In this document: in pieces, positions 1 to 31,186 of the stretch
Layout: the number at the start of each line of letters is the position of its first letter
Numbering within the stretch: position 1 is the stretch's first letter
The notes under the pieces: model-generated
Told to the model about the DNA's origin: nothing
Databases searched by the model: none
Seen by the model: the letters and a program-made list of their open reading frames with translations, nothing else
Position numbers and translations under genes: made by a program
NCBI GenBank assembly: GCA_026996935.1
Contig: JALWJW010000446.1
Span: forward strand, 1 to 31,186
Source: Hyphomicrobiales bacterium
GTDB taxonomy: Bacteria > Pseudomonadota > Alphaproteobacteria > Rhizobiales > Aestuariivirgaceae
Length of the DNA: 31,186 nucleotides
Direction: 5' to 3'

Positions 1-1077
1 CACATTATTGGCCCCGAGCAAGGCTTTACATTGCCGGGCACAACGATTGTGTGTGGTGATAGCCACACCTCAACCCACGGGGCGTTTGGTGCGTTGGCGC
101 ACGGTATTGGTACATCTGAAGTTGAGCATGTTCTGGCCACGCAAACCCTTATTCAATCAAAAGCAAAAAACATGCGGGTGACAGTTACCGGTTCGCTTAA
201 AGATGGTGTGACAGCGAAAGATATTATTTTGGCGATCATTGGCGAAATTGGTACAGCGGGCGGCACGGGTTATGTGATTGAGTTTGCTGGTGAAGCGATT
301 GAAGCCCTTTCAATGGAAGGCCGTATGACGGTTTGTAATATGACCATTGAGGCTGGCGCGCGTGCGGGCATGATAGCGCCAGATGAGAAAACCTTTGAAT
401 ATTTTAAAGGCCGTAATAAAGCGCCTAAAGGCGATGACTGGGAAAAAGCGGTTGCTTATTGGAAAACGCTTAAAACCGATGAGGGTGCACACTTTGATAA
501 AGAGATTACCGTTGATGCAGGTGCGCTAACGCCAATCGTCACTTGGGGTACCAGCCCTGAAGATGTTGTGGCCATTACGGGTAAAGTGCCAAACCCTGCC
601 GATATTGAAGATGAAACCCGCCGCGCGGCGGTGGAACGCAAGCTTGACTATATGGGTCTAACGGCTGGCGAAAACATGTCTGATGTCAAAATTGATCGGG
701 TGTTTATTGGTTCTTGCACCAATGGCCGTATTGAAGATTTTCGTGCCGCTGCTGCGATGATTAATGGTCGCAAAGTCGCCGAGGGCGTTGATGCGATGGT
801 GGTGCCGGGATCTGGTTTGGTTAAAGAGCAGGCCGAAGCTGAAGGTTTGGATAAAATCTTTACCGATGCAGGCTTTGATTGGCGCGAACCTGGGTGTTCT
901 ATGTGCCTTGCGATGAACCCCGATAAACTGGCCCCGGGTGAGCGCTGTGCTTCGACTTCAAATCGTAACTTTGAAGGCCGCCAAGGCTTTAAAGGCCGCA
1001 CACACTTGGTCTCTCCTGCCATGGCTGCTGCTGCGGCGTTGGCTGGTAAGTTCGTGGATATTCGTGACTGGGACTGA
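1..1077 (+). CDS. leuC: 3-isopropylmalate dehydratase large subunit, 5'-truncated by the window edge
   Basis: Frame is open from base 1 ([13 protein letters not shown]...), so the TTG at 31 is not the real start. Motifs [29 protein letters not shown] (Fe-S Cys ligands) and [12 protein letters not shown]. Confidence 0.97.
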
Positions 1078-1114
1078 TATTCAGGCTAATTAAGGTGCGC
1101 ACCGATATTTTAGT

Positions 1115-1459
1115 TTATCGAGTGCGCGCTTTTCGCCATCCTGCGGCATAGGCTTCTTGTTCAGAACAGAACCATCGTTCGCCATATCGTGGGGTGATGA
1201 TGGTGCGTGAATAATATTCTTGCCCTGGTACATGGAAAATGCGCTCACCCGTATTAATGCTGATATTGCCTTTGATGTTGCACGACGTGGCGTGCTTGAT
1301 CGTTTGAGCGCTGAACGTTTTTGATTTAGCGATGATTTGATCTTGATGATCGAATAAGAAATTCCCGCCTAAAACGCCAATAACAATTGTTGCAGCTAGA
1401 CTGGAATAGAATGTTGCATTGGAACGATGCTTGAATTTAAAAATTTGGGCTATGGGCAA
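1115..1459 (-). CDS. Small ExoI-like protein (N-terminal hydrophobic segment plus C-terminal CNIKGNIS...HVPG...WFCSE domain)
   Basis: CNIKGNISINTGERIFHVPGQEYY...GERWFCSEQEAYAAGWRKA matches the domain I recognise from rhizobial ExoI and thermonuclease-associated proteins. Hydrophobic stretch at about residues 17-36. Confidence 0.75.
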   Translation of the reverse strand: MPIAQIFKFKHRSNATFYSSLAATIVIGVLGGNFLFDHQDQIIAKSKTFSAQTIKHATSCNIKGNISINTGERIFHVPGQEYYSRTIITPRYGERWFCSEQEAYAAGWRKARTR

Positions 1460-1588
1460 AATTTATCAAATAAAACTTCAAATTTATTGAAAGCAAAATT
1501 TCTAATTTTAATGATTGGAAAAGTATTGATAGAAAGCTCTTATTCTTTTCGAATATCTGCGAGATATTTTTGAATTCTTCACTCACTT

Positions 1589-1706
1589 CGTCATCTTCGG
1601 GCTTGACCCGAAGATCCAGAGGCTATCGTTTAGAATACGAGTGGGGCGTTGAGTTTGTAGTTTGTGGCAAATATTCTGGATCCACGGGTCAAGCCCGAGG
1701 ATGACG
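1589..1706. repeat. CGTC-tagged REP-like inverted dimer
   Basis: 32-bp arms 1589-1620 and 1675-1706 are inverted copies (29/32 identical). Each starts with CGTC and contains its own stem around a CTTGA loop. Spacer 54 bp. Confidence 0.9.
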
Positions 1707-1803
1707 CTGGAAAGTGTGGTGGTGTGTTGTCTAACCTTTGTCTCACTTGACAAACCTTCACAAGCTTGCAAGTGGTGAGCGCAGTGGTTTTCGGGGAATG
1801 TGC

Positions 1804-2925
1804 GTGTCTCATCTTTTACTTAACAAGTTTAATGGACTGGTGAAAACTGGCGTATTGAATAGTGATGCGCGCCAGTTGGAAATTGTTGGCCATTTGGATC
1901 AGCTTTGCGATCAACTTGTTGCCTTTGATCGCGCGCGCGAGGATGAGCCTGGCTTATTGTCTCGTTTATTTGGCAATGATGAGCCGGCAGAACCGCCAAA
2001 GGGATTGTATCTTTGGGGTGGGGTTGGGCGTGGCAAAACCATGTTGATGGACTTGTTTTTTGATGTGGTGCCCGTCAAAGCCAAGCGCCGCGATCATTTT
2101 CTGTCATTTATGCAAAGTGTGCACGCTGAAATTTTTGCTATTCGCCAAAAGCAAAAAACAGGACAGGTTTGGGAAGATGCTGATCCGATTTTATTGGTCG
2201 CAGAAACCATTGCCCGGAAAACTTTTTTGCTGTGCTTTGATGAATTTCAAGTCACCGACATTACCGATGCGATGATTTTGGGGCGTTTGTTTGAGGCGCT
2301 GTTTAAAAAAGGTGTCGTGGTGGTTTCAACTTCCAATCGGCCGCCTGATGACCTTTATAAAGATGGCTTGAACCGACATGCTTTTTTGCCGTTTATCAAA
2401 CGCTTTAAACAATCAATGACGGTGATGTCGCTTGATACCTCAACGGATTATCGGTTGGGGAAACTGGCAGGTGAGCAGGTGTATTTAGCCCCGCTTAGTC
2501 GCGAAGCTGATATTGCTTTGCAACGGCTATGGCAGCAATTGACTGAAACAGCGCAAGGAAAACGTGAGGTGTTAAATGTGCAGGGGCGTGAACTGGTGGT
2601 GCCACGTGCGGCGCGCGGTGTGGCGCGGTTTCATTTTAGCGACCTTTGTGAGCAACCTCTTGGGGGCAGTGATTATATTGCGATTGCCAGCAGTTTCGAG
2701 ACGGTTTTTATTGAGCATGTGCCTTTGCTGGGTAAGGAGCAATCTAATGAAACCAAACGATTTATCACGTTGATTGATGTGCTTTATGATCGTGGTATCA
2801 AGCTGGTAATGACAGCAGATGGTTTACCGGAAAACCTTTATACTGATGGTATTCATATATTCGAATTTGAACGAACGATATCGCGGTTGAATGAAATGAT
2901 GTCAGCGGAATATTGGGCGGTTTAG
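1804..2925 (+). CDS. zapE: Cell division ATPase ZapE (AFG1 family)
   Basis: Walker A GGVGRGKT, Walker B LLCFDEF, TSNRPPDDLY. Usual position upstream of mdh. Start moved from 1738 to the GTG at 1804, which has GGGGA 6 nt upstream (start is inferred). Confidence 0.92.
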   Translation: MSHLLLNKFNGLVKTGVLNSDARQLEIVGHLDQLCDQLVAFDRAREDEPGLLSRLFGNDEPAEPPKGLYLWGGVGRGKTMLMDLFFDVVPVKAKRRDHFLSFMQSVHAEIFAIRQKQKTGQVWEDADPILLVAETIARKTFLLCFDEFQVTDITDAMILGRLFEALFKKGVVVVSTSNRPPDDLYKDGLNRHAFLPFIKRFKQSMTVMSLDTSTDYRLGKLAGEQVYLAPLSREADIALQRLWQQLTETAQGKREVLNVQGRELVVPRAARGVARFHFSDLCEQPLGGSDYIAIASSFETVFIEHVPLLGKEQSNETKRFITLIDVLYDRGIKLVMTADGLPENLYTDGIHIFEFERTISRLNEMMSAEYWAV

Positions 2926-2977
2926 CAGGCGAAAACCACGTAACCAAAAAAAACTTGGCAATAATCGAAAAGGTGAC

Positions 2978-3006
2978 TTGAACGTAATCGCTAAAGGGTT
3001 TACTAC
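2978..3006 (+). promoter_or_regulatory. Candidate sigma70 promoter for mdh-suc
   Basis: TTGAAC (2978-2983), 17-bp spacer, TACTAC (3001-3006), about 100 nt upstream of mdh. Pattern match only. Confidence 0.35.
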
Positions 3007-3019
3007 GGCGACAAATTGA

Positions 3020-4075
<1,056 letters not shown>

Positions 4076-4105
4076 ATCGTTCGAAAAGGTTAGGGTTATC
4101 CTTCA

Positions 4106-5275
4106 ATGAATATTCATGAATATCAGGCCAAGCAGGTTCTTAAAAGCTTTGGCGTGTCGGTAGCTAATGGCATTCCAGCTTTTAGTGTTGATGAAGCAGT
4201 AAAGGCTGCAGAAGAACTTGGCGGGCCGGTATGGGTTGTGAAATCACAAATCCATGCAGGTGGTCGTGGTAAAGGCGGCGGTGTTAAAGTGGTTAAGTCG
4301 ATTGACGAAGTGCGTTCAGAAGCAGAACGTATGTTAGGCATGACGCTTGTGACCCACCAGACAGGGCCTGAAGGTAAAGTTGTTAATCGGATCTATATTG
4401 AAGAGGGTTCTGCTATTGAGCGCGAACTTTATCTTTCTTGTCTGGTTGACCGTGAAACCTCTAAAATTGCTTTTGTTGCCTCAACTGAAGGTGGCATGAA
4501 CATTGAAGAAGTTGCTGAAGCAACACCTGAGAAAATCGTTACGGTTCATGTTGAACCTGCTGTTGGTTATGCGCCTTATGTTGGTCGTAAAATTGCAGCC
4601 GCGCTTAAGCTTGAAGGCAAACAGGTTAAGCAGTGCGTGAAAATGATTGGTCAGCTTTATGAGGCTTTTACCCAAAAAGACATGGCTTTGCTTGAAATTA
4701 ATCCGTTGGTTGTTAATGGTGATGGTGATTTGATCTGCCTTGATGCCAAGGTTGGTTTTGATGACAATGCACTGTTCCGCCATAAAGATATTATGGAACT
4801 TCGTGATGAGACCGAAGAAGATGCTAAAGAGCTTGAAGCATCAAAATATGATCTGAGTTATATTACGCTTGATGGTGAAATTGGCTGTATGGTCAATGGT
4901 GCCGGTCTTGCTATGGGCACAATGGATATTATTAAACTTTATGGTTCAGAGCCTGCAAACTTCCTTGATGTTGGTGGCGGGGCGACGGCTGAAAAAGTAA
5001 CCGCTGCGTTTAAAATTATTACATCTGATCCTAATGTCAAAGGCATTTTAGTCAATATCTTTGGTGGTATTATGCGCTGTGATGTGATTGCTGAAGGTGT
5101 GATTACGGCGGTTAAAGAAGTTGGATTGAAGGTTCCATTGGTGGTGCGCCTTGAGGGCACCAATGTGGAGAAGGGTCAAAAAATTATTGATGAATCTGGA
5201 TTGAATGTTATCTCAGCAAGCAATTTAGATGATGCGGCGAAGAAAATCGTCCAGGCCGTGAAGGAGGCCGCTTAA
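4106..5275 (+). CDS. sucC: Succinyl-CoA synthetase beta subunit
   Basis: MNIHEYQAK start, [41 protein letters not shown]. Confidence 0.98.
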
Positions 5276-6148
5276 ATGTCAATTCTAATTGATAAAAATA
5301 CCAAAGTTATCTGTCAGGGCATTACCGGTGCAACAGGGACTTTTCACACTGAACAAGCCATTGAATATGGTACAAAAATGGTTGGTGGTGTAACACCTGG
5401 TAAGGGTGGAACGAAGCATTTAGACCTTCCTGTGTTTGATACAGTAGGTGAAGCCTGCGATGTGACAGGGGCAAATGCGACGGTCATTTATGTGCCGCCA
5501 CCCTTTGCTGCAGATGCTATTTTAGAAGCTATTGATGCTGAAATTGAATTGATTGTTTGTATTACCGAAGGCATTCCTGTGCTTGATATGGTTAAAGTCA
5601 AACGGGCTCTTTGTGGATCGAAAAGCCGGTTGATCGGGCCAAATTGTCCTGGTGTGATTACACCGGGTGAATGTAAAATTGGCATTATGCCAGGCCACAT
5701 TCATCTGCCTGGTTCTGTTGGTATTGTTTCACGTTCAGGCACATTGACCTATGAAGCGGTGAAACAAACAACTGATGTGGGGCTTGGTCAAACAACCTGT
5801 GTTGGTATTGGTGGTGATCCGGTTAAAGGCACGGAATTTATCGATATGCTGGAAATGTTCCTGGCAGATGATGCAACCAAACAGATTATTATGATCGGTG
5901 AAATTGGTGGCTCGGCCGAGGAAGAAGCCGCGCAATTCTTAAAAGATTCAAAAATTAAAAAACCTACCGTTGGCTTCATTGCCGGACGCACAGCACCTCC
6001 CGGCCGTACGATGGGCCACGCTGGTGCTATTGTTTCTGGTGGTAAAGGTGGTGCCGAAGGTAAAATTGAAGCAATGCGATCAGCAGATATCAAAGTGGCA
6101 GACAGTTTAGCACAGCTTGGTACCAGTATGATTGAATTGATTAAGTAA
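5276..6148 (+). CDS. sucD: Succinyl-CoA synthetase alpha subunit
   Basis: [22 protein letters not shown] and phospho-His motif MGHAGA. ATG directly follows the sucC stop. Confidence 0.98.
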
Positions 6149-6316
6149 GTTAAGAAACGTAACCAGAACAATGATGGCTCGATTGGGCATACACAGACAA
6201 TTGTTCGACCATTTATATAGAACGATCAATTAGCCGCATTCAGGTGTGCATATTTGGATGCGGTTTGATCAAAATCAGGGAGGTGGTTGCGTTCGCAACG
6301 CACCACCAGCAGGGAT

Positions 6317-9304
6317 ATGGCCAAAACAGACCAGAATGATGTGTTCGAGCGGACATCATTTCTTTATGGCGGCAATGCTCAATATTTAGAACAACTTTAC
6401 ACACAATTTCAGGACGACCCATCAAGTGTCGATCCGCAATTGCAGGATTATTTTAAGCAATTGGGTGATGCGCCAGGTGATGTGCGCGCTGAAGCTAAAG
6501 GTGCGTCCTGGACGCGGCCTGACTGGCCTGTTGCTGAAAATGGTGAAATTGTTTCAGCATTAAATGGTAATGGCGGGGGCGGTGATTGGGCTGCAACTGA
6601 AAAAGACATTCAGCCCAAAATTGCCAATAAAGCAAAATCAGATGGTAACACCTTAACCGAGCATGAGCTGAAAAAGGCAACGCTTGATTCTGTACGGGCG
6701 TTGATGATGATCCGTGCTTATCGCATGCGCGGACATTTGGCGGCCGATTTGGATCCGTTAAAGCTGCGTGATGAAGCTATTCAGCCAGAACTTGACCCGC
6801 TTTCTTATGGTTTTGTTGAAGCTGATATGGATCGCCCGATTTTTATAGATCATGTGCTTGGTTTAGAAAAAGCCACTTTACGTGAAATTATTGCGATTTT
6901 GAAACGGACATATTGTTCAACGCTTGGTGTTGAATTTATGCACATTTCAAACCCTGAACAAAAAGCCTGGATTCAGGAGCGTATTGAAGGCAAAGATAAA
7001 GAAATCCATTTTACCCCTGAAGGTCGCAAAGCAATTCTACGCAAGGTGGTGATTGGTGAAGGTTTTGAGCAATTTCTCAATATAAAATATACTGGTACCA
7101 AGCGGTTTGGGCTTGATGGCGGGGAGTCTATGATCCCTGCGCTTGAGCAGATTATTAAACGTGGCGGGGCGATGGGGGTTGATTCCATCGTGCTTGGCAT
7201 GGCGCACCGCGGGCGTTTGAATGTGCTGGCCAATGTGATGGAAAAACCATTTGCCGCGATCTTTCATGAGTTTAAAGGTGGGTCTTCCACTCCAGAAGAA
7301 GTTGAAGGTTCGGGCGATGTGAAATATCATTTGGGATCATCTTCTGATCGGGAGTTTGATGGCAACAAAGTTCACTTGTCTTTGACCGCTAATCCGTCTC
7401 ATCTTGAGATTGTTGACCCTGTTGTGCTCGGTAAGGCGCGGGCCAAACAAGATCGCAAGAAAGATCAGGAAAGAACATCTTGTTTGCCATTGCTTATTCA
7501 TGGTGATGCCGCATTTGCCGGGCAGGGGGTGATTGCTGAATGTTTTGGTTTGTCTGATCTGCGCGGTCATAAATCGGGTGGCTCTATTCACTTTATCATT
7601 AATAACCAAATCGGTTTTACAACGTCACCTATCTGGGCGCGTTCATCGCCTTATCCTTCTGATGTGGCTAAAATGATTGAAGCTCCGATTTTTCACTGTA
7701 ATGGTGACGATCCAGAAGCTGTGGTTTATGCTGCCAAAGTTGCCACAGAGTTTCGTCAAACCTTTGGTCGCCCTGTTGTGATCGATATGTTCTGTTATCG
7801 TCGTTATGGTCATAATGAAGCTGATGAGCCGTTTTTCACCCAGCCTCGTATGTACCGGGCAATTAAAAAGCATCCCAATGTTGCTAAACTCTATGCCAAC
7901 CGCCTGATTGAAGAGGGTGTTTTGACGGCGCAGGAGTTTGGTGAAATGATCAATGAGTATCGGGCTCAACTTGATAAAGATTTTATTGCGGCCGATAATT
8001 ACAAACCCAATAAAGCAGACTGGCTTGATGGGCATTGGTCCGGTTTAAGCAAAGCCAATGATGCAGATGACCCGCGCCGTGGTATGACCGGTGTTGTGAC
8101 TGATACTTTACGAAAAGTTGGTAAGAGCATAACGACAATTCCAGAGAACTTTACCCCGCATAAAACCCTGGCGCGAATTTATAAAGCGCGCGCTAAAATG
8201 ATAGAAACTGGTCAGGGGCTTGATTGGGCCATGGCTGAAAGTTTGGCATTTGGTACTTTATTAATGGAAGGCTATCCTATTCGCCTTTCAGGTCAGGATG
8301 TGCAACGCGGTACGTTTTCTCAACGTCATGCGGTGTTGGTCGATCAGGAAAATGAAGAGCGCTATACACCGCTCAATTATCTGGAAAAAGATAATAATGC
8401 GGAGATAGAAGTCATTAACTCAATGCTGTCAGAAGAAGCCGTTCTCGGGTTTGAGTATGGTTATTCGCTTTCAGCGCCAAACACGATGGTGTTGTGGGAA
8501 GCTCAATTTGGTGATTTTGCTAATGGAGCACAGGTGATTTTTGACCAATTCATTTCATCTGGTGAACGTAAATGGTTGCGTATGTCCGGTTTGGTTGTTT
8601 TGTTGCCCCATGGTTATGAAGGCCAGGGGCCAGAACACTCATCGGCTCGTCTGGAGCGATATTTGCAGTTGTGTGCAGAAGATAATATGCAGGTTGCAAA
8701 CTGTACAACACCTGCAAACTATTTCCATATTCTGCGCCGTCAAATGAAACGTGATTTCCGTAAACCATTGATAATGATGACACCTAAATCATTGCTTCGT
8801 CATAAGAAAAGTGTGTCACCATTAACTGACTTTGATGCGGATTCTACTTTCCATCGTATATTGTGGGATCATAACGACCCTGCTTATGGTACGGCCGATA
8901 CGCTTGTGGCTGATGATAAAATCAGGCGTGTGATTTTATGTTCGGGCAAGGTTTATTTTGATTTGTTTGAAGCGCGCGAAAAGAAAGGTATCCATGATAT
9001 TTATCTGATGCGGGTTGAGCAATTATATCCTTTCCCCCACAAAGCGTTGATTAAAGATCTTGCGCGTTTTCCAAATGCTGAATTTGTCTGGTGTCAGGAA
9101 GAGCCTTATAATATGGGTGCCTGGACTTTTGTTCAGCCTAATATTGAATGGGTGCTGAATTACATTAATGCCAGAAATGTGCGCCCTCGCTATGTCGGGC
9201 GTCCGGCATCGGCATCTACAGCAACAGGTTTGATGAGCAGGCATTTAAAACAAATGCATGCTTTCCTTGATGAAGCTTTGGCAGAAGCGCCTGAAAACGA
9301 ATAA
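6317..9304 (+). CDS. sucA: 2-oxoglutarate dehydrogenase E1
   Basis: GMAHRGRLN, ThDP motif HGDAAFAGQG...NNQIGFT, SGQDVQRGTFSQRH, WEAQFGDF. Start ATG 6317 after AGGGA. Confidence 0.98.
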   Translation: MAKTDQNDVFERTSFLYGGNAQYLEQLYTQFQDDPSSVDPQLQDYFKQLGDAPGDVRAEAKGASWTRPDWPVAENGEIVSALNGNGGGGDWAATEKDIQPKIANKAKSDGNTLTEHELKKATLDSVRALMMIRAYRMRGHLAADLDPLKLRDEAIQPELDPLSYGFVEADMDRPIFIDHVLGLEKATLREIIAILKRTYCSTLGVEFMHISNPEQKAWIQERIEGKDKEIHFTPEGRKAILRKVVIGEGFEQFLNIKYTGTKRFGLDGGESMIPALEQIIKRGGAMGVDSIVLGMAHRGRLNVLANVMEKPFAAIFHEFKGGSSTPEEVEGSGDVKYHLGSSSDREFDGNKVHLSLTANPSHLEIVDPVVLGKARAKQDRKKDQERTSCLPLLIHGDAAFAGQGVIAECFGLSDLRGHKSGGSIHFIINNQIGFTTSPIWARSSPYPSDVAKMIEAPIFHCNGDDPEAVVYAAKVATEFRQTFGRPVVIDMFCYRRYGHNEADEPFFTQPRMYRAIKKHPNVAKLYANRLIEEGVLTAQEFGEMINEYRAQLDKDFIAADNYKPNKADWLDGHWSGLSKANDADDPRRGMTGVVTDTLRKVGKSITTIPENFTPHKTLARIYKARAKMIETGQGLDWAMAESLAFGTLLMEGYPIRLSGQDVQRGTFSQRHAVLVDQENEERYTPLNYLEKDNNAEIEVINSMLSEEAVLGFEYGYSLSAPNTMVLWEAQFGDFANGAQVIFDQFISSGERKWLRMSGLVVLLPHGYEGQGPEHSSARLERYLQLCAEDNMQVANCTTPANYFHILRRQMKRDFRKPLIMMTPKSLLRHKKSVSPLTDFDADSTFHRILWDHNDPAYGTADTLVADDKIRRVILCSGKVYFDLFEAREKKGIHDIYLMRVEQLYPFPHKALIKDLARFPNAEFVWCQEEPYNMGAWTFVQPNIEWVLNYINARNVRPRYVGRPASASTATGLMSRHLKQMHAFLDEALAEAPENE

Positions 9305-9361
9305 ACTTTAGTGAACAGATTGATATTACGAATAATTCTCCGATAAATAGGAAATGAAATA

Positions 9362-10582
9362 ATGGCTAATGAAATTCGCGTACCGACCCTTGGCGAGAGT
9401 GTTACCGAGGCTACGATAGCGACATGGTTTAAAAAACAAGGTGAGGTAATTGTTGCTGATGAGCCTTTGGTTGAACTTGAAACCGATAAAGTAACTCTTG
9501 AAGTGCCGGCACCTGCAAGTGGTGTGTTGTCTGAGATTGTTGCTAATGAAGGCGATACTGTTGATGTGGGCGCGCTGCTTGGTGTGATCTCTGAAGGCAA
9601 GGGCGCGCCAGCGGCGGCTCCTGCCGCTGCAGCTTCAGCTCCTGTTGCAACCGCATCTGAGGCATCTGCACAAAAAGCATCGGGCGGTGATGAATTGTCA
9701 CCAGCAGTTCGCAAGCTTGTTGCTGAAAACAATCTTAACCCCGCTGATATTAAAGGCACGGGTAAAGATGGCCGATTGGTTAAAGGCGATGTGCTTGCCT
9801 ATCTTGAAAACAAATCCTCAGCGCCTGCTGCTGTTCTGACTCCAGCTCCAGAGCCTCGCGCATCTGTCAGCGAAGCTGATGCCCCGCGTGAAGAACGCGT
9901 GCGGATGACACGGTTGCGTAAAACAATCGCCAAGAGGTTAAAAGATGCGCAAAATACAGCGGCCATGCTGACCACTTTCAATGAGGTTGATATGTCAGCT
10001 ATCATGTCTTTGCGGTCTGAATATAAAGATATGTTCTTAAAAAAACATGGTGTTAAGCTTGGCTTTATGAGCTTTTTCACCAAAGCTGTTTGTGTGGCCT
10101 TAAAAGATGTGCCTGCTGTTAATGCTGAAATTGATGGTGATGATCTGGTTTATAAAAATTTCTGCCATATTGGCGTTGCTGTTGGGACCGATAAAGGTTT
10201 GGTTGTGCCAGTGCTTCGTGATGCAGATCAAATGTCTTTGGCTGAAATTGAAAAAGGCATTAATGAGTTGGGCGCAAAAGCGCGTGAGGGTAAATTGTCT
10301 ATGGCCGATATGACGGGTGGTACATTTACTATTTCAAATGGTGGTATTTATGGTTCTCTGATGTCGACGCCTATCTTAAACGCCCCACAATCTGGTATTT
10401 TGGGCATGCATAATATTGTTCAGCGCCCTGTTGTGGTAAATGGTGAAATTGTGGCCCGGCCAATGATGTATTTAGCCGTTTCTTATGATCACCGTGTTGT
10501 TGATGGCAAAGAGGCGGTAACATTCCTGGTGCGTATTAAAGAGTGCCTTGAAGACCCTAAACGTTTTATTTTAGACCTATAG
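9362..10582 (+). CDS. sucB: Dihydrolipoamide succinyltransferase E2
   Basis: Lipoyl motif ETDKVT, Ala/Pro linker, E3-binding GTGKDGR, catalytic SYDHRVVDG. Confidence 0.98.
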
Positions 10583-10597
10583 ATTGGAATTGAAATT

Positions 10598-12007
10598 ATG
10601 TCTGAACACCAATTTGATCTCACAATCATAGGTTCTGGCCCGGGTGGTTATGTGTGCGCCATTCGTGCGGCGCAATTGGGGATGAAGGTTGCCGTTGTTG
10701 AAAAACGGCCAACCCATGGCGGTACATGCTTGAATGTAGGTTGTATCCCTTCAAAAGCTTTGCTTCACGCTTCTGAAAGCTTTGAAGAAGCAGGTCACAA
10801 GTTTGAAAAAATGGGTATTAATGGCTGCAAACCAAAAATTGATATTAAGCAAATGATGGCGTTTAAGGATGAAGTGGTTTTGGGTAATACCAAAGGCATT
10901 GATTTCCTGTTTAAGAAAAACAAAGTCACACCTTTTATTGGTACGGGTAAAATTGTCGATAAGGGTGTGGTTGAAGTGACAGGTGGTGATGGCAGTGTCA
11001 CAAAACTTGCCAGCAAAAATATTGTTATTGCAACAGGCTCTGCTGTTGCCAATTTGCCCGGTGTAGAAATTGATGAAAAACAGGTTGTGTCTTCAACCGG
11101 TGCGCTTGAGCTGCCAAAAGTGCCTAAGCATCTGGTTGTGGTCGGGGCTGGTGTTATCGGGCTGGAGCTTGGTTCTGTCTGGGCTCGTCTTGGCGCAAAA
11201 GTTACGGTTGTTGAGTTTCTTGATCGTATTTTGCCGGGCATGGATGGGGATGTGGCTAAAACATTTCCGCGTATGTTAAAAAAGCAAGGCTTTGAGTTTA
11301 GATTAGGCACGAAAGTGTCTGGTGTTAAAACGACAAAAAGTGGTGTAACGGTTACGGTTGAACCTGCCAAAGGTGGCGAGTCTGAAGACATTAAGGCTGA
11401 TGTGGTTTTGGTGGCAATCGGGCGTATGCCTTACACACAAGGTCTTGGCCTTGAAGACCTTGGCGTTAAAATGAGCCAACGTGGTCAGGTTGAAATTGAT
11501 GATCACTTTAAAACCAATGTTGAGGGCATTTATGCCATTGGTGATTGTGTTCGTGGACCAATGCTTGCCCATAAAGCTGAAGATGAAGGCGTGGCCGTGG
11601 CTGAAATTCTGGCAGGTCAGTCTGGCCATGTAAATTATGATGTGATTCCGGGTGTGGTTTATACGATGCCCGAAGTTGCCAGTGTTGGGCGGATTGAAGA
11701 AGACCTCAAAGCTGACGGAATTGACTATGTGGTTGGCAAGTTTGCCTTTATGGGCAATGGTCGTGCTAAAGCCAATCAAACCCCTGACGGGTTTGTTAAG
11801 GTTATTGCCGATGCCAAAACCGATAAGGTTTTGGGGGTTCATATTCTTGGTGCCAGTGCCGGGGAAATGATCCATGAAGCTGCAGTTTTGATGGAGTTTA
11901 GTGGTTCAGCCGAAGATTTGGCGCGCACCTGTCATGCTCATCCAACAATGTCAGAGGCTGTGAAAGAAGCGGCAATGGCAGTGGCAAAACGGGCAATTCA
12001 CGCTTAA
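10598..12007 (+). CDS. lpdA: Dihydrolipoamide dehydrogenase E3
   Basis: GSGPGG, redox disulfide [29 protein letters not shown]. Confidence 0.98.
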
Positions 12008-12069
12008 AATAACTTTTTTGGTATTTTTTTATTATTAAATATCAAATTCTTATATCCAAAAATCCGTTA

Positions 12070-12109
12070 GATGAACGGGAGATGAACGGGGCCGTCAGGT
12101 TCCGTTCAG
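12070..12109. promoter_or_regulatory. Candidate operator array (11-bp-period direct repeats plus inverted half-sites)
   Basis: GATGAACGGG at 12070-12079 and 12081-12090 (perfect repeat), followed by opposite-strand CCGTCAG (12092-12098) and CCGTTCAG (12102-12109). Confidence 0.6.
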
Positions 12110-12192
12110 TCGTTTTATGACATTGTGTATCCATCATTAAGGAAGACCATTCGGGACGGTCGAATTGAGAAACATTATTGGAGGATACACCA

Positions 12193-12597
12193 ATGTTAAA
12201 GAAAACAATTATTGCAGCAACAGCACTTGTCGCAAGTTTCGTTGCTTTTCAACCTGTTGAACAAGCCCAAGCGCGGGTAAATATTGGTGTTCATTTAGGC
12301 GGTCCTGGATATTATGGCGGTTATTATGGCCCTGGCTATGTTCCTGCACCGGTTTATGTACCAGCGCCTGTTTATGTACCGGCTCCATATTATGCGCCAC
12401 GCCCACGTTATTATGCGCCACGTGTTTCATATTGTACTAAAGCTCGTCGTAAAATCCGCAATCGTGGTTATTACAAAATTCGCGCTATTGATTGTTCAGG
12501 TTCACGTTATACATTCCACGCAAAACGTGGCGGTGTCTGGTATCGTCTTCGCGTGAAAGCACGTTCAGGTCGGATTTATAAAGTGACTTATCTCTAA
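12193..12597 (+). CDS. Small secreted Pro/Tyr-rich protein with a basic PepSY-like C-terminal domain
   Basis: GGAGG at 12180-12184 supports ATG 12193. Signal peptide ends AQA. YVPAP occurs three times and YYAPR twice. Two Cys in the C-terminal domain. The PepSY-like assignment is inference. Confidence 0.75.
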   Translation: MLKKTIIAATALVASFVAFQPVEQAQARVNIGVHLGGPGYYGGYYGPGYVPAPVYVPAPVYVPAPYYAPRPRYYAPRVSYCTKARRKIRNRGYYKIRAIDCSGSRYTFHAKRGGVWYRLRVKARSGRIYKVTYL

Positions 12598-12626
12598 GAT
12601 TTGTTTTTAGAAGATTGATTTTAGGA

Positions 12627-12706
12627 AAAAGAGAGTTCCCCTCATCCCCCTCAAGACTCTCTTTTGACTATGCTTAAAGCCTTGCATGTATTTGCAGGGC
12701 TTTTTT
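12627..12706 (+). ncRNA. Candidate 3'-UTR sRNA: C-rich-loop hairpin plus terminator
   Basis: Perfect 10-bp stem AAAAGAGAGT/ACTCTCTTTT with a 19-nt loop TCCCCTCATCCCCCTCAAG, followed by a terminator hairpin. Confidence 0.4.
12676..12706 (+). terminator. Rho-independent terminator between convergent genes, possibly bidirectional
   Basis: AAAGCCTTGCA-tgtatt-TGCAGGGCTTT (11 bp, one G-U) running into a T6 tract. Confidence 0.8.
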
Positions 12707-12711
12707 GCTTT

Positions 12712-13587
12712 TCATGACTGGGTGGTGCTGACTTGTTGTAAAACTGTGGTAAGGGCTTGAATGAGTTGGGTTTGGGGGCTGGATTGTCGCTCGATCATTA
12801 CCAGGGTGCGATGCATTGGCGGATCACCAAAGGGCAGCCACTTTAAGCCGTCAAGGATTTTTGAGCCTGTGCGCGGTAAGGGGACAACAGACACGCCAAG
12901 ACCAAATGAAACCATGCGTCCAATGGCATCAAGGTTATCAATTTCCATACCATGATTGACGTGAATATTGCGGTCGGTTAGAAAGCGGTCAATTTGTTGA
13001 CCTGTCCAGGCGCGGCGCGAAAATTGGATAAAAGAGCCACCCTCTAACAACTCTTTATCTGTTTCACCTTTTGTGTGAGGTGGGGCAATCACCAATAAAG
13101 GTTCTCGTGCAATGGGTTTTGCAATCAGTCCTTCGGCCAGTTTGGTAGGCTCTGCAACAATGGCGGCATCAATCTCGCCCGATCGGGTGGCCGCGGCCAA
13201 TTCAGCCGATAAGCCATTGGTGACTCGGATATGTAATTTTGGGTGACGTTCTCGCATCATTACAAGGGCAGGGGGTAAAATGGAGGCGATGGATGTGGGG
13301 ACGGCACCAAAGTTTAATGTGCCTTCTAAAGTGATATTTCCGCTTTGACGGGTGATTTCCTCGCACATATTCAAGACCTTGCGGGCCTGCTCAATAATTC
13401 TGAGGCCCTTTTCATTCAATACTGGAGGGCGGTGACGGCGGTTAAATAACTCTGTACCGATTTCATCTTCAAGGCTTTTAATCTGTAAACTAACGGCTGA
13501 TTGTGTAAGGCCAATGGCATCAGCAGCGGCGGCAAAGGTGCCAAAATCTGCGATGGCAATCAGTGTTCTTAATTGGCGAAGTTCCAT
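12712..13587 (-). CDS. LysR-family transcriptional regulator
   Basis: MELRQLRTLIAIADFGTFAAAADAIGLTQSAVSLQIKSLEDEIGTELFNR helix-turn-helix signature. 291 aa. Confidence 0.95.
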   Translation of the reverse strand: MELRQLRTLIAIADFGTFAAAADAIGLTQSAVSLQIKSLEDEIGTELFNRRHRPPVLNEKGLRIIEQARKVLNMCEEITRQSGNITLEGTLNFGAVPTSIASILPPALVMMRERHPKLHIRVTNGLSAELAAATRSGEIDAAIVAEPTKLAEGLIAKPIAREPLLVIAPPHTKGETDKELLEGGSFIQFSRRAWTGQQIDRFLTDRNIHVNHGMEIDNLDAIGRMVSFGLGVSVVPLPRTGSKILDGLKWLPFGDPPMHRTLVMIERQSSPQTQLIQALTTVLQQVSTTQS

Positions 13588-13611
13588 GGCTGCTTACAGT
13601 ATGAGGTAAAG

Positions 13612-13634
13612 TTGCATTAATATTATTTATGCAA
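13612..13634. promoter_or_regulatory. LysR-type binding palindrome (T-N11-A)
   Basis: TTGCATTAATA-T-TATTTATGCAA: 23-bp dyad with one mismatch, containing T-N11-A, 25-47 bp upstream of the LysR ATG. Confidence 0.65.
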
Positions 13635-13670
13635 AATTGTATCATGCCATTTTGATTAAGTAACGTAAAT

Positions 13671-14867
13671 TTATAATCTAAAAACTGGACGGGCTAAAAT
13701 GCCAAAATAACTACCAATAAAACCAGACACCAGCCATGCCCAGCCGTGATAACTGCCTGAAGCAATGCCCGAAAATAATGCCCCGATGTTGCAGCCTGAA
13801 GCCAGGCGAGCGCCATAGCCCATGAGCAGGCCGCCAATGATGGCGGCGATTATTGACTTGAAGGGGATTTTTTTAAAGGTGCCAAATTTTCCAGCTAATC
13901 CGGCTGCTAATGCGGCGCCAAAAATAATGCCGAAATTCATTGCCGATGTGTCTTCGGCAAATAAACTGCCCTTTAAGGCGCGTGATGGATAACCCCATGT
14001 CCAAAACTCAGTCTGGCTTAAATCGATGCCTAATGCCCCAAGGGCTTTGGCCCCCCATAAGGTATAGCCAAATGAGATGGACCATGTGTGTCCGGTTAAA
14101 GATAAAACTGCAATATTGCCAAGAGCCAGAGCAATGCCGCCCCAGATCAGCGGCCAAGGGCCGCGAACCAGTCGTTTGTAATAGGGTGTATTTTTAGCTT
14201 GAGGCTGCTCGCCATGCAGTACGTTACCGTGGGCATTATACTCGATTATTATTGTTAACAATGCGATTAAAGCGAGCAGGGACAGGGTGATTACTATTGT
14301 CGGGTAAAGGCCAGCAGCCTGTAACAAGGTGCCGCTGGTAAAACGTGGTGTGGTGAACCACCATGGTAAATCGGCACTGCCAATAACAGACCCTGCCATG
14401 AAAAACATTAATGTAACCACCATACGGGTGGAGCCGCCGCCAACAGTGTAAAGTGTGCCAGAGGCGCAGCCACCGCCAAGCTGCATGCCAAAGCCAAACA
14501 TAAATGCACCAAGTAACATGGCAACGCCAACGGGTGCATTTGCGCCAATGACACCATGACCGAAAATCTCACCATTTTGGAGAATGGGCAGAATGACAAC
14601 GGCGGCAATGGCAAAGGTCAGCATTTGAGCGCGCATGCCTGCACCGCGTTTGTTGGTGACCAGATGTCGCCAACCTGCTGTAAAGCCGAATGAGGCATGG
14701 TATAGGGCGATACCCATAAGGCCGCCTAAGAGATAAACCGCTGGCTTGCCGCCAGGAACATTGGATTGAATGAAGGCGGCTCCTCCAAGAAGGGCGATGG
14801 CGGCAATGAAGACAACAGCCCAGTTGATTGGGGTGGTGGTTGAAAGTTTTTGGCTTGAAACGGTCAT
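13671..14867 (-). CDS. YeeE/YedE family sulfur-compound transporter
   Basis: Multi-pass hydrophobic, Gly-rich protein with duplicated motifs FGFGMQLGGGCASG and MGYGARLASGCNIG. Confidence 0.9.
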   Translation of the reverse strand: MTVSSQKLSTTTPINWAVVFIAAIALLGGAAFIQSNVPGGKPAVYLLGGLMGIALYHASFGFTAGWRHLVTNKRGAGMRAQMLTFAIAAVVILPILQNGEIFGHGVIGANAPVGVAMLLGAFMFGFGMQLGGGCASGTLYTVGGGSTRMVVTLMFFMAGSVIGSADLPWWFTTPRFTSGTLLQAAGLYPTIVITLSLLALIALLTIIIEYNAHGNVLHGEQPQAKNTPYYKRLVRGPWPLIWGGIALALGNIAVLSLTGHTWSISFGYTLWGAKALGALGIDLSQTEFWTWGYPSRALKGSLFAEDTSAMNFGIIFGAALAAGLAGKFGTFKKIPFKSIIAAIIGGLLMGYGARLASGCNIGALFSGIASGSYHGWAWLVSGFIGSYFGILARPVFRL

Positions 14868-14974
14868 GGGTTTCTTTCTGATTATCTGTCACAACAAATT
14901 TAGGCGCAAGCTTATCAATGAGCAAGTTGATTGGTGGGTGTCACACTTGCTTGTGATGAAAAGTCAGATAGAAA

Positions 14975-16477
14975 TTATGTTGCTGGCGTTTGATTTTCGA
15001 GTAAGCGCAATTGGGTTTTAAGCACTTTGCCATAATTATTTTTCGGCAATTCATCGATAAAGCGGTAAATTTTGGGGCGTTTGAAGCGGGCAATATTCTT
15101 AAGGCAATGGTCATCAAGCCGCTTTTCATCGGTGTTGCCAACAATATAGGCTACAACAATTTCGCCCCAATCAGCATCGGGTCGTGAAATAACGCTGACT
15201 TCTTCTACCCCAGATGCTGTGAGCAGGACTTCTTCAATTTCTCGTGGATAGATGTTTGACCCGCCTGAAATAATTAAATCTTTGGCGCGGTCGGTAAGAG
15301 TGAGAAAGCCGTTATTGTCAAAATGGCCAATGTCGCCTGTGTAAAGCCAGCCATTTTTCAGGCTTTGGTTTGTGGCTTTTGGATTGTTCCAATATCCCGT
15401 CATGACAGTGTCGCCAGAAACGATGATTTCGCCTGTTTGGCCAGTTGGAACTTCCTGGTCGTTATCATCAACGATTTTCACACTAACGCAGCTATCGCAA
15501 ATGCCAACGGTGCCTAAACGGTGTTTCCAGTCGGGGTGGATTTTATCGGCAAGCATTTGTTTGGGCAGGTGGGTGATGGTCATGGGGCTTTCGCCTTGTC
15601 CATATAGTTGGGCCAGCTTTGGGCCAAAACGATCAAGCGCGGCGATGCAATCGGTTACATACATGGGCGCGCCGCCGTATATAATGAGTTTTAAATTTTC
15701 AGGTTTGGCTTTGGTTTTGTGCAAAGTTAAACGCCGTACCATGGTGGGGGCGGCAAAAAAAGAGACATTGGGCCAGTGGCTAAGGAGACCAAAAATTTCT
15801 TCACAATCAAACCCGCCGCTTTGTGGAATGACATTACAGGCCATTGCACACACGTGGGGAAGCATCCATAAGCCTGCTCCATGGCTTAACGGGGCAGGGT
15901 GGATGATGGTGTCGCCTGGTTCTACTTTGTCAAAATCACTGAAATAGTTAAGAGACATAGCCATGAGGTTGCGGTGGCTGAGCATGGCCCCTTTTGGTTT
16001 CCCCGTCGTGCCTGATGTGTAAAAAAGCCAGGCCGTATCGGTTGGGTTTGATGGATGAATGGGGGCGGGTGAATTGTTTAACAGGGCGCGGTATTCATCA
16101 CTTCCAAAGGCAACAAAGGGTGTTTTTGTTTGATGGTTTTTTGCAAATATTTCGGGGCTGACAAAACATAAAGAAACATCGGCATCGGTTAGAATGTAGT
16201 CAAGTTCGCTCTGGTGTAGTTTGGCGTTGATGGGGACGGCGATTAAGCCTGCGTGCCAAATGGCAAAGATGGTTTCAATATATTGTGGGGTATTGGCCGA
16301 GATAATGCCAACGCGATCACCCGGATTTAAGTTTTTTTGATCTAATAAGCCACCTGCAATGGTGCCAACTTCTTGGCTCAGTTGCTGGTAATTTAGAACG
16401 ACATTATGGCCATGGCCAACTGCGGGGTATGTCGGGCGGGATAAAGCGGCACGGATAATCCAGTTTGCAATATTCAT
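14975..16477 (-). CDS. AMP-forming acyl-CoA synthetase (ANL superfamily)
   Basis: YTSGTTGKPKG, YGQGE, TGDIG, RAKDLIISGGSNIYPREIE and C-terminal PKNNYGKVLK. Start at 16477 (MNIANW) is inferred; 16525 is an alternative. Confidence 0.9.
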   Translation of the reverse strand: MNIANWIIRAALSRPTYPAVGHGHNVVLNYQQLSQEVGTIAGGLLDQKNLNPGDRVGIISANTPQYIETIFAIWHAGLIAVPINAKLHQSELDYILTDADVSLCFVSPEIFAKNHQTKTPFVAFGSDEYRALLNNSPAPIHPSNPTDTAWLFYTSGTTGKPKGAMLSHRNLMAMSLNYFSDFDKVEPGDTIIHPAPLSHGAGLWMLPHVCAMACNVIPQSGGFDCEEIFGLLSHWPNVSFFAAPTMVRRLTLHKTKAKPENLKLIIYGGAPMYVTDCIAALDRFGPKLAQLYGQGESPMTITHLPKQMLADKIHPDWKHRLGTVGICDSCVSVKIVDDNDQEVPTGQTGEIIVSGDTVMTGYWNNPKATNQSLKNGWLYTGDIGHFDNNGFLTLTDRAKDLIISGGSNIYPREIEEVLLTASGVEEVSVISRPDADWGEIVVAYIVGNTDEKRLDDHCLKNIARFKRPKIYRFIDELPKNNYGKVLKTQLRLLENQTPAT

Positions 16478-16532
16478 TGGTGTTGTGGCCTGACTGTTGG
16501 TGTCTTCCAACAAAATATGGCGCATATAAGCT

Positions 16533-16982
16533 TTAAGCGCAAACCTTGGTTTGCTGAGCAATCACATCGCGGCGGCTTACACCTAAATGATCGGCAACAT
16601 TGTAGATCATTGCTTCTTCCAATGTGTGCAGCTCATCATCGGCAAGGGCAATATCCCAAAGGTCACGGATGAATGACTTAGATTGTTTTGAGCTTATTTT
16701 TGTTTTGAGTGTATCTGTAAGTTCTGAAACAGGAATGTTTTCAGTGTGGTTTATTTTTGTCTTTTCAAGAAAATCTGCGATTACTTTTGGATCAACTTTA
16801 AAACGGCGAGAGGCCAGTTTTGTCAGGCGGTCGGTTTCGCATTGTAAAACTTTGCCGTCAGCAGGAATAAGTTGGGAAAGTAAAAGGGCAATGGCCAGTT
16901 TGGTTTCAATTTCGGGGCAATCTTCTAAAATCGCATGTTTGGCTTTTAATTGATTTGCCAATTTATTTAATTGAGTGGCCAT
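16533..16982 (-). CDS. TerB-family (tellurite resistance TerB-like) protein
   Basis: Two A-D motifs typical of TerB: IPADGKVLQCE and LWDIALADDELHTLEEAMIYNVADHLGV. Confidence 0.8.
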   Translation of the reverse strand: MATQLNKLANQLKAKHAILEDCPEIETKLAIALLLSQLIPADGKVLQCETDRLTKLASRRFKVDPKVIADFLEKTKINHTENIPVSELTDTLKTKISSKQSKSFIRDLWDIALADDELHTLEEAMIYNVADHLGVSRRDVIAQQTKVCA

Positions 16983-17126
16983 GTTTGAGACTTTGTGTGT
17001 TTTGGTTGTATAGGTTGTATTTGATAAGTGAATAGTTGAATGTGGTCAAAGAAAATTTTGCTACCAAATGGGGCCAGTTAGTGGCATAAGTTGTGCCAGA
17101 AAATTGGAAATTTCAGGAAATATAAA

Positions 17127-18350
17127 ATGAGTTATTCAGCAGTCACAACGCGCCGGAATTGTATTGGTGTGAAGGTTGGAAAAGTAATGGTGGGCGGTGG
17201 TGCTCCTGTTGTGGTGCAATCTATGACCAATACAGATACGGCCGATGTTGATGCCACAGTGGCCCAGGTTGTTGAATTGGCGCGGGCCGGGTCTGAATTG
17301 GTGCGGATTACGGTTGATCGTAAAGAAGCAGCCGCGGCCGTTGGAGCCATTCGAGAAAAGCTTGACCTGCTTGGCGTTGATGTCCCGCTGGTGGGTGATT
17401 TTCATTATATCGGTCACACGCTTTTGCGTGATTATCCAGATTGCGCGCAGGCATTGGCCAAGTATCGGATTAACCCGGGCAATGTTGGTTTCAAAGCTAA
17501 ACAGGATCGTAATTACTCAATGATGATTGAAAAAGCTATTGAGTATGACAAGCCTGTTCGGATCGGGGTTAATTGGGGCTCGCTCGATCAATCGATGATT
17601 GTGCGGTTGATGGATGAAAATGCCAAACTTGATGAGCCTTTGGATTCTCGTTTGATTATGCATGAAGCCATGATCCAGTCAGGCATTTCATCGGCAGAAA
17701 GAGCGGTTGATTTGGGGCTTGGTAAAGATAAAATTATTATTTCAGCCAAGGTTTCAGAAGTACAGGATTTGATTGCCTGTTATCGCATGTTGGCTGATCG
17801 CTGTGATTATGCTTTGCATCTTGGTTTAACCGAGGCGGGTATGGGGTCGAAGGGCATTGTAGCCTCAACCGCAGGCTTGTCGGTTTTATTGCAAGAAGGC
17901 ATTGGCGATACGATTCGTATTTCACTAACGCCAGAACCTGGCGGAGATCGCTCGCGCGAGGTGATTGTGGCGCAAGAGATTTTGCAAACAATGGGGCTGC
18001 GGTCGTTTAAACCGATGGTGATTGCTTGTCCCGGTTGCGGGCGCACCACATCAACCGTGTTCCAAGAGCTTGGCAAAGATATTGAAAACTTTATTCTTAA
18101 GCGCACCCCTGAGTGGCGCGAAGAATATCAGGGGTTTGAAAAACTTCAAGTGGCGGTGATGGGTTGTATTGTGAATGGTCCCGGTGAATCAAAACACGCC
18201 GATATTGGCATTTCGCTACCTGGTACTGGTGAAGTGCCTGCTGCGCCTGTGTTCATTGATGGTAAAAAGGTGAAAACCCTGCGCGGTGAAGATATTTCGC
18301 AGCAGTTTCAAAATATTGTGGAGAACTATATTCAGCAGCGCTGGGGGTAG
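17127..18350 (+). CDS. ispG: HMBPP synthase (GcpE/IspG)
   Basis: [33 protein letters not shown], and Fe-S ligands CPGCGR and [11 protein letters not shown]. Start ATG 17127 after CAGGA. Confidence 0.97.
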
Positions 18351-18366
18351 GGTTTATTCTCCCTGT

Positions 18367-18459
18367 CGTCATTGTCTGGCTTGAACCGTGGGGCCAGAAT
18401 GTTTTGCTTGATGGTGGTGCTTTTGTTTCCAGATCTTCGGATCAAGTCCGAAGATGACG
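18367..18459. repeat. Second CGTC-tagged REP-like inverted dimer
   Basis: Arms 18367-18398 (degenerate; 26/32 identical to the reverse complement of 1675-1706) and 18428-18459 (its reverse complement is 28/32 identical to 1589-1620). Lies between convergent genes. Confidence 0.85.
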
Positions 18460-18503
18460 GCGGGGGATTTGGTTTATTTTGTATTCTGTTTAATACTCAC
18501 TAC

Positions 18504-18785
18504 TTACTTGCGCGGAATATAGGTGTTGGGGGTTGCGTATTTTTTTAGGCAGGCGATGTATTGCGCGCGTAGGGAGCGGGCGGTTTTGTTGCGGTATTTT
18601 GAGCGGATACCTTTGCGTTCGCGTTGTTTAGCAAAGGCGGCGCGGGTTTTGTAGTATTCACAATAATCGGTGGCAAAATCACGGTCATAGCCGTTAAATT
18701 TGATGAATTGAGCGTTTGATTGTCCGATGGGTAAAAAAATGGCGGCGGCCAATGACAGGCCGAGTAGTTTTGAAATTCGTTTCAT
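18504..18785 (-). CDS. Small secreted cationic protein of unknown function
   Basis: GGAGA upstream supports ATG 18785. Signal peptide MKRISKLLGLSLAAAIFLPIGQSNA. 68-aa mature part with 18 K/R, 5 D/E and 2 Cys. Confidence 0.7.
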   Translation of the reverse strand: MKRISKLLGLSLAAAIFLPIGQSNAQFIKFNGYDRDFATDYCEYYKTRAAFAKQRERKGIRSKYRNKTARSLRAQYIACLKKYATPNTYIPRK

Positions 18786-18936
18786 TATTGTCTCCAATAA
18801 AAGTTTAACGTTCCCCCCCCTCTGTCAGGGTATTGGCCTCTGTCTGAATATATGGGGTTTGCCGCTGCTTTAACAAGCAAGTGCCGTTCACAATATCAGC
18901 AACTTTTTTGTGATTGGCATTGGTAAAGGCCTGGTC

Positions 18937-19824
18937 TTATTTCTTACGCTCGACTATAAAACGTGCCGCTTGACGTAAATTCTCGGCCTTGTCGCCAAAA
19001 ATAGACAGAGCCTGACACGCGCTATCAGCCAATTCTTTGGCCTTTTGTTTGGCACCATCTAAGCCGTAAAGATCGATGAAGGTTGATTTACCGGCATCGG
19101 CATCTTTTTGGGTGGCTTTGCCCAGGGCTTCGGGGGTTGATTCAACATCTAAAATGTCATCGGCAATCTGAAAGGCAAGGCCAACTTTTTCGGCATAGGT
19201 AGCAAGGGCCTGAAAGCTCTTTTGGTCGGCATTGGCTAAAATTGCTCCTGCAATGAGTGAGAAATGAAACAATGCGCCAGTTTTGAGACTTTGAATTTTG
19301 ATGATTTCATCAAGGCTTTGGCTGGCGCGTTGTTCGGCTTCCAGGTCAAGCATTTGCCCGCCGACCATGCCATTGGGACCAGAGGCTTTGGCCAATTCTA
19401 ACACAAGGTTTGAGCGCACTAATGGGTCGGTATGGGTTTTTTGATTTGCTAGAATTTCAAAGGCGATGGTTAAAAGTCCATCACCGGCTAAAATGGCGGT
19501 GGCTTCATCAAATTGGATATGGCAGGTGGGTTTGCCACGGCGTAAATCATCATCATCCATAGCGGGAAGATCATCATGCACCAATGAATAGCAATGGACC
19601 GCTTCAAGAGCTGCCCCCACGCGTAAGGCATTTTGATGATTAGCGCCAAGAATTTTAGCACTTTCGCAAACGAAAAATGGCCGCAGGCGTTTGCCTTGTG
19701 CCAAAGCAGAATAGCGCATAGCTTCTCCAATACGTGGAGCGGTGAAGCCGTTTAGGGCTAAAAGTTCATCAAGCGTGCTTTCAGTTTCATCAGCGGTAAT
19801 TTTTAACGTATCAAGAAATGACAT
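18937..19824 (-). CDS. ispA: Farnesyl diphosphate synthase / geranyltranstransferase
   Basis: GKRLRP, YSLVHDDLPAMDDDDLRRGKPT, GQMLDL, KTGALF, FQIADDILD. Confidence 0.93.
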   Translation of the reverse strand: MSFLDTLKITADETESTLDELLALNGFTAPRIGEAMRYSALAQGKRLRPFFVCESAKILGANHQNALRVGAALEAVHCYSLVHDDLPAMDDDDLRRGKPTCHIQFDEATAILAGDGLLTIAFEILANQKTHTDPLVRSNLVLELAKASGPNGMVGGQMLDLEAEQRASQSLDEIIKIQSLKTGALFHFSLIAGAILANADQKSFQALATYAEKVGLAFQIADDILDVESTPEALGKATQKDADAGKSTFIDLYGLDGAKQKAKELADSACQALSIFGDKAENLRQAARFIVERKK

Positions 19825-19868
19825 TTGGCAAAGTGCTCGGGTAAAGTTTAGAATGATTTAAAGTATAT

Positions 19869-19911
19869 TAGCTTTTACACGTACTAGCTTTTACACGTAT
19901 TTGTTTTTACA
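19869..19911. repeat. 16-bp-period tandem repeat (two perfect copies and one partial)
   Basis: TAGCTTTTACACGTA at 19869-19883 and 19885-19899. A degenerate third copy, TTGTTTTTACA (19901-19911), ends on the A of the next ATG. Confidence 0.85.
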
Positions 19912-20564
19912 TGGGGAAAGCGAATTTGAAAACAATTGATTTAACCACCTGGTCGCGGCGTTCGCATTATGAGCATTTCCGAAAAGTGGCCAGCCCACAT
20001 TTTAGCCTGTGTGCGCAGGTGAATGTAACCCCGTTAATGAGCGTGTTAAAGCCGGCTGGCTTGTCGGTTTACAATGGCGCGCTTTATGCGATTATGCGTG
20101 CGGCCAATGACGTGCCTGAATTTCGAACGCGCTTTGTTGGCGATGGCGTTGTGGAACATGACATTGTGCATGCCTCAACAACAGTGCCTATTGATGATGA
20201 TCGGTTTGGGTTTTGTGATATTCGTTACACGGGTAATTTTGCAGCGTTTAATGGGCGCTGTGAGCAAGAGATTTTAAAAGTCAAAGCAAGTGATGGTTTG
20301 GTTGATGAGGTTGCCCATGAGAGCAATTGGATTTATTTATCCTGCCTGCCCTGGCTCAATTTCACCCAAATGACCAATGCGCTTGATGGGCCAGATGATT
20401 GTATTCCGCGTATTGTCTGGGGCAAAATTACCAAAACTCATGGTTCCTGGTTTATGCCGGTGAGCGTTGAAGTTCATCACGCTTTAATTGATGGGGTGCA
20501 TGTGGCGCGGTTTTATCAAAATATTGAAAAAGTGCTTGGTGATGTGAAAGCTTTTTTGAGTTAG
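19911..20564 (+). CDS. Type A chloramphenicol acetyltransferase-like (CatA family) O-acetyltransferase
   Basis: WSRRSHYEHF, YLSCLPWLNFT, PRIVWGK and catalytic VHHALIDGVH. 217 aa, typical CAT length. Confidence 0.88.
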   Translation: MGKANLKTIDLTTWSRRSHYEHFRKVASPHFSLCAQVNVTPLMSVLKPAGLSVYNGALYAIMRAANDVPEFRTRFVGDGVVEHDIVHASTTVPIDDDRFGFCDIRYTGNFAAFNGRCEQEILKVKASDGLVDEVAHESNWIYLSCLPWLNFTQMTNALDGPDDCIPRIVWGKITKTHGSWFMPVSVEVHHALIDGVHVARFYQNIEKVLGDVKAFLS

Positions 20565-20565
20565 T

Positions 20566-20608
20566 CGTTGCGCCCTGAATGTGGCAAAGCATAGAGCAAG
20601 GCGCAACG
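20566..20608. terminator. Hairpin between convergent genes, probable terminator
   Basis: CGTTGCGCC (20566-20574) and GGCGCAACG (20600-20608) form a perfect 9-bp inverted repeat. U-tails are weak. Confidence 0.5.
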
Positions 20609-20614
20609 GGTTGT

Positions 20615-21751
20615 TTATCGGCTTAAGATCGAACGAATCTCAACGAGATTTGAGCGTACACGCAGGACATAAAACCCCATGGTGGTAACATGGGTAGGCA
20701 TAAGCCAGCCGTCTTCTTTACCGTTAGAAATAATCATCGGGTTAAGTTCCAAGGCCGATTTTATCTGACTTTCCATATTGTTCCAGACATCGGTAAGGTT
20801 ACGTTTTTCGATGATTTCGTGGAAGTCGGCACGTGCTGCACGCAAAATGCCGTAATAACCATAAAGCTGGCCTTTTGCAAACATGAATTGATTGTCGGCA
20901 TAAAAGTCAAACCAGCCCGCATTTGAGGCTTCGGAACGGCGTTTAATGGCGGCAGATGTTGAGCCGATATCTTTAGCAATACGATCAACAAATGTGCGTA
21001 AATTATCGGCGCGGGCATCAAAAGTTGCCTGGCATTTTACCAGACTGTTATTAAAGCCTTTGAGTTGTTTAATGGCGCTGCGGTAATATGTTGGGGTTTT
21101 TGTGGTCGGGCCGAAGGGGCGTTTACTGTCAAAGGGGTTGAAGTACCAGGTGAATTCATCAAACTGTAGGGCGCTGCGGGCGCTTTGTAAGTCTTTATTA
21201 ACTTCTGAGGTGCCGCGAATACGACCCAAAGTATCGGTCAGTTCAACGGCGGTGCGTTGCACAGCCTGATGAACACCACGCTGGAATGAGGCGGTGTTGT
21301 CAAACCATGGGGTGCCATCCCAGCTAAAGCCAAAAAATCCGGCTTTGTAGGTGGGCATGGAAGAAATCCATGAGTTTTGATTTACTGAAAAGTCAACAAG
21401 CTCTGCGGTGACATCAACAATGGCGGAACGGCCACAGGTTTTGGTGGTTTGTGAACCACCTTCGATCGAAACCTGCTCACCTGCGGTGTAATTCAAACCA
21501 GAGTATTTGTACTTATTGATGTAGGCAATGTCGTAGCCGCGAATCCATAAAGCGTGCCAAAAGAACCAGCCATAAACAAAAACTATGGGGATAAAGATCA
21601 GCAATAAAAGCCCTTTGATAATCCAACCAGAGGTTTTGTAGGTGGTGTAAAGCCATACAAATGGCGCGCCAAGCCAGCGCAATGCGCCTTTGATGGTTGC
21701 CATGAAAAGGGCGAAAATTTTATTGATCCACTCAAAAATAGGGTCGAGCAA
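20615..21751 (-). CDS. DUF2333-like membrane-anchored protein
   Basis: TTG start with GGAGGA 7 nt upstream. Amphipathic N-terminus, one TM (about residues 44-65), then a soluble domain with WFDNTASFQRG and ADNQF motifs that I associate with DUF2333 from memory. Confidence 0.75.
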   Translation of the reverse strand: MLDPIFEWINKIFALFMATIKGALRWLGAPFVWLYTTYKTSGWIIKGLLLLIFIPIVFVYGWFFWHALWIRGYDIAYINKYKYSGLNYTAGEQVSIEGGSQTTKTCGRSAIVDVTAELVDFSVNQNSWISSMPTYKAGFFGFSWDGTPWFDNTASFQRGVHQAVQRTAVELTDTLGRIRGTSEVNKDLQSARSALQFDEFTWYFNPFDSKRPFGPTTKTPTYYRSAIKQLKGFNNSLVKCQATFDARADNLRTFVDRIAKDIGSTSAAIKRRSEASNAGWFDFYADNQFMFAKGQLYGYYGILRAARADFHEIIEKRNLTDVWNNMESQIKSALELNPMIISNGKEDGWLMPTHVTTMGFYVLRVRSNLVEIRSILSR

Positions 21752-21754
21752 TGA

Positions 21755-23059
21755 TTAGTCCTCCGGTCGTGAAAATAAAGTTTCCCAATATTGTTTTCGG
21801 TAAGGGAAATATTGGTCGGTTATTTTATGTACGACATAATTGCGCAAATTGTTATTATAATGGTTGTAGTCATTGTAAAAGCGTTGCTTATTTACTGCAA
21901 ACTTTGTGAAAAAATCAAAATCAGCAAATTGCGATAATAACCGTGCCACCAAAACGCGGTCCTGATGATCGGGATTGGCCCGTACTATCATTAACTTAAG
22001 TGCTGCAGTGACGTTTTTCAAGTTTGGTACAACATCATTGAGCAAGCTCTTTTGTATTCGGGTGAGGAATGAGAATACACCGCTTTTGGATAATTCATCA
22101 ATATTGTTGTGAATCCAATTGGTGACCTGATTATCGCTGAGGCTTTGCAAGTCGGTTGTTTCGTCTAATTTGTTCATCGTAGAGCGGACATAGATTTCCT
22201 GGCGCAGATCAATAAGGCCTGAAGATTTAAGCCAGTCAGGTTCAAAGCCAGAGATACGGCCTGTATCAATGAGAAACTGATAAACCCCTTTTGTGTCCTG
22301 GCGATGGATATAAGTGAAATCGAACATGGCATTTTGTAAAAATGACGGGTTGGGCTCATCTCCAATAACAGTGATTTGCCCACCATTTGACCCGTCATTG
22401 TCGCGGAAAACATAAAGACCGTCAAAGTGGCTGGTCCAAAATGATGGTAGTTCAAATTTGGTATTGCGCGGGATGATGTTGTTATATCGAATGTCGCCGA
22501 CAAGCTTTCCATATTCAAGAATTTTGTTCATCAAAAACCGGTCTTGCCATGAATCTTTTTCGGTAAAAAAGCGATTGAGTAAGGTTTTTAATTTGCGTGC
22601 TTTAGTAAATAAATCGCCGCCTGTGCGGAATTTAAATTCCACTTCTTTGATAGATAAAATATCATCGATGGAGCCGATGTGAAAAGTCGAATTTTCAATC
22701 TCGCCAAACACCACATCTTTCAAGGTGAGGATGCGCAGGCTTTCGGCATTTTTTTGGTACATGGCCATCATCAAGTCATAGGTTGATGAAAATTTGGCGT
22801 AAACGCTGGGTAGGGATTCTTGCTCAGGTGTCAAAATGATAAAGCGTCGGTTAATGCCTTGAGGGTTCAGATAGTCCTCATTTTCAAGCTCTTTTGCTAT
22901 TTCAGGTGAATAGCCTGTTGCATCGATGGTGAAGGTGTCTAATTTGGTTGGCGGCAGGCCAAAACCTTTCAGCGCTGTATTATAGCGTGCGATCATGTGA
23001 GATTCATTAACCTCGTGCATGGCGCCATAAATCAGATCATTGTCAATTAACAGGTCCAT
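21755..23059 (-). CDS. Uncharacterised soluble protein (DUF6638-like, from memory)
   Basis: 434-aa ORF with no TM. Its ATG overlaps the upstream stop (TAATG at 23057-23061). Confidence 0.8.
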   Translation of the reverse strand: MDLLIDNDLIYGAMHEVNESHMIARYNTALKGFGLPPTKLDTFTIDATGYSPEIAKELENEDYLNPQGINRRFIILTPEQESLPSVYAKFSSTYDLMMAMYQKNAESLRILTLKDVVFGEIENSTFHIGSIDDILSIKEVEFKFRTGGDLFTKARKLKTLLNRFFTEKDSWQDRFLMNKILEYGKLVGDIRYNNIIPRNTKFELPSFWTSHFDGLYVFRDNDGSNGGQITVIGDEPNPSFLQNAMFDFTYIHRQDTKGVYQFLIDTGRISGFEPDWLKSSGLIDLRQEIYVRSTMNKLDETTDLQSLSDNQVTNWIHNNIDELSKSGVFSFLTRIQKSLLNDVVPNLKNVTAALKLMIVRANPDHQDRVLVARLLSQFADFDFFTKFAVNKQRFYNDYNHYNNNLRNYVVHKITDQYFPYRKQYWETLFSRPED

Positions 23060-24972
23060 TAGTCGTTCCAGTGCCCACTTTGTTTAAGTTCGGCAATTTC
23101 TGCGGCGGCGCGTTCTCTCACGCGTTGGTCGCGGATATAGTTTTCAACCGCTGCCGCATCAGATTTATCAGTGTAACGGAATTCTGAATCTGCATAACGG
23201 TTGACTTCTTGTTGAATGGTTTCAAGGGTGATTGGCTTGCGCAAAGAGGCGATCATATCGCGTTTTTCATCATAAGATTTATGCATAAACGGTTCGGGTG
23301 TTTCAAACCATTCATCTGGTAGCTCAATATCCATGGCGCGCATTTTAACCGCATCGGTGATGTTTTTAATGGCCCGCCCGGTAAAGCGTGGTTCGGCTTG
23401 TTTAATGTCGTAAAGATAAAGGCCAATGTCTTTTAATGTTTTTAGTTCGCCATGGGCCTGTCCAAATCTTTCAAACACTCTCAACAAGGCTTCTTCTTGC
23501 GGTTTGGAATGTTTTTCATAGGCTGTGGCAACGGCTTTTTTGATTTCTTGAGCGGCAAACATATCGTGATCGCCAAGAGGGATTGAATGATTTTTACCCA
23601 GTAACAGGGCAAAAATATCGATGTAGTCATCTTGGGTTTGCGGGCCATCGACCAACCAGCGGGCGCTGGCGCGCTGGCGTAGGGCATCGTCAACATTTTC
23701 AGGATAGTTTGAGAACATACCAAATGAACAATTGCCACGAATAACAGTGTTGGCGCCAGAAAACCCTTCCATTAAAACTGCAGTGATTTCTTGTTGACCA
23801 GCCGAAGCACGATCATCTGAACGCTTGGCGGCAATCTGGTCAATATCATCAACCGTGCCAAAGCCAATAACCTTTGGGTCAAGCACATTGGTGATGAATT
23901 GCTTACAGTTTTGACCAGATTTGCCTTGATAGGAACTAATTTGATCGACACCAAAGTTTTCATAATGAAATGGATAATTGGCGACATCGCAATAATCTTT
24001 AATCAGGCCGGCGATCATTTGAATAAGGGTGGTTTTACCAGTGCCGGGAAAGCCGTCACCAATGAAGGTAAACAGGAAGCCGCCAAGATCAACAAACGGG
24101 TTGAGTTGTTTGTCAAAATCATAGGCCATGAGCATTTTAGCTAATTTTGTTGCCTGATATTTGGCAATGTGGTTGCCGACAACTTCATTGGGTTTTTTGA
24201 AATTCATTACCAATTTTTTGCGCTTACCACGGTCGCGAATGTCAAATCCGTTGAGTTCAAAATCATCGGCATCAAGACGGATGTGGTTTTGCTCAAAGCT
24301 GTCAAGCACATTAAAGCGGGCGCGGCGTTGGGCCAACCCTTCCAGCATGGCGCGGGCAAAACCTTTGGCGCGGGCCATCATCTGGGCATCATCGGGTGCA
24401 TCGGAAATGGCCTGATCTATGCCATATAAAAAGTGCTTTAAGGCCTCATGTGGGGTTTCAAATGAGAAGACAGGTTCTGGCAAGTCACTTGTCGGGTCAT
24501 CGCTTGTGTCGATCGTTTGGACAATGAATGATGCTGCGGTAAAGGCGGTGACGAAACTGGCTGCTGCCAACAAGTTATGAAATTGTCTGGCATTTTCACC
24601 ACTTAATGGCGTGCTTTTATTTTCAACACTCAGGCTTTCCAGATTGGTTTGGCGGGCAAAAACATCTTTTACTGCAAGGGCAACAGCAAGGCCGCGTCGC
24701 AGGCGGAATAATAAAGTGTGTTGGGCAATGGATAACATGCCATCGGTTGGGGCAATGTTTTGAATTGTTTCAGCTATTTTGACATTTAAACTTGACTGGG
24801 AAGGCTTTGCTGCAATGGTTGAAACAAACCGGCGGTGGGTACCAGCCAGTTCCGTCTTTGATTTTGAACTATCAGATTTAATAACAACAGTTGCCCGTTC
24901 GACCAAAGACTGGGCCGTGGTCAGGTGTTTAAGAATATCTTTTTCTGCCAGTGTTGTTAGTCCGGTGTCCAT
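23059..24972 (-). CDS. Classical-clade AAA ATPase with a long N-terminal domain
   Basis: Walker A GFPGTGKT (24031-24054), pore loop SSYQGKS, Walker B GFGTVDDID, and sensor-1/SRH FSNYPENVDDALRQR. Confidence 0.9.
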   Translation of the reverse strand: MDTGLTTLAEKDILKHLTTAQSLVERATVVIKSDSSKSKTELAGTHRRFVSTIAAKPSQSSLNVKIAETIQNIAPTDGMLSIAQHTLLFRLRRGLAVALAVKDVFARQTNLESLSVENKSTPLSGENARQFHNLLAAASFVTAFTAASFIVQTIDTSDDPTSDLPEPVFSFETPHEALKHFLYGIDQAISDAPDDAQMMARAKGFARAMLEGLAQRRARFNVLDSFEQNHIRLDADDFELNGFDIRDRGKRKKLVMNFKKPNEVVGNHIAKYQATKLAKMLMAYDFDKQLNPFVDLGGFLFTFIGDGFPGTGKTTLIQMIAGLIKDYCDVANYPFHYENFGVDQISSYQGKSGQNCKQFITNVLDPKVIGFGTVDDIDQIAAKRSDDRASAGQQEITAVLMEGFSGANTVIRGNCSFGMFSNYPENVDDALRQRASARWLVDGPQTQDDYIDIFALLLGKNHSIPLGDHDMFAAQEIKKAVATAYEKHSKPQEEALLRVFERFGQAHGELKTLKDIGLYLYDIKQAEPRFTGRAIKNITDAVKMRAMDIELPDEWFETPEPFMHKSYDEKRDMIASLRKPITLETIQQEVNRYADSEFRYTDKSDAAAVENYIRDQRVRERAAAEIAELKQSGHWND

Positions 24973-25007
24973 CGTAAAACCTTTTGTTTTATTGCTTTAA
25001 CAGGGTG

Positions 25008-26165
25008 CTAAACGTGTCTGATGATGTGATCGTCTGAAGCGACGTAAATCTGGTAGCCATCAAAAATTTCATCTGCTTTGCCGCTGGCGTAGGTTTTCTG
25101 ATAGGCTTCGTGGGGTAACAGGGCGTGCTTTTCCTGAGAACTCACGCCATTTTTTGCACACTCAATATCATCGGTATTGATGTGGTAAATCTCTTTTGGG
25201 ACGGCACGGCCCCAAAGGCCGTGTTTGGTTGAAATTTCGTCTTTTGAAAACAGCTCTTGCAGGGTCCAATTTAACAACCAACTGTCATCAGGGTCTTTGA
25301 CGCGATCAAGAATGGTTTGAACATGCTGATTTTGCCGGGTGATGCCGCCCAAGTAAAGTGGCCCTAAAACAAAGCGCCTTAGCTGTTTGGGATGTAGTGT
25401 TTCAAAATCTTTGTCCATTGCGGTGGCGATGGATGTTAAAGTGAGGCTGTATAGGGAATTGGCTTTGGTAAAGGCTCTGAACTGTCCAGATAACTCAGTG
25501 TTTGGCAAGCCTACTCCCAGCATTGTATCGCCGCCAACATCACCCCAAGGGCCTGATTTCTTTGGCACAGGTTTAGGGGCGTTTTTTGATGAATCCTCAA
25601 TGACGGCCATATAAACGATAGGTAAGTTTTGTGTGCCGTCATATGTTGCCCAATGGACCACATAATAAGGTCTTTTTGAGCGTGGATTATAAGAGTGCTT
25701 TACCGTTTCAGGTTGCGTGAAAGGTTTGAAGGTCGGGCCCTTTTCAAGGGCATTGTAATAGAGACGCTCGCCCATGGTTTTTTGTAGGGTATCGGGGAAC
25801 TGACGGTATTTTAACATCAGTTCGGCCATTTCGTTTTTTATCTGGGTTGGGTCCGGCAGGTTTTCCAGCATGTCAGCAATCTGTCGGCGGTCATTTTCCA
25901 ACTGCAAGACATTCTGGAAGGTGGGCATGCCGGAATCTTCCAGATCAATTTTGAATTTATCAAGAAACCAGATGCTTTTTTTCCAGCACTCAAAAGACCA
26001 ACGCAATTTGCCCAGATGCAAATTGACCACATCATAGATCAGGTTGTGATTTTTGACCCAGATGCCTTCGGTTTCAAAAATACGATCAAGGGAATCAAAA
26101 GCTGAATCCACTGCCTGAAAGTATTTTCGGGTTGCGCTAAGCTGGCCAGAATTTGAGGTTGTCAT
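25008..26165 (-). CDS. Uncharacterised soluble protein
   Basis: 385-aa ORF flanked by 15- and 35-nt gaps inside the operon. No TM and no motif I recognise. Confidence 0.8.
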   Translation of the reverse strand: MTTSNSGQLSATRKYFQAVDSAFDSLDRIFETEGIWVKNHNLIYDVVNLHLGKLRWSFECWKKSIWFLDKFKIDLEDSGMPTFQNVLQLENDRRQIADMLENLPDPTQIKNEMAELMLKYRQFPDTLQKTMGERLYYNALEKGPTFKPFTQPETVKHSYNPRSKRPYYVVHWATYDGTQNLPIVYMAVIEDSSKNAPKPVPKKSGPWGDVGGDTMLGVGLPNTELSGQFRAFTKANSLYSLTLTSIATAMDKDFETLHPKQLRRFVLGPLYLGGITRQNQHVQTILDRVKDPDDSWLLNWTLQELFSKDEISTKHGLWGRAVPKEIYHINTDDIECAKNGVSSQEKHALLPHEAYQKTYASGKADEIFDGYQIYVASDDHIIRHV

Positions 26166-26180
26166 GGATGAAAACCCAAA

Positions 26181-27266
26181 TTAGTTTGCGGTGTAATTTG
26201 ATGATTCGTGTTTTTCCAATACCTCAGAGAAACGGCGGGCAAAGGCATCATCGGCTAATTGTTTGCGGCGTTGAATTTCGGCTGAATTGACCATATTTGA
26301 TTCATGCAATTCAAGCAGATCTGCAATATGACGCTGGGCTGCTGCCCCAATGCCGGCCATGGTTTCTTCAGCCGCGGTGTCAACCTTTGTTCCCAATGTG
26401 TTGATTTGGTGGGCAACATCTTGTTGAGCAGCCGTTTTAAGCGAATCTTCAAGAGATTTATAAAGAATAATCCGCTGTTCTGTATCAATAGACAGTTTGT
26501 TAATTAAGGTGTTTTGAGCTGCAATCTGATTGTTTAAGCTATCGACAAAGGTCTGGAACATTGAGGTGTAGCGCTCCAGAGTTTGTGAGCCTGCAAGCAG
26601 TTCTTGTTCTTTGGCCTGGGCCTGGTTGTATTCGGTCGCCAGTTCTGAGCGTTCAGATTCCAGTTTAGTGCGGTCTGCCTGATTGGTGGTTGCTGCCATT
26701 TTGTTTTCAATATCAAGCAACATCGGGTTGAGTTCTTCGATGCGTGCTTGTGTGGCTTTAAGCTGTTCGGTCACATCTTCGCGTTGACCAATAACAGACC
26801 TTAAGCTGTCTTCAGAATTTTTATAACGCTCGGTCAGGACATCTTTTTGTTCTTTTAAAATACCGACAATGGTATCTGACTTGGCTAGCAGGTCTTGTAA
26901 GTTTCCGGCCAATGATGTGGTGCGAACGCGATCATTGCGCATGGAGTTGGCTTTTTTCTTTGAAAACAGGCCAATGAGTTTTTCAGACAAAGAAAAAGTC
27001 TGCATGTTCTTAAATTCTGCTCCGAAACCTTCAGTGACATCTTCAAGGCCGATGATAAGATCAGCGATGTTTGATTCCATGACCTTTTGTTGGGCCAGAA
27101 CATCCTGGATGCGGGCATTTTCGATATCAAAATTGACATCTCCAAAACTGTCTGATTTGGCAACCTTTTCTAAAACTTCGCTGCTTTTATGAATCTTATC
27201 GCGCATTTCAACGACAAGGTTGCGGGTTTTCTCGATTTCCAAATCAAGTTGTTTTGTCTGTACCAT
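26181..27266 (-). CDS. Long coiled-coil protein (TelA/PspA-like architecture)
   Basis: 361 aa, heptad-rich E/Q/K/L/A composition, almost no Pro, no Cys or Trp, one amphipathic segment EKLIGLFSKKK. GGGAG upstream. Confidence 0.8.
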   Translation of the reverse strand: MVQTKQLDLEIEKTRNLVVEMRDKIHKSSEVLEKVAKSDSFGDVNFDIENARIQDVLAQQKVMESNIADLIIGLEDVTEGFGAEFKNMQTFSLSEKLIGLFSKKKANSMRNDRVRTTSLAGNLQDLLAKSDTIVGILKEQKDVLTERYKNSEDSLRSVIGQREDVTEQLKATQARIEELNPMLLDIENKMAATTNQADRTKLESERSELATEYNQAQAKEQELLAGSQTLERYTSMFQTFVDSLNNQIAAQNTLINKLSIDTEQRIILYKSLEDSLKTAAQQDVAHQINTLGTKVDTAAEETMAGIGAAAQRHIADLLELHESNMVNSAEIQRRKQLADDAFARRFSEVLEKHESSNYTAN

Positions 27267-27417
27267 ATGCTCGCATCTCCCGAATCTATTTGTAATTTAC
27301 TTTACGTTATATAGTAAATTTAGCTAGAACTTAAATAGGGAGTTTAAACAAGCGATGAATTTCTTGCAATAAATGCTGTCAAATTGCTGTTTTAGAGCGT
27401 GCAGGCATCATTTGAGC

Positions 27418-28338
27418 TTATTCGGCTGGCTCATTATAGTAATAATTAGCCTTCTTGCCATAAATCAAGCCGCGCAAAATTGAGCGAATCTTTTCTGATT
27501 TGCGTAAAGGATCAAGAACTATGCGTATGGCATCATGGGCAAAGACTTTTACCTGGTCAAAAACAGGTGAAGCACCTGGGGCTTTTTGGGGCCAACCGAA
27601 ATGGCGCATGGTGCCGTTCATCAAACGAATTTTGTTGAGGCGTTCCACTTTTGGGGTTTTCCATGTCATGGCCATAGAGACAGAGTACTCTCCGTTTACC
27701 TTAACCCAATGAGGATCAAGATAGGGGATATGAACGCCGTCACCCGGGTTTAATTCAAACACAGTGGCGCGTTGTTCAAAAGCTGTATCATAGGTTTGAT
27801 TGCGAAACTGCGAGGGGGAAATCTCCATACGTTGTTCGCTGACCAATGCGCGGTCTTCATTATCAAAAATATGAACTTCCTTGGATCCGCGAATTTGGAT
27901 CAGGATGTTTTCTTCTGCATCCACATGAAAGGGCGTGGTGGCATTGGCTGATGAAATGAAAATAAAACCTTCAAGGTCACGATATTTTTGTCCCTTTAAA
28001 CCGGCATTTTCAAAAAGACCGTCAACAAATTGTGTTAAAAGGACTTTGTATTCTTCAACTTCTTCAACTCGTTTTATAACCATCCAGGCATTGTGGTTCT
28101 CAATGCTGTTAATCACCTCTTGCGGTTTCATATTGAGCTTTGGAGTGGTTTCTGCGGTTTGACCAATTTCAAGGTCGCCTGAATTATATTCGATTTTATC
28201 ACGGGGCATTTTTGCCGCAAGTTCAACCAGCTTGGGCAGAGTAAAAAGAGGATTGTCGCTGAGACCATGTTTAATCTGGAAGGGTTTTTTGTGCAGGTTT
28301 TTTGATACTGTACTTTGATCCAGTTCGATAATATTCAT
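27418..28338 (-). CDS. JmjC/cupin-like Fe(II)/2-oxoglutarate oxygenase
   Basis: TPFHVDAEEN (HxD), QIRGSKEV, and GDGVHIPYLDPHWV (distal His). Start overlaps the upstream stop (ATGA). Confidence 0.85.
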   Translation of the reverse strand: MNIIELDQSTVSKNLHKKPFQIKHGLSDNPLFTLPKLVELAAKMPRDKIEYNSGDLEIGQTAETTPKLNMKPQEVINSIENHNAWMVIKRVEEVEEYKVLLTQFVDGLFENAGLKGQKYRDLEGFIFISSANATTPFHVDAEENILIQIRGSKEVHIFDNEDRALVSEQRMEISPSQFRNQTYDTAFEQRATVFELNPGDGVHIPYLDPHWVKVNGEYSVSMAMTWKTPKVERLNKIRLMNGTMRHFGWPQKAPGASPVFDQVKVFAHDAIRIVLDPLRKSEKIRSILRGLIYGKKANYYYNEPAE

Positions 28339-29489
28339 TTGACTAGTTTCCTGTTTTTAAAGCTGTGGTAAAGGCGCTTGATATGATCGCGAGCTGACAG
28401 GTGGAATGATTTAAGTGTAACAATAACTTTAAAGAGCAATTCGCTTGTGTTTGGTGTGGCAATTAGAACGTCGGCAATCTGGATACGATCACGCCAAATG
28501 TTATTAATCATCGGGTGGTCTGCATCGGCGCTTGAATCAACCAGTTCAATTGGACGGTTGTTAAGAAAATCCTTTGTTGCATCCAGAATGACAAGCACAC
28601 CGGGTGAGAATTGTGATTTTGTTTCATCAAAGGCCATTTTGCCGAGCCAAGCCTGATTGTTCTCCATAAATCCAAACAGTGAAGCGATTACTTTTCCGTT
28701 AAGTGTTATCTTCCAGAACAGTAACGATCCATTTTGAGCCATTTGCTCCACAGCCTGGCGCAATTGACCCTCTTGGGCTTTGTTACAAGCAATTGCTGTG
28801 CCGTTTTTGCCTTTCCAGCCGGATTTTTCTAAAACCAAGAACTCATCAAGCCATGGTGTGACAGGCATGGAGCTGTCCCATGTGGTTGAAACGAGCTGGC
28901 CCAAATCTGATAAACGGTTGCGAATGCGGCGATATTCTTTTTTGCGTTTGCGAGAGAAGTTTTTGTTGAACCAGGTATTATAGTCTGTTGTGCACTTTAG
29001 CGCGGCGCGTTCATGGATATGATATCGGGCAAAACGCATGGTTGAGGAGGGTGAAAGCTTTTCTATGACTTGATCCAGGTCGGGGCTTTGTTGGACTTTT
29101 TTTAAAAAAACAGCTTTGGTATTGTGCTTTTCTTCACACTTGGACAAGAGGGCTTTAAGAGCTTTTTCCGGTTGGTTTTTGTCTAACAGGGGAGTGCCAG
29201 AAAACAGGAAGCCAGTGTCCCATGTTGTTGATAGTTTGAGTGGAAATAATGGCACTATTGCTTGGGGTGCAAGGCCAGCTATTGCAATGGGTTGTTTTCG
29301 ATCAGCAATGATGATTTCGCGATTATTGGCCGTGCTCAAATGGTTTGACTGGGCCGTAAGCCAGATGCGGTTGTGCGCAAATGCGGGGATAAGACAGTTT
29401 TGCGACAAGTGATCCCACTGGTCTTCAAATGGCGTGTTTTCAGGAAAGCCTGTTCCTGTTCGTTTGTTTTGATTAGGCTGGGTTAGCAT
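28335..29489 (-). CDS. CelD/BcsL-like GNAT acyltransferase
   Basis: SRKRKKEYRRIRNRLSDLG, FLVLEKSGWKG, KMAFDETKSQFSPGVLV and DSSADADHPMI are typical of this double-GNAT family. Confidence 0.85.
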   Translation of the reverse strand: MLTQPNQNKRTGTGFPENTPFEDQWDHLSQNCLIPAFAHNRIWLTAQSNHLSTANNREIIIADRKQPIAIAGLAPQAIVPLFPLKLSTTWDTGFLFSGTPLLDKNQPEKALKALLSKCEEKHNTKAVFLKKVQQSPDLDQVIEKLSPSSTMRFARYHIHERAALKCTTDYNTWFNKNFSRKRKKEYRRIRNRLSDLGQLVSTTWDSSMPVTPWLDEFLVLEKSGWKGKNGTAIACNKAQEGQLRQAVEQMAQNGSLLFWKITLNGKVIASLFGFMENNQAWLGKMAFDETKSQFSPGVLVILDATKDFLNNRPIELVDSSADADHPMINNIWRDRIQIADVLIATPNTSELLFKVIVTLKSFHLSARDHIKRLYHSFKNRKLVK

Positions 29490-30867
29490 CTTCTTTTTCC
29501 CTAATCATTTTATCATTCTGAATTTTGACGTTGTCATTGAGAACGCGATGGGCGGTGACAGTAAGCAAAACAGCTTCAACAATAAATGAGAGTGCGGTAG
29601 AAGCTGCTGCACCTAACAGGCCGTATCTTGGGATAAGCAGAAGATTAAAGGCGATGTTAATTGCAACGGCCGCGCCCATGGTGATTGCGGCTATGTTTTG
29701 TTGACCTGTTGCAATCATTAAACCTTGCAGGGGGCCGGCAAGTGAACGGGCCAGCAAGCCGATGACCAGAATAAACATTGTCGAGTAACCGGCCGTAAAT
29801 TCCGGGCCAAACAGCCATAAAATGGGTTTGCCTAAAAGCAGCAGGCCAAAGCCTCCAATTAGCGAGGGGATAAAGGTCCACATCCGGGTTTGTTTGAAAA
29901 ACCGCTTTAATTCAATATTGTCACCAGAAGAGTAAAGGGTTGAAAATTTTTGTGTTACAGCAGCAGTGACTGAAAAATGAACAAATGCAATGAGCGCGAT
30001 TGTGCGTGCGGCGGCAAAATAAATGGCGATCTGATCTGGTGTTACATATAGATCAAGCAAGATGATATCCATATTGGTCATCATTAAAGCAAAGCTTTCA
30101 ACTGCGATGACAGGCAATGATACTTTAAGCCAAAACATGGTTTTATATTCGCGTGGGCCTTTGTGAATTTCGGCCCGCATGCGTTTTTTCTGTAAAATAT
30201 ATTGAATGACAGCGGTTATCCAGGTTGCTGCAATGGCCGAATAAACCGCAGTTTCAGCGCTTTTACTCCAGCCAATGGCTACAGAAAGGCCAATGAAGGC
30301 AAAAAGTAATATTGGGCGCAAAACATAAGGGGGGATTAGGGCCAGATCAATCCAGCCTTGTGAGCGGCCAAGGCCGTCTTGGAAATCGGTTAAGGCAAAG
30401 GCGGGTACGCAAACCAGAGCCAGTGCGGCAGGTATACGATAATAATCTGCAATTGAACCGTCTAAAAAATGCAACAGGATCAGACCGGATATGGTTGCGA
30501 TAAGCCCCATACCAAATGAGAAAACCCGGCCTGTGCGAATAAAGCCCCGTACGAGATTGGGCTGTTTCTTTTCTTGATATTCAGGCACAAAACGCACAAC
30601 ACTGGTGGCAAAGCCTGCTGCGCATAGGGTGCCTGTGATGATAATCCAAACCCAAATATAGGTAAAAACGCCGTATTCGTGGGCACCGATCCAGCGGGCG
30701 AGAAGGACTTGAGAAAGAAAAGCGATGGCAGCAGAGGCAATACGGATGGCAAATGCGGTTATGGCACCGCGCTGTGAACGTTGTGTGTCGCCATCGCCTT
30801 TTAGAACGATCTCAACCTTGCGTTGAACATTTTCCGGCAAATATTGCAATAGTTTATTAACGACCAT
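29473..30867 (-). CDS. Wzx/MOP-family polysaccharide flippase
   Basis: Many TM helices with QVLLARWIGAHEYGVF, DIILLDLYVTPDQIAIYFAAAR and NLLLIPRYGLLGAAAST. Exact start uncertain. Confidence 0.88.
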   Translation of the reverse strand: MVVNKLLQYLPENVQRKVEIVLKGDGDTQRSQRGAITAFAIRIASAAIAFLSQVLLARWIGAHEYGVFTYIWVWIIITGTLCAAGFATSVVRFVPEYQEKKQPNLVRGFIRTGRVFSFGMGLIATISGLILLHFLDGSIADYYRIPAALALVCVPAFALTDFQDGLGRSQGWIDLALIPPYVLRPILLFAFIGLSVAIGWSKSAETAVYSAIAATWITAVIQYILQKKRMRAEIHKGPREYKTMFWLKVSLPVIAVESFALMMTNMDIILLDLYVTPDQIAIYFAAARTIALIAFVHFSVTAAVTQKFSTLYSSGDNIELKRFFKQTRMWTFIPSLIGGFGLLLLGKPILWLFGPEFTAGYSTMFILVIGLLARSLAGPLQGLMIATGQQNIAAITMGAAVAINIAFNLLLIPRYGLLGAAASTALSFIVEAVLLTVTAHRVLNDNVKIQNDKMIREKEDANPA

Positions 30868-31186
30868 TTATAATCCCATCTGCTCTCATATCTGCTAGAT
30901 TGATATGAAGACGCACTTCCCATCTTGCGTTTTTCCGCGAAAACAACATCCTGTTTTGCGGCGCAATTGTTCCTTTGGTGTGAGCCTAGCGCTCAAACCT
31001 TTATAAGTTCTTGGTGATAAAGGGAGACTTGAATTGATGGTTAATAGGGGTTTTCCGGCAATAATAAATTTTAACCGGCAAAGCCACCATTGTTTAAGAA
31101 TTCAAGTTCTTGTGGTGTGGATTCACGGCCCAGAATCTTATTGCGGTGAGGAAAGCGGCCAAATTTTTTAATAATGTCGCGGTGTT

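Follow-up and report, generated by a model that had tools for sequence, protein, structure and literature searches.

The operon described here is best read as one instance of a module that is widespread and undescribed, made up of four proteins, predicted to be cytoplasmic, and a lineage-specific partner in the inner membrane. We tentatively propose that it encodes a membrane-linked remodelling machine driven by an AAA ATPase, a reading to which we give somewhat less than an even chance. The operon occupies the minus strand of a 31,186-nt stretch of DNA from a Hyphomicrobiales bacterium (assembly GCA_026996935.1, contig JALWJW010000446.1), here called the window, and all features given with coordinates below lie on that strand. 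A first-pass annotation of this DNA had treated the five genes as one unit. The operon itself proved to be real, and the true unit is a core of genes 1 to 4 to which a swappable fifth gene is added.

The list of open reading frames confirms the layout that had been described beforehand, from the five minus-strand frames and their spacing to the 151-bp upstream region and the terminal hairpin. Gene 1 (26181..27266; 361 aa, ATG start) encodes an all-helical acidic protein, gene 2 (25008..26165; 385 aa, ATG start) an orphan, gene 3 (23059..24972; 637 aa, ATG start) a classical AAA ATPase, gene 4 (21755..23059; 434 aa, ATG start) a DUF6638 protein and gene 5 (20615..21751; 378 aa, TTG start) a DUF2333 protein with a single transmembrane (TM) helix. 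From gene 1 to gene 5, the intergenic gaps are 15, 35, -1 (a TAATG overlap) and 3 nt. The upstream neighbour of gene 1 ends at 27418, leaving a leader of 151 bp (27267..27417) as the promoter region. It contains the ribosome binding site GGGAGA, 9 nt ahead of the gene 1 ATG, as well as a -10-like box, CTATAT, partly shared by the nearest relatives. A hairpin with a 12-bp stem (20566..20608) is found 10 nt past the gene 5 stop, between convergent genes. It folds with -21.7 kcal/mol (z = -3.3 against shuffled sequences) and has no U-tract on the operon strand. Neither a heat-shock promoter (RpoH) nor a general-stress promoter (EcfG) ahead of gene 1 was supported by a consensus scan of 79 leaders, namely this one and 78 orthologous ones. 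The strict RpoH consensus occurred in none of them. The strict EcfG consensus occurred in two, this leader not being among them, which is no more frequent than in shuffled sequence; the two (L009 and L023) are identical and probably stem from one genome. An Rfam search of positions 20300-27600 returned no family.

The five reading frames are real genes and not chance ORFs, because about 70 other species carry all of them, in unchanged order and at 38-85% identity. This five-gene order is kept in about 70 species of Hyphomicrobiales, in every locus with enough flanking sequence; in one split locus, the AAA gene is located elsewhere in the same genome. About 45 loci of Rhizobiaceae and Phyllobacteriaceae place the operon in a fixed slot, choX-tdk-[operon]-fhs, a pattern of inheritance like that of housekeeping genes. 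Beyond Hyphomicrobiales, the four-gene core extends to Rhodospirillales, Gammaproteobacteria and Bacteroidota, with homologous loci in Aestuariispira, Thalassospira, Vibrio, Psychromonas and three Bacteroidota contigs. In total, the module is present in at least 558 species genomes. This bears out the earlier suggestion of a self-contained, co-inherited module, and the relatives in rhizobia mentioned there do exist. Sinorhizobium meliloti carries the operon, presumably as SMc02729 to SMc02735; in phospholipid mutants, microarray supplements show barely any change for these presumed orthologs. We found no described system, paper, defence model or Rfam family that covers the locus, in agreement with the first-pass annotation. 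DUF6638 is mentioned in no paper of the literature searched, and DUF2333 in one, in passing.

In the gene 3 product, some 290 aa of helical N-domain precede a single AAA module, and the C-terminal extension behind it is conserved. Residues 307-438 score 42.4 bits with the Pfam family AAA (PF00004; cut-off 21.2), and the best solved relatives are the ATPase domain of the i-AAA protease YME1 and fidgetin-like 1. Conservation was assessed in 26 orthologs drawn from Alpha- and Gammaproteobacteria and Bacteroidota. The Walker A motif GFPGTGKT (residues 307-314; 24031..24054) is intact, with G307, G310, T311, G312 and K313 invariant. The pore-loop aromatic residue Y348 (SSYQGKSG; 23929..23931) is nearly invariant and is replaced by Phe in Bacteroidota. 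A candidate arginine finger, R434 (DDALRQR; 23671..23673), lies within SNYPENVDDALRQR in the second region of homology and is invariant. Y348 and R434 thus provide the pore-loop and second-region-of-homology signatures of classical AAA proteins, and the earlier assignment to this clade holds. In contrast, the classical hhhhDE pattern with its catalytic glutamate is not found. Walker B reads GTVDD, where D375-D376 (23845..23850) replace the usual Asp-Glu; both aspartates are invariant and a glutamate occurs in none of the 26 orthologs. Judging from this motif, the ATPase may turn over slowly or may work as a switch. A Pfam scan of the N-domain gave no MIT domain among its matches.

Of the five products, that of gene 1 is conserved best, with 68-85% identity across Hyphomicrobiales compared with 38-70% for DUF6638, which fits a protein that is constrained over its whole surface. 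It contains no Cys, no Trp and one Pro, and carries a net charge of -15. The first-pass annotation had related it to TelA or to PspA/ESCRT-III, and we rejected this at the sequence level. Pfam, including the models for TelA (PF05816) and PspA, was silent at E <= 1 for gene 1 and 20 orthologs (21 sequences), and the TelA model likewise had no match in the whole genome. The sole match of the PspA model PF04012 in the genome is a different gene, on contig C309. Searches against PDB profiles gave a best E of 0.039, with nothing beyond coiled-coil noise. With TelA and PspA alignments built from genome hits, hhalign returned a probability of 1.7% for TelA, no better than the TelA-versus-PspA control, and 8.6% (local) or 0.1% (global) for PspA, equal to that control. 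Language-model features alone lean to TelA: 75 and 77 of the 100 clusters nearest to gene 1 fall into a group labelled TelA, in an example cluster of which 10% of the members contain PF05816. Gene 1 does resemble the toxic-anion resistance proteins TelA/KlaA/YaaN (PF05816) in size, in its all-helical build and in a G-x-F-S-K-type motif about 100 residues into the chain, but Pfam and hhalign show no homology, and we know of no TelA protein that travels with an AAA ATPase. An amphipathic membrane-binding helix had been considered at SEKLIGLFSKKK and was dropped as evidence, as this segment is outside the six highest hydrophobic moments; in the same ranking, the FSKKK motif did not stand out as amphipathic.

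Above their cut-offs, the Pfam matches of the operon are AAA, DUF6638 and DUF2333, while genes 1 and 2 are without a family. Gene 4 matches DUF6638 (PF20343) over residues 11-429 of 434, with 194 bits against a cut-off of 27; the family comprises 435 clusters at 50% identity. In many lineages, its start overlaps or abuts the stop codon of the AAA gene, as it does here (TAATG). The predicted model of the DUF6638 protein shows an alpha/beta fold (pLDDT 94), and that of gene 2 an N-terminal helical bundle followed by a beta-rich domain (pLDDT 87.7). The invariant polar residues of both proteins cluster in the N-terminal half (Y26, D46, Y63 and Q80 in DUF6638; D176, D251, K260 and R264 in gene 2). 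The structure search that had been proposed for the predicted proteins was run for these two, and gave no solved relative either way. For gene 2, the best Foldseek match in the PDB had E = 8e-3 with a TM score of 0.10; for DUF6638, the best one had E = 3. PDB profile searches were empty, AFDB clusters returned only the proteins' own families, and shape comparison with the ESM Atlas gave TM <= 0.26. The confidently predicted models thus match no solved fold and possibly represent new ones. An enzymatic role of gene 2 or DUF6638 is possible, neither fold being recognisable.

Gene 5 matches DUF2333 (PF10095) in two stretches, with 74.6 bits against a cut-off of 22. The protein begins with a conserved peptide (MLDP...PF) and continues with one predicted TM helix at about residues 43-66 (21554..21625; Kyte-Doolittle peak of 2.3 over residues 39-70) and a large C-terminal domain. 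All orthologs begin with MLDP, which supports the TTG start. Invariant residues are M1, D3, P4, P30, F31, C106 and C240, and the invariant Cys pair points to a periplasmic domain. Membrane proteins are encoded 3' of DUF6638 in Hyphomicrobiales, Rhodospirillales-type and Bacteroidota loci, but their families differ: elsewhere, gene 5 is replaced by DUF1523 and a 2-TM peptide, by 3-TM proteins or by proteins of 530-580 aa. The partners of different clades are unrelated by family, and no N-terminal motif is common to them. Loci of the Thalassospira type encode, within the operon, a Dynamin_N GTPase with a hydrophobic paddle, in addition to DUF1523. This GTPase resembles bacterial dynamin-like proteins (DynA, LeoA, IniA) and points to membrane remodelling; unlike in those systems, dynamin is an optional add-on of one clade, and the window contains no dynamin gene. 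In both gammaproteobacterial loci examined (Vibrio and Psychromonas), a membrane gene after the core is absent. Going by these neighbourhoods, the putative membrane link of the module is strengthened, as the partners after DUF6638 are membrane proteins in most clades, joined by a dynamin-like GTPase in one.

In the remodelling machine that we propose, the AAA protein would assemble as a ring, and its pore-loop tyrosine would exert a pull on a protein substrate on the cytoplasmic side of the membrane. The gene 1 protein may undergo assembly and disassembly, as scaffold or as substrate, with gene 2 and DUF6638 serving as regulators or adaptors. The membrane partner would anchor the machine or couple it to the envelope; in the case of DUF2333, the invariant N-terminal peptide, probably cytoplasmic, could be the handle. 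A close parallel is provided by Vps4/ESCRT-III, with its archaeal counterparts CdvC/CdvB and with PspA/Vipp1 as bacterial ESCRT-III relatives. Common features are a single-module classical AAA with a helical N-domain, an all-helical neighbour and, presumably, a site of action at the membrane; fidgetin-like 1, one of the best solved relatives of the operon's AAA, belongs to the same meiotic clade as Vps4. Unlike ESCRT-III, gene 1 has no Snf7 or PspA homology, and the genome encodes an ordinary PspA elsewhere. Further differences are the DD of Walker B and two additional obligatory proteins without recognised folds. Several observations count against the remodelling reading: this same DD motif, gammaproteobacterial cores with no membrane gene beside them, the lack of a stress-type promoter, the small response of the presumed S. 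meliloti orthologs in phospholipid mutants, the unrecognisable folds of gene 2 and DUF6638, and a helical protein without detectable TelA, PspA or ESCRT-III homology. The predicted complex of full-length AAA and gene 1 (ipSAE 0.00) counts neither way.

The same inventory may be read as a machine for the extraction, insertion or quality control of membrane proteins, of the Msp1, FtsH or Cdc48 type. Here, the AAA ring would engage the N-terminal peptide of the membrane partner, DUF2333 in this operon, and dislocate or regulate it, with genes 1, 2 and 4 acting as adaptors. The i-AAA protease domain among the nearest solved relatives would fit, as would the invariant DUF2333 peptide (M1, D3, P4 ... 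P30, F31) ahead of the TM helix, the presence of a membrane partner in most clades and a conserved, moderately hydrophobic helix (residues 133-152) in the AAA N-domain. With Msp1/ATAD1, FtsH and Cdc48-type extraction, the operon would share a classical AAA, threading through the pore loop and action on or beside membrane proteins. Nevertheless, we consider this unlikely: the partners come from unrelated families without a shared N-terminal motif, two gammaproteobacterial loci lack an adjacent membrane gene, and the four soluble proteins are much more conserved than the presumed substrate. Pfam finds no protease domain in the operon, and the AAA protein has no clear TM anchor. Three conserved soluble partners and a variable membrane partner also set the operon apart from these systems. 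A chaperone for assembly or activation, of the MoxR/CbbQ/Rubisco-activase type, or a part in an enzymatic pathway, is very unlikely in our view. The AAA would then remodel gene 2 or DUF6638, one of them being an enzyme, on the helical protein as scaffold. The DD of Walker B, suggestive of a slow, switch-like ATPase, would suit such a role, and so would the confident prediction of a compact globular fold for both gene 2 and DUF6638 and the clusters of invariant polar residues in their N-terminal halves. Against it, neither protein resembles an enzyme family in fold or sequence searches, and the constant company of membrane proteins and the dynamin-like GTPase would be left unexplained.

The first-pass annotation had also raised a role in phage defence; stable synteny and high conservation weaken this alternative, which now appears quite unlikely. 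In such an anti-phage or abortive-infection system, the four-protein ATPase core would sense infection and switch on a swappable, membrane-disrupting effector. The exchange of membrane genes from clade to clade does resemble modular effectors, and the distribution is patchy (11 of 41 relatives). The core is also found on one 359-kb contig of IMG/VR and on Vibrio replicons of some 0.9 Mb. Some loci have genes for Mrr-like nucleases and methylases close by, and gene 5 weakly matches the PADLOC 2TM-effector (E = 0.012). However, none of the five proteins reaches significance with the PADLOC-DB 2.0 models, the best being TRIP13 (E = 3.7e-4, AAA core only). There were no matches in 50,697 phage records and none on mobilisable plasmids, and the operon lacks nuclease and NADase domains and any other known effector domain. 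Its position in the chromosome, between tdk and fhs, is constant across two families, conservation is unusually high, with about 70% identity of gene 1 across the order, and two gammaproteobacterial copies have no membrane gene next to them.

Taken further, the remodelling reading would make the four-gene core an undescribed machine for membrane remodelling or repair that is distributed across several phyla. In function it would parallel ESCRT-III/Vps4, with a new helical scaffold and two new folds as its parts, and it would plug into DUF2333, DUF1523 or a dynamin-like GTPase depending on the lineage. We regard this broader proposal as doubtful. If true, such an AAA-driven system, with dynamin as an optional partner, would provide a new entry point into the remodelling and repair of the bacterial inner membrane beyond PspA.

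The five genes co-occur well beyond the window. Among the best 80 loci, all from Hyphomicrobiales, tblastn recovers them in the same order wherever the contig extends far enough, and at least 558 species have a relative when each species is represented by a single genome. Identity to the window's proteins in these 80 loci is 68-85% for gene 1, 41-73% for gene 2, 60-84% for the AAA ATPase (gene 3), 38-70% for DUF6638 (gene 4) and 40-80% for DUF2333 (gene 5). The sole exception to the gene order is a split locus in an Ahrensia MAG (L065) that holds genes 4 and 5 only; the AAA gene of that genome, which contains a single in-frame TGA, is found on a different contig (L129, G191:C35:34309-36213). 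One fixed site, choX-tdk-[operon]-fhs-extensin-like, houses the operon in about 45 loci from Rhizobiaceae and Phyllobacteriaceae, which implies long vertical inheritance.

In the window, the genes lie on the minus strand at 26181-27266 (gene 1, 361 aa), 25008-26165 (gene 2, 385 aa), 23059-24972 (gene 3, 637 aa), 21755-23059 (gene 4, 434 aa) and 20615-21751 (gene 5, 378 aa), with intergenic distances of 15, 35, -1 and 3 nt. These values from the six-frame ORF list agree exactly with the first-pass annotation, and the 151-bp upstream region and terminal hairpin that it described are both present. The leader, with a GGGAGA ribosome-binding site, separates gene 1 from a cupin-like gene that terminates at 27418 and is the last of a polysaccharide cluster. 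The hairpin (20566-20608; 12-bp stem, -21.7 kcal/mol, z = -3.3) lies 10 nt past the gene 5 stop, between convergent genes, the one facing gene 5 being CAT-like, and has no U-tract on the operon strand. The TTG start of gene 5 fits an MLDP N-terminus invariant in 16 orthologs. The polysaccharide-type genes immediately upstream on the same strand (27418-30867; Polysacc_synt/MurJ-like flippase, GNAT Acetyltransf_6, Cupin_8) form a neighbourhood that is not kept in other species. G+C is ~45% along the whole window, one contig of a 2.7-Mb genome in 470 contigs; among named relatives, an Anderseniella MAG is the closest.

In distant lineages, genes 1-4 are retained, homologous throughout by blastp, and the remainder is replaced. 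The core is followed by DUF1523 in Aestuariispira (L096), and by an 89-aa 2-TM peptide and then DUF1523 in L113. Thalassospira (L095:6124-8966) and L092 (1596-3754) carry, between the AAA and DUF6638 genes, a 2-TM peptide (71-95 aa), DUF1523 and a 436-482-aa Dynamin_N GTPase that bears a hydrophobic paddle. Three Bacteroidota contigs instead encode two other products, one of 182-203 aa with three TM helices and one of 530-580 aa whose TM helices are N-terminal, and in Vibrio owensii and Psychromonas the core adjoins mfd without added genes. A hydropathy scan bears out the membrane nature of the partners. Immediately upstream of the L113 core, and on the other strand, are type VI secretion genes (TssF, gp25-like, VipB, VipA; L113:1-4128). 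The only literature mention of DUF2333 that we found is in a T6SS hcp3 locus, and the two associations may be coincidence.

Gene 3 is a divergent classical-clade AAA, as had been claimed. Pfam places AAA (PF00004) at residues 307-438, NCBIfam yields no more than weak CDC48 and PAN matches to the AAA core, and the solved proteins closest to it are the YME1 i-AAA ATPase domain and fidgetin-like 1. Walker A, R434 of DDALRQR and many C-terminal positions do not vary among 26 orthologs drawn from three classes, and the pore-loop aromatic Y348 is nearly invariant, with Bacteroidota having Phe instead. All 26 have Asp-Asp at Walker B, which is thus a family trait rather than a local mutation, in agreement with a separate first-pass remark on the window. 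The motor has everything required for putative substrate threading. Residues 133-152 of its N-domain (~24517-24576) form an Ala/Ser/Thr/Phe-rich helix of moderate hydrophobicity (Kyte-Doolittle 1.75). The segment is hydrophobic in all orthologs, with F144 invariant among 13, and may either be buried in the domain core or dip into the membrane.

Pfam has no family for genes 1 and 2. The gene 1 product is acidic and entirely helical; it lacks Cys and Trp and has a single Pro. By language-model features it falls close to TelA-bearing clusters. The TelA and PspA Pfam models match neither gene 1 nor its orthologs, and profile-profile probabilities (TelA 1.7%, PspA 8.6%) are comparable to that of a TelA-versus-PspA control (1.9%). 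Membership in either family is thus not supported at the sequence level. An ordinary PspA/IM30 gene lies on another contig of the genome (L118, G000:C309:5916-6590), so the operon is not that genome's PspA system.

Pfam assigns DUF6638 to gene 4 along its entire length, and the family forms 435 clusters at 50% identity in a whole-library HMMER search; we found no mention of it in the literature, where DUF2333 and DUF1523 are named no more than incidentally. Confident AlphaFold2 models, built with family alignments, were obtained for DUF6638 (pLDDT 94) and gene 2 (pLDDT 87.7). These retrieved only their own families from AFDB clusters and nothing from the ESM Atlas, so function cannot be transferred from known proteins; such weak or absent matches do not prove a new fold. 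Gene 5, assigned to DUF2333 by Pfam, has a single TM helix (hydropathy scan, ~residues 43-66), preceded by an invariant N-terminal peptide and followed by a large domain with invariant C106 and C240, which suggests a cytoplasmic handle and a periplasmic disulfide-bearing domain.

In S. meliloti Ak57 (L127), the operon lies between tdk and fhs, and its AAA and DUF6638 genes are separated by a small gene with an endonuclease domain and by a copy of the ISRm16 transposase (6060-7805). The endonuclease-domain insert recurs in some Rhizobiaceae and Phyllobacteriaceae (L056, L072 and L082, near 9450-9910), so the operon tolerates insertion at this junction. The S. meliloti literature gives trpE as SMc02725 and shmR as SMc02726, and in a microarray supplement SMc02729 is annotated as a transmembrane protein and both SMc02730 and SMc02735 as hypothetical. 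By tag order, the operon is presumably SMc02729 to SMc02735, and SMc02733 probably its AAA gene. A screen for DNA bound by ChvI yielded a fragment, F9, from within SMc02733 (PMC3687685). The ExoS/ChvI link is weak, since the presumed orthologs shift only -0.1 to +0.3 log2 in phospholipid mutants (microarray supplement). Among 79 leaders, the strict RpoH consensus occurs in none and EcfG in two, no more than in shuffled sequence.

What might such a module do? A defence role with interchangeable membrane effectors appears quite improbable: synteny and conservation weaken this reading, as does PADLOC, which gave no significant match for any of the five products. The core was absent from all 50,697 phage records, and 'plasmid' records with it are only non-mobilisable megareplicons or mislabelled chromosomes; one copy, 33-46% identical to the window's proteins, lies on a 359-kb IMG/VR contig classed as viral (L128:4892-11278), which may be a jumbo phage or a misclassified replicon. 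That the AAA machine extracts or regulates its membrane partner is unlikely, and a dedicated chaperone or enzyme system is the least probable of these readings. We tentatively favour membrane remodelling, for which the strongest hint comes from the optional dynamin-like GTPase. The comparison supports a machine with an invariant cytoplasmic part and a variable membrane part, in which the AAA ATPase would remodel the gene 1 protein, as a scaffold, at the membrane.
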